Below, piece after piece: positions 1-39,195 of a stretch of DNA of 39,195 bases; within the stretch, counting starts at the first letter, position 1; every line of letters starts with the position of its first letter. The translations under genes were made by a program, and so were the position numbers. The notes under the pieces are model-generated. The model made no database searches and was not told the DNA's origin. It saw nothing but the letters and a program-made list of their open reading frames with translations. The DNA lies in assembly GCA_036279215.1 (NCBI GenBank), contig DASUJO010000020.1, positions 1 through 39,195 on the forward strand, in the 5' to 3' direction. The stretch comes from Candidatus Saccharimonadales bacterium. Its GTDB lineage: Bacteria > Patescibacteriota > Saccharimonadia > Saccharimonadales > UBA10212.

Positions 1-315
1 AACAATGTGTATTTAGAAATAAAATATATAGGCAAAAGACGCGTTGAGTCTCTATACCCCCTGTTAATAGAGGTATCGTTAATCAACCTGTAAGAAATAT
101 TACAAGTCGCAAAATATACATTGTGCGACACATAGTATATACACTGCTTTTCGCTTCAACTACCGCCCTGCCATTCTGAAAAATTAGTTTATAAATAATT
201 TTTTAATAATTTTAAATATCACAAACTTTCTTACCCCGCCTATATAAAATTTATTCCAATTACCCGCATGCTTATTTGTATTAAATGTTCGCAAAATGTT
301 TTATATTAATAAAAT

Positions 316-2922
316 CTATCTAAGGCGGATAGTGTGTTCTTGATCGCTAACGGCCTGAGGGCTGTGTTGGTTAACAGCAGCCTGATGCTGCATATCAGCC
401 GTAGATTTTCGGCGGCTGCGCCGGCGCCTTCTCTTTTTTGCCGGAGTTTCCGGTCTGGTGTTGGGCGATAATGAGCGCAGCAGGCCGGCGGCGGCTTTGC
501 CTGCTTTTTCATTATTAACCGGCTTGGTTTGAGGCTTAGTTGGCTGCGGGGGTTTTTGCGGCTGATTCTGCGGTTTATTCTGCTGGCCGCTGTACGCTGA
601 CGCCTTATTGGCTGCCGTATGTATGATTTTTTCAATATCGGCGCGCTGGCGGCTGTACAGGCGGCGCGACTGCTCGACGATTCTTGGCGTAAGGTCTTCA
701 ACCGGCTGCGGTAAATTTAGTGTTTTGGCGGAAAACGCCGGGGCTTTTTCGCCTTCAATCGTCATGCTGACCACAAAGTGGCGGTTGTGCTGCTGTATCA
801 GGTCGGCCGACTCAAACTGCGGTTCAAAATACTTCTGCAAAAACGGCGAATCGTCAGGACTGACGCGGAAGCTCACAATTGTGCCGACATTTCCGAATAC
901 GGCGTCGCGGACGGGTTGTTCCATTTGGGCGATGTACTGGTTGGCGATAGTCAAATTAAGGGCATATTTGCGGGCTTCACTAAGAATTACTGCGAAGCTG
1001 TCGGTGGCAAAGTTCTGGAACTCGTCGACGTACAAGTAGAATTGCCGGCGCTCGTGTTCCGGCACGTCTGCACGGCTCATAGCCGCCAGCTGGATCTTGG
1101 TAACCATCATTGCGCCTAAAATCCCTGCGTTATCTTCGCCAAGCAGCCCGCGGCTCAAATTTACTATAAGTATTTTGCCCTCGTCCATGATTTGGCGGAT
1201 GTTAAATGTACTTTTTGGCTGGCCGATAATATTACGCACCATCGGGTTAGCCGTAAACGCCCCGACTTTGTTGAGTACCGGCGCGATTGCCTCTGTGGCG
1301 AACTTATCATTCCAGGCGGCGAACTCATTAACCCAGAAGTTTCTGACCACCGGATCATCGATGTGGCTAATAACTTCTTGCCTGAAAGGTTTTTCAGTCA
1401 GCATCCTGGTAATATCAAGCAGCGTGGAATCCGGGTAGTCCAGTAGCGCCAGCAATGTATACCGAAGTATATATTCCAACCGTGGCCCCCAGCTGTCGGC
1501 AAATAAACGTTTAAGTACGCCGACCATCTCTGAGCTTATATGCCCCTTCAGTGTCGGGTCTATGACTTCAAGAGGATTAAAACCGATAGGAAATTCCCTG
1601 TCGGCCGGATTAAAATAAACGACGTCTTCCAGGCGGCGTTCGGGTATAAATTTTAATACGCTTTGGGCGTAGTCGCCGTGCGGGTCAATCACCGCGAATC
1701 CCTGGTTCCAGTAAATATCAGAAAGCGTCAGAAGTTCCAGCGAACCGGTCTTCCCTGTCCCGGTCTGACCGAGTATATAAACATGCCTGCCACGGTCTCC
1801 CCTGTAAATTCCAAATATGGTGTTGTCGCCGCGGAAGTTAGTAACGCCAAACAAACTTATAGCCGATTCATGGCCAGGCTGTGCTATAGGTACGTTGGCC
1901 GGCGGTTCGGCGGTTTTTACCGTTGCCCAGACAATATTTGGCGTTTCTACAGAGGTATGCGGCAAGTGGAATAAGCTGGCCAACTCTTCAATATTCAGGA
2001 TATAACCGCTATCGATGAAAAAGCGCGTTTGGTACTCCAGCTGTTTATCCCTGTCAAAACTGGCGCCCTTGGCGCTGAAACCATTCAAATTGGTGGTATT
2101 AAACTGCTTAAAAGCGCCAACCAGCGCCTGCATGCGAAGCCTGGCGGTGTGCTGATCGTGGCCTGCGTATAAGAACCTGACTTTTACCTGGTAGCCAAGC
2201 TTGGTGCTTTTTTGTTCAATCGCCGCAATCCGGCTTTTATCGCGCTCGGACAGCTCGGTTTCTGTCTTGCCGCCTTCGCCGGGTACTGGCGGCCTGGCCA
2301 GTGCAGCAAACGCCTGGGCGGCGTAACTTACCAGTTCCCCGCTGCCGCCTGACAGGATGCCTTGTCGGTTTCGGATACGGCTGACAACTTTAGCGGCTTT
2401 ACGGTGCCAATCATCCGGAATTGGCCGGGCCATAATTTGAATCCACATTTCTTCGTCTTCTTTATCAAGTTTAGCCAGTGTGGCGGTTATGGCAGCCAGC
2501 GGGTCTACTTCGAAACTCGGAAAAGTTTTAATCGGAATTGTCTCGTTGTCAGACAGAGTAAGCTCGGCGCTGTGTACAACTGTCTGCCGCAGATGGCGGT
2601 CGGCGTAATCGTGGTCCTGTTCATATATATGGACAGTCGGATACTGGGCATATATTTGCCCCTCCACGAATGCCTGAAGGTGCTTAGGAGTCCAGATATA
2701 AAAGCGTATCCTTTGGCCGATAGCGACAACCTCCAGGCTGATATGCTCCTGCAAGGTGCCACTAAGTTTAAGTTCTTTTTTGGGACGCAGAATACCGTGC
2801 AAGGCAGCCAGCATCTGTTCGGCAGCCAGCTCTTTCTTGTCATTCGTACGCGGCACCTCCAACATTAAAAGAATGTGGTCGTGCGCCGCCTCGACGATTT
2901 TACGCCTACCCAATAAAGCCAT
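316..2922 (-). CDS. VirD4/TraD/TrwB-like type IV coupling-protein-family P-loop ATPase; soluble (no obvious N-terminal TM); basic Q/P/K/R-rich C-terminal tail
   Basis: 868-aa ORF. Walker A 'GQTGTGKTG', 'AVIDPHGDY', Walker-B-like 'FYLYVDEFQNF' and 'ARKYALNLTIANQYIAQ' are typical of TraD/TrwB/VirD4 hexameric ATPases. The tail reads 'QQNKPQNQPQKPPQPTKPQTKP...AKKRRRRRSRRK'. Confidence 0.65.
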   Translation of the reverse strand: MALLGRRKIVEAAHDHILLMLEVPRTNDKKELAAEQMLAALHGILRPKKELKLSGTLQEHISLEVVAIGQRIRFYIWTPKHLQAFVEGQIYAQYPTVHIYEQDHDYADRHLRQTVVHSAELTLSDNETIPIKTFPSFEVDPLAAITATLAKLDKEDEEMWIQIMARPIPDDWHRKAAKVVSRIRNRQGILSGGSGELVSYAAQAFAALARPPVPGEGGKTETELSERDKSRIAAIEQKSTKLGYQVKVRFLYAGHDQHTARLRMQALVGAFKQFNTTNLNGFSAKGASFDRDKQLEYQTRFFIDSGYILNIEELASLFHLPHTSVETPNIVWATVKTAEPPANVPIAQPGHESAISLFGVTNFRGDNTIFGIYRGDRGRHVYILGQTGTGKTGSLELLTLSDIYWNQGFAVIDPHGDYAQSVLKFIPERRLEDVVYFNPADREFPIGFNPLEVIDPTLKGHISSEMVGVLKRLFADSWGPRLEYILRYTLLALLDYPDSTLLDITRMLTEKPFRQEVISHIDDPVVRNFWVNEFAAWNDKFATEAIAPVLNKVGAFTANPMVRNIIGQPKSTFNIRQIMDEGKILIVNLSRGLLGEDNAGILGAMMVTKIQLAAMSRADVPEHERRQFYLYVDEFQNFATDSFAVILSEARKYALNLTIANQYIAQMEQPVRDAVFGNVGTIVSFRVSPDDSPFLQKYFEPQFESADLIQQHNRHFVVSMTIEGEKAPAFSAKTLNLPQPVEDLTPRIVEQSRRLYSRQRADIEKIIHTAANKASAYSGQQNKPQNQPQKPPQPTKPQTKPVNNEKAGKAAAGLLRSLSPNTRPETPAKKRRRRRSRRKSTADMQHQAAVNQHSPQAVSDQEHTIRLR

Positions 2923-3016
2923 TACTTAACCATTATACATCTAGAACCGGTTGAATTACGGTTTATGGACTAAGAATTATGGATGTACTCCGCCATAATT
3001 TTTATTTCTTGATTTT

Positions 3017-4051
3017 TTATTCGGCTAAAGCGTAGGTAGCTTTGGCGACGCGTTTGAACTGCGGCTTGCCCTGCAGATTCAGAAGAATGGTGGTTTCCTT
3101 AACGTGGCGGCTTTTGAGCACGCGGCGGACGATCTCATCACGGTGCAGCGGCCCGCCTTCTTTTCGCAATACCTCGGCGATAACATCCGCGACCGTACCT
3201 TTTTTATAACCCCATTCCTTAAGAGCATAAATACCCCGCCCTATCAGGACAAAACGGGAGTCTTTAATCAATTCGTTGTGAATCGCCTGGGTTGTAACAT
3301 TCTTTCGTTTAAAATCGCTTTTCTTGATTGCTTCAGCTATTTCCGAAAAATGCATCGGTTTCTTGTTGTCATGGAGTATCACGTAAATCTTGTCGCGGAT
3401 ATTCTTGGGATTAACCATCGGCCACCTAACCAAGCCCCACCGGCCGTGCAGGTTGGCGATGTTTTTGGATATTCCGGCCAGCGCCTCGACGTTCTTGGCG
3501 TCTTCATTGCCTACCTGTTTTGCCACAGTCTCAATGTCGGTAGGTTCGCCGATTTTTTTGATGCATTCGACTATTTTTTCGACCTGTTCTCGGATTTGCT
3601 TCTCAGAGTGCTTGGCGGCTAAGCCAACGGCATGGAAGTAATGGTCATTATCTTCTATGACAGCCAGGCCCGGGCTTAAGTGAGCTAAAAACGCAACCCG
3701 CGATTGGTCAATCTTGGCGTTTTTATTAGGAAACTTTTGCGCCAATTCGCTGGTACGCGCGACATGCCCCATCTGTGATAGATGGCCGGAAAGCTGGCTC
3801 TCTACTTTTTGTATGTGGGGCAATTCCTTGCCGGTTGATTTAAGCTTTGTGATAACGGCTTTTTCCAGTTGCCTGACCCGCTCGCGGGTAATCCCCAGCA
3901 GTTCACCGATTTGCTCAAGTGTTTCCTTTCGGTCATAAAGGCCAAAACGGCGGGAAATTATCTCCCTTTCGCGCTCGCGGTCAATAGTATTCAGAACGTC
4001 TTTAATGACGTCATCAAGCTTTACCTGTTCAGCAGTACCGGCATCATCCAT
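3017..4051 (-). CDS. Sigma-70 region-4 HTH protein with C-terminal HARE-HTH domain (DNA-binding or RNAP-associated regulator candidate)
   Basis: 344-aa ORF. N-terminal 'RRFGLYDRKETLEQIGELLGITRERVRQLEKAVITKL' matches the sigma-70 region 4 HTH pattern. C-terminal 'KPMHFSEIAEAIKK...IHNELIKDSRFVLIGRGIYALKEWGY' matches the HARE-HTH pattern of RpoE/delta-type proteins. Confidence 0.6.
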   Translation of the reverse strand: MDDAGTAEQVKLDDVIKDVLNTIDREREREIISRRFGLYDRKETLEQIGELLGITRERVRQLEKAVITKLKSTGKELPHIQKVESQLSGHLSQMGHVARTSELAQKFPNKNAKIDQSRVAFLAHLSPGLAVIEDNDHYFHAVGLAAKHSEKQIREQVEKIVECIKKIGEPTDIETVAKQVGNEDAKNVEALAGISKNIANLHGRWGLVRWPMVNPKNIRDKIYVILHDNKKPMHFSEIAEAIKKSDFKRKNVTTQAIHNELIKDSRFVLIGRGIYALKEWGYKKGTVADVIAEVLRKEGGPLHRDEIVRRVLKSRHVKETTILLNLQGKPQFKRVAKATYALAE

Positions 4052-4086
4052 GCTTTTTCTACACTATTTTACAGTTTACTAAACTT

Positions 4087-4115
4087 ATTATAAAATTATT
4101 AATTTTAAAAGTCAA
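4087..4115 (-). promoter_or_regulatory. Sigma-70-type promoter TTGACT-17-TATAAT for the sigma-r4/HARE-HTH gene
   Basis: On the minus strand, TTGACT (4115-4110), a 17-nt spacer, and TATAAT (4092-4087), about 35 nt upstream of the ATG at 4051. Confidence 0.6.
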
Positions 4116-4329
4116 CTCGCTTCCCGAACAAATTTATTGTATCACCGATTAGACTGTTTTGCACAATCCGTTTATGTCTAATTTACTACGGAAGTTGTTT
4201 TACAGGGAGAGAAATATGTGGAAAAACGCTCTTTCTTACCCTGCCAAACACATCGAAAACCGGATGTCGATCGGCCAAATAGATCAAGCTCCTTCTGTTT
4301 TCTCAAGTGTTTGCCAGCTTAAGATTTCG

Positions 4330-6633
4330 CTACTGGCCGGAGGGCTTGCGGTTGGGGAAACGGCGTGGCCTAGAAGGAGATTTTTCTAATAAGTCTTTGG
4401 CCTTGGTCTCGGTGATTTTTTCCGGAGCCATATCTTTTGGCACCCGCGCATTCCTTTTCCCGTCGGTAATATATGGCCCATATGGCCCTCTTAATACCTT
4501 TATCGTACCAAAATCGGCTATGTTTTTGGCTTTGGCTGCAGCGTCCGCTTCTTTTATTATCTTGCGGGCTTCGGTTTCACTGATTCTTAGCGGGTCATGA
4601 TTTTTGATGCTGATGAACCGCTTGCCTATCTTTATATAAGGGCCATATCGGCCAATGTCCGCCGTGATTAGCTCGCCGCTGCCAGTTGTGCCCACTTCGC
4701 GCGGCAGATTGAACATCGGCAGCGCCTGTTCCAGTGTTACTTCGTCTAATTCGGTATTTTCCGGCAGCGGAGCGAATTTCGGTTTTGGCGCCGATTTATC
4801 TTTTGCATCCGGAGTCTCGCCAAGCTGCAGAACCGGCCCGTAGCGCCCGTATCGGGCGTATACCGGTTCTTTGGTTTTAGGATCCTTGCCTAATTTCCTT
4901 ACTTGCAATGTTTCTGAACGGCTGGCTTTTTGCGATTTATCTATCAGTGGGTGGAAGTGCTTATAAAATTGTTCAAGCATGGCCTGCCATTCGGTTTTTC
5001 CCATAGCGATATCGTCCAAGTCATCTTCGGCTTTGGCGGTGAATTTGTAATCCATGATGCTGGAAAAATACTTCATTAGAAAATCGGTGACGATTTCGCC
5101 CAGCTGTGTCGGGATAAGCTTGGCGCGGTCGGCGCCTACGACCGTGTCTACTTGCTTTTGGGTGATTTTACCGGCTTCCAAGATAATCTGGCGGGTTTGC
5201 CGGGTCTCGCCTTCAAGGTCTTTCTTCTCAATATATCCCCTGTCCTGAATCGTCCCGATAGTCGGTGCGTATGTGCTGGGCCGTCCGATTCCAAGTTCTT
5301 CGAGCTGCTTGACCAAGCTGGCTTCGCCGTAGCGCGCGGCTGCCCGGCTGAAAGTTTCTTCAGCCAGCATCGAGCGCAGCTTTAGCGTATCGCCCTCGTC
5401 TACCGGCGGCAGAATTTTATCTTCCTTGCCGCCGCCATACACCTTTAAAAAGCCGTCAAAGCGCAAAACCTCGCCGCGGGCGATGAAACGCTCGTCACGG
5501 CCGCTTACACTGATAGAAACTTCGGTCCTGTCGATCTGCGCCGCTGCCATCTGGCTGGCAAGCATGCGCTTCCTGATTAAATCGTAAAGCTTGTGTTCTT
5601 GGGCATCAGCTCCGGCTTTGGTTTTTCTGACATCTGTCGGCCTGATTGCTTCGTGTGCTTCCTGCGCCGATTGGCTCTTTGTTTTGTATTGCCGCGTTTG
5701 CGAGTACTTCTGGCCAAACTCAGAGACTATGTAATCATTAGCCGCCTTAACGGCTATAGGCGAGAGGTGGGTGCTATCGGTTCGCATATAAGTAATGTGG
5801 CCGTGTTCGTAAAGCCGCTGGGCCAGACGCATTGTCTGCCTGACGCCATAACCCAGCCGCCGGGCTGCTTCCTGCTGCATAGTGCTGGTCGTAAAAGGCG
5901 CTGAGGGCGAGCGGCTACCTGGTTTTTGCTCGACGGATGCCACCTTAAATTCGGCTTTCTTGGCGTGCTCAAGGTATGATTTTGCGTCGGCGCCCTGCTT
6001 TATACGGCGTTCAAGCTCGGCGGGCAGTTCTCCGCCTTTCGCATCAAATACCGCTGTGACTTTGAATTCACTGGCCGGTTTATGGGCTTGGATTTCTCTT
6101 TCACGCTCAACGATCAATCGGACTGCCACACTCTGTACCCGGCCGGCCGATAAGCCGGCTCTGACCTTTTTCCATAGTACCGGGCTAAGCTCGTAGCCGA
6201 CCAGGCGGTCTAGCACCCTTCTGGCTTGCTGGGCATCAACCAGTTTGGTATCTACAAGACGCGGATTGGATATAGCGCTGGTGATAGCCGGCTTGGTGAT
6301 TTCGTGGAATACGATGCGGGGCGTTTTGGCAGTATTCAGTCCCAGAACATTACAGACATGCCAGGCAATGGCTTCGCCTTCCCTGTCTTCATCAGTCGCT
6401 AGCCAGATTTCTTTGCCTTTGGCGGCTTTTTTTAGGCTTTTAACAACATCCTCTTTATCAGGCGATATCTGGTACTGCGGCTCAAAATTCTTTTTAATAT
6501 CAACTCCCAGCTGCTTTTTCGGCAGGTCGCGGATATGCCCGAAAGTACTTATAGTGTCGTACTCACTACCAAGGAACTGCGCCAGTGTTCTGGCTTTGGC
6601 CGGGCTCTCGACAATCACAAGGTTTTTCGCCAT
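4330..6633 (-). CDS. topA: DNA topoisomerase I
   Basis: Toprim start 'MAKNLVIVESPAKA'; active-site region 'GHITYMRTDS'; three C-terminal 'GRYGPY'-type repeats ('YGRYGPVLQLG', 'IGRYGPYIKIG', 'RGPYGPYITDG'). I prefer the ATG at 6633 over the in-frame GTG at 6642 used by the ORF track. Confidence 0.95.
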   Translation of the reverse strand: MAKNLVIVESPAKARTLAQFLGSEYDTISTFGHIRDLPKKQLGVDIKKNFEPQYQISPDKEDVVKSLKKAAKGKEIWLATDEDREGEAIAWHVCNVLGLNTAKTPRIVFHEITKPAITSAISNPRLVDTKLVDAQQARRVLDRLVGYELSPVLWKKVRAGLSAGRVQSVAVRLIVEREREIQAHKPASEFKVTAVFDAKGGELPAELERRIKQGADAKSYLEHAKKAEFKVASVEQKPGSRSPSAPFTTSTMQQEAARRLGYGVRQTMRLAQRLYEHGHITYMRTDSTHLSPIAVKAANDYIVSEFGQKYSQTRQYKTKSQSAQEAHEAIRPTDVRKTKAGADAQEHKLYDLIRKRMLASQMAAAQIDRTEVSISVSGRDERFIARGEVLRFDGFLKVYGGGKEDKILPPVDEGDTLKLRSMLAEETFSRAAARYGEASLVKQLEELGIGRPSTYAPTIGTIQDRGYIEKKDLEGETRQTRQIILEAGKITQKQVDTVVGADRAKLIPTQLGEIVTDFLMKYFSSIMDYKFTAKAEDDLDDIAMGKTEWQAMLEQFYKHFHPLIDKSQKASRSETLQVRKLGKDPKTKEPVYARYGRYGPVLQLGETPDAKDKSAPKPKFAPLPENTELDEVTLEQALPMFNLPREVGTTGSGELITADIGRYGPYIKIGKRFISIKNHDPLRISETEARKIIKEADAAAKAKNIADFGTIKVLRGPYGPYITDGKRNARVPKDMAPEKITETKAKDLLEKSPSRPRRFPNRKPSGQ

Positions 6634-6673
6634 ATAACGCACATAGTAGCATGAATGGCCGGCCGGCCGGCCG

Positions 6674-7537
6674 TTATCTAATTATCCACTGCCCGCCGCC
6701 TGCCGGGCGAATAAGCCCGCGCAGTTCCAAATCGGTCAATGCCGAGCTGACTTCTGCCGCCGGCAGGCTGCTGGCGGCTACCAGTTCTTCCTGCCCTGCG
6801 GTGCCGCCGGCAATCAGCTCGAAGAGTTTCTGCTGGCGGCCGGAACCGGCAATTCTGCTGATGGTTTTTTCTTTGGCCGGCTTGATTCCGAGCGCGAAGA
6901 AAATGTCATCGGCCGCCGTAACCGGCACGGCGCCGCTTTTTATAAGGTTATTACAGCCTTCCGATGCCGGGCTTGTAATATTACCCGGCAGGGCCATAAC
7001 AGTTTTACCCTGCTCAAGCGCGAACCTGGCAGTATGCAGGCTGCCGCTATTGCGGGCGGCTTCGGTTATCACCAGGACATCGGCTAAAGCCGCGACAATC
7101 CGATTGCGGGCGATAAAGTTTACCTTATGGATTTCCGCGCCGGCTGGATATTCGCTAACTAACGCGCCGCCGCCCTTTATAATCCGGCTGGCAAGCCAGA
7201 GGTTGGCTGCCGGCGTAATCTTATCGAGAGGTGTCGGCAGTACGGCGACTGTTAAACCGCCTGCCTCCAAAGCGGCCCTGTGAGAAAAAGAGTCAATGCC
7301 AAAAGCCAGCCCGCTGACTATAACTGCGCCGGCGCTGGCAATTTCGCCAGCTAAACGGTCTGTAATTGTCCTGCCGTAGGCGGTTGCTTTGCGGCTGCCG
7401 ACAAAAGCCACCTTTGGCCGGGCTAATATCATATCCGGTGATGCGCCCCGCCAGAACAAATTTGCTGGGCGTGGCTCCAGAGAACCTAATAACCTTGAAA
7501 CTTCTTGCCGGCTAAGCTTAAGAGTATTGACGTTCAT
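6674..7537 (-). CDS. dprA: DNA-processing protein DprA (transformation/recombination mediator)
   Basis: 287-aa ORF with 'VAFVGSRKATAYG', 'SGLAFGIDSFSHRAALEAGG' and 'ARNRIVAAL' (Rossmann-like DprA core). It has a C-terminal winged-helix-like tail. The dprA-topA synteny is common. Confidence 0.9.
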   Translation of the reverse strand: MNVNTLKLSRQEVSRLLGSLEPRPANLFWRGASPDMILARPKVAFVGSRKATAYGRTITDRLAGEIASAGAVIVSGLAFGIDSFSHRAALEAGGLTVAVLPTPLDKITPAANLWLASRIIKGGGALVSEYPAGAEIHKVNFIARNRIVAALADVLVITEAARNSGSLHTARFALEQGKTVMALPGNITSPASEGCNNLIKSGAVPVTAADDIFFALGIKPAKEKTISRIAGSGRQQKLFELIAGGTAGQEELVAASSLPAAEVSSALTDLELRGLIRPAGGGQWIIR

Positions 7538-7556
7538 AGCATAATATTATTTATTA

Positions 7557-7585
7557 TTGACTCTAAACCATTTTTTTGCTAAAAT
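7557..7585 (+). promoter_or_regulatory. Near-consensus plus-strand promoter TTGACT-17-TAAAAT with TGn extended -10, overlapped by a 6-3-6 palindrome
   Basis: TTGACT at 7557-7562, a 17-nt spacer, TG at 7577-7578 and TAAAAT at 7580-7585. The palindrome TTGCTA-AAA-TAGCAA spans 7576-7590. There is no plus-strand CDS downstream. Confidence 0.55.
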
Positions 7586-7591
7586 AGCAAT

Positions 7592-8017
7592 CCGTAAGCA
7601 TTATTTGATGCTTACCGCACCTTATACCCCCAACTAACATTATGTTAGATTGTCTAAGATAAGGCGTAAGTTGTACCCTCCACTTGCACCCTGCCTGCCC
7701 AATTTTGAGCTTTGGTAAGTAGTATATGCGGGCGATAACCGCCAGACAAATGCTAAAGTTTAAAAAGTTCAGAATTGGGCGGGAATCTTAGACAAACTAA
7801 CCCCTTTAACTCTACGGTCCCATTCAATGTGGGTAGGCTAGCGTGCTCACGCACGCGTCCCCGCTGCTTGCGGCGGGGCGGCGCTTAACCTTCGCATATT
7901 CGCAGGTTCATAGCCAGCTTTGCCGATGGTGGGGTTGAAGGGTGTATTTGAGGGATGAGCAGGTCTCGTCCCCTGAAAGAGTCTCTGGCGGTGCCCACCC
8001 CCTCCAGAGGCTCTTTT
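7592..8017 (+). ncRNA. Candidate ~425-nt structured ncRNA of unknown family
   Basis: The dprA-pth gap has no credible ORF. Hand-traced helices: 7594-7600/7609-7615, 7645-7660/7785-7800, 7694-7713/7764-7783 (20 contiguous pairs, 3 G-U), 7841-7846/7851-7856, 7859-7866/7871-7878 (GCUUGC tetraloop) and 7952-7959/7965-7972. All six wobble pairs are G-U only on the plus strand. The region is bounded by a promoter and a terminator. Confidence 0.5.
7976..8017 (+). terminator. Intrinsic terminator of the candidate ncRNA
   Basis: The stem 7978-7988/8004-8014 has 11 bp including one G-U that is valid only on the plus strand. It is followed by TTTT (8014-8017), and the A-tract at 7976-7977 can extend the pairing. 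Confidence 0.5.
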
Positions 8018-8027
8018 AGTTTGGCGC

Positions 8028-8663
8028 CTATAAAACTGTGCGCGTTTCGTGGTGCAGTTTGTCGCCGAAGATATATTCGGTAATCAGCGCGTTTGCTTCT
8101 CGCAGAACTTTTGGAAGTTCGGCCCTTTCTTCTTTGCTGAATTTCTTAAGCACATACGCGGCAGAATCGCTATTTTTTGACAGTTCCGAATTGATGCCTA
8201 TACGCAGGCGGCCAAAATCCCCGCCTATATGTTCTATCAGCGATTTGACACCGTTGTGTCCGGCATCGCTGCCGCCAATTCGGGTTCTGAGCTGTCCGAA
8301 AGGGATGGCTAATTCGTCGAATACGGCCAGTGTCTGCGGGTTATAAATCCGGTAAAAATGCTGAACGGTTTCAGCCGACTCCCCACTTAGGTTCATTTGT
8401 GTCGCCGGTTTGCAAAGAATAACCCGGCTGCTGCCCATAGCCGATATCGCAATGTCGCACTTAAGGTCTTTCTTTTTAGTCCATGCCGGGAAATCATTCT
8501 GCTGTGCGAAGTAGTCTAAAGCCATAAAGCCAGCATTGTGCCTGGTAGCGCTAAACTTTTTACCGGGATTACCAAGACCGATAATCAGCAAATCCTTAGT
8601 TGCGCCGATAGTATAGGCGGGCGCGCTGCTTGTGACGTACGGCTTTTTTTGTATCAGCCCCAT
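8028..8663 (-). CDS. pth: Peptidyl-tRNA hydrolase
   Basis: 'LIIGLGNPGKKFSATRHNAGFMALD' and 'GSDAGHNGVKS' are canonical Pth motifs. The start lies 9 nt after the der stop. Confidence 0.93.
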   Translation of the reverse strand: MGLIQKKPYVTSSAPAYTIGATKDLLIIGLGNPGKKFSATRHNAGFMALDYFAQQNDFPAWTKKKDLKCDIAISAMGSSRVILCKPATQMNLSGESAETVQHFYRIYNPQTLAVFDELAIPFGQLRTRIGGSDAGHNGVKSLIEHIGGDFGRLRIGINSELSKNSDSAAYVLKKFSKEERAELPKVLREANALITEYIFGDKLHHETRTVL

Positions 8664-8672
8664 AAGCTAATT

Positions 8673-9989
8673 CTACCCTTCCCTCTTATCTATAAACCAG
8701 AATTTTAGCGGCGTACCCGACAGCGGCCAGCGTTCACGGAATCGCCTTTCAAGATAACGCTTATAGCTCCAATGCAGGAATTTTGTGTGCGCGCCGAAGA
8801 TTTTGAAACTGGGCATGTCTATATCGTCTTCCTGAACCATGTAATTTAGCTTTGGCAGCATTCTGCGGGATGGTGGCGGCTCTTTACTGTCTACGGTATC
8901 TCTCAGCCATCGGTTAAGTTCGGCCGTTTGGAATTTTGTGCGGCGGGCTGAATCAATCTCCAGCGCCAGCTCAAGTAACTTCGTAACGTTCAACCCGCTT
9001 ACCGCGCTGGTAAAGACCAGCGGCGCCCACGGCGCGAACGGGAAGGCTGCTGACGTCTGCGCGCCCAAGCCCTCCCTTGTAGTATCTGATTCTACTGCAT
9101 CCCATTTATTGAGGACAATAATAAGGCCTTTGCCGGCGTCTTTTATCATACCGGCTATTTTTTGGTCCAACTGGGTATTTGGCTCGGCTGAATCCATTAC
9201 CAGCAAGCATAAATCCGACTCTTCTATGGCTGCCATTGAACGCAGCACACTGAAGTGCTCCACTCCCCGCTCAATCCGGCCGGGGCGGCGTATCCCGGCG
9301 GTATCGGCAATTTCGATATCGCGCGACTTATAACGCAGTCCAAGCCGGTTGACGTCCCTGGTTGTTCCGGCTTGGGGCGCAACCAGCGCCTGCTGCTTTG
9401 CCGCCAGGCTGTTGAACAGCGATGATTTACCGACGTTGGGCCGCCCCAAAATACTTATACGTATCAGGTTGCTCGGCTTAGGTATTTTTGCGTCCGGCAG
9501 GTTTTTGGCTACGGCATTTAATAATTCGGTTATACCGGTTTTTTGCGTGGTGCTGGTGCCAATTATGACCTTTATGCCTAGAGCCCGCCACGCGTCCAGA
9601 CCGGCTTTGCGGTTCTTATCCATCTTATTAACTACCAGCAGAACTTGTTTGCGGCTTTTTAAGGCCATTTTGGCGACGCGCCTGTCTTCGGCGGTTATCG
9701 GTACGCTGGCTTCGGCGACTACCAATATCACGCTGGCAGAATCAGCGGCTTCCTGAATCTGCTCCTGGATACCAAGCTCAAACTCATCTTCGGCTCCTTT
9801 CATGCCGGCTGTATCAACCAGCCAAAAATCTTTGCCGCCGGCGGTGGCCTTGGCAGTTATCCTATCCCTTGTCGTCCCCGGCTCCATAGCCACTATTGCT
9901 TCGCGACGCCCGATAAGTGCGTTAAAAAGCGAAGATTTGCCGACATTGGCGCGGCCAACTATTGCCACGATTGGTACCTTTTGGCTCAT
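8673..9989 (-). CDS. der: Ribosome-biogenesis GTPase Der (EngA), tandem G domains
   Basis: Two P-loops, 'IVGRANVGKSSLFN' and 'ILGRPNVGKSSLFN', with 'DTAG' after each and 'NKMD'/'NKWD' motifs, plus a KH-like C-terminus. Confidence 0.95.
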   Translation of the reverse strand: MSQKVPIVAIVGRANVGKSSLFNALIGRREAIVAMEPGTTRDRITAKATAGGKDFWLVDTAGMKGAEDEFELGIQEQIQEAADSASVILVVAEASVPITAEDRRVAKMALKSRKQVLLVVNKMDKNRKAGLDAWRALGIKVIIGTSTTQKTGITELLNAVAKNLPDAKIPKPSNLIRISILGRPNVGKSSLFNSLAAKQQALVAPQAGTTRDVNRLGLRYKSRDIEIADTAGIRRPGRIERGVEHFSVLRSMAAIEESDLCLLVMDSAEPNTQLDQKIAGMIKDAGKGLIIVLNKWDAVESDTTREGLGAQTSAAFPFAPWAPLVFTSAVSGLNVTKLLELALEIDSARRTKFQTAELNRWLRDTVDSKEPPPSRRMLPKLNYMVQEDDIDMPSFKIFGAHTKFLHWSYKRYLERRFRERWPLSGTPLKFWFIDKREG

Positions 9990-10017
9990 TAAGGGGTATT
10001 ATAGCTTAATTCAAACT

Positions 10018-10046
10018 AAAAACGCGGCCGTATGCGGCCGCGTTTT
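10018..10046 (-). terminator. Intrinsic terminator after the response-regulator gene (symmetric A/T flanks, possibly bidirectional)
   Basis: An 8-bp GC stem CGCGGCCG/CGGCCGCG (10023-10030/10035-10042) with a 4-nt loop. It is flanked by AAAAA (10018-10022) and TTTT (10043-10046), which reads as hairpin + TTTTT on the minus strand. It lies 18 nt past the stop at 10064. Confidence 0.7.
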
Positions 10047-10063
10047 ATATCCTTCTGGTCGGT

Positions 10064-10876
10064 TTATACGCCAGCTGGGGGCGGTGTCGGCGCTTCGCCT
10101 TCTGGCTTGGGCGGTTCGGCCGGAGGCGTGTCGCCTGCCGGAGGCATTGTCGGTGCGCCACCCATTGAACCGGCATCAGCCGGAGGTGTTACGGGCGCGG
10201 CCGGATCGGCCGGAGCAGCCGGATCTGCCGGTGTTGCCGGCTGGTCCGCGGGCGCGCTGGCCGCGAAATCATTAACTTGGTTATTAACAGCGTTTTGCTC
10301 TTGAGCGGTGCTCATAGGATCGCTACCCGGGGCAGACGAGCTGTCGCCGCCCGTTACCGGATTGTCGCCAGCTGGCTGGTCACCTGCCGGTGGCGTCATG
10401 GGGTTGGTATTGTCGTTTTGCATATTCTGCTCGCTTTCTTGCTTGTTATTTGATTGACCCTCTTGACCGTTTGGTGGTTCCGCCGAGCCCGCGGCGGCTT
10501 GCTTCCCGTCGGGCGGCAAGACTTCGCGGACTACGCGAACGAAATCTTCCAAGGTGACTTGGGACTTCACGAGGTATTTTACCACGCCCAGCTTTTCGCC
10601 GCGAGCGCGGTCCTCCGCCTGGCCTAAAGCCGTCATCATTATCACCTTGGTGGCGCTCATTTCCGGCGACGACCTTAGTGTTTCAAGCATTTCGAAACCG
10701 GACAGCTTGGGCATCATCACATCAGCTATTATCAATGCCGGCTTCTCTTTGGTCGCCACCCCCAGGGCCTCTTCGCCGTCGCTGGCGCTAAGCGTATCAT
10801 AGCCTTCAGCCTGCAAGCGCATCTCGAAGATCTCCCGCAGGTTGTTGTCGTCTTCTACTAGTAGGACTTTAGGCAT
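10064..10876 (-). CDS. Response regulator, receiver (CheY-like) domain only, with ~150-aa Pro/Ala/Gly/Asp-rich low-complexity C-terminal tail
   Basis: 'KVLLVEDDNNLREIF...ALIIADVMMPKLSGFEMLETLR...KVIMMTALGQ' is a REC domain. The tail reads '...ADQPATPADPAAPADPAAPVTPPADAGS...PPAEPPKPEGEAPTPPPAGV'. No DNA-binding or enzymatic output domain is recognisable. Confidence 0.85.
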   Translation of the reverse strand: MPKVLLVEDDNNLREIFEMRLQAEGYDTLSASDGEEALGVATKEKPALIIADVMMPKLSGFEMLETLRSSPEMSATKVIMMTALGQAEDRARGEKLGVVKYLVKSQVTLEDFVRVVREVLPPDGKQAAAGSAEPPNGQEGQSNNKQESEQNMQNDNTNPMTPPAGDQPAGDNPVTGGDSSSAPGSDPMSTAQEQNAVNNQVNDFAASAPADQPATPADPAAPADPAAPVTPPADAGSMGGAPTMPPAGDTPPAEPPKPEGEAPTPPPAGV

Positions 10877-10902
10877 TACTGATTACGCTTACGCTTTCCA
10901 TC

Positions 10903-10911
10903 ATTGTAACA
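10903..10911 (-). promoter_or_regulatory. Extended -10 element TGtTACAAT upstream of the response-regulator gene
   Basis: The minus strand reads TGTTACAAT, lying between the kinase stop (10917) and the regulator ATG (10876). I found no convincing -35. Confidence 0.35.
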
Positions 10912-10916
10912 AAAAT

Positions 10917-12116
10917 TCATGGATTATCCAGCGGGCTGAGCGAGGAAGCCTCGGACTGCTGCATGTGCAGCGCCTGCTCCTTGGAGAGCCGCGGCAAGTT
11001 AATGTAAAAAGTACTGCCTTTGCCGTAATGGCTGTCCACCCATATCCGTCCGTTATATAGCTCTATTATCTTTTTGCAAATGAATAGCCCCAGGCCGGTT
11101 CCGCCAACCGTCCGGGTCATCGAATTATCAACCCGGTAAAATTTCTGGAATAGGTGGGGTATATCTTCTTCGGCAATGCCGATGCCTGAATCCTTGATTT
11201 GAACCTGGACTACATTATTGTCGCCCGTTAAAGATATTGTTACCCATCCCTCATTGGTGTATTTGACAGCGTTGTCTACCAGGTTTTGCAAAACTTCCCT
11301 AATGCGGTTTGGATCTACGTACACATAAAACAACGGCCTAACCACTTTGCCGCCCCTGATATCGGTGCCGGCGCTTAAAACATACTTAAGCACTAAGCCT
11401 TTTTTCTCGGCGGTAAAACGAGAAGCATCGGTTATTTGCTCCAATACTTCACCGAGTTCTATAACTTTGGGATAGCTTGCCAGCCGGCCGTCCTCGGCTT
11501 TGGCGCTTGTCAGCAGGTCTACGAAAAGCTGGCTAAGGTGCTGGGTGGCGGCATGGGCTTTTTCCAGCAAATTCCTGCCGCGGGCATCAATGTTGGCGAC
11601 TTTAGGGTTAAGAGCTAATGACAAATAGCCCTCTATGGCAGCGATTGGCGTACGCATCTCGTGGCTGGCGGTGCTGACGAACTCCGAGCGGCGGTTTTCG
11701 TCTTGTTTTTCTGTAGTTACATCACGCAATACGCCCAAAACGCCCGTTGACATATTCTTTACGTCTTCCAGGATCGGCGACACTATCAGCGATATGGGCA
11801 CCAGCTTGCCGCTTTTGGTGCTAAGCAGCCCGCGGCTGTCCCTGACAGTCGAGCGTGTTCTCAGCGCCTGGGCGAACGGATGAAGTTCGGGCGGATACGG
11901 CTGCCCGTGTTCGTCAGTTATGTTTATAACGCTTCGAAAGTCCAAGCCTACCGCCTCTTCTACCTTCCAGCCGGTAATTGAGCTGGCGGCTGTGCTGAAC
12001 AGCCGGATGGTATTATCGCCGTCTACCAGAATGACGCCGTCGACAATTGCGCTCAGTAGAAAACTGGTATTCAGTTCTTCAGGATTGGCGCTTTTGCGCT
12101 TGCCTATTCCCAGCAT
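10917..12116 (-). CDS. Cytoplasmic PAS-domain sensor histidine kinase
   Basis: H-box 'STASHEMRTPIAAIEGY', N-box 'LQNLVDNAVKYT', G1 'DSGIGI' and G2 'GGTGLGLFICK', with an N-terminal PAS-like region. No TM segment is evident. Confidence 0.9.
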   Translation of the reverse strand: MLGIGKRKSANPEELNTSFLLSAIVDGVILVDGDNTIRLFSTAASSITGWKVEEAVGLDFRSVINITDEHGQPYPPELHPFAQALRTRSTVRDSRGLLSTKSGKLVPISLIVSPILEDVKNMSTGVLGVLRDVTTEKQDENRRSEFVSTASHEMRTPIAAIEGYLSLALNPKVANIDARGRNLLEKAHAATQHLSQLFVDLLTSAKAEDGRLASYPKVIELGEVLEQITDASRFTAEKKGLVLKYVLSAGTDIRGGKVVRPLFYVYVDPNRIREVLQNLVDNAVKYTNEGWVTISLTGDNNVVQVQIKDSGIGIAEEDIPHLFQKFYRVDNSMTRTVGGTGLGLFICKKIIELYNGRIWVDSHYGKGSTFYINLPRLSKEQALHMQQSEASSLSPLDNP

Positions 12117-12149
12117 CGGCGCCCCGTCTTCCGATTATTTATTTTTCCC

Positions 12150-12190
12150 ACCAAATAAACCATGAGGGACAACCTAAGGTTTTCCCTCAT
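12150..12190 (-). terminator. Possible terminator downstream of the Y-family polymerase gene
   Basis: An 8-bp stem ATGAGGGA/TCCCTCAT (12162-12169/12183-12190) is followed on the minus strand by GGTTTATTTGG. A second GC hairpin (12192-12198/12212-12218) lies just upstream of it on the minus strand. Confidence 0.4.
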
Positions 12191-12284
12191 CGCGCCGGGC
12201 GCGGAATGAATCCGGCGCTCGGGCTGTTCCTTTTCCTCTTAATGCTCATGCTTGGTTTAATTATCTGTTGTATGAGTGAAAAAT

Positions 12285-13529
12285 TCAATCTATGTAGTCT
12301 TTTATGCTGCCGAAGGCGATGCGCTGCAGTATGACGCCCTCCATGCCCTGCATAGCGGCCGGTATGACCGTGTATTCGCCCCAGCGGTCATTAATCGAGT
12401 CCAGCGCGTCCGATAGCAGCCTGGAGTCGCACCGAGTACCGCCGAAGATGCTGAGCTGCTGCGGGTCAACCGGCCGCAAGCCGTAAACCGAAACCGATAT
12501 ATGCGTTGCCAGGTCGGGCAGATATGCCTCTTCCAGCAGTTTGCCGGCGTGGAAGAATATCTCGTCGTTGGAGTACATGGCGGAACCGGTGCTGCGGCTT
12601 TTAGCCCACCAGTCGCCCGACTGGAAACCCAAAGACAGGTGTATGCCGCGCGCCAGATACCCCTGTTTCCTCATGCGGCGGCCGGCTTTGTAGCACAGCT
12701 TCATCAGCAGCCGCGCCAGCTCGGCCCGGTCGCGCGTCTTGACCTTGATGGCGTAATTGTGGCCGATGGATTTTCTGGCGAAGCGCCGGTCATCCACCTC
12801 GAATCCCCTGAGACGGGCGTACCACTGGTCACCGACGATACTCTTAAAAACCCGCCGCTTCAGCTTGTCCTGCGAGGCGGCCAAAAATTGCAGCGGCGTA
12901 AAGATTCCGGCTTCGTTCAGCCGGGCTTCGTAGCGGTAATTTATACCGGTCAGGTCGGTCAGCGACAGGCGCCCGTATATGGAAAGCGCGTTGGAGGCGT
13001 CCATTACGTTCAGGCCGTCGGGTTTGTTCAGGCCGGCGGCCGTTTTGGCCCAGAAGCGGCTGGCGCCGATGCCTACGTTGACGGTCACGTACGAGCCGAC
13101 GCGGTCTTTGATTTTGTGCTTTATCTCGTAGCCTATATCTATCAGGTCCCTGCCCTCGCGGACAGCCGGGCTGCCGGCAAAATCAATCACGAACTCATCT
13201 ATGCTTTTGTCGTACACGCTGCTGGTGTATTCGTCTACCACTTCTTTGAACAGCCGGTGGGCGGCGATGTATTTGTGCGGGTCGGGCATCAGCACGATAA
13301 CGCCTGGGTCTAGAGCCCGGGCCTCGCCGACGTTGACGCCCAGCTTGATGCCCTTGGCTTTGGCTTCGTAGCTGCTGGCTATCACCATCCCCCTAGGCGT
13401 ATCGTAAGCCGCCACCGCTACCGGCTTGTTGCGGTACAGCGGGTTAGCTTGCTGCTCCACAATGGCAAAACAGCTGTTTAGGTCTATGTGCATTACCAGC
13501 GGACAGGATTTGTTAAGTAGATAATCCAT
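12285..13529 (-). CDS. Y-family (translesion) DNA polymerase, UmuC/YqjW-like
   Basis: 'MHIDLNSCFAIVEQ', 'VAVAAYDTPRGMVIASSYEAKAKGIK' (UmuC-style 'NNDGCVIA' position) and 'IDEFVIDF', followed by little-finger-like C-terminal sequence. The ATG at 13529 overlaps the upstream 88-aa ORF by 17 nt. An alternative ATG at 13493 ('MHIDLNS') is possible. Confidence 0.85.
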   Translation of the reverse strand: MDYLLNKSCPLVMHIDLNSCFAIVEQQANPLYRNKPVAVAAYDTPRGMVIASSYEAKAKGIKLGVNVGEARALDPGVIVLMPDPHKYIAAHRLFKEVVDEYTSSVYDKSIDEFVIDFAGSPAVREGRDLIDIGYEIKHKIKDRVGSYVTVNVGIGASRFWAKTAAGLNKPDGLNVMDASNALSIYGRLSLTDLTGINYRYEARLNEAGIFTPLQFLAASQDKLKRRVFKSIVGDQWYARLRGFEVDDRRFARKSIGHNYAIKVKTRDRAELARLLMKLCYKAGRRMRKQGYLARGIHLSLGFQSGDWWAKSRSTGSAMYSNDEIFFHAGKLLEEAYLPDLATHISVSVYGLRPVDPQQLSIFGGTRCDSRLLSDALDSINDRWGEYTVIPAAMQGMEGVILQRIAFGSIKDYID

Positions 13530-13779
13530 CGCTGACGACTTCCAAGACCCAAGTGAGCTCTTTGGTGTTGAAGTTCAGCCTGAAGGCCAGCGTTTCATCC
13601 TTGTCTACCACCTCGAATATGTGGTGCCAGGTATCGCCGTGCTTATACTTGTGCGGGAACCCCAGCTCGCCTATCACGTAATCGCGGTTTTTCCAGCGTA
13701 TGGTGTAAGGCATGGTGATGTTCCGCCGGGAGCTGTAATAGCTGACCACGCTGACCTTTTGGTTTATCTTTTCGCGCAT
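13513..13779 (-). CDS. Orphan 88-aa protein in the UmuD/YolD position upstream of the polymerase; paralog of 14669-14932
   Basis: It has a strong SD (AAAGGAGGAACAAAAAATG). It is translationally coupled to the polymerase. It shares 'VxVVxYY', a 'P...(I/V).(W/F)' segment and a C-terminal 'F..(D)......L.F......W.L' pattern with the 87-aa ORF. I recognise no family. Confidence 0.7.
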   Translation of the reverse strand: MREKINQKVSVVSYYSSRRNITMPYTIRWKNRDYVIGELGFPHKYKHGDTWHHIFEVVDKDETLAFRLNFNTKELTWVLEVVSDGLST

Positions 13780-13874
13780 TTTTTGTTCCTCCTTTAAAAT
13801 ATATTTATGGTTTCCACGCCTGCCGCATTTAGGCTAGTTTTGGTGCGACGCTGCGGAGCGCAAGCGAGGCGTAT

Positions 13875-14672
13875 ATGAAATACGGCGAGCACGGACCGCA
13901 AAGCGGCAAGCCGGAAATAGCCAAAAAGCCAGCGGCGCGGCCAGCTGTGCTGGACGGCAGGCTGACTGGTGCGGAAGGTGTGGTTGATGATGGGTGCGGG
14001 CGGTATGTACTTCAGGTAAAAGCCAAAGACCTGGCCAAGCGGTACAACCTGGCCAAGGCGCCGGACGGCATCCGCGAAAACTTCAACGTGGCCCCGGGCC
14101 AGACGCTTCCGGTGGTGATAGAACCGGACGAAGGCGGACGGCGCGTAGAGATGATGAGATGGGGCCTGGTGCCGGCGTGGGCCAAAGACCTTAAGATTGG
14201 CTACAAGCTCATCAACGCCCGCGACGACACCATCTTTGACAAGCCGATGTGGCGCGGCGTGGTGCTGAAAAAGCGCGCCCTGATACCGGCCACCGGATTT
14301 TACGAATGGCAGAAGCCGGCCGAGCCCAAAGCGCGCAAGCAGCCCTTTTATATACATCCTAAGCAGGCCGGTATATTCTCTTTTGCCGGCGTCTGGAGCG
14401 GCTGGGCCGACGCCGAAGGCAAGCAGTGGCAGACCTACTCGATCATCACCACCGAGCCGAACAAAGAGATGTCCAAGGTCCATAATCGCATGCCGGTCAT
14501 CCTGGATCCCGATGACGAGGCGGCCTGGCTGGACCCCGCCAAGACCGCCCGCCGGGACATCGAGCCGTTTCTGCGCCCCTATCATGACGGCGGCCTGGAA
14601 GTCTTCCGCGTAAGCGACGAAGTCAATTCGCCAACCAATAACGATAAGCATCTAATCAGCCCTGCCGCTTAA
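13875..14672 (+). CDS. SRAP (SOS-response-associated peptidase; YedK/HMCES family) abasic-site processing protein with a non-canonical N-terminal extension
   Basis: 'CGRY' (Cys codon 13995-13997), 'RWGLVPAW', 'INARDDTI', 'RALIPATGFYEWQ' and 'HNRMPVILDP' are SRAP hallmarks. The only in-frame starts are the ATG at 13875 (GAGG 5 nt upstream) and the GTG at 13980, so the start is uncertain. Confidence 0.8.
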   Translation: MKYGEHGPQSGKPEIAKKPAARPAVLDGRLTGAEGVVDDGCGRYVLQVKAKDLAKRYNLAKAPDGIRENFNVAPGQTLPVVIEPDEGGRRVEMMRWGLVPAWAKDLKIGYKLINARDDTIFDKPMWRGVVLKKRALIPATGFYEWQKPAEPKARKQPFYIHPKQAGIFSFAGVWSGWADAEGKQWQTYSIITTEPNKEMSKVHNRMPVILDPDDEAAWLDPAKTARRDIEPFLRPYHDGGLEVFRVSDEVNSPTNNDKHLISPAA

Positions 14673-14932
14673 GCGCCGATTGACAGCAGTTTCCAGCTGG
14701 CGTCGGCGGCGTCAAACTCCAGCTGGTAGCTGGCCTGCCCGTCGCTCATCCGAAACAGCTGGACCTGCCGCCCGGCTTTATTTAGCGGCCGGCGCCGCCC
14801 GTTGTCGGTGAACACTACGCTTCTGCCGTCAAACTCCACCTTTTTGGGGAAGCCCAGCAGACGCCGCCCGGCGTTTTTAAAGTAATAGCCCACGACGTTC
14901 ACCTCTTTGTTAAGACCTGTAACTTTTTCCAT
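14669..14932 (-). CDS. Orphan 87-aa protein, paralog of 13513-13779
   Basis: Its SD (GCAGGAGGAACTCAAAATG) shares the 9-mer AGGAGGAAC with its paralog. Shared protein motifs include 'VNVVGYY' vs 'VSVVSYY' and 'YQLEFDAADASWKLL' vs 'FRLNFNTKELTWVLE'. It is GC-rich like the rest of the block. Confidence 0.65.
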   Translation of the reverse strand: MEKVTGLNKEVNVVGYYFKNAGRRLLGFPKKVEFDGRSVVFTDNGRRRPLNKAGRQVQLFRMSDGQASYQLEFDAADASWKLLSIGA

Positions 14933-15127
14933 TTTGAGTTCCTCCTGCTGAAATCTGGGTTAATTAAAAGAGAACCGATTCACCTTGGGGGTGTCAGCAG
15001 ACGGATTTGGCGCCCGGCTACCAGCTAAGAACGATGACCGTCTATCACGGTTCCATGACTGGGAGCGTAAGTGTATGTAAGTCTGCGAGGAGGAATCCTA
15101 GCGGAAGCCCTCACATGGCTAATGCTT

Positions 15128-15157
15128 ATTATAGGCCTGCCAGCGCGTACTTTTCAA
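15128..15157 (-). promoter_or_regulatory. Near-consensus promoter TTGAAA-18-TATAAT driving the 87-aa ORF with a ~190-nt leader
   Basis: On the minus strand, TTGAAA (15157-15152), an 18-nt spacer, and TATAAT (15133-15128). The ATG is at 14932. Confidence 0.5.
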
Positions 15158-15199
15158 GCATTAAATTCAGACACCGCTATGGTTTTTCACCTCTGTTTT

Positions 15200-15208
15200 T
15201 GCTAAAAT
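15200..15208 (+). promoter_or_regulatory. Extended -10 element TGcTAAAAT upstream of tRNA-Glu
   Basis: The 13-mer TTTTTGCTAAAAT is the same as at the 7557-7585 promoter. It lies about 128 nt upstream of the tRNA 5' end. The -35 is weak. Confidence 0.35.
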
Positions 15209-15335
15209 TATATCCGTTCTAATTACAAAAACGCGGCATCTGGTCGAGCCATGTTTTTGAGAGGAGGAAGCGAGCCGAGGCTGCAAATAAGCAAATTATT
15301 CTTGTTTACGAAAGCCGTTGCCTCGATTCCGACGC

Positions 15336-15410
15336 GGTCCCATCGTCTAGTGGTTAGGACACTGGGTTCTCATCCCAGCAACAGGGGTTCGACTCCCCTT
15401 GGGATCACCA
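15336..15410 (+). tRNA. tRNA-Glu (anticodon CTC), CCA encoded
   Basis: Hand-folded cloverleaf: acceptor GGTCCCA/TGGGATC (one G-U), D arm GTCT..GGAC, anticodon stem CTGGG/CCCAG with loop TTCTCAT, T arm AGGGG-TTCGACT-CCCCT, then A-CCA. It closely parallels E. coli tRNA-Glu. Confidence 0.9.
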
Positions 15411-16568
15411 CTATTGATTTGATTGTGCGGCCGGCTTCGGCGCGGACCAAGTGACCTGGTTGGTGGCGCCGACAGCTACTAACCAAGTCTGGCCGGCGTC
15501 GAGCGCGATGGTTTTGCCGGCGCTATCCGTGAACGAGAATTGGGATGAGCGGTTTTTCTTGTGCCAGACGCCTTTAGTGACATTGCCGTCCTGGAAAACG
15601 TACATTACACCTTTACCGTAAGTATTGTACCGGCTGTGGTAGCCGTCTGACTCTATGCCGTAAGGCATCACCAGCGCAACCAGAACCTTAGGATGAATCT
15701 GTTTTGGGTGTTTATCGTTGGGTGAGGCAAGCTGGACGTGCTTAGCGCCTCCCTCGCTGCGGTAATAAGTATTGCTTTTGGCGTCGTATTTATAAGACGA
15801 GTTATAGCTGCCGCTGGATATATTTACATTGATGGTAACCGCTTTTGGCGTAGGCAGCGGCTGATCGTCTTTGCGCTCCCAAGAAGTAAACTTACTATGT
15901 TTATAACCTTTGGATTTATTTAATTTATCCAGGTTCTTAAAGCTTGTGTACATGTTATGCGGCGCGGCTCGTGATGACTGGCGCCAATATGCCCCGGGGT
16001 TAAAGAACTGGTCTAAATCTTTGCCTTTGCTCCTAATTTGTTTAAGGGCTTCCGGGCTGCCGCCCACATGCGCTATGCCGGCGTCAAACGGCGTCGCCCA
16101 GTCTATGTAATAAGGGCGCAGCGATCGCACCGGGCCGACGTATTGCGGCTGAGACTCCTGGAATAAAGACAAGAACCGGGTAATCCCTGCTTCAGCGATA
16201 GCTTCATAAACCACCCCTGCTTCGTTAAGGCCGGATTGCGGCCGGGCATCTAGACTGTTCTCTATCATCACGCCTGTGACCGGCCGCTCGGCCAACGCCG
16301 GGTCCACCTGCATTCCGGTTAACGGCGACGCAACAGTTTTGGGCGGTATCTCATGATGTTCGCCGATGATTACATCAGGTTGCGAATCCGGCTGGATGAG
16401 GGTGAAATAACCCAGGGCTGCGGCGCCGAACAGCAGGAGCGCGGCGCTGATTATTCCAAAACGCAAATTCCGGCTAAGGCCCTTCCACCAATGCTTAAGG
16501 CGCTGCCAGAAGTTCATTTTAAGTTGGTCGCCCGCCCCTTTTGGCGGTTCTTCTATATCTTGGAACAC
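15411..16568 (-). CDS. DUF3048 (YerB-like) membrane-anchored protein
   Basis: N-terminal TM 'FGIISAALLLFGAAALGYFTLI', then 'VMIENSLDARPQSGLNEAGVVYEAIAEAGITRFLSLF' and 'RSLRPYY', typical of DUF3048. The stop abuts the tRNA-Glu 3' end. Confidence 0.75.
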   Translation of the reverse strand: MFQDIEEPPKGAGDQLKMNFWQRLKHWWKGLSRNLRFGIISAALLLFGAAALGYFTLIQPDSQPDVIIGEHHEIPPKTVASPLTGMQVDPALAERPVTGVMIENSLDARPQSGLNEAGVVYEAIAEAGITRFLSLFQESQPQYVGPVRSLRPYYIDWATPFDAGIAHVGGSPEALKQIRSKGKDLDQFFNPGAYWRQSSRAAPHNMYTSFKNLDKLNKSKGYKHSKFTSWERKDDQPLPTPKAVTINVNISSGSYNSSYKYDAKSNTYYRSEGGAKHVQLASPNDKHPKQIHPKVLVALVMPYGIESDGYHSRYNTYGKGVMYVFQDGNVTKGVWHKKNRSSQFSFTDSAGKTIALDAGQTWLVAVGATNQVTWSAPKPAAQSNQ

Positions 16569-16593
16569 TTCTGATTATTTTAACACAGGCGTT

Positions 16594-18018
16594 TTACCCT
16601 ATGGCGCTGACGGCGGTTTTTAGCCGCTTAATAACCCGGTCTTTGCCAAGTAAATTCAGTGTTTCGGCCAAGCCGGGGCTGGCCGGCGACCAGGTTGTGG
16701 CAATCCTAATCAAGCTGAACAGTATGCCTGGTTTTTCGCCGGTGTCTTCCAGTAATTTATTTAAAGCGCCGTTTAATGTTTCAGTTGAGAATTCCGTGCC
16801 TTCCAGCGCAGCCAGCGATTTTTGCAGCAATTCGGCTTGGGCGGCCCTGCCGATTGCCGATAGCTGCTTATTGCCGTCTATCAGCTCTAAATTTACCGGC
16901 AAATCGCGAAAAAAGAAGTCGGTCAGCCCTGGCAGTTCCGATAAATGCTTTAACCGCTCTTGAACAAGCCCCAGAACCTGCTTTTTATAGCTATCCTGCT
17001 CATGCATAGCCGATTCAGGCCAAAAGCCCTCAGACAGCCCGTAGAGCGCTTCCAGCGGCTTTTGCCTTATCCAGTGGCCGTTTATCCATTCCAGCCGTTT
17101 TTCATCAATTTTGGCGCCGCCTTTTTGGACTCGCCCTAGTTCAAATTTTTTAATAAGGTCGCTAACTGAAAAAATCTCTTGCTCGGTGCCGTCGTGCCAG
17201 CCCAGGGTCGCTAAAAAATTCACCATCGCATCAGCCAGATATCCATCAGCCCGGTAATCCAATAAGTCTTTAGCGCCGTCGCGCTTTGACAGCTTTTTTT
17301 GGCCGTCCGGACCCAATACATACGGTAATGTAGCAAGCTTTGGCGTCCTGATACCAAGAGCTTCATAAAGGTTAAGAAACCTCGGCACCGATGGAAGGAA
17401 CTCCTGAGAACGGATAATATGCGAGCATTCCATCAGGTGGTCGTCTACTATATGCGCGAAGTTATAGGTCGGATAACCGTCCGATTTAATTAAAATGAAG
17501 TCATCTACTGAATCCGGTCCGGCAGATAAGCCGCCCATAACTTCGTCATGCCATTTATATGCTTTTGGTTCAGACTTGAACCTTAGAGGCTGTTTGCCAT
17601 CCCATTCAGGCGGGTTTTTCGGGCGGTGTTCGCGGAAAAGAAATGGCTTTTTAGCGGCCGCCGAGTCTTTTCTGAGCTTTTCAAGCTCGTCCGGGCTATA
17701 TGGGTCGGCGTATGCCCGGCCGTTATTAAGTAGTTTTTCCGCCCAAGCTTGATAGATTTCCAGCCGCTCGCTCTGGCGGTACGGCCCGTGTTCACCGTTT
17801 GTATCCGGGCCCTCATCCCACACCAGGCCCAGCCACTTTAGGCATTCCATGATGTGTTTTTCGGACTCTTCAACATGCCTCATCCGGTCAGTGTCTTCTA
17901 TGCGTAAAACAAACTTGCCACCGGTCTGGCGCGCAACCAGCCAGGCGAACAAAGCCGTCCGTACGCCGCCCAAATGCAAGTAGCCCGTCGGGCTGGGCGC
18001 GAACCTGGTTCTAACCAT
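16594..18018 (-). CDS. gltX: Glutamate--tRNA ligase
   Basis: 'RFAPSPTGYLHLGG' (HIGH) and 'KLSKRDG' (KMSKS), with class I GluRS architecture. Confidence 0.95.
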   Translation of the reverse strand: MVRTRFAPSPTGYLHLGGVRTALFAWLVARQTGGKFVLRIEDTDRMRHVEESEKHIMECLKWLGLVWDEGPDTNGEHGPYRQSERLEIYQAWAEKLLNNGRAYADPYSPDELEKLRKDSAAAKKPFLFREHRPKNPPEWDGKQPLRFKSEPKAYKWHDEVMGGLSAGPDSVDDFILIKSDGYPTYNFAHIVDDHLMECSHIIRSQEFLPSVPRFLNLYEALGIRTPKLATLPYVLGPDGQKKLSKRDGAKDLLDYRADGYLADAMVNFLATLGWHDGTEQEIFSVSDLIKKFELGRVQKGGAKIDEKRLEWINGHWIRQKPLEALYGLSEGFWPESAMHEQDSYKKQVLGLVQERLKHLSELPGLTDFFFRDLPVNLELIDGNKQLSAIGRAAQAELLQKSLAALEGTEFSTETLNGALNKLLEDTGEKPGILFSLIRIATTWSPASPGLAETLNLLGKDRVIKRLKTAVSAIG

Positions 18019-18030
18019 GCTTATAGGTTA

Positions 18031-18057
18031 TAGGGTTTACGGCCTAGGGTCTAGGGT
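18031..18057 (-). repeat. Three exact ACCCTA hexamers in the 47-nt spacer upstream of gltX
   Basis: The plus strand has TAGGGT at 18031-18036, 18045-18050 and 18052-18057 (spacings 14 and 7 nt), plus a degenerate TAGGT at 18024-18028. Confidence 0.4.
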
Positions 18058-18065
18058 AAAGCGTT

Positions 18066-19154
18066 CTAAAGTATGCTGCCGGCAATCTTGAAAATTTCTG
18101 ATGGATCCAGCTGGCAATGGTCGTTGATACTGAACTTCTTGCCATCGTTAACCCAAGTAGCACGGCAGTCTGCGCTGTGGTAATAAACAGTGGTTCCCTT
18201 CACTTGTGAAGTTTGTACCTGGGAGTCATCAGGCACCGCGTTATCATCCAGCGATGAGCTATTCCAGGCAGATGCCTGCTGTTCCAGCGTGTATGTGTGG
18301 TCGCCGGCGTCTTTATAAGTCATGCTTATAGCCCCTTGCTGGTATTTGATAGGGCCGGAGAATTTGAAACCTGAAGGCGTATATGCCGGCATTGAACCCT
18401 TTACCTGCGCCCGCAGCGAGGCAACCTTCATCGATACGTCCGGCACGTTATGCCATACGAATACCGTAGCAGCCGATACTACGGCTAGCAGTGCAAAGCT
18501 GAAAGCCATCCACCGCGGCATTATCCGAAACTTCCCAAATACCCCTTTGCGCTCACGCTTTTGCGTCTTCTTATGGGAATCGGCACGGATTAGGGCTTCA
18601 TCTAGCATTCGCTCCAGCCGCTGGTGGGATACGCTCGTAACCATGCTAGGCAGCGGTTTACCGATTGCGGTTGTTGCTTTGCCGGCTTTGGAGTGGATAG
18701 CCGCGCCGCCGGATTTAACGCTAGGCCCGATTTTGGTTATTGCCGATTTTGTATGGCTTATCGGCGCTCCAAAACGCTGGACCCGAGAATTCCTGACAGC
18801 ATTCATGGCGCGTGAAACCCTTGCCGGATTCGGCGCGCCGGTCCGGGCTTTCTTTACCGGCGATTTGTAATCTATAGTCTTTAAACCCTTCGGTTTCTTA
18901 ACCGCGGTACGCATCAGTGTGCTGGAATGCTGCGCGCGGCTATGGACTGTTTGGGCAGGACTGTAGTCCTTGATATTGCTTAATTCTTTAGTAGTTGAAG
19001 ATATCTTGAATGCGGCTTTTTTAATAACTCGCGATGGCTGCGGCTTGCGCATAAAGCCGTCTATAACCGGGCCTTTAGGGTGATGAAATAACCGCCCGTT
19101 CTTTGCGTCGTATAACTGGCCGTTTATTTCAATGAGGCTAGGTTTTTGTCCCAC
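18066..19154 (-). CDS. Hypothetical single-pass membrane protein with basic disordered cytoplasmic N-terminus and extracytoplasmic beta-rich C-terminal domain
   Basis: 362-aa ORF with TM 'WMAFSFALLAVVSAATVFVW'. The C-terminal 'YTPSGFKFSGPIKYQQGAISMTYKD...TLEQQ' vaguely resembles DUF4367/anti-sigma C-terminal domains. Confidence 0.5.
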   Translation of the reverse strand: MGQKPSLIEINGQLYDAKNGRLFHHPKGPVIDGFMRKPQPSRVIKKAAFKISSTTKELSNIKDYSPAQTVHSRAQHSSTLMRTAVKKPKGLKTIDYKSPVKKARTGAPNPARVSRAMNAVRNSRVQRFGAPISHTKSAITKIGPSVKSGGAAIHSKAGKATTAIGKPLPSMVTSVSHQRLERMLDEALIRADSHKKTQKRERKGVFGKFRIMPRWMAFSFALLAVVSAATVFVWHNVPDVSMKVASLRAQVKGSMPAYTPSGFKFSGPIKYQQGAISMTYKDAGDHTYTLEQQASAWNSSSLDDNAVPDDSQVQTSQVKGTTVYYHSADCRATWVNDGKKFSINDHCQLDPSEIFKIAGSIL

Positions 19155-19279
19155 TTTTATCTAATGGCTCTCTGTTTGACAACGAAATTAATAATACACC
19201 ATAAGCCCAATAGTGTGCAATACTTAAGTACAGGTTCAGAAAAATAGAAGAAACTATAAGCCCAAGATAAACTAGATAT

Positions 19280-20761
19280 ATGGACTTTTTAGATCCGCGT
19301 AAAAGACGGGCGCATTCCATCCGGCTGTTTGTAGGCTACATCCTTGTCGCCATAGCCATAGGGCTGGGCGGCTGGCTGCTTCTGAACGCCGCCAGCGGCT
19401 ACGGCGTTAACCCCAAAACCGGTGATATCGTGCAAAACAGCTTGCTGTTCGTGAATTCTAATCCGGGCGGCGCCGATGTTTATATAAACGACCAGCTTCA
19501 GAGTTCTAAAACCGCCGCCCGGCTCATATTGCCGGCTGGCAGTTATAAACTATCCATTAAAAAAGACGGATACCGCGACTGGACCAGGACTGTAACGCTC
19601 GATGAAAGCTCGGTTGCGCGGTACGTTTACCCTTTCCTTTTCCCTTCAGAACCAAGGGTTGTAGCCCTTAAGACATACGATAAGCAGCCACCACTAATAA
19701 CCCAAAGCCCAGACAGGCGATGGCTGCTGGTCCAGCGTCCGGCATTGTCGAACGGCGATGTAGTCTTTGACGAATACGATACAAAAGCATTTCAGAAAGC
19801 GCCCCAGCCACTGGTAGTGCCTAGCGGTGTGTTTAGTACCACCACCGGTAGCGTTCTGAAGGAGGTGGAATGGTCTACCGATAACAAGAACGTTATCTTA
19901 AGCAACAGCTACAAAGGAGGCAGCGAATTTATAATTTTTAACCGCGATGTACCAGCTCAGTCAGTAAATATCAATAAAATATTTAAAGTGTCACCTACCC
20001 AGGTAGCATTACGCGATAAAAAAATAAGCCAGCTTTATATTTACACTAAAAAAGACGGCAAACTTCTGGTTGCTAATACGTCAAACTCCAAGCTGTCGCC
20101 TTTGCTTAACGATGTAATTGCTTTTAAGCCGTCCGGGCCTAATCTTATAAATTACGTCAGCGCCGCCGGCGCGCCCAAGGATATGGCTTTGGCGAGGATA
20201 TGGGACGGAAAACTGTCTTATACCCTGCACACCTTTAAAGCCGGAAAACAGTATTTAATCGATGAAGCCCAATTCCAGGGTCACTGGTACTATGTGGCCG
20301 GAAGCAGCTCAGACGAGCGGGTAAATGTGTACAAAGACCCGCTTGATACTCTTAAAAACGCGTCGATAAGGCATGCGTCGCCCATACTTTCATTAAGCCT
20401 ACTTGGCGCAACCGAAGTATCTTTCTCGAACAATACGCGGTTCATAGAAGCCCAGAACGGGCATGATTTTTCCGTTTATGACTTGGAGCAGAAAAATTTT
20501 TACCGTTATACATTAGATGCCCCTATGGCGGCCGTTCTGCATTGGATGGACGGGCACAGGCTAATCGGGCAGTCGCAAGGCAAATTTTTTGCAATGGATT
20601 ACGACTCTACCAACCAGCAGCTGCTGACCGCGTCAAATTACACCCGGGGCGGCTTTTTTGACACTTCTTATCAACAGCTTTTTATAACGACGACGCAAAA
20701 AAAAGGCGTGGTCTTAAGCGCGGCCGATATGCGCGCCGGGGTCGATTTACCGCCCCAGTAA
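19280..20761 (+). CDS. PEGA-domain membrane-anchored surface protein
   Basis: N-terminal TM 'LFVGYILVAIAIGLGGWLLL'. 'VNSNPGGADVYINDQLQSSKTAARLILPAGSYKLSIKKDGYRDW' matches the PEGA motif. The C-terminus is long and beta-rich. Confidence 0.75.
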   Translation: MDFLDPRKRRAHSIRLFVGYILVAIAIGLGGWLLLNAASGYGVNPKTGDIVQNSLLFVNSNPGGADVYINDQLQSSKTAARLILPAGSYKLSIKKDGYRDWTRTVTLDESSVARYVYPFLFPSEPRVVALKTYDKQPPLITQSPDRRWLLVQRPALSNGDVVFDEYDTKAFQKAPQPLVVPSGVFSTTTGSVLKEVEWSTDNKNVILSNSYKGGSEFIIFNRDVPAQSVNINKIFKVSPTQVALRDKKISQLYIYTKKDGKLLVANTSNSKLSPLLNDVIAFKPSGPNLINYVSAAGAPKDMALARIWDGKLSYTLHTFKAGKQYLIDEAQFQGHWYYVAGSSSDERVNVYKDPLDTLKNASIRHASPILSLSLLGATEVSFSNNTRFIEAQNGHDFSVYDLEQKNFYRYTLDAPMAAVLHWMDGHRLIGQSQGKFFAMDYDSTNQQLLTASNYTRGGFFDTSYQQLFITTTQKKGVVLSAADMRAGVDLPPQ

Positions 20762-21904
20762 ATTCCAAATCCGCGACCACAGGCTTTCGGAATTGCTGGG
20801 AATTACTTTCGTTTGTTCAGCAATACGGCCCTTTGACTGTAGAGGCTTGTTCTTGGACGGGCTGGGGCTTATCTGTTCGCCTGTTACAACAAGACGATTG
20901 ATACTCGTACCCGGCGGGTCGCAAGTTATAAGCGTGGCTGTCGCTGCCCTATCTGACGGGCCTAGCACGGACACATCGTTCGGTTTTACGATTTTCTTCT
21001 GGTAAACCTCGTAAGTGTAGCGTTTGCCGTCTTTTTGCAGATAAAACGTGTCTCCGGGTTCCAGGCGGCTCAGAAGCACGAAAGCGAATTTATACTTGCC
21101 TTTATTAAAGATATTGTTAGACGAGTGGCCAACAAAAACTGCGTTGCCGTTATATCCTGGCAGCGCCGTATCTGCATAGTGCACCACGCCGCCTTCCAGA
21201 GCATTCTGGATGGCCTCTTCATCGATGGTTTTCAGGTTGTAAATTACCGGTATCTGGACATTTATTTTAGGGATGATTATTTGCGGGTCCGGTCCGACAG
21301 GCGTATTGGTTATAAGCGGAACGTTGCTAAGGCTTCGGCTCGGCTGGATGAAAGGCGCGATAAACCGTTCGTTAAAAAAGCTGAACAAAACTACGAAGAT
21401 TACAACTATACCGGCGCTTATGCCGAACGCTAAAGAATGGAAAGGATTGCTTTTTGCCTTGCGCAGCTTTGCCGGCCTGGCGTCAGCCATGCTGGGAACG
21501 ATGAGGTCGTTCGATTCGCGCTTAGTATCTTTCTTTGCTTCGGCGGCCTGGGCGGCATAAAATTCCTGCCAGACAATATGCTTCTCGCTGTCCGGCAGCG
21601 ATGTGTAATACTCATGCCACTCAGTCTGGACCTCAGCTACCGGCTTACCGGAATTCATTAGATTCTGGATATACTTCTGGTGTTTGGAGCTCGAGGCGCC
21701 GTCTTGTGCTCTGACCGCCTGAATCTCGGCAGCGGCATTAGGTTCAGACGAGTAAGCTTCTTCTACCTTCCTTCTTATAAGATCGGCCGCCGGATTACCA
21801 GGCGCTTTATTTTTCTTAATTGGCGAGGTATCGTCTTGCCCTGGCAACTTATAGGTTTCGTCATCCATAATAATTGTGCTTTTATATCCCTGTTCATTGT
21901 ACAA
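20747..21904 (-). CDS. Sortase-family transpeptidase with long cytoplasmic N-terminal region
   Basis: TM 'LAFGISAGIVVIFVVLFSFF', catalytic-His region 'NAVFVGHSSN', 'TLITCDPPG' (TLxTC) and 'NRLVVTGE' (Arg). Confidence 0.85.
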   Translation of the reverse strand: MYNEQGYKSTIIMDDETYKLPGQDDTSPIKKNKAPGNPAADLIRRKVEEAYSSEPNAAAEIQAVRAQDGASSSKHQKYIQNLMNSGKPVAEVQTEWHEYYTSLPDSEKHIVWQEFYAAQAAEAKKDTKRESNDLIVPSMADARPAKLRKAKSNPFHSLAFGISAGIVVIFVVLFSFFNERFIAPFIQPSRSLSNVPLITNTPVGPDPQIIIPKINVQIPVIYNLKTIDEEAIQNALEGGVVHYADTALPGYNGNAVFVGHSSNNIFNKGKYKFAFVLLSRLEPGDTFYLQKDGKRYTYEVYQKKIVKPNDVSVLGPSDRAATATLITCDPPGTSINRLVVTGEQISPSPSKNKPLQSKGRIAEQTKVIPSNSESLWSRIWNLLGR

Positions 21905-21916
21905 TATATCTGTTAA

Positions 21917-22003
21917 GGCGCCCTGGTGGAATTGGTAGACACGCTGGACTCAAAATCCTGTGAGCGCAAGCTCGTGACGGTTCAAGTCCGTCGGGCGCCA
22001 CCA
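21917..22003 (+). tRNA. tRNA-Leu (anticodon CAA), class II long variable arm, CCA encoded
   Basis: Acceptor GGCGCCC/GGGCGCC, anticodon loop CTCAAAA, variable arm GAGC-GCAA-GCTC, T arm GACGG-TTCAAGT-CCGTC, then A-CCA. There is one U-U mismatch in the anticodon stem. Confidence 0.85.
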
Positions 22004-22016
22004 CACGTCAGCAAAT

Positions 22017-22045
22017 ACCTGCCCTACTAGCAGGTTCTTTATTTA
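22017..22045 (+). terminator. Possible terminator after tRNA-Leu
   Basis: A 6-bp stem ACCTGC/GCAGGT (22017-22022/22030-22035) followed by TCTTTATTTA. Confidence 0.4.
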
Positions 22046-22090
22046 TAACTGCGCATCCGAGCCCTGCAATAGGGATCCGTCTCCAAACGT

Positions 22091-22918
22091 TTACACGCTT
22101 ATCATATAGTCGTATATAGCAGTAGTAAGGGCTTCGAGTGGCTTTTTAGGATTTTGCAGGCGCCATACGGCGGCGTATGCGGCCAATTCGGCCTGCCAGT
22201 TTTGCTTATCTCTTACAGGTGTGGTACTGGTTTTGCCGCCGAAGCTGGCGACGTAATGCTCCGAATGCATTGTTATAATTTCTGCCCTCCAGCCGTTCAG
22301 AAGCTTTACGAGATCCATCAAGTTCATAGCATGCCGGACGGGCGGCTGCGGATGATTGGTTTTACCTAATTTCTGAAGTTTTCCCATATTTATAACCGCC
22401 AGAGTTTCCGGCCGGCTCATAAGCGGACTGTTTACATCCAAAAAATAATCCAGGGAGTCCTGCGCAACCGTGATGTGCCCGGCGCACTTTTCCATGAAAG
22501 AACTTAGTAAGACTGCTGTTTCAGAATTGCGTCCAAAATCGCCGGCCAATAATACCGAATCAGCCCATCCGGCGCCATCCAATATCATATCAAGTGCTCG
22601 CTTGGCAAAACTGCCGTTTGGGGTGTGAGGCGCGAAGTCCGTCTCGGTAAATGCCGGCCCGACCGTTTTGCGCAGCGATTCCGGCAAGATTACCCTGGCT
22701 GAACCGATTCCGGCTGTCTGGGCGGCATTATAAGCCGCGACAGGCGCCGCAAAACCGTGCGCATTCCCGCCGATTATAAGCAGTTTTCCGGCTTGGCGCT
22801 TGTTTTCCGGCCGGCTCCATATCAGATCCTCAAACAGCGGCTTTTCAGCTGTTTGTCTTAGCCAATTGGTATTTTCCATCCTTTTTCTCCAGCTCGTAAT
22901 ACATGTTTTTTCGCTCAA
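22091..22918 (-). CDS. YjeF_C / NAD(P)H-hydrate dehydratase-like carbohydrate-kinase-fold protein, possibly degenerate
   Basis: 'GKLLIIGGNAHGFAAPVAAYNAAQTAGIGSARVILP' and 'DSVLLAGDFGRNSE' fit the YjeF C-terminal domain. I do not see the C-terminal GxGD motif. The start is uncertain (M1 at 22918 or M14 at 22879), and both overlap the upstream gene. Confidence 0.45.
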   Translation of the reverse strand: MSEKTCITSWRKRMENTNWLRQTAEKPLFEDLIWSRPENKRQAGKLLIIGGNAHGFAAPVAAYNAAQTAGIGSARVILPESLRKTVGPAFTETDFAPHTPNGSFAKRALDMILDGAGWADSVLLAGDFGRNSETAVLLSSFMEKCAGHITVAQDSLDYFLDVNSPLMSRPETLAVINMGKLQKLGKTNHPQPPVRHAMNLMDLVKLLNGWRAEIITMHSEHYVASFGGKTSTTPVRDKQNWQAELAAYAAVWRLQNPKKPLEALTTAIYDYMISV

Positions 22919-23564
22919 TTACTACCTTCCAGCCTTTGCGCCGGGCGTGTTCAAACAGATGCTGCTCCGGGTTAAATGCGATCGGCAGTTCTACCATTTC
23001 CAGCATGGCGATATCTGACGCGCTATCACCAACCGCGATACTGCCTTCGTAACTAAGCGAGTGTTTGCGGACCAGCTCCATAAGAACCTTATCTTTTTGG
23101 TGCGACGCCACAATCTTTTTGCCGGTAAAACCCTTTTCACTTCGCTCATAGACCGTCGCTTCAAAATCATCAAAGCCGTAATATCCGGCGATTTTTTTGA
23201 TTATTTCCGTCTGCGAACCGGAAATCGCCAGGAGCATGTAATCCTGCTGCTCCAGCTTTTTAATTAGTTCCCGTGTATATACATATACCTGGTCTTTGTA
23301 CTCTTTAAAAACTGCGTCAATTGCTTTATCAAGCTCGGCAAAAGTAAGTTTTTTGATTGCCAGCTCGTAAACCTTTATCACCTCGATTTCGTAGTCGCGG
23401 AAAGACGCTTCAGTACGCTTTTTCCAGGCCATCCTGGCATCTTTCATCCGGCGGTAGGTTCTGGCGCAAATGTATCCGCGCCTGGCCAGCTCATCCGCCA
23501 GTGCATGGTAAAGCTGCCAGCGTATTAGCGTGCCGTCGATATCAAAGGCGGCGAATTTTTTCAT
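22845..23564 (-). CDS. HAD-IB family hydrolase (SerB-like phosphatase)
   Basis: Motif I 'AAFDIDGTL', 'LLAISGS' and motif IV 'VGDSASD'. Confidence 0.8.
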   Translation of the reverse strand: MKKFAAFDIDGTLIRWQLYHALADELARRGYICARTYRRMKDARMAWKKRTEASFRDYEIEVIKVYELAIKKLTFAELDKAIDAVFKEYKDQVYVYTRELIKKLEQQDYMLLAISGSQTEIIKKIAGYYGFDDFEATVYERSEKGFTGKKIVASHQKDKVLMELVRKHSLSYEGSIAVGDSASDIAMLEMVELPIAFNPEQHLFEHARRKGWKVVIERKNMYYELEKKDGKYQLAKTNS

Positions 23565-24355
23565 ACATCAAGCTCTATGCTTACCGGTGCGTGGTCGCTG
23601 CCCATTTGGCTTGCATGAATAGTCGCGGCTTTAACCTTTCCCTTAAGGGCATTGGAAACTAAGAAGTAATCAATCCGCCAGCCTATATTACGTGCCCGGG
23701 AATTGGCCCAGTGAGTCCACCAGCTGTAATGCCCGTTTCCTTTAATAAACATGCGGAAAGTATCAACGAATCCGTGGTCTATGAGCGCTTGGAATCCGGC
23801 GCGCTCCTCATTGGTAAAGCCCTTTTTGCCAATGTTCTCTTTTGGCCTGGCCAAATCGTCTTCGGTGTGCGCCACGTTAAGGTCGCCGCAAAAAATTACC
23901 GGTTTTTTCTTCTCCAGCTGCTGGCACCAGGCGGTGAACGCCTTATCCCACACGACCCTTATCGGCACCCGGCTTAAATCCTCTTTGACGTTAATCGTAT
24001 AGACACCAACCAGAAAAAAATTCTCAAACTCGGCGGTAATAACCCGGCCTTCCTGGTTGGGGTCCCCATATACGTCGCCATGCAGCTTAAATTTTTTTAC
24101 GAAGTCCTCGGGAAAGCCGTTCTCTACTTTTATTGGCTTGATTTTTGTGAATATTGCCGTGCCCGAATATCCGGCTTTGGCCGCCGAATTCCAATATTCT
24201 TGGTATTCAGGTAAATCTATCTCGGCCTGCCCTTGTTTGGCTTTGGTCTCCTGCAAGCACAGGATATCCGGCTGGTACTCGGCGATAAATTTTTGAAACT
24301 CGCCTTTTCTGAGTACCGCCCGGATGCCATTGACATTCCAAGAGTAAATCCGCAT
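23561..24355 (-). CDS. xth: Exodeoxyribonuclease III (AP endonuclease)
   Basis: 'MRIYSWNVNGIRA', 'DILCLQETK', 'GDLNVAH', 'WRIDYFL' and 'GSDHAPV'. It has an ATGA overlap with the HAD gene. Confidence 0.93.
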   Translation of the reverse strand: MRIYSWNVNGIRAVLRKGEFQKFIAEYQPDILCLQETKAKQGQAEIDLPEYQEYWNSAAKAGYSGTAIFTKIKPIKVENGFPEDFVKKFKLHGDVYGDPNQEGRVITAEFENFFLVGVYTINVKEDLSRVPIRVVWDKAFTAWCQQLEKKKPVIFCGDLNVAHTEDDLARPKENIGKKGFTNEERAGFQALIDHGFVDTFRMFIKGNGHYSWWTHWANSRARNIGWRIDYFLVSNALKGKVKAATIHASQMGSDHAPVSIELDV

Positions 24356-24371
24356 GAGTATATTTTAACAG

Positions 24372-24830
24372 TTAAGAGCGGGCTTTACGCGCGATATCGC
24401 GTTCTTCTTGGCGGCGCTTTATAGTCTCGCGCTTATCATATTCCTTTTTGCCTCTGCCGGCGGCTATACGCAGTTTTATGTAGCGGCCTTGCGTTAGAAG
24501 CTCCAGCGGCACAATAGTATTCCCCAGGTTTTTTGCTTGGATCAAGCGGTCGATTTCCTGGCGCTTGGCCAGCAGTTTGCGAGTGCGTGTCTGTGAATCG
24601 TCTGGTATGTGTATTCCCCTGGCGCCGGTTATCTGGGCGTTTATCAGCCATAGCTCGTTATCTTTAACCGTTACGTAGGAACCTCTAAGAATCCCATGGC
24701 CCAAGCGCAAGGCCTTGGTCTCCGCCCCGGTGAGCTGCAATCCCACGACTAAACTGTCGCCTAGGTCGTAATCGTACCGGGCGCGGCGGTTGGTGATGCG
24801 CTTTTCCTGCTTGGGCCGCTGTTTTGCCAT
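24372..24830 (-). CDS. smpB: SsrA-binding protein SmpB
   Basis: 'NRRARYDY', 'GAETKALR', 'RTRKLLAKRQEI' and a basic C-terminal tail. Confidence 0.93.
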   Translation of the reverse strand: MAKQRPKQEKRITNRRARYDYDLGDSLVVGLQLTGAETKALRLGHGILRGSYVTVKDNELWLINAQITGARGIHIPDDSQTRTRKLLAKRQEIDRLIQAKNLGNTIVPLELLTQGRYIKLRIAAGRGKKEYDKRETIKRRQEERDIARKARS

Positions 24831-24845
24831 GAGCCCATTCTACCC

Positions 24846-25997
24846 TTATTTAAGGCCTTGGTTCTCTATATCAGCTTTGACAACGGCGGTTCTAACTACG
24901 TTCCAGACGCTGGGATCGTTCTGTTTTACCTTAAGCCAGTACCACCATTCGGCGCCCCACAGGTCTATCGTGCGCATGCCGGTGTCTTTGCCGTATTCAA
25001 TACGTTTTTTAAGCCGTTCGGCGTTCATAGACTTGAACTGCTCGTTTACCGATATCTTAGGGATTTCCTGCCCGTTGGGTCCCCACGGTTCAGCCTGCAG
25101 TTCGTGGATAATCATATCGCGGCCGCTAAGCAGTTCTTCGCTGCCGGCTAGCGAGGCGTAAAACCAAGGCGGCAGAGGATATTCAAAGTAGCGCTTGGTA
25201 ATAAAGTTGTCCCACACCCGTTTGTAGATTGATATGGCAAACCTGTCCGGCGTCGGCTGGTTTACCGGAATGCCATACCAGTTGTTACTGCGGCTGATAA
25301 TCACGTCATGCTTGGAATCCAATTGTTTAACCAGATTAAATTCATGGACAAGCCGGCTGCGGTCAAAGTCTTTGCATTCGCCGAAAACTTTCATGAAAAA
25401 CTCGTTTTCCAGCTCGTAATCCTGTAGCGCCGGGTTATCCTTGTAGCGGTTAATGACAGCAGTCATATAGTTATAAAGTTTTGGCTGCCACTGGTTTTTA
25501 TTGGCGGCACCGATAGTTATCCAATCCGGTTCATGGCATTCCGGCCAACGCGGCTGGCGCAAGCCGATAGCCAGACTTACTTTAGAGCCATACTTATTGG
25601 CCATAGCAAACTGCCAGTCCAGGTCGGAAAAATCATATTGGCCGGGTGTTTTCTCTATATCCTTCCAGTAACTGACCAGTCTGACCTGTTTTAGCCCCAA
25701 TTCACCTAAAATCGCGTTAAGTGTCTGCTTGGGGTCCAGGCCAAAGCTGGTGGCGTAATCCTCTACAAAGCTGGTTCCAAGCACCAGCGGCTCGGTATCA
25801 TGCCGGTGTATATACCACTCTGCGATACTGTAAAAAACCCCGGTTACAAGAATCGCAAGCGCTATCAGAATAACCAGCGCCTTACGCCAAATCGTACCGT
25901 TCCATATCCAGCGCGCTAATGACTTAAGCCATTTCACAGGCGCAAAAACTATCGTGTTTTTGGTCTTGGAACCGCTTGATTTCGTTTTTTTAACCAT
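24846..25997 (-). CDS. Membrane-anchored TIM-barrel glycoside-hydrolase-like protein (GH5/cellulase-family-like)
   Basis: N-terminal TM 'ALVILIALAILVTGVFY', 'VRLVSYWKDIE', 'YELENEFF' (NE acid/base-like motif) and 'ELQAEPWG' (second Glu). Confidence 0.45.
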   Translation of the reverse strand: MVKKTKSSGSKTKNTIVFAPVKWLKSLARWIWNGTIWRKALVILIALAILVTGVFYSIAEWYIHRHDTEPLVLGTSFVEDYATSFGLDPKQTLNAILGELGLKQVRLVSYWKDIEKTPGQYDFSDLDWQFAMANKYGSKVSLAIGLRQPRWPECHEPDWITIGAANKNQWQPKLYNYMTAVINRYKDNPALQDYELENEFFMKVFGECKDFDRSRLVHEFNLVKQLDSKHDVIISRSNNWYGIPVNQPTPDRFAISIYKRVWDNFITKRYFEYPLPPWFYASLAGSEELLSGRDMIIHELQAEPWGPNGQEIPKISVNEQFKSMNAERLKKRIEYGKDTGMRTIDLWGAEWWYWLKVKQNDPSVWNVVRTAVVKADIENQGLK

Positions 25998-26027
25998 AAC
26001 CTGATATTCTAATGGGGATTTACCAAC

Positions 26028-26864
26028 ATGATAAACAAAAAGCTAAAGCTTAGTATAGTTATACCAGTTTACAACGAAGAAGCATACCTGCCCGACTGCC
26101 TTGATTCGATCGCCGCCCAGACAGACGCTCCGGACGAAGTAATCATAGTTGATAACAACTCAACGGATAATACAGCGGCAATCGCCCGCAAGTATCCTTT
26201 CGTAACCGTTATCAGTGAAAAACGCCAGCATCAGGCATTCGCCCAAAAAACCGGCTTCGATTATGCATCCGGTGATATATTTGGGCGGATTGACGGCGAT
26301 ACCGTGTTGCCGCCCGATTGGGTAAAAAAAGTCAAAGCCGAATTCGCCGCAGACCCCAACCTGCAGGCTTTGGACGGCGGCCCAGATCCTTACGACGTAT
26401 CATCTCGCAGCGTTGCGGTGGCGATATTCAAGACCTATCACTCTTTAGCAGGCAAAATCGCCGGCACCAAGATGTTATGGGGCGCCAATGCTGCCCTGCG
26501 CGCTGATGCTTGGCGGCGTATCTCCGACAAGGTATTGCAGAGGGCTGATATTTGGGAAGATTATGATTTGGCGTTACTGATAGGCGGCAAAGATTCTATC
26601 AGATATATTGAAGGGCTCGAGGCCGGCAGCTCATTCCGCACTGCGCATAAACCTCTGCTTAAACAGCTGGAATGGCACCTCAGGGTTATCAGGACTTTTT
26701 ATCTGCAAACCTCTTTACCCCGCACAGCTGTTATTGCCGCCTGTTGGAGCACGCTGATAATCATGTACCCGCTGACATTGCTCGACAGATTCATTATCAA
26801 AAGTTCGCCGACACTAAAGCCGCGCCAGAGCGGCATCGCCGACCCTTCGGCTATATCTAAATAG
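26028..26864 (+). CDS. Family 2 glycosyltransferase
   Basis: 'LSIVIPVYNEEAYLPDCLDSIAAQT', 'VDNNSTDNT' and 'DGD', with a hydrophobic C-terminal segment. Confidence 0.85.
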   Translation: MINKKLKLSIVIPVYNEEAYLPDCLDSIAAQTDAPDEVIIVDNNSTDNTAAIARKYPFVTVISEKRQHQAFAQKTGFDYASGDIFGRIDGDTVLPPDWVKKVKAEFAADPNLQALDGGPDPYDVSSRSVAVAIFKTYHSLAGKIAGTKMLWGANAALRADAWRRISDKVLQRADIWEDYDLALLIGGKDSIRYIEGLEAGSSFRTAHKPLLKQLEWHLRVIRTFYLQTSLPRTAVIAACWSTLIIMYPLTLLDRFIIKSSPTLKPRQSGIADPSAISK

Positions 26865-26880
26865 CTGGTATCCTAAGTCC

Positions 26881-27618
26881 ATGGCCAACAAGGCAACGTT
26901 CGTATCAGTAGTTATACCGGCTTATAACGAAGCAACTTATATTGACCGTTTGCTTGAAGCGCTGTCTAAACAGAATTTCAAAAGTTTTGAAGTTATAGTC
27001 TCGGACGCCCATTCTAAAGACGGAACCAAAGAAGTTATAGGCGCATTTAAGAACAGATTAGATATAAAACTGGTTGAATCGCCGCCCAAAGGCCCGGCGC
27101 ACGGCCGCAACGCCGGCGCCGCTAAAGCCCGCGGTGATTGGCTGCTATTTTTGGACGCTGATGTTGATATTGACGACTCTGATTTTATAGACAAGATGGT
27201 TGGCACTGCGGAGTCAAAAAGCTGGAGCACCGCCACCGGCCGTATGAAAACCAGGACCGGGCATTCGTACGATTTTTTGTACTATTACCAAAGGATGCTT
27301 GCTCATACCCGCCGGCCGGTAGCTTCGGGTTACTGCATTCTTACGAAAAGAAAGTTATTCCAAGTGGCAGGCGGCTTTAATGAGAACATCCTTTTCGGCG
27401 AGGACTATGAATATGTCAGCCGGACGGCCAGCAACGGGTTTGGATTTGTGAATACAGCAGATGTTTATATCGACCCGCGCCGCAACCAGGAAGAAGGACT
27501 GGGTTTGGCCTGGCGGGGTACGCAAAACGAATTTTACAGATTGTTTTTCGGCTATAAGAAACTGGAAAAACAACCTGTAAAATATCAGTTCGGCAAGCAC
27601 CAAAAGCGCCAAAAATGA
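26881..27618 (+). CDS. Family 2 glycosyltransferase
   Basis: 'VSVVIPAYNEATYIDRLLEAL', 'SDAHSKDGT', 'LFLDADV' and 'GEDYE'. Confidence 0.85.
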   Translation: MANKATFVSVVIPAYNEATYIDRLLEALSKQNFKSFEVIVSDAHSKDGTKEVIGAFKNRLDIKLVESPPKGPAHGRNAGAAKARGDWLLFLDADVDIDDSDFIDKMVGTAESKSWSTATGRMKTRTGHSYDFLYYYQRMLAHTRRPVASGYCILTKRKLFQVAGGFNENILFGEDYEYVSRTASNGFGFVNTADVYIDPRRNQEEGLGLAWRGTQNEFYRLFFGYKKLEKQPVKYQFGKHQKRQK

Positions 27619-28016
27619 CCCGAAAGCAGTTAATCAAACAGTTCGGCAAGTATATGGTTGGCGGCGGAGTATATTTTTGGAGCGGCTACGCGATATTCAT
27701 TTTTCTTTATGGCGGGCTGGGCTGGAGCTGGTTCCCCGCCAAAGTTGTCTGCGATATCGTGGGCTGGACGCTGGGCTTTTTTGTCCAGCGGTACTGGGCC
27801 TTCCACCACCCTTCATTGGCCGGCAGATCGCTGCATATCAGTACCCGCTACGTACTGGTGAACGCCACAAACTTCCTGATTGATTATTTGATCGTGTGGG
27901 GTCTGAATTCAGTCGGCGTAACACCTTATATCGGTTTATTCGTGGCGGCAGGTTTCTTTACCGCCTGGAACTACGTCTGGTACAAGTTCTGGGTTTTTAA
28001 ACCCCGCAAAGCTTAA
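27615..28016 (+). CDS. GtrA-family membrane protein (polyprenol-linked sugar handling)
   Basis: 133 aa with 4 predicted TM segments. 'KYMVGGGVYFWSGY' and 'FFVQRYWAF' match the GtrA-like pattern. It has an ATGA overlap with the upstream GT2 gene. Confidence 0.8.
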   Translation: MTRKQLIKQFGKYMVGGGVYFWSGYAIFIFLYGGLGWSWFPAKVVCDIVGWTLGFFVQRYWAFHHPSLAGRSLHISTRYVLVNATNFLIDYLIVWGLNSVGVTPYIGLFVAAGFFTAWNYVWYKFWVFKPRKA

Positions 28017-28591
28017 TTCTGCGGGTTAGTCTGTTCGATGCCGTTGGCTTGAACGGTTACCTTGCAGTTGCCCCAAAGCCCCAGGTTGTCGTTTTTGGCG
28101 GCGGTTTCGTAGCCAGCAAATTCGTCGCGTTTTTCGAAAGGAAATGATATGTAGGCAAACCCATAGCCGTTTTTAATCAGTTGGGCTTCCACTAAGGTAT
28201 TATCCGGCAAATAAACGTATCTTAGCAGCCGGCCGTAGCGGTCGCGGTTGGTGTTAAGCGGGTCGGCCTCCAGGCGGACTTTGTTACGGCCAATAAGACT
28301 TTTGGTGTAATCGGCCGCTTGGGGGCCGAAACATTGTACCGGTGTCTCGGGTCGATGAGTTTCCGGCGTATCAACTCCAATAAACCGGATGGTCTCTTCT
28401 GTGCCATTCATGTTTACGCTTATTGTGTCGCCGTCCACAAATTTTGTTACATCGTACAATCCCGGCTGGACCTTAGCCGCCGGCAACTTTATTTTGCTTA
28501 TTTGCAAAATGGCTAATATCGCAACCGCTGTTAACGCCAGAAACACCAGCCACCAAAACCATAGCCGGCGATTTTGCGGATCGGATTTCAT
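28013..28591 (-). CDS. Membrane-anchored thermonuclease (staphylococcal nuclease/SNase family)
   Basis: TM 'LWFWWLVFLALTAVAILAIL', 'VDGDTISV', 'IRFIGVDTPET' and 'DRYGRLLRYVY'. Confidence 0.88.
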   Translation of the reverse strand: MKSDPQNRRLWFWWLVFLALTAVAILAILQISKIKLPAAKVQPGLYDVTKFVDGDTISVNMNGTEETIRFIGVDTPETHRPETPVQCFGPQAADYTKSLIGRNKVRLEADPLNTNRDRYGRLLRYVYLPDNTLVEAQLIKNGYGFAYISFPFEKRDEFAGYETAAKNDNLGLWGNCKVTVQANGIEQTNPQN

Positions 28592-29161
28592 TTAGAAATC
28601 AATGCCTTTGTTGGCCAGGTATTTGTCGTCGAAGTGGTGGCGAAGCTTATGCATTGACGTGGCTATATCTGCTTTATCCAGCAAATCTTTCGGAAAATTT
28701 CGCCCCGTCAGGCATAAACTGGTCTTGGGCGAACGTTCATCAATAAGTTTATCCAAGCAGTTTTTTGGCAGCAGCCCTTCAAATACCGCATTATTAATCT
28801 CGTCGCATACCACCAAATTATATTTTCCGCTTGATGCGGCTTTTAGCGCGGTTCCATACGTTTCCTTGGCGGCTTTTTTATGCAGGGCGGCCGTTATATC
28901 TTTTTCACTCAAACCGCCGGCGTTATAAAACCCCTTTCCACCTTTATAAAACAGCAGTTTATCGCCGAATACCGGCTGGATTTTTGCTATAAATTCATGC
29001 TCGCTAACTTGCCAGTGCTTGATGAACTGTATGAACGCTACGCTCCAGCCGTTACCAAGCGCCCGTGCCATAAGCCCTACGGCGGCGCTGGTTTTGCCCT
29101 TGCCTTCGCCGGTGTAAACCAAAACCACAGACTCTTTGGTCTTATAATCCTCAAACGCCAT
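28592..29161 (-). CDS. cobO: Cob(I)yrinic acid a,c-diamide / cob(I)alamin adenosyltransferase (CobO/BtuR family)
   Basis: 'VYTGEGKGKTSAAVGLMARALGNGWSVAFIQFIK', 'VCDEINNAV', 'CLTGRN' and 'HKLRHHFDDKYLANKGIDF' align along the whole length with E. coli BtuR as I remember it. Confidence 0.88.
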   Translation of the reverse strand: MAFEDYKTKESVVLVYTGEGKGKTSAAVGLMARALGNGWSVAFIQFIKHWQVSEHEFIAKIQPVFGDKLLFYKGGKGFYNAGGLSEKDITAALHKKAAKETYGTALKAASSGKYNLVVCDEINNAVFEGLLPKNCLDKLIDERSPKTSLCLTGRNFPKDLLDKADIATSMHKLRHHFDDKYLANKGIDF

Positions 29162-29167
29162 TTCGCT

Positions 29168-29761
29168 TTATTGTACAGGTTCTACGGGTGGTTTTGGTGC
29201 CGGCAATTGGTCTGCGGCGCCAATTTGATTGGCTATCATTACGCGGATAATAGATTCGGTGGTCCTTTTTGTGCCCGGGCCAATCAGATTTTTTCTGTCC
29301 AGCATCCCGATAGCTTTTAAAGCGGCTGTATTGTTTTCCGTATAATCGCTTGTCAGGGTCCTTAATCTCTCAATCGCGATAGAGTCGTAAGTTGAGGCGA
29401 TAGAGTATGCATCCTCTACCTTGTACTGCATAAGGTGGGCAATGTCTTCTTCTTCGAGAACTTTACGCGCTTCCTCGCCGCTTAATTCAGTTTGCTCGGT
29501 AGAATCTATTTCGTATCTTGAGCGGATTTTTCCGGCCATCTCCAGCGCGTACATCGCGTATTCTATAAAACGGATACCGGGTTCGTTTAACTGGTCAATA
29601 TCATCAATCCGGCGACGCTGGACATCTACCCTTGCCGGCCTATAACGGCCGCCTGTAACCGGTCTGATTTTTAATATATCCGGTTCTAAGTCTGCCTCGT
29701 CATAGCCCTCAAAGGAAGTATCTATCTTAAACGCCTCGCTCATAGTGCGGGCATTATACAA
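29168..29761 (-). CDS. Hypothetical acidic protein, no recognisable family
   Basis: A 197-aa ORF lying 6 nt upstream of cobO in the same orientation. An alternative start is M7 (29743). Confidence 0.45.
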   Translation of the reverse strand: MYNARTMSEAFKIDTSFEGYDEADLEPDILKIRPVTGGRYRPARVDVQRRRIDDIDQLNEPGIRFIEYAMYALEMAGKIRSRYEIDSTEQTELSGEEARKVLEEEDIAHLMQYKVEDAYSIASTYDSIAIERLRTLTSDYTENNTAALKAIGMLDRKNLIGPGTKRTTESIIRVMIANQIGAADQLPAPKPPVEPVQ

Positions 29762-29871
29762 CAGCTGTCCATACTCCTGTCTATGAAATATCTTCCAGTT
29801 TGCGATGTTGCTTTTTGGCCGAATCGTAATATAGTAAAAACCAGGACTAATTTTTAGGAGGGAGAATAAAA

Positions 29872-30522
29872 ATGTTTACAAGGCCACAGATTGCTACGGT
29901 GGTGGCTGAATTTTTGGGTACGGCTACATTGGTGATGGTCGCGTTGATTATGAGCCAGACAACAGCCGTTTCTTATTTTATCGGCACTAGTTTGGCCGTT
30001 ACACTAGCCGCGCTGTTTCTTTTCTTCGGGAATATATCCGGTGCCCAGCTGAACCCAGCTCTGACTTTCGGTCTGTGGACCGCCCGCCAGATAAGCACCT
30101 TAAGGGCAGTTTTATACGTCGCCGCGCAGCTGCTCGGCGGTTTGGCGGCTCTTGAGCTTTTTCAATACCTGGTAGGGCGCGACCTTCCGGCTAAGAACCT
30201 GGCTTTCAACACGCCGATGTGGCTAGCCGAAGTTGTGGGTACGGCAGTATTAGCAGTTGCCATTGCCGTAGTAGTAAGCAGGAAGCTTGATTCGTTCAGC
30301 TCGGCGCTGGCACTCGGCGCCGGCATCTTTACCGGTGTTATTGTGGCCGGTACCGCGTCTGCAGGTTACATAAATCCGGCAATCGCTCTCGGCGAACGCA
30401 GTTTCAACTCGGTTTACGTATTAGGCCCGCTGGTTGGCGGACTAATCGGCGTTAATCTGTACATGATGCTCATGACACCTCGCGCTTCCCGCCCGAGCCG
30501 CCTGAGTCGCCGCCGAAAATAA
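29872..30522 (+). CDS. MIP-family channel (aquaporin/glycerol facilitator)
   Basis: Two NPA boxes ('QLNPALTFG', 'YINPAIALG'), 6 TM segments, and a strong SD (TAGGAGGGAGAATAAAAATG). Confidence 0.9.
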   Translation: MFTRPQIATVVAEFLGTATLVMVALIMSQTTAVSYFIGTSLAVTLAALFLFFGNISGAQLNPALTFGLWTARQISTLRAVLYVAAQLLGGLAALELFQYLVGRDLPAKNLAFNTPMWLAEVVGTAVLAVAIAVVVSRKLDSFSSALALGAGIFTGVIVAGTASAGYINPAIALGERSFNSVYVLGPLVGGLIGVNLYMMLMTPRASRPSRLSRRRK

Positions 30523-30589
30523 GCAATCTTTGATTGCGGAATATGGTAAATAGTTATTGGTTTGGAATTTACCAACTACCAACTGCCTA

Positions 30590-33500
30590 CTAACCCTTCT
30601 CAATTAGGTCGTTTTCGAAGTCGCTGATACCTTTGATGGTCGGCTGGTATTTGGATACGTCAGGAAAATCAAGCGCCATCACCCGCTTCCAGACGGCCTG
30701 AAGCAGCTTGGCGTGCCTCTCCAGCTCGCTTTCATCGTTCGGCAGCTCAAGCTGAACCATGCGGCCGTCTTCGTCTGGTTCCACGAACTGCAGCGCCACT
30801 TTGTCTATGCGGTAGTTTTTAAACCTGCCGGATTTTGCTACAAGTAATTTGTACATCAAAAGTTGTTGGCGGTATCGGTGCAGTTTTAAGACGTTTTGCT
30901 GCCAGCGGCTGTACGACCTGCCGGTTTTAAAATCCACAATGCTGATTGTCCGGGTCTTTTCATTCACGCCCATCCAGTCAATCTTGCCGCTTAGATGAGC
31001 GTCGTCTACGAATACTCCGTATCGCGCCAAATTAACCTCGAACAGGTCGTTCGGGCCGAATGCCTTGTGCTGCTGTGTATACCAGCTGTCCAGCGCCTGT
31101 CGGCCCCTATCGCGCAGGAGATTAAAATCGTCTTCCGGCAGACGCATCGCGCCCAGCTGCTGTTCGAATACTTTGAGAAATTTATCCCTTGGGGGCAGCG
31201 GCTGGTGCCGGGTAATCTGGAACCCCAGCCAGCGCAAGCTGTTATGCACCGCGGTGCCGTAACTGGCCTCTATTGACGGCGCGCGCGGAAAACGCAGGAT
31301 GCAGTAAATAAAGAAATCAGCCGGCCCGTGATTTACCAGATCCACGAAGTGGTTCAGGTGCGTAGGGCTCAGCTGGTAGCGCTTGAGCCGCGGCTCCAGC
31401 AGCTCTTTTAATCCGGGCTCGAACGGCGGCTGATGGCGGTCTGTCCAATAATCCAGCAGAGCGTCGGCGCTGATATCTTCGCCGGAATCTTTTACAAGCG
31501 CGTTTTTGCCATCCGGCAAAATATTAATTTTGGGCACGTCGTCTGCTTCCTGGCTGATTTGCAGGTACTTAAGCCGCGTCATATCGCGGCCAGCCAGTGT
31601 AAAGTTATAGCCGGTGAAATACAGGTGTGTTTTGGCACGGGTGGCCGCCACGTACAGCAGGCGCAGGCGCTCATCTTCTGACGCGCCCTGGTAGCGGATA
31701 AAATTGAGATTTTCCGGCAAAGATATGCGGTATCCTTGGTTGCGGCTGGCGCTGCCCCAAACCTCGTCCACGGCGGCAATGATGAACACCGTCCTGAACT
31801 CCCTGCCCTTGGAGCCGTAGGCGGTCATCAGCTGGACTGCTTCGGGCGATTCGTAGTACGGGCTGGAATCCAAAATGTTTATCTGGGCGGCGCGGTTGGC
31901 GTCTATAAAGTCCACGAAGTTGCGCAGATTCAGCGGTTCGGTTTCGGTGCGCTGGTGCTCGCGCAGACGGTGGCGCAGCACGTTCAGGTTACTTAAAAAG
32001 CGGCTGAAGCTGATTGCGTCTTTGTCTTTGGGGCTGCCAAAGTAGTATTCAAACAGCGGTGAACTGATTGGCAAATTAAGCGGCTCGCTGCGCCCGTTAA
32101 TGCCTATCAGGGCGTCCAGCTGCTCTTCCAGGATGGTCACGACCAGCATGTCTTTGAGCCGCAGGAAAAACAGCGCAATGTCGTGAGTCTTTTTATCTTT
32201 CAGCAGTATATCTACCCACGGCTTGCCTTCTTCGTCGGCCTGCCAGCTTAACTGCCAAATCTTTCCGGTTTTTATACCCCAGAAATCATAGCTTAGTACT
32301 TCGGGCCAAAGCGAATTCGCCAGTTTATTTTCTTCTTGCAGAGCCAGCACCAACCGAGCCATTTGCTCCAGCTGGCGCACAATCGGGCTGTCCAGCACAT
32401 TCTCGCGCTTTTCGTAATGCACCGGGATGCCGTGCCGCGCCAAATACGGCAAAAACTCAACCAAGTAGCGGTGTTTGGGCGCCAATACGGCGATTTCTTT
32501 GGCTTCTATCTTATCTTTGCTGATCAGCCGCTTTATTTGGGATGCCACCCAGTCGTACTGCGCGCCGTCGGTTTTAAATTCGCGCCCGCAAATGTCCTGG
32601 CTATCGGGCTTGCCTTTGGCAGCCGGTTTGATGTCTTTGCTCACGGCTTTAAAGTTATGGTGCAAGCGCTCGCTTATCTGTTCCGAAATGTTCTTGGCGG
32701 TGGTTACGATATCCGGCGTGCTGCGGTAGTTCTGCAGCAAGGTGATGACTTTTACGTCTTTGTAGGCCTTAACAAAGTTCAGCATGTTGGCGTGGTCGGC
32801 GCCCTGGAAAGCGTAAATCGCCTGGTCGTCGTCGCCCACCGCCAGCAAGTTGGGGCGGCCCTCGTTGGACGGATGGTCGGCCAGCAGTTCTATCAGTCTG
32901 AACTGCGCCTGGTTGGTATCCTGGAACTCGTCCAGCATGATGTACTGGTACTGCTCGGCCAGCGAGTATTTAAAGTCTGGATTCTTCTGTAGCGCGTCAA
33001 TGGCGCGAAGAATCATATCGTCGTAGTCAAACAGCCGGCGGCGTGCCAGATCTTTTTGGTATAAGTCGTACACTTCGGCGGCGGCTAATAAGCGCAGATT
33101 TTGGCGGCGTCCGCCAAAGATAAAACGTCCATCACTGTCTTTTTCCAGCCAGGCGTTTTTCCATTTGGTTAGCGGCACGGTTTTTTTGGTGGCGTCATAT
33201 TCAGCCAGAGCCGCCCCCAGCTCGTCGGCGGCGTAGCCGCCAAGCGGAAGCACAGCGTCGGGCAGCTTGCCGCTTTTGGGCTGGTTTTTGAGCAGTTTAT
33301 GGAGCTTTTCAAACACTTTTACGCTGGCTTTGTTGATTATTTTTAGCCCGTCCAGCACCGGACGCGCGACTTTGTTCATTTCTTCTATGAATTTCAGGTT
33401 GGCTCTCGTAATGGCGAATATATCCTGCGGCCGCAGCAGCGCCCGTTTGGAGTCGCTGATAAAGCCCAGCACGTCGCCGTAATAATCGCCGCTATAGCGC

Positions 33501-33910
33501 AGCGGATTGTCATAAGGCAGGCGTCCGGTGATGGATTTGATAACTGTTGACTGGCCCAAGTCATCTATAGGCGACATGTCGGCTTCTTCAAAAAAATCCG
33601 GGTAGCGGCGTATCAGCTCGCTGCCGAAGGCATGGTAGGTGCTGATATTTATTTCGTACGCCGGCTGGCCGATTAAGTTTATCAGGCGCTCACGCATGGC
33701 CTCCACACCGGCTTCGGTAAAGGTCAGAAGCAATATATTCTGCGGCAGTGTGTCGGTTTTTTGCAGGATGTAGCCGACGCGGGTGCTTACCAGCTGGGTT
33801 TTGCCCGTGCCGGGCCCGGCAATTACCAGCACCGGCCCGTCTATAGTCTCTACGGCCTTCTTCTGAGCCGGATTTAATCCGGCCAACGCCTTCCCGAACT
33901 CCTTGTCCAC
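30590..33910 (-). CDS. UvrD/PcrA-family SF1 helicase fused to a C-terminal RecB-like PD-(D/E)XK nuclease (AddA/AdnB-like)
   Basis: 'LNPAQKKAV', 'AGPGTGKT', 'MLDEFQDTN', 'VGDDDQAIYAFQGA', 'QNYRS', 'TAYGSKGREF' and 'YVAATRAK'. The C-terminal nuclease core is 'GKIDWMGV...ISIVDFKTGRS...YRQQLLMYKLL'. Confidence 0.88.
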   Translation of the reverse strand: MDKEFGKALAGLNPAQKKAVETIDGPVLVIAGPGTGKTQLVSTRVGYILQKTDTLPQNILLLTFTEAGVEAMRERLINLIGQPAYEINISTYHAFGSELIRRYPDFFEEADMSPIDDLGQSTVIKSITGRLPYDNPLRYSGDYYGDVLGFISDSKRALLRPQDIFAITRANLKFIEEMNKVARPVLDGLKIINKASVKVFEKLHKLLKNQPKSGKLPDAVLPLGGYAADELGAALAEYDATKKTVPLTKWKNAWLEKDSDGRFIFGGRRQNLRLLAAAEVYDLYQKDLARRRLFDYDDMILRAIDALQKNPDFKYSLAEQYQYIMLDEFQDTNQAQFRLIELLADHPSNEGRPNLLAVGDDDQAIYAFQGADHANMLNFVKAYKDVKVITLLQNYRSTPDIVTTAKNISEQISERLHHNFKAVSKDIKPAAKGKPDSQDICGREFKTDGAQYDWVASQIKRLISKDKIEAKEIAVLAPKHRYLVEFLPYLARHGIPVHYEKRENVLDSPIVRQLEQMARLVLALQEENKLANSLWPEVLSYDFWGIKTGKIWQLSWQADEEGKPWVDILLKDKKTHDIALFFLRLKDMLVVTILEEQLDALIGINGRSEPLNLPISSPLFEYYFGSPKDKDAISFSRFLSNLNVLRHRLREHQRTETEPLNLRNFVDFIDANRAAQINILDSSPYYESPEAVQLMTAYGSKGREFRTVFIIAAVDEVWGSASRNQGYRISLPENLNFIRYQGASEDERLRLLYVAATRAKTHLYFTGYNFTLAGRDMTRLKYLQISQEADDVPKINILPDGKNALVKDSGEDISADALLDYWTDRHQPPFEPGLKELLEPRLKRYQLSPTHLNHFVDLVNHGPADFFIYCILRFPRAPSIEASYGTAVHNSLRWLGFQITRHQPLPPRDKFLKVFEQQLGAMRLPEDDFNLLRDRGRQALDSWYTQQHKAFGPNDLFEVNLARYGVFVDDAHLSGKIDWMGVNEKTRTISIVDFKTGRSYSRWQQNVLKLHRYRQQLLMYKLLVAKSGRFKNYRIDKVALQFVEPDEDGRMVQLELPNDESELERHAKLLQAVWKRVMALDFPDVSKYQPTIKGISDFENDLIEKG

Positions 33911-33949
33911 GACCTTATTATCGCACGTGAGCGCCGGTGATGTTAGGAA

Positions 33950-34435
33950 TCAGGATTGGTTCATCAAGGAGTCGCCGCAGGTTTTGTGGAAGTGCAGCTC
34001 ATGTAGCCGGTTATTGTGCGGCCACCAGACATGGTAGCCCTTGCGCATACCGTCTCCACCATCAATATTCAGCGGCTTCGAGCATTTATCACAGTAATAG
34101 GCTGTAAGCTGAGGACGCTCGCTGGAGTTCCAGCGTCTGACTATGTATGCGAACCCGGCCTCTGCCGGCTTGCTAAACTTTTTGCCAAATTGTTTGATAT
34201 TCTTCCATGGCTTTAGCCCAGCCTTGGGCTTAATTTTGCCGCCTTCAAACAGTTGCTGGCACTCTTGGCACAGATGTACAGGTATAAAAAACATATCCGA
34301 ATCCAGCCAATGATAATAAGCTTCGTTTATATATTTTTGGCAATTAGCGCAGCGGAAACCGCGGTATTCCGGATGAGGATTAATGTCCCAAGCGTTCACA
34401 ATAGATAGAAGTAATTCTTGTTCGTCTGACCGCAT
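33950..34435 (-). CDS. Hypothetical Cys-rich (two zinc-ribbon-like CxxC pairs) protein
   Basis: 161 aa. Cys motifs are 'FRCANCQKY...LCQECQQ' and 'YYCDKCSKP...HFHKTCG'. It sits between folA and the helicase-nuclease in the same orientation. Confidence 0.55.
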   Translation of the reverse strand: MRSDEQELLLSIVNAWDINPHPEYRGFRCANCQKYINEAYYHWLDSDMFFIPVHLCQECQQLFEGGKIKPKAGLKPWKNIKQFGKKFSKPAEAGFAYIVRRWNSSERPQLTAYYCDKCSKPLNIDGGDGMRKGYHVWWPHNNRLHELHFHKTCGDSLMNQS

Positions 34436-34501
34436 ATCTTATGCCCCATTATCGCACGCTCAAATTTTTATGTGGTAGACCATATGAAACTCGAACTCTA
34501 G

Positions 34502-34996
34502 CTATAGTCGGCTGAGTATAGTGAATTCGAAGTCAAACTGATTTTTTTCATCTGCGGAGTGCTTTTCGCTTGAAACTTGCTTCCATTCGTCAGGGCCATA
34601 ATTGAAGGATTTGTCGCCTTTGATATCCGCGTCTACTTTGGTCAGATAAATCCGGTCCAGCAGAGGCATAGCTTGCTCATAAATGGATGCGCCGCCGATG
34701 ATAAAAATCTCATCCGCGCCTTCTGATTTTTTAGCCTGCTCTAACGCTTCATTAAGCGAGCCGACGATCACACAGCCTTCGGCTGCTTTATAGCCCCTAT
34801 CACGCGTTATAACGATGTTGGTGCGGCCGGGCAGCGCCCGGCCGATGGATTCGTGCGTTTTGCGCCCCATGATTATGGGATGGCCCATCGTAACTTCTTT
34901 GAACCGTGACAGCTCGGCCGGCAGATACCAAGGCAGCCCGCCCCCCTTGCCAATCACCCCGTTCTTGGCCATCGCGACTATGGCTGAAATTACCAT
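34502..34996 (-). CDS. folA: Dihydrofolate reductase
   Basis: 'ISAIVAMAKNGVIGKGGGLPW', 'IIMGRKT' and 'IFIIGGASIY'. Confidence 0.93.
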   Translation of the reverse strand: MVISAIVAMAKNGVIGKGGGLPWYLPAELSRFKEVTMGHPIIMGRKTHESIGRALPGRTNIVITRDRGYKAAEGCVIVGSLNEALEQAKKSEGADEIFIIGGASIYEQAMPLLDRIYLTKVDADIKGDKSFNYGPDEWKQVSSEKHSADEKNQFDFEFTILSRL

Positions 34997-35020
34997 CTAC
35001 TTTCTACCATCAACCATCTA

Positions 35021-35938
35021 CTACACCGCTATTGGCGCCCAAATTGCCGGATGCGGGTCATAGCCGACCAGCTCAAAGTCTTCGAACTTAAAATCGTCTA
35101 TGTTCTTAACGTCGGGATTAATCTTCATGGTCGGCAAAGGCCGCGGCTTACGCCGCAGCTGTTCATCCACTTGCTTTAGGTGGTTCAGGTACAAGTGTGT
35201 ATCGCCAAAAGTGTGCACGAATTCTCCCGGTTTTAGCCCGGTAACCTGGGCTACCATCATCGTCAGCAGAGCGTACGACGCGATGTTAAACGGCACGCCC
35301 AGAAATGTGTCTGCGCTGCGCTGATACATCTGCAAGGACAGCCTGCCGTCAGAAACGTAAAACTGGAACAGCAGATGGCACGGCGGCAGGCCCGACACAG
35401 CCATGTCCTCAATATCCGCCACGTTCCACGCCGATATTATATTCCGCCGCGAATCCGGATTCTTTTTGATGGTCTCTATCGCCTGTTTTATTTGGTCTAT
35501 GTGCCGGCCGTCGGGCGTAGGCCAATTGCGCCACTGGTAGCCGTACACCGGTCCCAGCTCGCCGTTCCATTTAGCAAAATCGGGGTCGCGCTTGATGCGC
35601 TCGGTAAACTCTTTGATTCCTTTGTTCCACTCATCGCTGTTAACCGCCGGCACCTTTTTGCCCTGTTTGAGCAAATAGGCTTTATAAGGCCAGTCGTCCC
35701 AGATGTGGACGTCGTTATCTACCAGGTATTTGATGTTGGTACTGCCCTGCAAAAACCAGATAAGCTCGTGTATAACGCCGCGCATAAACAGCTTTTTGGT
35801 GGTGACCGCCGGAAATCCATCGCTTAAATCGAACCGCAGCTGGCGGCCGAACACGCTGATGGTTCCCACCCCTGTGCGGTCGGCTCTTTTGACGCCGTTG
35901 CGCTTAATATCCTCCAATAACCCCAGATACTGCCTCAT
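35021..35938 (-). CDS. thyA: Thymidylate synthase ThyA (long form with internal insertion)
   Basis: '[11 protein letters not shown]', 'DRTGVGT', '[12 protein letters not shown]' and '[18 protein letters not shown]'. At 305 aa it carries an insertion ('...[30 protein letters not shown]...') in the position of the L. casei-type long enzymes. Confidence 0.95.
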
Positions 35939-36008
35939 AGTGACCTAATTTTACATTAGACTTTCGGGCCGAATCGTTGTATTTTATTCATAAGAAAACA
36001 TAACAGAA

Positions 36009-37739
36009 ATGGCCCTGACAAAAACCAAAATAAGGTCCCAGACTCTGCAGCCGCCTACCTTAAAGCCGTCGGCCGAAGGCCTGCATGATTTTATATACAC
36101 CCTAAAGGCCCGCGGATTTGAGGGCGAGGCCGATATACGCCCTGATACGCTTGATAAATACAGCCACGACGCTTCGCTGTTTGAACTGCGGCCGCAGATG
36201 GTGGTATACCCCAAGAACGTTAAAGATTTGCAGCGGCTGGTGGTTTCAAGCTACTTCAGCCGGCCTAAACTGCCCAATTTATCGCTGACCGCCCGCGCCG
36301 CCGGCACCGATATGGGCGGCGGTTCTATAAACGAATCGGTAATCATAGATTTTACGCATTACTTTAATTACATCGGCAAAGTTACCGGCAGCAGCGCCAG
36401 TGTGCAGCCGGGAGTGCTGTACCGCGATTTTGAAAAAGCCACCTTGGCCCAAGGCGCGCTGATGCCGGCCTTTCCTGCCAGCCGCGAACTGGCATCAGTA
36501 GGCGGTATGGTGGCAAACTTCAGCGGCGGAGAATTATCGCTAAAATACGGCAAAATTAATAACTTCGTACAAAAACTGCAGGTGGTATTGAGCGACGGCA
36601 ACGTCTACGAACTTAAGGCGCTGGACAGAAAAGAACTGGCGGCCAAAAGAGCCCAAAAGAATTTTGAGGGCGAGATTTACCAGCAGATGTATGAACTGCT
36701 GGAAAAAAATTACGACAAAATAAAAGCCGCCAAACCCAAAGTAACCAAAAACTCCACTGGATATAACCTTTGGGATGTATGGGACCGCGACACCGGTGTT
36801 TTTGACCTGACAAAGCTGTTTATCGGTTCGCAAGGCACCCTTGGGCTGATTAGCGACATCAACTTCAAACTGGTTAAAAAGGCGCCGAACTCCGGCGTGC
36901 TGGTGTGCTTTATGAAAGACAGGAACATGGACCGGCTTGGCGAGCTGATAAACACCGTATCGGCCAGCAAGCCGACCAGCTTTGAGGCCTTCGATAACTA
37001 CACGCTGATGCTGGCTATCAAGTTTTTTCCTTACTTTAGTAAGACTATCGGCTGGAAAGGCCTTTTTAAGCTGGGCCTGCAGTTGTTGCCGGACGCTTTG
37101 ATTTTGGCAAAAGGCATTCCTAAAATGGTGCTTTTGATTGAATATACCGGTGATACCGCAGCCGAAGTCACAGAAAAAGTCCACGCTATGCGCCAGCAGC
37201 TGGAACCGTTCAACCTGGACGCTATGGAAGAAGACGAAACCGAAGCCAAAGCCTGGAAGTTCCGAATTATGCGGCGCGAGAGCTTTAACCTGCTGCGTAA
37301 AAAGGTGCACGACAAGCACACAGCGCCCTTTATTGACGATTTTGTGGTGCCGCCCGAGCATCTGCCCGAATTCCTGCCAAAACTGCGTAAAATCGTTAAA
37401 AAATACAGCCTGATGGCTACGCTGGCCGGGCATATGGGCGACGGCAACTTCCACGTGATACCGCTGATGAAAATAGAAGACCGCCGCGAACGCGCTAAGC
37501 TGGAACCGGCAATGAAAGAAGTCAACGAACTCGTTTTGAAGTATGGCGGAAGCATATCCGGCGAACATAACGACGGTATGATTCGCGGGCCTTGGCTGGA
37601 GATGATGTATGGCGAAGAGATAGTTAATTTATTCAGGCAGACCAAAAAGATTTTTGACCCGCATAATATATTTAATCCGCACAAAAAGACAGACGCCGAC
37701 TGGGACTATTCAATGTCCCATATCCGCGAACATTTCTAG
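36009..37739 (+). CDS. FAD-linked oxidase (GlcD / D-lactate dehydrogenase-like)
   Basis: An FAD_binding_4-like region ('LTARAAGTDMGGGS', 'ASVGGMVANFSGG') and C-terminal 'GGSISGEHNDG' and 'DPHNIFNP'. Confidence 0.8.
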   Translation: MALTKTKIRSQTLQPPTLKPSAEGLHDFIYTLKARGFEGEADIRPDTLDKYSHDASLFELRPQMVVYPKNVKDLQRLVVSSYFSRPKLPNLSLTARAAGTDMGGGSINESVIIDFTHYFNYIGKVTGSSASVQPGVLYRDFEKATLAQGALMPAFPASRELASVGGMVANFSGGELSLKYGKINNFVQKLQVVLSDGNVYELKALDRKELAAKRAQKNFEGEIYQQMYELLEKNYDKIKAAKPKVTKNSTGYNLWDVWDRDTGVFDLTKLFIGSQGTLGLISDINFKLVKKAPNSGVLVCFMKDRNMDRLGELINTVSASKPTSFEAFDNYTLMLAIKFFPYFSKTIGWKGLFKLGLQLLPDALILAKGIPKMVLLIEYTGDTAAEVTEKVHAMRQQLEPFNLDAMEEDETEAKAWKFRIMRRESFNLLRKKVHDKHTAPFIDDFVVPPEHLPEFLPKLRKIVKKYSLMATLAGHMGDGNFHVIPLMKIEDRRERAKLEPAMKEVNELVLKYGGSISGEHNDGMIRGPWLEMMYGEEIVNLFRQTKKIFDPHNIFNPHKKTDADWDYSMSHIREHF

Positions 37740-37748
37740 GCGCAAATT

Positions 37749-37783
37749 AAAACCCCGCGGATAAATAGCGCGGGGTTTATTTA
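37749..37783. terminator. Bidirectional intrinsic terminator between convergent FAD-oxidase and DoxX genes
   Basis: The stem CCCCGCG/CGCGGGG (37753-37759/37769-37775) is extended by A/T pairs. It is followed by TTTATTT on the plus strand and TTTTAATTT on the minus strand. Confidence 0.7.
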
Positions 37784-37794
37784 ACTTAGGTTTG

Positions 37795-38334
37795 CTAGCG
37801 GAGGAGCGGGAACTTTTTGGCAAGCGAGGTTTTAACCCACCAGCCGCGATAGCCCCATACCTGGTGCTCGTCAACCAGCGCTACGCCGAACAAAACCAAG
37901 GCGTAGATTAGGTGTTCATCTATTAGCGGCGTGTTTGCAGGCCACAGCAGAGCGCTGTACATCAATAACAGCAAAACTATTCCGGTGAATGCCGCGGCAC
38001 GGACATAAATTCCAAACAGCAATCCTACGCCGATAAATAACAGGCCGAGCATGAACAGCCAGTCAACCCAGGCGACTCCTGCCAGATGGTGATAGAAGTC
38101 AGTAAACGGGCCTGTTACTCCGTGCCCCAAAAAGCCGGAAGTCGGCGAACCGCCGTTAATCCAGGCATCAGAACAGCTAACAGTAACGTCGCCGCTGACT
38201 TTGTCTTTACATGTTGAAAATCCGAGACCAAGCAGTTTGTCTAGGAACGCCCACAAGAAGACGAACCCTAAAACCATGCGAAGCAGAGCCCACACATATA
38301 GACTGCCGTCCGCTACGTGTTTTTTGAGAGCCAT
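37795..38334 (-). CDS. DoxX-family membrane protein
   Basis: 179 aa with 4 TM segments. 'LLRMVLGFVFLWAFLDKL' is a DoxX-like start. Confidence 0.7.
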   Translation of the reverse strand: MALKKHVADGSLYVWALLRMVLGFVFLWAFLDKLLGLGFSTCKDKVSGDVTVSCSDAWINGGSPTSGFLGHGVTGPFTDFYHHLAGVAWVDWLFMLGLLFIGVGLLFGIYVRAAAFTGIVLLLLMYSALLWPANTPLIDEHLIYALVLFGVALVDEHQVWGYRGWWVKTSLAKKFPLLR

Positions 38335-38446
38335 ATTCTAGTTCCTTTGTTTAGTTCTTATGCTTACAAGATACACAAAACCAGCAAATATTACAACAGC
38401 CGTTGGATTATGTTTTTTCTGCCTTTTAAATTATTTGGGAATCGAT

Positions 38447-38704
38447 TTAAAAGTGTGTTTGTTTGGCAAGTTTACGATGGGCGGCAAAGATACCGGCTCC
38501 AACAACGCCCAAGTAGAACAAGCCTGTCATACAAACAGAAAGCAGCGGCGAATGGCTGGTATAAGTTAAAATACCGCCGCTAACCAACGTGGCGGCTATA
38601 AGGCCGTAAGCGCCGTATATTTTAGGTTTTGACGGCGATAAATATACATACCCGGTGTAAATTAGGCTTGCCAACACTACCGCTACGTGTAAAACCAAAA
38701 TCAT
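38447..38704 (-). CDS. Small hydrophobic membrane protein (about 3 TM)
   Basis: An 85-aa ORF that is almost entirely hydrophobic, immediately downstream of the heme O synthase-like gene. Confidence 0.45.
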   Translation of the reverse strand: MILVLHVAVVLASLIYTGYVYLSPSKPKIYGAYGLIAATLVSGGILTYTSHSPLLSVCMTGLFYLGVVGAGIFAAHRKLAKQTHF

Positions 38705-38747
38705 TAATCAAAATATAGCATAAGAGATATGAATAAGGAATATGGAA

Positions 38748-39195
38748 TTAGGGGAGAAGCGGCCCGAGGGCTAATAAGACCGATGTAACGACCAGCACGC
38801 TAAGGGAGGCCTTAAATACTCCTTTGCCCCACTGCTCATCCGAAGGAACATCCTGCACGATGCTTTTTAGCCAGATGGCGCAGACGACAATTATGGCCGC
38901 CAGAAATACATACCCGGTGTAGTCTTCCCAAGTCAGTAAACTGGCCGAGAACAAGAACAGCAGCGTGTATGCGAATACCTGCTTTTTGGTAGTTTTAACG
39001 CCTTTCTTAACAGGCAAAACCGGCAGCTGGGCGTCCGAGTAATCCTTAAGCCGATAAACTGCTATGGCATAAAAATGCACCATTTGCCACGCCAGCATGA
39101 TAACGAACAGTATGGCGGCCGCCCTATCCAGGCTGCCTGTAACAGCTGTATAGCCGGCTACAAGCGATGCGCCGCCAGGAACCGTGCCGATGAGC
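38748..39195 (-). CDS. Protoheme IX farnesyltransferase-like (CyoE/CtaB, UbiA family), 5'-truncated by the window edge
   Basis: The frame stays open to the window end ('LIGTVPGGASLVAGYTAVTGSLD...'). 'WQMVHFYAIAVYRLKDYSDAQLPVLPVKKGVKTTKKQVFAYTLLF' parallels the CyoE sequence 'PHFWALAI.R..DY..AGIPMLPV..G...TK'. Confidence 0.75.
   Translation of the reverse strand, partial: LIGTVPGGASLVAGYTAVTGSLDRAAAILFVIMLAWQMVHFYAIAVYRLKDYSDAQLPVLPVKKGVKTTKKQVFAYTLLFLFSASLLTWEDYTGYVFLAAIIVVCAIWLKSIVQDVPSDEQWGKGVFKASLSVLVVTSVLLALGPLLP

Follow-up and report, generated by a model that had tools for sequence, protein, structure and literature searches.

Described RNAs of several kinds share part of their anatomy with the RNA gene reported here. 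OLE, ROOL, GOLLD and the raiA motif (ModT) are, like our RNA, hundreds of nucleotides long, built of several domains, strongly backed by covariation and restricted to particular clades, and they too emerged from comparative genomics at a time when no function could be assigned; for GOLLD and ROOL, links to phages exist as well. Our RNA, however, matches none of them in sequence or structure, its host phylum and architecture differ from theirs, and it possesses its own consensus promoter and a terminator loop that looks functional. The actinobacterial 6C RNA and the RNAIII and RsaE RNAs of S. aureus resemble it in another respect, as they are stand-alone genes with a strong promoter whose RNAs keep C-rich sequences in their apical loops, the loop of the terminator hairpin included. 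Yet the present RNA is much larger than these, with a long-range helix, a multi-branch junction and loops that are invariant over 7-15 nt, its host genes mostly lack G-rich ribosome-binding sites, and it matches none of these families.

Comparison with RNase P RNA is suggested by a similar size, a long-range helix, a possible pseudoknot, a T-loop-like hairpin and a probably high abundance, as well as by the occurrence of the phage-shared loop beside tRNA-like elements; on the other hand, the conserved regions CR-I to CR-V and the helices P1 and P4 of RNase P are lacking, and Rfam searches are negative. Finally, phages elsewhere use hairpins with a constant loop as handles for proteins or RNases, such as boxB/N of lambda and the RNase III sites of T7. 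The viral hairpins described below likewise combine a constant loop with variable, covarying stems and lie between genes or at transcript ends, but their 15-nt loop is unlike any of those, is common to a host non-coding RNA and has no known binding protein.

The RNA gene and its conservation in Saccharibacteria

In the window, that is, the whole stretch of 39,195 nt that was analysed, dprA (6674-7537) and pth (8028-8663) are both encoded on the minus strand, as is topA, and are separated by a gap of 490 nt without a credible open reading frame (the longest has 42 amino acids or fewer). The earlier note had proposed that this gap harbours an independently transcribed, highly structured orphan RNA on the plus strand, and our results bear this out: about 57 loci carry the RNA together with promoter and terminator, five helices covary, G-U pairs exceed A-C mismatches, and searches with Rfam and ARAGORN came back empty. 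We are nearly certain that the sampled Saccharibacteria throughout keep one copy of a gene that encodes a large, structured non-coding RNA, adjoins dprA and is equipped with its own promoter and intrinsic terminator. The RNA constitutes a new family of large structured non-coding RNAs; there are no expression data, and its function can be inferred at most from its anatomy. Promoter, RNA and terminator together make up the locus (7557-8018, plus strand); the RNA is about 425 nt long here and varies from 340 to 590 nt across species (Table 1).

Table 1. Promoter, transcript and structural elements of the RNA gene in the window
Feature	Position	Strand	Evidence
-35 box TTGACT	7557..7562	+	promoter scan; TTGAC invariant in 52 homologues
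Extended -10 TGcTAAAAT	7577..7585	+	promoter scan and alignment; G22, T24, A25 and T29 invariant
Predicted transcript, about 425 nt	7592..8018	+	ends inferred from the positions of the -10 box (5') and of the U-tract (3')
P1, 5' hairpin, 9 bp, loop AUUU	7594..7615	+	hairpin in every homologue, stem sequences very different (single-sequence folds)
Conserved single-stranded linker: GCACCUUAUACCCCC (7617-7631) and CUAACA (7634-7639)	7617..7639	+	alignment
P3, 5' strand; partner 7785-7801; 16 bp around an A-A mismatch	7644..7660	+	96% of cells paired; 10 of 16 pairs with double changes
Hairpin with invariant ACCCUCC in loop UGUACCCUCC (7672-7681)	7666..7687	+	stem covaries (AU/UA/GC/CG/GU); double changes in 4 of 6 pairs
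Distal arm of the P3 domain: 20-bp helix 7694-7713/7764-7783, apical AGUAUA (7721-7726)	7694..7783	+	fold and alignment
P3, 3' strand	7785..7801	+	same covariation as P3, 5' strand
P4, 5' strand CCCUUUAAC; partner 7934-7942; abuts P3	7802..7810	+	99.8% of cells paired
T-loop-like hairpin CCCA(UUCAAUG)UGGG, loop in brackets	7819..7833	+	fold; loop kept as (U/A)UCAANG
Three hairpins in the P4 junction: 7841-46/7851-56; 7859-66/7871-78 (CUUG cap); 7887-94/7901-08	7841..7912	+	fold
G-rich segment GGUGGGGUUGAAGGGUGU: 7928-7933 candidate pseudoknot strand, 7934-7942 P4 3' strand, then conserved tail	7928..7945	+	alignment
P5, optional hairpin, in about half of the homologues	7952..7972	+	91% of cells paired; 6 of 8 pairs with double changes
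Terminator: 11-bp stem 7978-88/8004-14, 15-nt loop CGGUGCCCACCCCCU (7989-8003), UUUU (8015-8018)	7978..8018	+	10 of 11 stem pairs with double changes

The near-consensus promoter pointed out in the earlier note was recovered by a promoter scan with 10 of 12 matches, the two boxes (the -10 hexamer TAAAAT being at 7580-7585) lying 17 nt apart with a TG upstream of the second. Measured against the sigma-70 consensus with an extended -10 (TTGACA, 17 nt, TGnTATAAT, in a position that is kept), the criterion is met, and TTGAC of the -35 box, the TG and the T, A and T of the -10 box are invariant in the 52-sequence alignment; the start site itself is only predicted. The same region bears on dprA, since the likely -35 box of that gene (TTAGCA, 7582-7577 on the other strand) is overlapped by the extended -10 of the RNA gene, and in nearly all genomes the divergent dprA starts 10-20 nt upstream of the RNA's -35 box. 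A palindrome, TTGCTA-AAA-TAGCAA (7576-7590), had been put forward as a possible operator. It does exist in the window, but its perfect 6-bp form is peculiar to it, most homologues having T where the window has A, and only TTGC-N7-GCAA is kept; because this overlaps the extended -10 and the discriminator, no operator is needed to explain it.

Relatives of the window's Pth come almost entirely from metagenome-assembled genomes of Candidatus Saccharibacteria/Saccharimonadales, with 43-73% identity. When the gap was compared by blastn with the loci of these relatives, a similar sequence was found at the same position, on the strand opposite pth, in about 40 of them, and anchored motif searches together with an nhmmer profile yielded 57 full-length copies, always one per locus, at E-values of 1e-42 to 1e-98 (13 of the copies are on unbinned metagenome contigs). 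The gene is present in every Saccharibacteria pth/dprA locus that reaches far enough, with partial copies at contig ends, in a sample that does not include the cultivated oral Saccharibacteria, a DprA homologue search having yielded close relatives only. Other Patescibacteria have nothing comparable at their pth loci (L051, L053, L054, L057, L058, L072, L080), and no repeat copies of the RNA were found, the gene being single-copy and syntenic. Its placement between dprA and pth, as claimed for the window, is correct there, while across genomes the synteny is tighter with dprA than with pth: unrelated small genes sit between the RNA and pth in several genomes, and we therefore consider dprA, with its back-to-back overlapping promoter, to be the stable neighbour.

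Covariation was assessed on the 52-sequence alignment with a structure of 69 pairs that we specified ourselves, against 500 shuffles of the pairing partners. In the real structure 88.3% of the cells are paired (78.3% in the shuffles) and 351 cells are changed on both sides (117 in the shuffles), values that none of the 500 shuffles reached; double changes occur in 43 pairs, compared with 31 in shuffles. Sliding the 3' partners by 1-3 columns lowers the pairing to 35-60%. The comparison of homologous loci that had been proposed as a check thus turned up the same gene in 57 loci, with compensatory base changes in five helices. P1 was scrambled by MAFFT in the covariation table, where GUGGG was also falsely aligned with GCGAG, and single-sequence folds were used instead.

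Fold of the RNA and comparison with known families

The plus strand of 7590-8020 folds at -190.8 kcal/mol, as against a mean of -133 +/- 5.5 kcal/mol for dinucleotide shuffles (z = -10.6; none of 100 shuffles as good), and the minus strand at -154 kcal/mol (z = -3.7). All helices that the earlier note had traced by hand are present in the minimum-free-energy fold, namely P3, the 20-bp helix of its distal arm, the first two hairpins of the P4 junction, P5 (7952-59/7965-72) and the terminator stem followed by UUUU; the first hairpin has 9 bp (7594-7602/7607-7615) rather than 7. The note had also inferred the orientation from G-U pairs, and the argument holds family-wide: the supported helices contain 160 G-U/U-G and 36 A-C/C-A cells, which fixes the plus strand.

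In the linker GYACCUU never varies, and the C-run and CUAACA are usual. For the hairpin at 7666-7687, UACCCUCC is present in all 55 sequences, ACCCTCC forming invariant columns of the 52-sequence alignment. The distal arm of P3 varies in length and is missing in some lineages. The T-loop motif, a UUCRA core with a pair between U1 and A5, is represented in the window by UUCAA (7823-27), and many homologues have AUCAA or CUCAA; since the first U varies, the assignment is only tentative. The three junction hairpins recur in most homologues; their sequences differ, and the caps are CUUG or UUCG. The G-rich segment, in which GGUGGG is invariant, is followed by a UGUAAU tail. The terminator satisfies the criterion for an intrinsic one, a G+C-rich stem ahead of a U-tract: its 11-bp stem covaries, and every copy has 3-7 U behind it, although a simple terminator scan missed it because the 15-nt loop is atypically large. 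The core of this loop, GGUGCCCACCCCC, is identical in all copies, even though the Pth proteins of these genomes have diverged as far as stated above.

The closing pair of P4 (CCCUUUAAC/GUUGAAGGG) is mostly C-G, with G-C in L008, L031, L044, L047 and L048 and A-U in L033, and there are more double changes in L150 and L186. A first RNAalifold model had instead paired the G-rich segment with the 5' linker (ACCUUAUACCCCC); it was discarded, as the compensatory changes in these eight loci favour CCCUUUAAC/GUUGAAGGG and the C-run is dispensable, having been lost in L033, L047 and L048. For the same reason the pairing of GGUGGG with the 5' C-run, one of two alternatives suggested in the earlier note, is not conserved. 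The other alternative was a pairing with the terminator loop: every copy has GGUGGG (7928-33) and, in the loop, the complementary CCCACC (7994-99), without variation on either side. Such a pseudoknot may form and is compatible with the data, but its support is limited to complementarity, as two invariant sides leave no room for evidence from covariation. The complementarity of GCACC (7617-21) to GGUGC (7990-94) of the same loop is a conjecture only, and a match of 5 nt could be due to chance.

Searches against Rfam 15, one of the checks proposed for the locus, gave no meaningful match to it either at the gathering score or at E<=10, and none to eight homologous loci; the only matches in the window at the gathering score are two tRNAs. 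The lack of fit to RNase P, tmRNA, SRP and 6S RNAs remarked on earlier extends to their signature motifs and to the helix that joins the 5' and 3' ends, all of which are absent. Because some RNase P RNAs of the Candidate Phyla Radiation (CPR) fall below Rfam thresholds and so escape detection (PMC8172020), the features of RNase P were checked directly. In addition to the absence of a covariance-model match to RF00010 or RF00011 (gathering score or E<=10, locus and eight homologous loci), the CR-I GGAAAGUCC and CR-V ACAGAAnnCGGCUUA sequences that form P4 of RNase P were found exactly in none of 56 copies, CR-V not even with two mismatches, and only eight of 56 minimum-free-energy folds pair the ends as P1 of RNase P would, the ends being covarying local hairpins. 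For tmRNA, ARAGORN was negative on the window and 80 loci, and neither a T-arm nor a CCA motif was found in 56 copies. No covariance-model match was obtained for SRP RNA (4.5S or large), and the domain IV motif is absent from the 56 copies. Rfam was silent on 6S RNA, and the covariation-backed fold is multi-domain and branched rather than a rod with a central bubble. OLE, ROOL, GOLLD and raiA gave no covariance-model match, and 6C, RNAIII and RsaE no Rfam match; C-rich loops like theirs are present, with no target in the 39 kb and few Shine-Dalgarno sites. We found no description of the RNA or of its loop sequence in the literature, and no homologue of the RNA in GenBank phages.

The terminator loop on viral contigs and possible roles of the RNA

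A scan of IMG/VR for a 14-mer of the terminator loop retrieved at least 120 viral contigs. We considered whether all of these matches might be due to chance, since the rest of the RNA is missing, and rejected this on the basis of nhmmer, which matched beyond the 14-mer in several viral contigs, and of a test for flanking stems, by which some 40% of the matches listed are true hairpins. A stem of at least 6 bp flanks the loop in 50 of the 120 viral matches listed, versus five of 107 metagenome matches without the full RNA; among these five, L179 is a truncated 3' end of the RNA, L129, L193 and L194 are G+C-rich contigs in which the match looks like chance, and L155 has the loop hairpin but not the RNA. 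The metagenome matches are for the most part chance matches on GC-rich contigs, with the full RNA on only 13 contigs.

The loop CGGUGCCCACCCCCU caps stems of unrelated sequence in 41-42 of the 120 viral matches listed, mostly between genes. In the 42 hairpins among the matches listed that pass a stricter definition, the base before the core is C without exception, so that the viral loop is the same 15 nt as that of the host RNA. No two of their stems have the same sequence; they are 11 bp long on average, and G-U combinations occur in them 45 times, A-C combinations 19 times. Median GC among the matches listed is 0.46 for contigs with a hairpin, close to the 0.49 of the Saccharibacteria loci, and 0.60 for those without, a value in keeping with a GC-rich word being matched by chance. 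The viral loop hairpins are real, and the loop motif is common to the new Saccharibacteria RNA family and to viral contigs. The contigs that bear it are probably phages of Saccharibacteria; the host is not established, as a terminase search returned no organism names.

Our preferred interpretation, to which we accord a little under an even chance, is that of a trans-acting housekeeping RNA whose 3' hairpin loop serves as a recognition handle for a factor that phages exploit as well; it is inferred from anatomy, without data on partner, target or expression. The RNA would act in trans and be abundant, the latter inferred from its consensus promoter. Its folded body would provide a scaffold that shows the invariant C-rich single-stranded elements, and the loop of the 3' hairpin would be the handle for a conserved partner that acts in trans. 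The likeliest candidate is an RNA-binding protein or RNase of the host, and the hairpins of phage-like contigs may use the same partner or compete for it. A partner of this kind fits the settings of the loop in phages, namely intergenic positions, transcript ends and the spacer of a tRNA-like element, and it agrees with the use that phages make of constant-loop hairpins in boxB/N and the T7 RNase III sites. Within the RNA the loop may in addition dock on GGUGGG as a pseudoknot. There is one copy of the loop per RNA and one per viral contig stretch, which argues against a protein sponge with multiple sites of the CsrB type. As an overall explanation, the RNA gene together with a trans-acting role stands at about evens.

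A base-pairing riboregulator, whose C-rich loops ACCCUCC, CCCACCCCCU and UACCCCC would be seeds for G-rich stretches of mRNA such as ribosome-binding sites, is unlikely but has to be taken seriously, as several of the C-rich single-stranded elements are invariant, one of them sits in the terminator loop as in RNAIII, and the promoter is strong. Base-pairing regulation is weakened, however, by the window's own genes, most of which have no Shine-Dalgarno sequence and many of which have a -10 box just ahead of the start codon, an arrangement that suggests leaderless mRNAs as far as sequence can tell. It is weakened further by the lack of a complementary target in the 39-kb window, where a search with the loops gave nothing apart from the locus (the rest of the genome was not covered). 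A single fixed partner accounts better than a multitude of evolving mRNAs for 13-15 nt that stay invariant across a whole class, and the same loop on phage hairpins would be left unexplained. Another possibility is that the RNA itself reads the loop, with GYACC (7617-21) and GGUGG(G) (7928-33) pairing with its GGUGC and CCCACC, so that loop-bearing RNAs, be it its own 3' end, that of another molecule or that of a phage transcript, would dock on it for processing, protection or the formation of multimers. The loop CGGUGCCCACCCCCU would then be a portable RNA tag, with the host RNA carrying both the tag and the segments that read it, and phages tagging their own transcripts, tiny sRNAs and a permuted tRNA-like RNA. 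Both complementarities exist with both sides invariant, and the loop occurs on unrelated phage RNAs, including between the halves of the permuted tRNA-like element, where processing is expected. Nevertheless, complementarity of 5-6 nt between conserved segments is not rare by chance, no covariation supports it, and the receptor segments are absent from the phage contigs, which leaves this tag-and-reader pair a doubtful proposition. If true, the tag would let phages plug into or jam the activity of the host RNA, be it processing, protection or assembly, and the pair would be a new RNA-based interface between a CPR host and its viruses.

The remaining alternatives dispute that the RNA is new, stand-alone or an RNA gene at all. 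A cis-acting leader or riboswitch-like sensor, whose terminator would govern read-through antisense to pth or into small co-directional genes elsewhere, might be read from the G-rich segment, which could pair with the terminator loop in the manner of an expression platform, and from small same-strand ORFs downstream in some loci. We hold it to be very improbable, because the downstream sequence varies by genome, most often being the convergent pth, because no copy lacks an intact terminator stem and U-tract, and because an RNA of this length and number of domains is far larger than known leaders. Still less credible is a highly diverged RNase P, tmRNA, SRP or 6S RNA missed by Rfam: a size of about 400 nt and a strong promoter would fit, and the CPR precedent for RNase P is noted above, but the locus and eight homologues gave no match even at the most permissive cutoff, CR-I, CR-V, SRP domain IV, the tmRNA T-arm and CCA are absent from 56 of 56 copies, ARAGORN is negative, and the ends are local hairpins in place of the terminal helix common to all four RNAs. 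Virtually nothing is left of the view that there is no plus-strand gene, only a structured spacer or 5' UTR in a pth-dprA transcript from the minus strand, or what remains of an inverted-repeat element at the level of DNA. The shared minus-strand orientation of pth, dprA and topA and a minus strand that folds somewhat better than shuffles speak for it; against it stand the excess of G-U over A-C, the conserved plus-strand promoter and terminator, the single-copy, syntenic gene without repeat copies, and the other genes found between the RNA and pth in several genomes.

Saccharibacteria, epibionts whose genomes measure about 1 Mb, have lost much ordinary metabolism, and despite this reduction the RNA gene with its consensus promoter is kept in every sampled genome. 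In some stretches the RNA varies no more than ribosomal RNA does, whereas the proteins encoded next to it have drifted to 43-73% identity, which leads us to infer an important function that is missing from current annotation. The terminator loop offers entry points to it, through the binding partner of the hairpin and through the reason why phages copy the loop; the loop may also mark uncultured phages of Saccharibacteria hosts by sequence.

Settings of the viral hairpins

According to a crude ORF call, 27 of 41 viral hairpins among the matches listed are intergenic and seven more lie only within an ORF on the opposite strand, at least three of which (L211, L273, L303) look spurious; a few hairpins sit within ORFs, which counts against the reading as a handle. 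In seven related phages (L211, L254, L258, L273, L300, L303, L308) the hairpin is found between a small ORF and a scaffold-like gene, near terminase and portal, its stem covaries among them, and a second hairpin follows it. We also considered that the viral hairpins might be attP sites; this was ruled out, as their stems differ from the host stems and covary, and as they are intergenic in structural modules or are terminators of sRNAs. Rfam identified no family on 19 loop-bearing viral contigs.

In L208, L212, L245 and L252 the hairpin lies in 5' leaders just past a -10 box. L264 and L269 have a permuted tRNA-like element, in which the loop caps a 7-bp stem that resembles an acceptor stem and is flanked by a T-arm and a D-arm. 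In L213, L259, L268, L295, L316 and L319 the hairpin is the terminator of tiny promoter-proximal transcripts. An upstream hairpin in L259 has a CCUCCC loop, and CCUCCC is also present in the matching stretch of L319, which was not folded.

Insertions in and around the RNA gene

One homologous locus, L028, carries an insert of ~150 nt directly 3' of the terminator of the RNA (the ~425-nt structured RNA encoded between dprA and pth), and beyond this insert stands a second copy of the loop, the invariant 15-nt loop of the terminator hairpin, together with the 3' half of its stem (GGTGCCCACCCCCTCTGGAGGTCTTT). The repeat looks like a target duplication from an element that would have inserted itself into this gene at the 3' end, a reading drawn from the sequence and from the likeness to tRNA and tmRNA genes, where elements integrate in the same way. 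A divergent copy of the RNA (L150) has an insertion of ~250 nt that separates the G-rich segment from the terminator, and the junction closed by the long-range helix P4 is remodelled.

The neighbourhood of the gene varies as well. Three loci have, between the RNA 3' end and pth, an ORF of ~95 aa (MSKRK..PSPAIDG.LEVTIGAM.SGM) running in the same direction as the RNA, and the RNA-pth spacer holds different inserts in other genomes. In the window, a (GGCC)4 tetranucleotide repeat lies inside the 31-nt spacer from the dprA stop codon to the topA GTG start. The Saccharibacteria-type pth-RNA-dprA locus is also found on contigs labelled Babeliales (L012) and Binatia (L027), both of which were probably mis-binned in their source genomes.

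Features and their coordinates
Feature	Position	Strand	Source
Divergent RNA copy	L150:1761-2349		
Insert and second loop copy	L028:3698-3855	(-)	
~95-aa ORF	L002:3631-3915; L025:3645-3938; L004:3633-3914	minus strand of loci	
(GGCC)4 repeat	window 6657-6672		
Putative permuted tRNA-like element	L264 and L269, ~120 nt around loop hairpin	minus strand in both loci	
tRNA-Glu(CUC)	window 15336-15410		Rfam, ARAGORN
tRNA-Leu(CAA)	window 21917-22003		Rfam, ARAGORN
ORF start regions, examples	window 2923-2950; 9990-10015; 24356-24380; 33911-33935		

The loop hairpin in viral contigs

Among the matches listed, six viral contigs (L213, L259, L268, L295, L316 and L319) contain promoter-proximal units of ~45-80 nt whose 3' end is the loop hairpin followed by a U-tract; these are candidate phage sRNAs. 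The first hairpin of the L259 unit, when folded, has a CCUCCC loop, and CCUCCC recurs in the corresponding stretch of L319, there read from the sequence alone, both recalling ACCCUCC, the invariant hairpin loop inside the P3 arm of the host RNA.

The element in L264 and L269 is, as read from its predicted arms, circularly permuted and tRNA-like, with the loop hairpin placed after a T-arm and 3' acceptor strand and ahead of the 5' acceptor strand and a D-arm. ARAGORN made no call on it.

Other RNA genes and translation starts

Window-wide, Rfam and ARAGORN matched only the two tRNA genes. Inspection of the start regions of ~34 ORFs in the window revealed no Shine-Dalgarno sequence for most genes, and a TAnAAT-like -10 box 5-12 nt upstream of many start codons. 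The position of these boxes suggests that leaderless or very short-leader mRNAs are widespread in the window.

Follow-up and report, generated by a model that had tools for sequence, protein, structure and literature searches.

Standalone ImuB-C proteins encoded beside Y-family polymerases, often together with SRAP and LexA, were described in 2013, 2019 and 2026 (PMC3765255, PMC6511836, PMC12926913). Operons combining a standalone ImuB-C with polY, such as lexA-imuB-C-polY of Geobacter sulfurreducens (GSU0042 prototype), are the closest known module to the locus analyzed here, which lies in a 39,195-nt stretch of DNA (the window) from Candidatus Saccharimonadales bacterium (contig DASUJO010000020.1). 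As in those operons, an all-β protein of approximately 80–90 aa with a conserved Trp at the C-terminus is encoded directly upstream of an intact Y-family polymerase, the polymerase appears to carry a RecA-NT/DUF4113-like C-terminal segment, and SRAP genes are frequent neighbors (PMC3765255, PMC6511836, PMC12926913). Unlike them, the present locus has no lexA in the operon or in the window, carries two diverged paralogs (b and A) at one locus, has a structured RNA leader before its first gene, encodes sequences that fall below the Pfam DUF6504 thresholds and belongs to a CPR/Saccharibacteria host, which those surveys do not mention. The probable ImuB-C domain (via DUF6504) and the SRAP association are also shared with the mutasome ImuA-ImuB-DnaE2, and SRAP adjoins imuA-imuB-dnaE2 in two plasmid examples (L177 and L178); however, ImuA and DnaE2 are absent from our locus, where the ImuB-C-like domain is a separate protein and the Y-family enzyme is catalytically intact. 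With Pol V (UmuD'2C) and the Bacillus YolD/YqjX-UvrX/YqjW systems it has its operon logic in common: a small accessory gene directly upstream overlaps or abuts the gene of a Y-family polymerase whose C-terminal tail is conserved. However, the small proteins A and B lack an S24 or PF08863 match, and the predicted fold is an 8-stranded β one. We found no papers that connect Saccharibacteria or Patescibacteria to translesion synthesis (TLS), ImuB-C or LexA-type control, and DNA-damage tolerance and mutagenesis control in ultra-small, host-dependent CPR bacteria are essentially unstudied. As a whole, the results described below make it likely that the block at approximately 12285–15157 (Table 1) represents a variant, specific to Saccharibacteria, of the known TLS module composed of an active Y-family polymerase and a standalone ImuB-C-like protein (with SRAP), recently imported and provided with a putative regulatory RNA leader. 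Saccharibacteria appear to carry a compact polymerase, ImuB-C and SRAP toolkit and to exchange it at a tRNA-linked hot spot.

Table 1. Coordinates of the block and its landmark in the window.
Feature	Position	Strand	Basis or remark
PolA, catalytically intact Y-family DNA polymerase with putative C-terminal DUF4113/RecA-NT-like segment	12285-13529	-	Pfam, motifs
A, 88-aa ImuB-C-like small protein	13513-13779	-	overlaps Pol start by 17 nt
Spacer, 215 nt, A start to SRAP Cys codon	13780-13994	not assigned	structured, ultra-conserved
SRAP (YedK/HMCES family) ORF as drawn	13875-14672	+	Pfam, PDB matches
B, 87-aa ImuB-C-like small protein, b clade	14669-14932	-	family profiles, tree
Predicted 5' leader of B, ~190 nt	14933-15122	-	covariation, CM search
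Promoter-like site, σ70 type	15128-15157	-	11/12 consensus matches
tRNA-Glu(CTC), landmark of variable locus	15336-15410	+	

An earlier note, made from the sequence alone, had described the four genes as a horizontally acquired damage-tolerance module. An ORF check confirmed the genes, the overlap of A with Pol and the TTAA at 14669-14672 that is common to the stop codons of B and SRAP; the tRNA-Glu, with anticodon CTC, was confirmed as well, and the assignment to damage tolerance was supported. The description of the polymerase as UmuC-like proved imprecise. Pol matched Pfam IMS (1.4e-28) and IMS_C (3e-15) and was no closer to UmuC (27% identity) than to DinB (26%), and among NCBIfam models it scored 176 bits with Pol IV and, in contrast to Pol V, only 60 bits with UmuC (UmuC cutoff 431), all of these scores being below the cutoffs. 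A Pfam scan found no gene for an S24 peptidase, the family of the UmuD partner. The motifs HIDLNSCFA and KSIDE were conserved across 55 PolA and 12 PolB sequences, and the PolA of the window, which retains the catalytic D and the SIDE motif, is predicted from its sequence to be an active, divergent and catalytically intact Y-family enzyme. Residues 372-393 of Pol gave a weak DUF4113 match (E 0.06), and a conserved ‘A.D.IN.r.GE.Tv.PA’ aligns with the C-terminal (DUF4113) region of UmuC. Considering the literature, this segment may represent a RecA-NT motif; the mutasome would be RecA-dependent, of the PolY-[ImuB-C]-RecA type proposed there.

A and B were correctly recognized as paralogs in the earlier note: pairwise BLASTP was weak (E 0.006), and the family profiles matched with an hhalign probability of 98.6% (E 8e-16, 81 columns). 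The AF2 model of the 88-aa A protein (pLDDT 93, pTM 0.82) has 8 β-strands and no helix, and A and B are homologous all-β proteins of approximately 87 aa. A Foldseek search of the A model against PDB gave no significant match (best E 0.095, TM 0.38); the ImuB-C fold has likewise been reported without a PDB relative (PMC12926913). Neither protein of the window matched any Pfam family at E<=1, including YolD (PF08863) and UmuD/S24 peptidase, thereby ruling out a YolD or UmuD identity, and neither had an NCBIfam or PDB sequence match. YolD and S24 peptidase were also absent from the top 25 families matched by 94 members of the wider family. These negative results, together with a non-significant direct hhalign of the family profile against the C-termini of seven ImuB proteins (probability <5%), would fit the proposal that A and B form a wholly new family in the UmuD/YolD role, with A serving the polymerase and B serving SRAP. 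However, DUF6504 was enriched at the family level: in the wider family 17 of the 94 sequences matched it (best E 1.2e-5), far in excess of any other family, as did 7/26 members of family A (best E 3e-3), with no match among the 13 members of family B. Of seven bona fide ImuB proteins encoded in imuA-imuB-dnaE2 operons, four matched the same model at their extreme C-terminus, one of the four exceeding the Pfam cutoff (3.8e-7, 30.7 bits vs cutoff 24.2), and on this sequence evidence DUF6504 is the ImuB-C domain. The family is therefore not an unrecognized one, as had been claimed, but connects via DUF6504 to the ImuB-C superfamily, which is already published. Because the window's own A and B miss the Pfam thresholds, the placement of the family with ImuB-C, which is made transitively via a single Pfam model, is moderately supported. 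ImuB-C is a small globular, mainly β-strand domain of about 80 aa in which the C-terminal Trp is highly conserved and positively charged positions are conserved too (PMC3765255), and the family shows these traits; the C-terminal W77 was invariant or almost invariant in A, in A and B combined and in the 94-sequence sample, and R67 was invariant in A and at least 90% conserved in A and B combined. A and B are probably ImuB-C-like partner proteins.

In a survey of gene neighborhoods, genes of the A and B families stood immediately before a Y-family polymerase gene at almost every locus sampled, in agreement with the expectation that the small proteins are linked to the polymerase. A was directly upstream of PolA in 72/72 loci, which corroborates the claim that one copy is wired to the polymerase, and b was directly upstream of PolB in 16/16 PolB loci and upstream of A-PolA in 11 loci. 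PolA and PolB are approximately 41% identical, and A/PolA and b/PolB constitute two co-evolving accessory/polymerase pairs in Saccharibacteria. Both b-SRAP-A-PolA and b-A-PolA orders recur in independent lineages. Since the 17-nt overlap with Pol is conserved, A would be produced in step with Pol by translational coupling and may act as its accessory subunit, and B could be a second accessory subunit of the polymerase. The claim that the other copy is wired to SRAP, for which the common TTAA stop could be cited, was not supported: the b genes precede a polymerase or A-PolA as counted above, convergent genes cannot share a transcript, and only a minority of loci showed convergent B/SRAP adjacency. 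The usual arrangement is SRAP divergent from A, found in 28/46 dereplicated PolA loci whose upstream sequence was long enough, and most of the 28 are without any b gene. By these linkage counts the proposal of a new family with B serving SRAP is largely refuted, and we regard it as very improbable.

Pseudoknotted riboswitches and leader RNAs with terminator expression platforms include preQ1-II, SAM-II and guanidine-III. The leader of B resembles them in having a compact, aptamer-like core of approximately 75 nt (14994-15069 in the covariance model) with an outer helix, an internal hairpin loop pseudoknotted with a downstream strand, a hairpin and U-tract before the ribosome-binding site (RBS), and strong covariation. 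In the outer helix P1, 15066-15064 and 15062-15059 pair with 15024-15021 and 15019-15017; in the hairpin Pa, 15048-15045 pairs with 15037-15034; and the pseudoknot joins 15044-15038 to 15004-14998. A hairpin with a U-rich tract follows downstream of the pseudoknot (~14993-14959), and the Shine–Dalgarno (SD) sequence of B, AGGAGGAA, is located at 14946-14939. The minimum free energy fold recovered P1 and Pa, 92.4% of cells were paired for the leader pairs vs 23-45% when these were slid, and double changes were observed in 15/18 pairs (0/500 shuffles). Unlike the known classes, the leader has no Rfam match: at the gathering threshold, Rfam detected only the 2 tRNAs in the whole window, and a search of 14880-15340 with 4227 families at E<=10 yielded two chance-level matches (E 3-5), neither of which covers the leader core. 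To our knowledge, ImuB-C-like or TLS genes are not associated with any riboswitch class. The first gene of the module is preceded by a structured RNA that is well supported and had not been catalogued before.

A covariance-model search of 1.38 Mb returned 28 matches, all of them upstream of b genes. We considered whether the element might instead be an independent small RNA, a terminator region belonging to upstream genes or a tRNA-linked recombination remnant, with no cis-regulatory role. Its position in the tRNA-Glu-proximal hot spot would be in keeping with this, as would the terminator-like hairpins found farther upstream at some loci and the conserved ‘CTCTTTTTATAAC’, which could be a -10-like box and not a terminator tail. 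However, the orientation of the element and its distance to the b start (70-120 nt) are fixed, be tRNA-Glu adjacent, inverted or across the cassette, it is absent from loci that have tRNA-Glu but no b gene, and the covariation supports an RNA that folds on the b-sense strand; we consider an element that does not act in cis on B improbable. A promoter-like sequence, predicted as TTGAAA-18 nt-TATAAT, is located directly upstream of the leader, and the TATAAT box is retained in the related loci L009 and L011. The earlier note had called the regulation of the block unexplained. Its observation that the window contains no LexA gene stands after the Pfam and other window searches, and no LexA box was seen at the locus, but a promoter-like site and a conserved structured leader precede B, and this previously undescribed leader may control B.

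Under this reading of the leader as a regulator of B, expression would enter at the promoter and pass through the ~190-nt pseudoknotted leader, which would act as a cis-regulatory switch by attenuation and, in the lineage of the window, also by SD sequestration. The hairpin and U-tract appeared by eye to be widely conserved; the terminator-like hairpin is short and was not flagged by a generic terminator scan, and an alternative anti-SD pairing was present and significant only in a subgroup of leaders. A more specific model, which we put forward tentatively, is that the leader, either as a riboswitch of a new class or as an RNA to which an ImuB-C-like protein binds in autoregulation, gates mutagenic TLS in Saccharibacteria in place of LexA, with b and A forming a heteromeric accessory pair on the polymerase comparable to the UmuD'2 dimer. 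If the leader is a sensor, it would be a new candidate orphan riboswitch, unusual in the genes it accompanies, and a testable handle on the trigger of error-prone synthesis at a locus where no LexA or box was seen. The small proteins could also be nucleic-acid-binding sensors or regulators and not polymerase subunits, b binding its own leader at a protein site with no metabolite riboswitch involved. The exclusive occurrence of the leader upstream of b genes is consistent with this, as is the existence of solo b genes without a polymerase nearby, which may have weak copies of the leader (in a related subfamily of 91 aa the gene stands by itself and lacks a polymerase within 7 kb), and ImuB-C was suggested by Aravind et al. 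to be a domain that binds DNA (PMC3765255). On the other hand, the strict adjacency of A and Pol and their conserved overlap argue for stoichiometric co-production, and in published AlphaFold models ImuB-C takes part in contacts between proteins (PMC12926913). We consider a purely regulatory role unlikely and favor the accessory-subunit reading.

Composition computed over the whole window confirmed the GC excess claimed for the block. Its GC content is 57.8% vs 50.5±1.8% in non-overlapping 2.65-kb windows (z≈4) and is the highest among 731 windows; the four genes each have a GC3 within 0.73-0.76 vs 0.59±0.06 in 29 long ORFs, and the tetranucleotide distance is 0.29 vs 0.185±0.018 (max 0.248). 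In addition to this foreign composition, the block in its present form was absent from the 80 syntenic reference genomes examined. Relatives carry B-PolB, b-A-PolA, SRAP/A-PolA or nothing at the tRNA-Glu locus, with the cassette on either side of tRNA-Glu and in either orientation; at least 12 species-level relatives have B-PolB in the same tRNA-Glu/DUF3048/kinase slot, and none has SRAP/A/PolA there. Compared with the closest relative, dS was 0.45-0.73 in the block vs 2.0 in the flanking kinase gene, although GC3/codon bias could account for part of the low value. The foreign composition and the low synonymous divergence together suggest that the whole block, including B and its leader, was recently imported, possibly by recombination at the tRNA-Glu-linked hot spot. 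Nucleotide homology with L009 stops at about 15135, and we found no integrase, att repeats or viral relatives.

The presence of B-PolB in the exact slot in relatives raises a different history for B, namely that the SRAP/A/PolA cassette took the place of a resident PolB, B remaining behind as a decaying relic, an orphan without function and truncated. B indeed lacks the C-terminal tail of the PolB-linked B proteins, is a long-branched sister of canonical B in the NJ tree and has a dN approximately 3-fold above that of A or Pol. Against this, its dN/dS relative to L009 is 0.18, from which we take B to be functional, its ORF and RBS are intact, both its promoter-like site and its structured leader are conserved in full, and orders with b upstream of A-PolA recur as described above. 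Moreover, B shares the foreign GC3 (0.727) and low dS of the rest of the block, which indicates that it travelled with the cassette. A relic is therefore an improbable explanation, and we retain the view that B was imported with the other genes.

SRAP matched its Pfam family over nearly the full length of the profile (PF02586, 1.1e-72, positions 2-214 of 214) and had PDB matches to 2f20 (8e-33), HMCES and YedK; the active-site motifs CGRY, NAR, YEW and HNRMP are present, and the protein would shield abasic sites within single-stranded DNA. In contrast to canonical SRAP/YedK/HMCES proteins, the catalytic Cys follows a leader of 5-40 residues that ends in a conserved DDG. In the ORF as drawn it is residue 41 (codon at 13995), preceded by DDG and not Met, with no in-frame ATG directly before it. 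This rules out exposure of the Cys as residue 2 by Met removal, so exposure of its α-amine needs some other processing; residues 1-40 are either a leader or propeptide or the result of a mis-called start. The DD[G/A]–CGRY junction was found in 16 loci, 13 of them outside the lineage of the window, and about 30 other SRAP loci have the canonical M-C start. Self-processing of SRAP to expose the catalytic Cys is a long-standing proposal, and it could be tested with natural variants such as these, in which a DDG propeptide is conserved. The interval from the A start to the Cys codon is 215 nt here vs 45-57 nt in the nearest leader-type relatives. This spacer is 99.5% identical to that of L009 and L010, compared with 83-92% for the flanking genes, and is strongly structured (fold z-score -3.66), with a terminator-like hairpin detected on the minus strand at 13946-13927 by the terminator scan. 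Locus L120 has two copies that are about 70% similar to this spacer.

Annotation of the window placed the four open reading frames (ORFs) of the block at exactly the positions that the earlier note had given them, with the Pol ATG 17 nt inside A, a TTAA stop common to SRAP and B, and a tRNA-Glu(CTC) nearby, all as it had described (see the table). Pfam models assigned IMS and IMS_C to Pol and SRAP to the SRAP gene, and gave no family for either small ORF, A or B. The window resembles a segment of a Saccharibacteria (CPR/TM7) chromosome. Around the block lie genes of housekeeping type (TopA, DprA, Pth, Der, a PAS histidine kinase with its response regulator, DUF3048, GltX, a sortase, an AddA-like helicase and ThyA), and no LexA, RecA, integrase or transposase was found among the 26 window proteins scanned. 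An 868-aa ORF (316–2922) gave weak matches to TrwB_AAD_bind, T4SS-DNA_transf and DUF87 (type IV secretion coupling protein or HerA-type ATPase domains). Homologs carrying a taxon name were all from Saccharibacteria, except for one MAG record labelled Nitrosopolaris.

Features of the block and of the predicted leader 5′ of B
Feature	Position	Strand	Description
Pol	12285–13529	minus	Y-family polymerase gene
A	13513–13779	minus	small ORF
Spacer	13780–13994		A start to SRAP Cys, 215 nt
SRAP	13875–14672	plus	SRAP gene
B	14669–14932	minus	small ORF
Leader	14933–15122	minus	predicted structured RNA, about 190 nt
Leader core	14994–15069	minus	three parts: P1, Pa, pseudoknot
P1			outer helix of the core, with a conserved 1×1 mismatch
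Pa			hairpin in the core
Pseudoknot			6–8 bp; Pa loop (UAGACGG or UGAACGG) with downstream strand (CCGUCUG or CCGUUCG)
3′ of the core			second hairpin and conserved U-rich tract, then ribosome-binding site (RBS)
Promoter-like site	15157–15128	minus	near-consensus σ70, predicted from sequence; the leader follows
tRNA-Glu(CTC)	15336–15410		

The GC excess noticed by hand also held when computed over the window: the block has 57.8% GC vs 50.5±1.8% (z≈4), and no other 2.65-kb stretch is as GC-rich. GC3 was 0.73–0.76 in all four genes vs 0.59±0.06 in long ORFs, and the block also stood out in tetranucleotide distance (0.29, against a maximum of 0.25). Another local GC peak (61% at 10001–10500) is due to the response regulator beside the PAS kinase (10064–10876), which carries a low-complexity C-terminal tail of about 140 residues rich in Pro, Ala, Asn and Gln.

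Pol retains the catalytic carboxylates and, judged by its sequence, is a divergent Y-family enzyme. It shares 26–27% identity with each of E. coli UmuC and DinB, and the NCBIfam Pol IV models outscored the UmuC model, all of them below their cutoffs; the UmuC label was therefore wrong. A conserved C-terminal segment of Pol aligns with the DUF4113 region of UmuC, and we infer that it corresponds to the RecA-NT-like motif of the literature.

The pairwise similarity between A and B was barely detectable (E 0.006). Each small protein is surrounded by a conserved family (44 clusters for A and 13 for B at 90% identity), and the two family profiles matched with 98.6% probability over 81 columns, so the proposal that A and B are paralogs was correct. 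Run in an exhaustive HMM search, the joint profile gathered 589 representative clusters, nearly all of about 86 aa. An AlphaFold2 model of A, built from a 94-sequence alignment, was a confident, eight-stranded, all-β fold (pLDDT 93); Foldseek found no significant neighbor of it in the PDB, and the A+B profile, when searched against PDB sequences, met chance matches only. A YolD or UmuD identity for A and B was ruled out, as neither gave a Pfam match at E≤1. The 10–20-residue C-terminal tail of canonical, PolB-linked B proteins (P0047–P0057) is missing from A and has been lost in the window B. PolB C-termini (loci L005, L016–L030 and L069) bear an extra conserved tail, PFGsTRYFELL, absent from PolA; the two tails may form a co-evolving contact.

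Within the wider family, 17 of 94 sequences matched DUF6504 in a Pfam scan (best E 1.2e-5), as did 7 of 26 in family A (best E 3e-3); any other Pfam family was matched by far fewer members and at weaker E. To identify DUF6504, we took seven genuine ImuB proteins encoded in imuA-imuB-dnaE2 operons on plasmids. DUF6504 matched the extreme C-terminus of four of these, one above the curated cutoff, indicating that it is the domain defined by Aravind et al. 2013 (PMC3765255) as ImuB-C, a β-rich unit of about 80 residues in which a C-terminal Trp and basic residues are conserved. W77 and R67 of the small-protein family are traits shared with ImuB-C. Considering that DUF6504 matched neither window A, window B nor any family-B member, and that direct profile–profile comparison of the family with ImuB C-termini was not significant with two and then seven ImuB sequences, we regard membership of the family in ImuB-C as no more than probable. 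A Nocardiopsis small ORF 5′ of a DnaE2-like gene was rejected as a standalone ImuB-C because it resembles a membrane protein. Standalone ImuB-C genes beside active Y-family polymerases, often together with SRAP and LexA, have been published (PMC3765255; Timinskas and Venclovas, PMC6511836, PMC12926913), and the kind of module is therefore already known; the small-protein family, linked to ImuB-C through DUF6504, is not the novel one that had been proposed. The cassette is a CPR variant, itself new, of this known kind of system.

Linkage was examined in three sources, which agreed with one another: neighborhood sampling, an unbiased synteny scan of 80 reference genomes anchored on DUF3048, and a family-A metagenome scan of 80 loci, with counts based on domain envelopes. 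The polymerases fall into two lineages, PolA and PolB, that share about 41% identity; the window enzyme is 69–72% identical to PolA. A lies directly before PolA in 72/72 loci, with the 17-nt overlap conserved wherever coordinates were compared, and genes of the B clade (b) precede PolB in 16/16. When PolA loci were dereplicated and required to have 1.5 kb or more of sequence upstream, five arrangements appeared: SRAP<A>PolA in 23 loci, A>PolA in 11, b>A>PolA in 7, b>SRAP<A>PolA in 4 (the window among them) and SRAP<A>A>PolA in 1. Genes of the B clade therefore belong to polymerase operons, and the wiring of B to SRAP suggested in the earlier note is unsupported. Two metagenome contigs (L118 and L150) each carry two separate A-PolA cassettes about 5–6 kb apart. 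A solo b-like subfamily of 91–92 aa (L012–L015; P0263, P0272) has no polymerase within 7 kb, on contigs of up to 1.7 Mb.

In most SRAP<A>PolA loci (about 24, e.g. L140, L127, L143, L096, L133 and L114), only 22–38 nt separate the SRAP Cys codon from the A start on the opposite strand, so that the RBS regions necessarily overlap, back to back, and each promoter has to sit inside the opposite gene. One subclade of cassette SRAPs (window 13875–13997; L002, L098–L100, L102, L129, L139, L154, L164 and L166) lacks a Met immediately ahead of the catalytic Cys; in its place stands a leader that ends in a conserved DD[G/A], followed by CGRY. The missing Met implies that a propeptide would be removed before the Cys α-amine can react, possibly through self-cleavage of the kind that Aravind et al. 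2013 (PMC3765255) put forward. SRAP has the canonical M-C start in about 30 other loci, and the spacer of M-C-type loci is likewise 22–38 nt. The leader of the SRAP protein is 5–9 residues long in the subclade and 40 in the window ORF; if translation began at the GTG at 13980, only five residues, MVDDG, would precede the Cys. At 215 nt, vs 45–57 nt in the nearest leader-type relatives, the window spacer happens to lengthen the SRAP ORF in frame. Its identity to those of L009 (the closest relative) and L010 is 99.5%, with flanking genes at 83–92%; it folds unusually well (z = −3.66), and has two copies of about 70% similarity in L120 intergenic DNA. One possibility is a small inserted repeat; another is an insulator element.

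In at least 12 species-level relatives, the same slot holds GltX-DUF3048-(tRNA-Glu)-B-PolB-kinase; SRAP/A/PolA occupied it in 0 of 80 reference loci, and in more distant Saccharibacteria the slot is empty. In other lineages, A-type cassettes are inverted (L120 and L121) or lie on the opposite side of tRNA-Glu, which stands between PolA and the kinase in L117, L123 and L149; this variation in side and orientation marks the DUF3048/tRNA-Glu/kinase interval as a recombination hot spot. Compared with L009, dS was 0.45–0.73 in the four block genes and about 2.0 in the flanking kinase, and nucleotide homology stopped at about 15135. The GC excess was only +0.5 to +4.5% in relatives with a resident B-PolB. 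We conclude that a recent exchange at a tRNA-Glu-linked hot spot involved the unit in its entirety, together with B and the region upstream of B. In part the earlier interpretation stands, with a real, acquired, polymerase-linked damage-tolerance module; its family novelty, B-SRAP wiring and UmuC label fall away. A phage origin was set aside, since no relative of A was found on IMG/VR viral contigs; weak Terminase_2 and HTH genes were seen close to a single A locus, L002. That B might be a dead relic of a displaced B-PolB operon is weakened by its dN/dS of 0.18, and also by the shared foreign composition, the low dS and the conserved leader; on these measures, B is no dead relic. A segment of about 230 bp carrying tRNA-Glu(CTC) (15184–15415) is inverted relative to both flanks in comparison with the closest relatives (L009:47–135 and L011:308–535), with only weak candidates for flanking inverted repeats. 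The tRNA orientation also differs among B-PolB loci (L005, L006, L018 and L020 vs L016).

The real surprise of the locus is not the type of cassette but a structured leader RNA, exposed by comparing the regions 5′ of b genes. In a 14-sequence seed, 92% of cells pair, vs 26–52% with the partners slid, and compensatory changes occur at 9 of the 18 pairs. A covariance model restricted to P1 and Pa, leaving out the pseudoknot, gave 28 matches in 1.38 Mb (14 outside the seed), every one of them on the coding strand directly 5′ of a b gene. Across the resulting 25 distinct leader sequences, 15/18 pairs covary (0/500 shuffles), including all seven of P1; in the pseudoknot, which the model did not contain, pairing is at 92% and four pairs covary. 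Rfam 15 contained no match to the leader, even at E≤10. The single-sequence MFE fold recovers P1 and Pa, and predicts that the 3′ strand of the pseudoknot can alternatively pair with the B RBS. This pairing was significant only in the subgroup of the window, so sequestration of the Shine–Dalgarno sequence by that strand would apply to a subgroup and not in general. The leader is best read as a cis-regulatory element, riboswitch-like or protein-binding, specific to ImuB-C-like b genes. B, A and Pol lie on the minus strand with SRAP inverted between B and A-Pol, so transcription from the B promoter could conceivably run on into A-Pol. A minus-strand terminator-like hairpin lies inside the 215-nt spacer 5′ of A, so A-Pol may have a promoter of its own.

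Upstream of the solo b genes (L012–L015), P1- and pseudoknot-like features were seen by eye; unfiltered covariance-model matches there were marginal (E 0.09–0.9), comparable to noise in the same search. Many leaders (L016, L018, L021, L022, L028, L103–L155, L012 and L014), those of the window, L009 and L005 excepted, contain an extra conserved block, …CAGACU…GCAUACAC-[optional hairpin]-GUCCCUGC…, about 60–130 nt 5′ of the core, which may be an optional additional RNA domain.

Follow-up and report, generated by a model that had tools for sequence, protein, structure and literature searches.

Standalone ImuB-C is a recognised part of bacterial mutagenic polymerase systems, in which it is the partner of DinB-type polymerases (Aravind et al. 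2013; Timinskas & Venclovas 2019). It is a beta-rich domain, ~80 residues long, whose C-terminal Trp is conserved, and its gene mostly adjoins that of DinB, often with LexA and SRAP (PMC3765255). In Geobacter the operon lexA-imuB-C-polY is damage-induced (PMC6511836). The domain has a novel beta-barrel fold with no relative in the PDB; it contacts DnaE2-PHP and ImuA and is found at protein-protein interfaces in AlphaFold modelling (PMC12926913). In the ImuA-ImuB-DnaE2 mutasome ImuB's C-terminal domain is a protein-protein adaptor on a Y-family fold with clamp-binding and RecA-NT motifs; its partners in mycobacteria are DnaE2 and ImuA. Two further systems, YolD/YqjX (PF08863) with UvrX/YqjW and UmuD' with UmuC, resemble the locus described here in that the gene of a small subunit lies upstream of the gene of a Y-family polymerase and is co-transcribed with it. 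The polymerases of all three carry a RecA-NT-like motif and end in a tail that is conserved, and the small subunits are probably regulatory.

The locus lies in a stretch of 39,195 nucleotides from a Candidatus Saccharimonadales bacterium (the window). The Y-family DNA polymerase of 414 aa is encoded at 12285..13529 on the minus strand (Pfam IMS 1.4e-28, IMS_C 3e-15); NCBIfam Pol IV models match it below their own cut-offs. The motifs HIDLNSCFAIVEQ, 'DLN' and 'SIDE' and the beta-clamp motif QQLSIF are read in its translation and, judging from the sequence, the enzyme is apparently catalytically active. The DUF4113/RecA-NT-like motif gives a weak Pfam match (E 0.06, residues 372-393), and the C-terminal tail is conserved across loci in the C-terminal alignment.

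Two small genes accompany the polymerase, both on the minus strand and both with an ATG start. Copy A (13513..13779, 88 aa) belongs to the A-type subfamily and copy B (14669..14932, 87 aa) to the B-type. Each is preceded by the same Shine-Dalgarno 9-mer, AGGAGGAAC, read in the sequence at 13785..13793 for copy A and at 14938..14946 for copy B (minus strand). In both genes 5 nt separate it from the ATG; the 4 nt given for the shorter ORF in the preliminary description was off by one, and its positions, lengths and shared 9-mer are correct. The first 17 nt of the polymerase gene lie within copy A, which bears out the proposed translational coupling. The SRAP gene (YedK/HMCES-type, 13875..14672, plus strand; Pfam SRAP 1.1e-72) is divergent from copy A and convergent with copy B, and the stops of SRAP and copy B share the 4 nt TTAA, as had been noticed. 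SRAP and copy A are located between copy B and the polymerase gene. Copy B is without the C-terminal tail of 15-20 aa found in most B-type proteins.

The small proteins were at first taken for an orphan family. This view is abandoned, since an exhaustive search (E<=1e-3, 50% identity) gives at least 577 representative clusters, and the family is most likely related to ImuB-C. All homologues with an organism name come from Patescibacteria (Saccharibacteria, Saccharimonadales, Patescibacteria, Gottesmanbacteria); the family length is ~85-105 residues, and copy A has 44 close homologues (88 aa). The copies of the Candidate Phyla Radiation (CPR) are invisible to Pfam and PGAP, every one being annotated as 'hypothetical protein'. 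The Pfam search proposed earlier was run and no characterised family matches the window proteins: copies A and B have no Pfam or NCBIfam match at all, even at E<=10.

The kinship of the two copies becomes evident at the level of profiles. Pairwise BLASTP of A against B gives E 0.006 over the N-terminal 40 residues only, so that the full-length alignment made by eye is not demonstrable pairwise. The homology itself stands: hhalign comparison of the A-type and B-type profiles, built from 34 and 13 homologues, respectively, covers 80 columns with probability 98.6% and E 1e-15, and the similarity is thus significant in a proper alignment test. On the basis of these profiles, A and B are true paralogues. 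Between the window and a second locus (L164) dN/dS is 0.08 for copy A and 0.18 for copy B; the polymerase has 0.08 and SRAP 0.12. Both copies are under purifying selection, and the doubt raised at the outset, that the ORFs might not be translated, is answered by these low values: they are translated, selected genes.

The link to the polymerase is strict across genomes. The A-type gene lies directly upstream of, or overlaps, the gene of a Y-family polymerase in 59 of 59 genome loci, and the B-type gene is directly followed by the polymerase gene in all 77 loci examined outside the window. Start-stop overlap of the small-protein and polymerase genes is near universal in the loci examined. Moreover, A-type and B-type proteins pair with two distinct polymerase subfamilies differing in their C-terminal tails; the window polymerase belongs to the A-coupled class. 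SRAP is found divergently upstream of the A-type gene in 25 of the 59 loci. In Gottesmanbacteria and a related lineage the gene order is LexA, small protein, polymerase, and further loci show SRAP or a DnaQ-like exonuclease before the small protein and the polymerase. This neighbourhood matches the published lexA-imuB-C-polY/SRAP neighbourhood of standalone ImuB-C (DUF6504).

The same data bear on whether the small proteins act on DNA or on the polymerase. For ImuB-C, DNA or lesion binding was proposed by Aravind et al. from conserved basic residues (PMC3765255), and the family studied here also has conserved Arg/Lys positions. Its members could accordingly be small proteins that bind DNA to sense damage or to regulate transcription of the cassette, rather than subunits bound to the polymerase. 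We regard this as very unlikely. The near-universal gene overlap and the co-variation of the subfamily with the polymerase tail point to a stoichiometric protein partner, and ImuB-C itself is modelled at protein-protein interfaces (PMC12926913).

The AlphaFold (AF2) models have pLDDT of 90.3 for copy A and 91.7 for copy B; in both, seven beta strands follow one another in the same order and there is no helix. The suggestion of a small all-beta domain is thus supported by the predicted structures. In both models the ordered part begins at residue 2-4, so that a long disordered N-terminal arm is absent. The structure search recommended before was done with Foldseek on both models, and nothing significant was found in the PDB (best E 0.08); the query-normalised TM does not exceed 0.44 among the matches listed, and the top-ranked of these stay below 0.4. 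A sequence search for relatives of solved structure returned only noise, ribosomal S4 and INCENP (E>0.6). The absence of a PDB match is consistent with the novel fold of ImuB-C (PMC12926913). W77 is conserved in at least 90% of 75 diverse members, in which P24 and L79 are also conserved, and R67 is almost invariant in an alignment of 42 sequences (A3). Copies A and B thus have the features of an ~80-residue beta-rich domain with a C-terminal Trp, basic residues and no catalytic motif.

The preliminary description assigned the two genes to the UmuD/YolD slot, while noting that the signatures of UmuD/LexA S24 peptidases and of YolD are missing. The latter is borne out by profile searches of the window proteins and 117 members. 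Neither the window proteins nor the 42 and 75 homologues match YolD PF08863 at E<=10 or E<=1; S24 PF00717 and NCBIfam UmuD/LexA have no match in the window proteins, and Pfam S24 is absent from the 117 members as well. With zero profile matches, membership of A and B in YolD or UmuD is rejected; as a claim of membership, the UmuD/YolD assignment is largely refuted.

A purely functional replacement of UmuD or YolD would be a different matter: here an N-terminal arm would reach into the polymerase and RecA would mediate activation, as in Pol V and YqjW-YqjX. The coupled upstream position is the same, the polymerase has the RecA-NT-like motif and the conserved tail, and published parallels exist (PMC6511836, PMC12926913). 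However, according to the literature the cores of YolD and UmuD' are SH3-like and come with a flexible N-terminal arm, whereas the A and B models are seven-stranded and lack such an arm. Foldseek gives no significant match in a PDB set that includes solved UmuD' structures; there is no sequence match to PF08863 or PF00717 and no S24 peptidase dyad; and a separate S24 protein coexists with the small protein in the Gottesmanbacteria-type locus, where it matches the LexA equivalog TIGR00498 (122.9 bits vs cut-off 110.95). We consider such a replacement highly improbable. What remains of the earlier assignment is the position of an accessory subunit in a translesion-polymerase cassette. Since the family is most likely part of the ImuB-C superfamily, we suggest that the slot is the ImuB-C slot.

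The assignment to ImuB-C comes from the following observations. In a scan of 24,736 Pfam families, DUF6504 (PF20114) is the only recurrent match, present in 9 of 42 and 14 of 75 members and always collinear. The homologue P0192, which is matched by the small-protein family profile at 2.5e-12, scores 25.4 bits and passes the gathering threshold of 24.2 bits; the other DUF6504 matches are sub-threshold, with the family consensus at 12.7-16.6 bits, and the B-type consensus has no DUF6504 match. The C-terminus of S. meliloti ImuB matches DUF6504, and 'DUF6504 family protein' is the PGAP name for ImuB and ImuB fragments. The family was also aligned by hhalign with 11 fused ImuB C-termini of alpha- and beta-proteobacteria. 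The score is 17.6-19.8 over 74-87 collinear columns (P 0.011-0.023), with probability only 2-4%, and 2 of 150 column permutations reach it. In these alignments the Trp of the N-terminal 'W-x-G-R' and the C-terminal Trp coincide with ImuB-C tryptophans. In hmmsearch the family HMMs do not match S. meliloti ImuB, tblastn of the DUF6504-leaning member P0184 against plasmids gives noise only, and the standalone imuB-C gene of D. deserti plasmid 1 (Deide_1p01890), sought by coordinates, was not found in 121-317 kb.

In its overall features the family is close to standalone ImuB-C. Both are all-beta single domains of ~80-100 residues with a C-terminal Trp, no catalytic motif and no PDB relative, and both are found beside a Y-family polymerase with a RecA-NT-like motif, frequently with LexA and SRAP. 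Unlike standalone ImuB-C, the A/B sequences have diverged too far to be called by Pfam or NCBIfam, occur in Patescibacteria without DnaE2 or ImuA in the neighbourhood, and form two subfamilies co-varying with polymerase subfamilies, with two copies possible per cassette. The proteobacterial ImuB-C motifs 'GPERI..EWW' and 'RDY' are missing. In contrast to the mutasome, where the proposed homologous beta-barrel is ImuB's C-terminal domain, the domain here is a separate polypeptide, and the catalytic residues (DLN...SIDE) are retained in the polymerase that goes with it.

Could the DUF6504 likeness be convergence or noise, arising from the beta-hairpin 'P-x-x-I-x-W-x-G-R-x-Y-x-V'? The small proteins would then form an independent family, specific to CPR bacteria and novel in fold, and would be analogues and not homologues of ImuB-C, YolD and UmuD'. 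The matches to DUF6504/ImuB-C indeed lie below or barely at threshold and mainly in the N-terminal half, and the low hhalign probability and the silence of the B-type consensus agree with this. On the other hand, a single Pfam family out of the whole set recurs, its register never changes and the gathering score is passed by one member; column permutations rarely reach the alignment score, and the LexA/SRAP/DinB-like neighbourhood, size, beta content, C-terminal Trp and absence of PDB relatives are published hallmarks of ImuB-C. We therefore find independent origin unlikely, and suggest that the A/B proteins are most likely strongly diverged members of the ImuB-C superfamily (DUF6504), a standalone form of the ImuB C-terminal beta-barrel.

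Hence, the best explanation of the cassette, and in our judgement a probable one, is that the small proteins are non-catalytic accessory subunits of Y-family polymerases spread throughout Patescibacteria, most likely from the ImuB-C branch, with copy A working and copy B a relic. The small protein would be co-translated with the polymerase and bind to it. As the two subfamilies pair with polymerases of differing C-terminal tails, the binding site is probably the conserved tail that follows the RecA-NT-like motif, and the small protein could bridge to RecA and/or the replicative DnaE. The working, cognate partner of the window polymerase would be copy A.

Copy B is presumably the relic of an older operon in which it led directly to a polymerase and which occupied this very site of the chromosome, GluRS-DUF3048-[B-pol]-HisK-RR; in other loci with the synteny of the window, B is directly followed by the polymerase. 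We suggest that the old polymerase of the B operon was replaced by the SRAP-A-polymerase module, which stranded copy B upstream. Instead of the duplication inside a compact cassette initially described, the locus thus looks to hold two old subfamilies, each with its own polymerase subfamily, with B left behind rather than newly duplicated. Being retained and still selected, copy B probably keeps some function.

A variant gives copy B a new role. The subunit would be CPR-specific, independent and of novel fold, not ImuB-C, with at least two lineages co-evolving with the polymerase tails, and the stranded copy B would be re-used with SRAP or as a heterodimer with A. If so, the AP-site crosslinking of SRAP would be physically linked to translesion synthesis; we think this quite unlikely. 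The two small-subunit subfamilies with two polymerase subfamilies of differing tails form a natural experiment. If the ImuB-C assignment is true, the system extends to CPR bacteria with their reduced genomes; the gain is mainly a better annotation and a testable interaction hypothesis, not a new kind of system.

Last, some features of the cassette and the window should be mentioned. A candidate sigma-70-like promoter, TTGAAA-18-TATAAT (11/12), is located ~200 nt upstream of copy B (15128..15157, minus strand); it comes from a consensus scan, in which the number of sites is not above that in shuffles, and is weak evidence. No LexA box GAAC-N4-GTTC (with up to 1 mismatch) is present in the cassette promoters, the total count being that expected by chance, and neither of the cassette's two upstream regions contains an inverted repeat. 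No LexA or RecA gene was found in the scanned subset of window ORFs, and the Rfam search gave tRNA only. The ORFs of 285 aa (13794..14651, minus strand) and 270 aa (12501..13313, plus strand) are antisense to SRAP and the polymerase, respectively, and are treated as shadow ORFs because of this position opposite well-supported genes. The catalytic Cys codon of SRAP is at 13995-13997, and comparison of the leaders across loci suggests that its true start is likely GTG 13980, with the leader MVDDG|CGRY.

Copies A (13513..13779, minus strand, 88 aa) and B (14669..14932, minus strand, 87 aa) are ORFs of near-equal length with ATG starts, located where the preliminary description placed them. The gene of a 414-aa Y-family polymerase (12285..13529, minus strand; Pfam IMS 1.4e-28, IMS_C 3e-15) overlaps A by 17 nt at its start. 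The SRAP gene (13875..14672, plus strand; PF02586 1.1e-72) is convergent with B and their stops overlap, as described before; the overlap is 4 nt. The proposed common ribosome-binding 9-mer, AGGAGGAAC, precedes both ORFs; the spacing to the ATG is 5 nt in each case, and the earlier value of 4 nt for B is corrected here. The full-length similarity claimed for the two ORFs is not seen pairwise (BLASTP E 0.006, N-terminal 40 residues only), but is recovered with profiles of separate homologue sets (44 for A, 13 for B; probability 98.6%, E 1e-15, 80 columns). The AlphaFold2 models (pLDDT 90.3 for A and 91.7 for B) contain seven beta strands in identical order, in agreement with the paralogy and the small all-beta domain expected earlier. 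Against L164, a related contig with equal gene order, dN/dS is 0.08 for A, 0.18 for B, 0.08 for the polymerase and 0.12 for SRAP. Both ORFs are thus genuine genes under selection, and paralogues of each other. Among viral structures (BFVD), the model m7d0465c1dcac is matched best by A0A8S5PG70, a 100-aa protein from an uncultured siphovirus that is itself uncharacterised (TM 0.53, 79 columns, E 0.014, probability 1.00); it may be a phage-borne relative of the fold.

The family is not the orphan it had been taken for: the exhaustive HMM search with the joint profile gives 577 representative clusters with E<=1e-3, of which 177 reach E<=1e-10. The named homologues are all from Saccharibacteria, Saccharimonadales, ‘Patescibacteria group’ or Gottesmanbacteria; homologues are annotated as ‘hypothetical protein’ throughout, and none carries a precomputed Pfam domain. 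The suggested slot of an accessory subunit next to the polymerase is borne out. A Y-family polymerase lies immediately downstream of the A-type gene, usually with an overlap, in 59/59 genome loci found by the A-type profile, and directly downstream of the B-type gene in all 77 of the 80 metagenome loci found by the B-type profile that have sufficient downstream sequence. Divergent SRAP is located upstream of the A-type gene in 25/59 loci, and about 15/59 carry a further paralogue, which lies in tandem upstream or, as in the window, past SRAP. Neither SRAP nor an A-type gene occurs near the B-type gene in the B-type metagenome loci retrieved. Further members are found downstream of divergent SRAP or a DnaQ-like exonuclease and are followed by the polymerase. 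In one lineage (L079, 2163-4397) a DnaQ-like DEDD 3'-5' exonuclease (RNase_T), an 88-aa family member and a 468-aa Y-family polymerase overlap in this order; to our knowledge, it is unusual for a translesion polymerase to be coupled with a proofreading exonuclease. L003-L005, L009, L013, L020, L031, L049 and L058 contain a third paralogue type that has diverged further (48-74 bits with the A2 profile; end ‘...W(T/I/K)L(V/I/L)...’). It stands in tandem with the A-type gene, immediately upstream of it, except in L013 and L058, where it lies past SRAP. Two-copy cassettes have therefore arisen with more than one kind of second copy.

An S24 protein, an 85-86-aa homologue and the polymerase follow each other with overlapping genes in Gottesmanbacteria and in one more CPR lineage; the S24 protein is a full-length match to the LexA equivalog TIGR00498 (122.9 bits vs the cut-off of 110.95). 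The slot had been assigned to UmuD/YolD, already with the remark that signatures of both are missing. Both families are ruled out: 117 members give no profile match to either, a disordered arm at the N-terminus is missing, and LexA occurs alongside the family. The neighbourhood is that published for standalone ImuB-C, ImuB's C-terminal domain. This is a beta-rich domain of ~80 residues in which a C-terminal Trp is conserved (Aravind, Anand and Iyer, PMC3765255), encoded in the damage-induced lexA-imuB-C-polY operon of Geobacter (Timinskas and Venclovas, PMC6511836) and modelled as a beta-barrel whose fold is novel and has no relative in the PDB (2026 survey, PMC12926913). Likewise, the PDB search with the AlphaFold2 models of A and B gave no match.

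DUF6504 of Pfam (PF20114) is the ImuB-C domain; its model matches the C-terminus of S. meliloti ImuB, and PGAP gives the name ‘DUF6504 family protein’ both to ImuB proteins and to fragments of the ImuB C-terminus. DUF6504 matches 9/42 and 14/75 family members in two Pfam scans, always in one register, and is the only Pfam family recurring in both (the runner-up, PFU, has 8/42 in the first and 2/75 in the second). One member, P0192, found by the family profile at 2.5e-12, exceeds the gathering score (25.4 vs 24.2 bits). With 11 proteobacterial ImuB C-termini hhalign aligns the family collinearly over 74-87 columns (P 0.011-0.023), a score reached by 2/150 column-permuted controls, and the ‘W-x-G-R’ Trp and the C-terminal Trp pair with ImuB-C tryptophans. 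Several results count against the assignment: Pfam and NCBIfam scans of A and B themselves give no match; the family consensus sequences are sub-threshold against DUF6504, with no match for the B-type consensus; and the hhalign probability is only 2-4%. Weighing the recurrent matches and the neighbourhood against the weak scores, the family probably belongs to the ImuB-C superfamily. A and B are likely a new, very divergent representative of the standalone ImuB-C and PolY cassette with SRAP.

The polymerases fall into two classes, with median scores against the window polymerase of 506 bits for the A-coupled and 329 bits for the B-coupled ones. The A-coupled C-terminus comprises the canonical clamp motif QLGLFD and then ‘LA.AaD..NdrYGEFT.vPA.MANMqd.IlkRvAFG’; the B-coupled one reads ‘nQ.SlLeEVNrEvWLTeAvD.IN.qfGefTvTfAsSl.AK..vKQKIPFGsTRYFELL’. 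Small-subunit type and polymerase tail clearly co-vary in sequence, a pattern compatible with binding of the small subunit to the tail. At the level of single loci, ‘QLGLFD’ is kept and ‘ILKRVAFG’ forms the end in L001-L059, while L084-L163 have ‘Q.SLLEE’ in place of the canonical QLxLF and end with KQKIPFGSTRYFELL. The window polymerase is of the A class (‘QQLSIF’ and ‘...ILQRIAFGSIKDYID’) and has a weak DUF4113/RecA-NT-like Pfam match. Given the pairing of subfamilies, A is the cognate partner here and B is left without a B-class polymerase. The twist beyond the known ImuB-C cassette is modest: the two subfamilies co-evolve, and the second copy is stranded.

The window yielded no further Y-family polymerase, and the C-terminal tail of 15-20 residues that most B-type proteins have is missing from copy B. 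The B-SRAP-A-polymerase order recurs in L164/L165, the P0001 contig, L001, L013, L014/L015 and L058. Two long Saccharibacteria contigs (L060/L061) share the window synteny GluRS-DUF3048-...-HisK-response regulator, yet there B is followed directly by the polymerase. The simplest explanation is an ancestral B-to-polymerase operon at this site, where the SRAP-A-polymerase module replaced the polymerase and B was retained. Copy B is still under purifying selection (dN/dS 0.18 vs L164), and it could bind A, the polymerase, SRAP, or else another polymerase whose gene lies elsewhere.

Co-location, gene overlap, co-variation, fold class and selection are established by the analysis. Translational coupling would provide A and the polymerase in stoichiometric amounts. 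A may bind the polymerase tail beside the RecA-NT-like motif and might serve as an adaptor/regulator toward RecA and/or the replicative polymerase, a role analogous to that of ImuB-C in the mutasome model. The promoter regions of the cassette contain no GAAC-N4-GTTC box or inverted repeat, and the part of the window's ORFs that was scanned includes no LexA or RecA gene. The sole strong promoter-like candidate of a consensus scan, whose sites do not outnumber those in shuffled sequence, is in the ~400 nt non-coding stretch 14933-15335.

The codon of the SRAP catalytic Cys (‘CGRY’ motif) is at 13995-13997, preceded by GGG and not by a start codon. In-frame starts are GTG at 13980 (leader MVDDG) and ATG at 13875 (40-aa leader, 39/40 identical in L164). 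About 20/24 SRAP ORFs adjoining A-type genes start canonically, with Met directly before CGRY; in one of these, L012, the motif search points to a non-canonical site. Short leaders ending in DDG or DDA before the Cys occur in L001 (MKIVDDG), L035 (MVIIDDA), L040 (MKFDDG) and the window. Since YedK/HMCES chemistry requires an N-terminal Cys, this SRAP subgroup may require (self-)processing.

A tRNA-Glu(CTC) gene (15336-15410) lies between copy B and DUF3048 (15411..16568, minus strand); at its position in the syntenic L060 and L061, either no gene or a 119-aa ORF is called. The regions 316-9989 and 15411-37739 resemble an ordinary Saccharibacteria chromosome and encode a TraD/VirD4-like coupling ATPase, a sigma-70 region 4/HARE-HTH protein, topoisomerase I, DprA, GluRS, DUF3048, a PEGA protein, a sortase, an AddA-like helicase-nuclease, ThyA and an FAD oxidase. 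Judged only by synteny with L060/L061, 8673..9989 resembles Der GTPase and 8028..8663 peptidyl-tRNA hydrolase.
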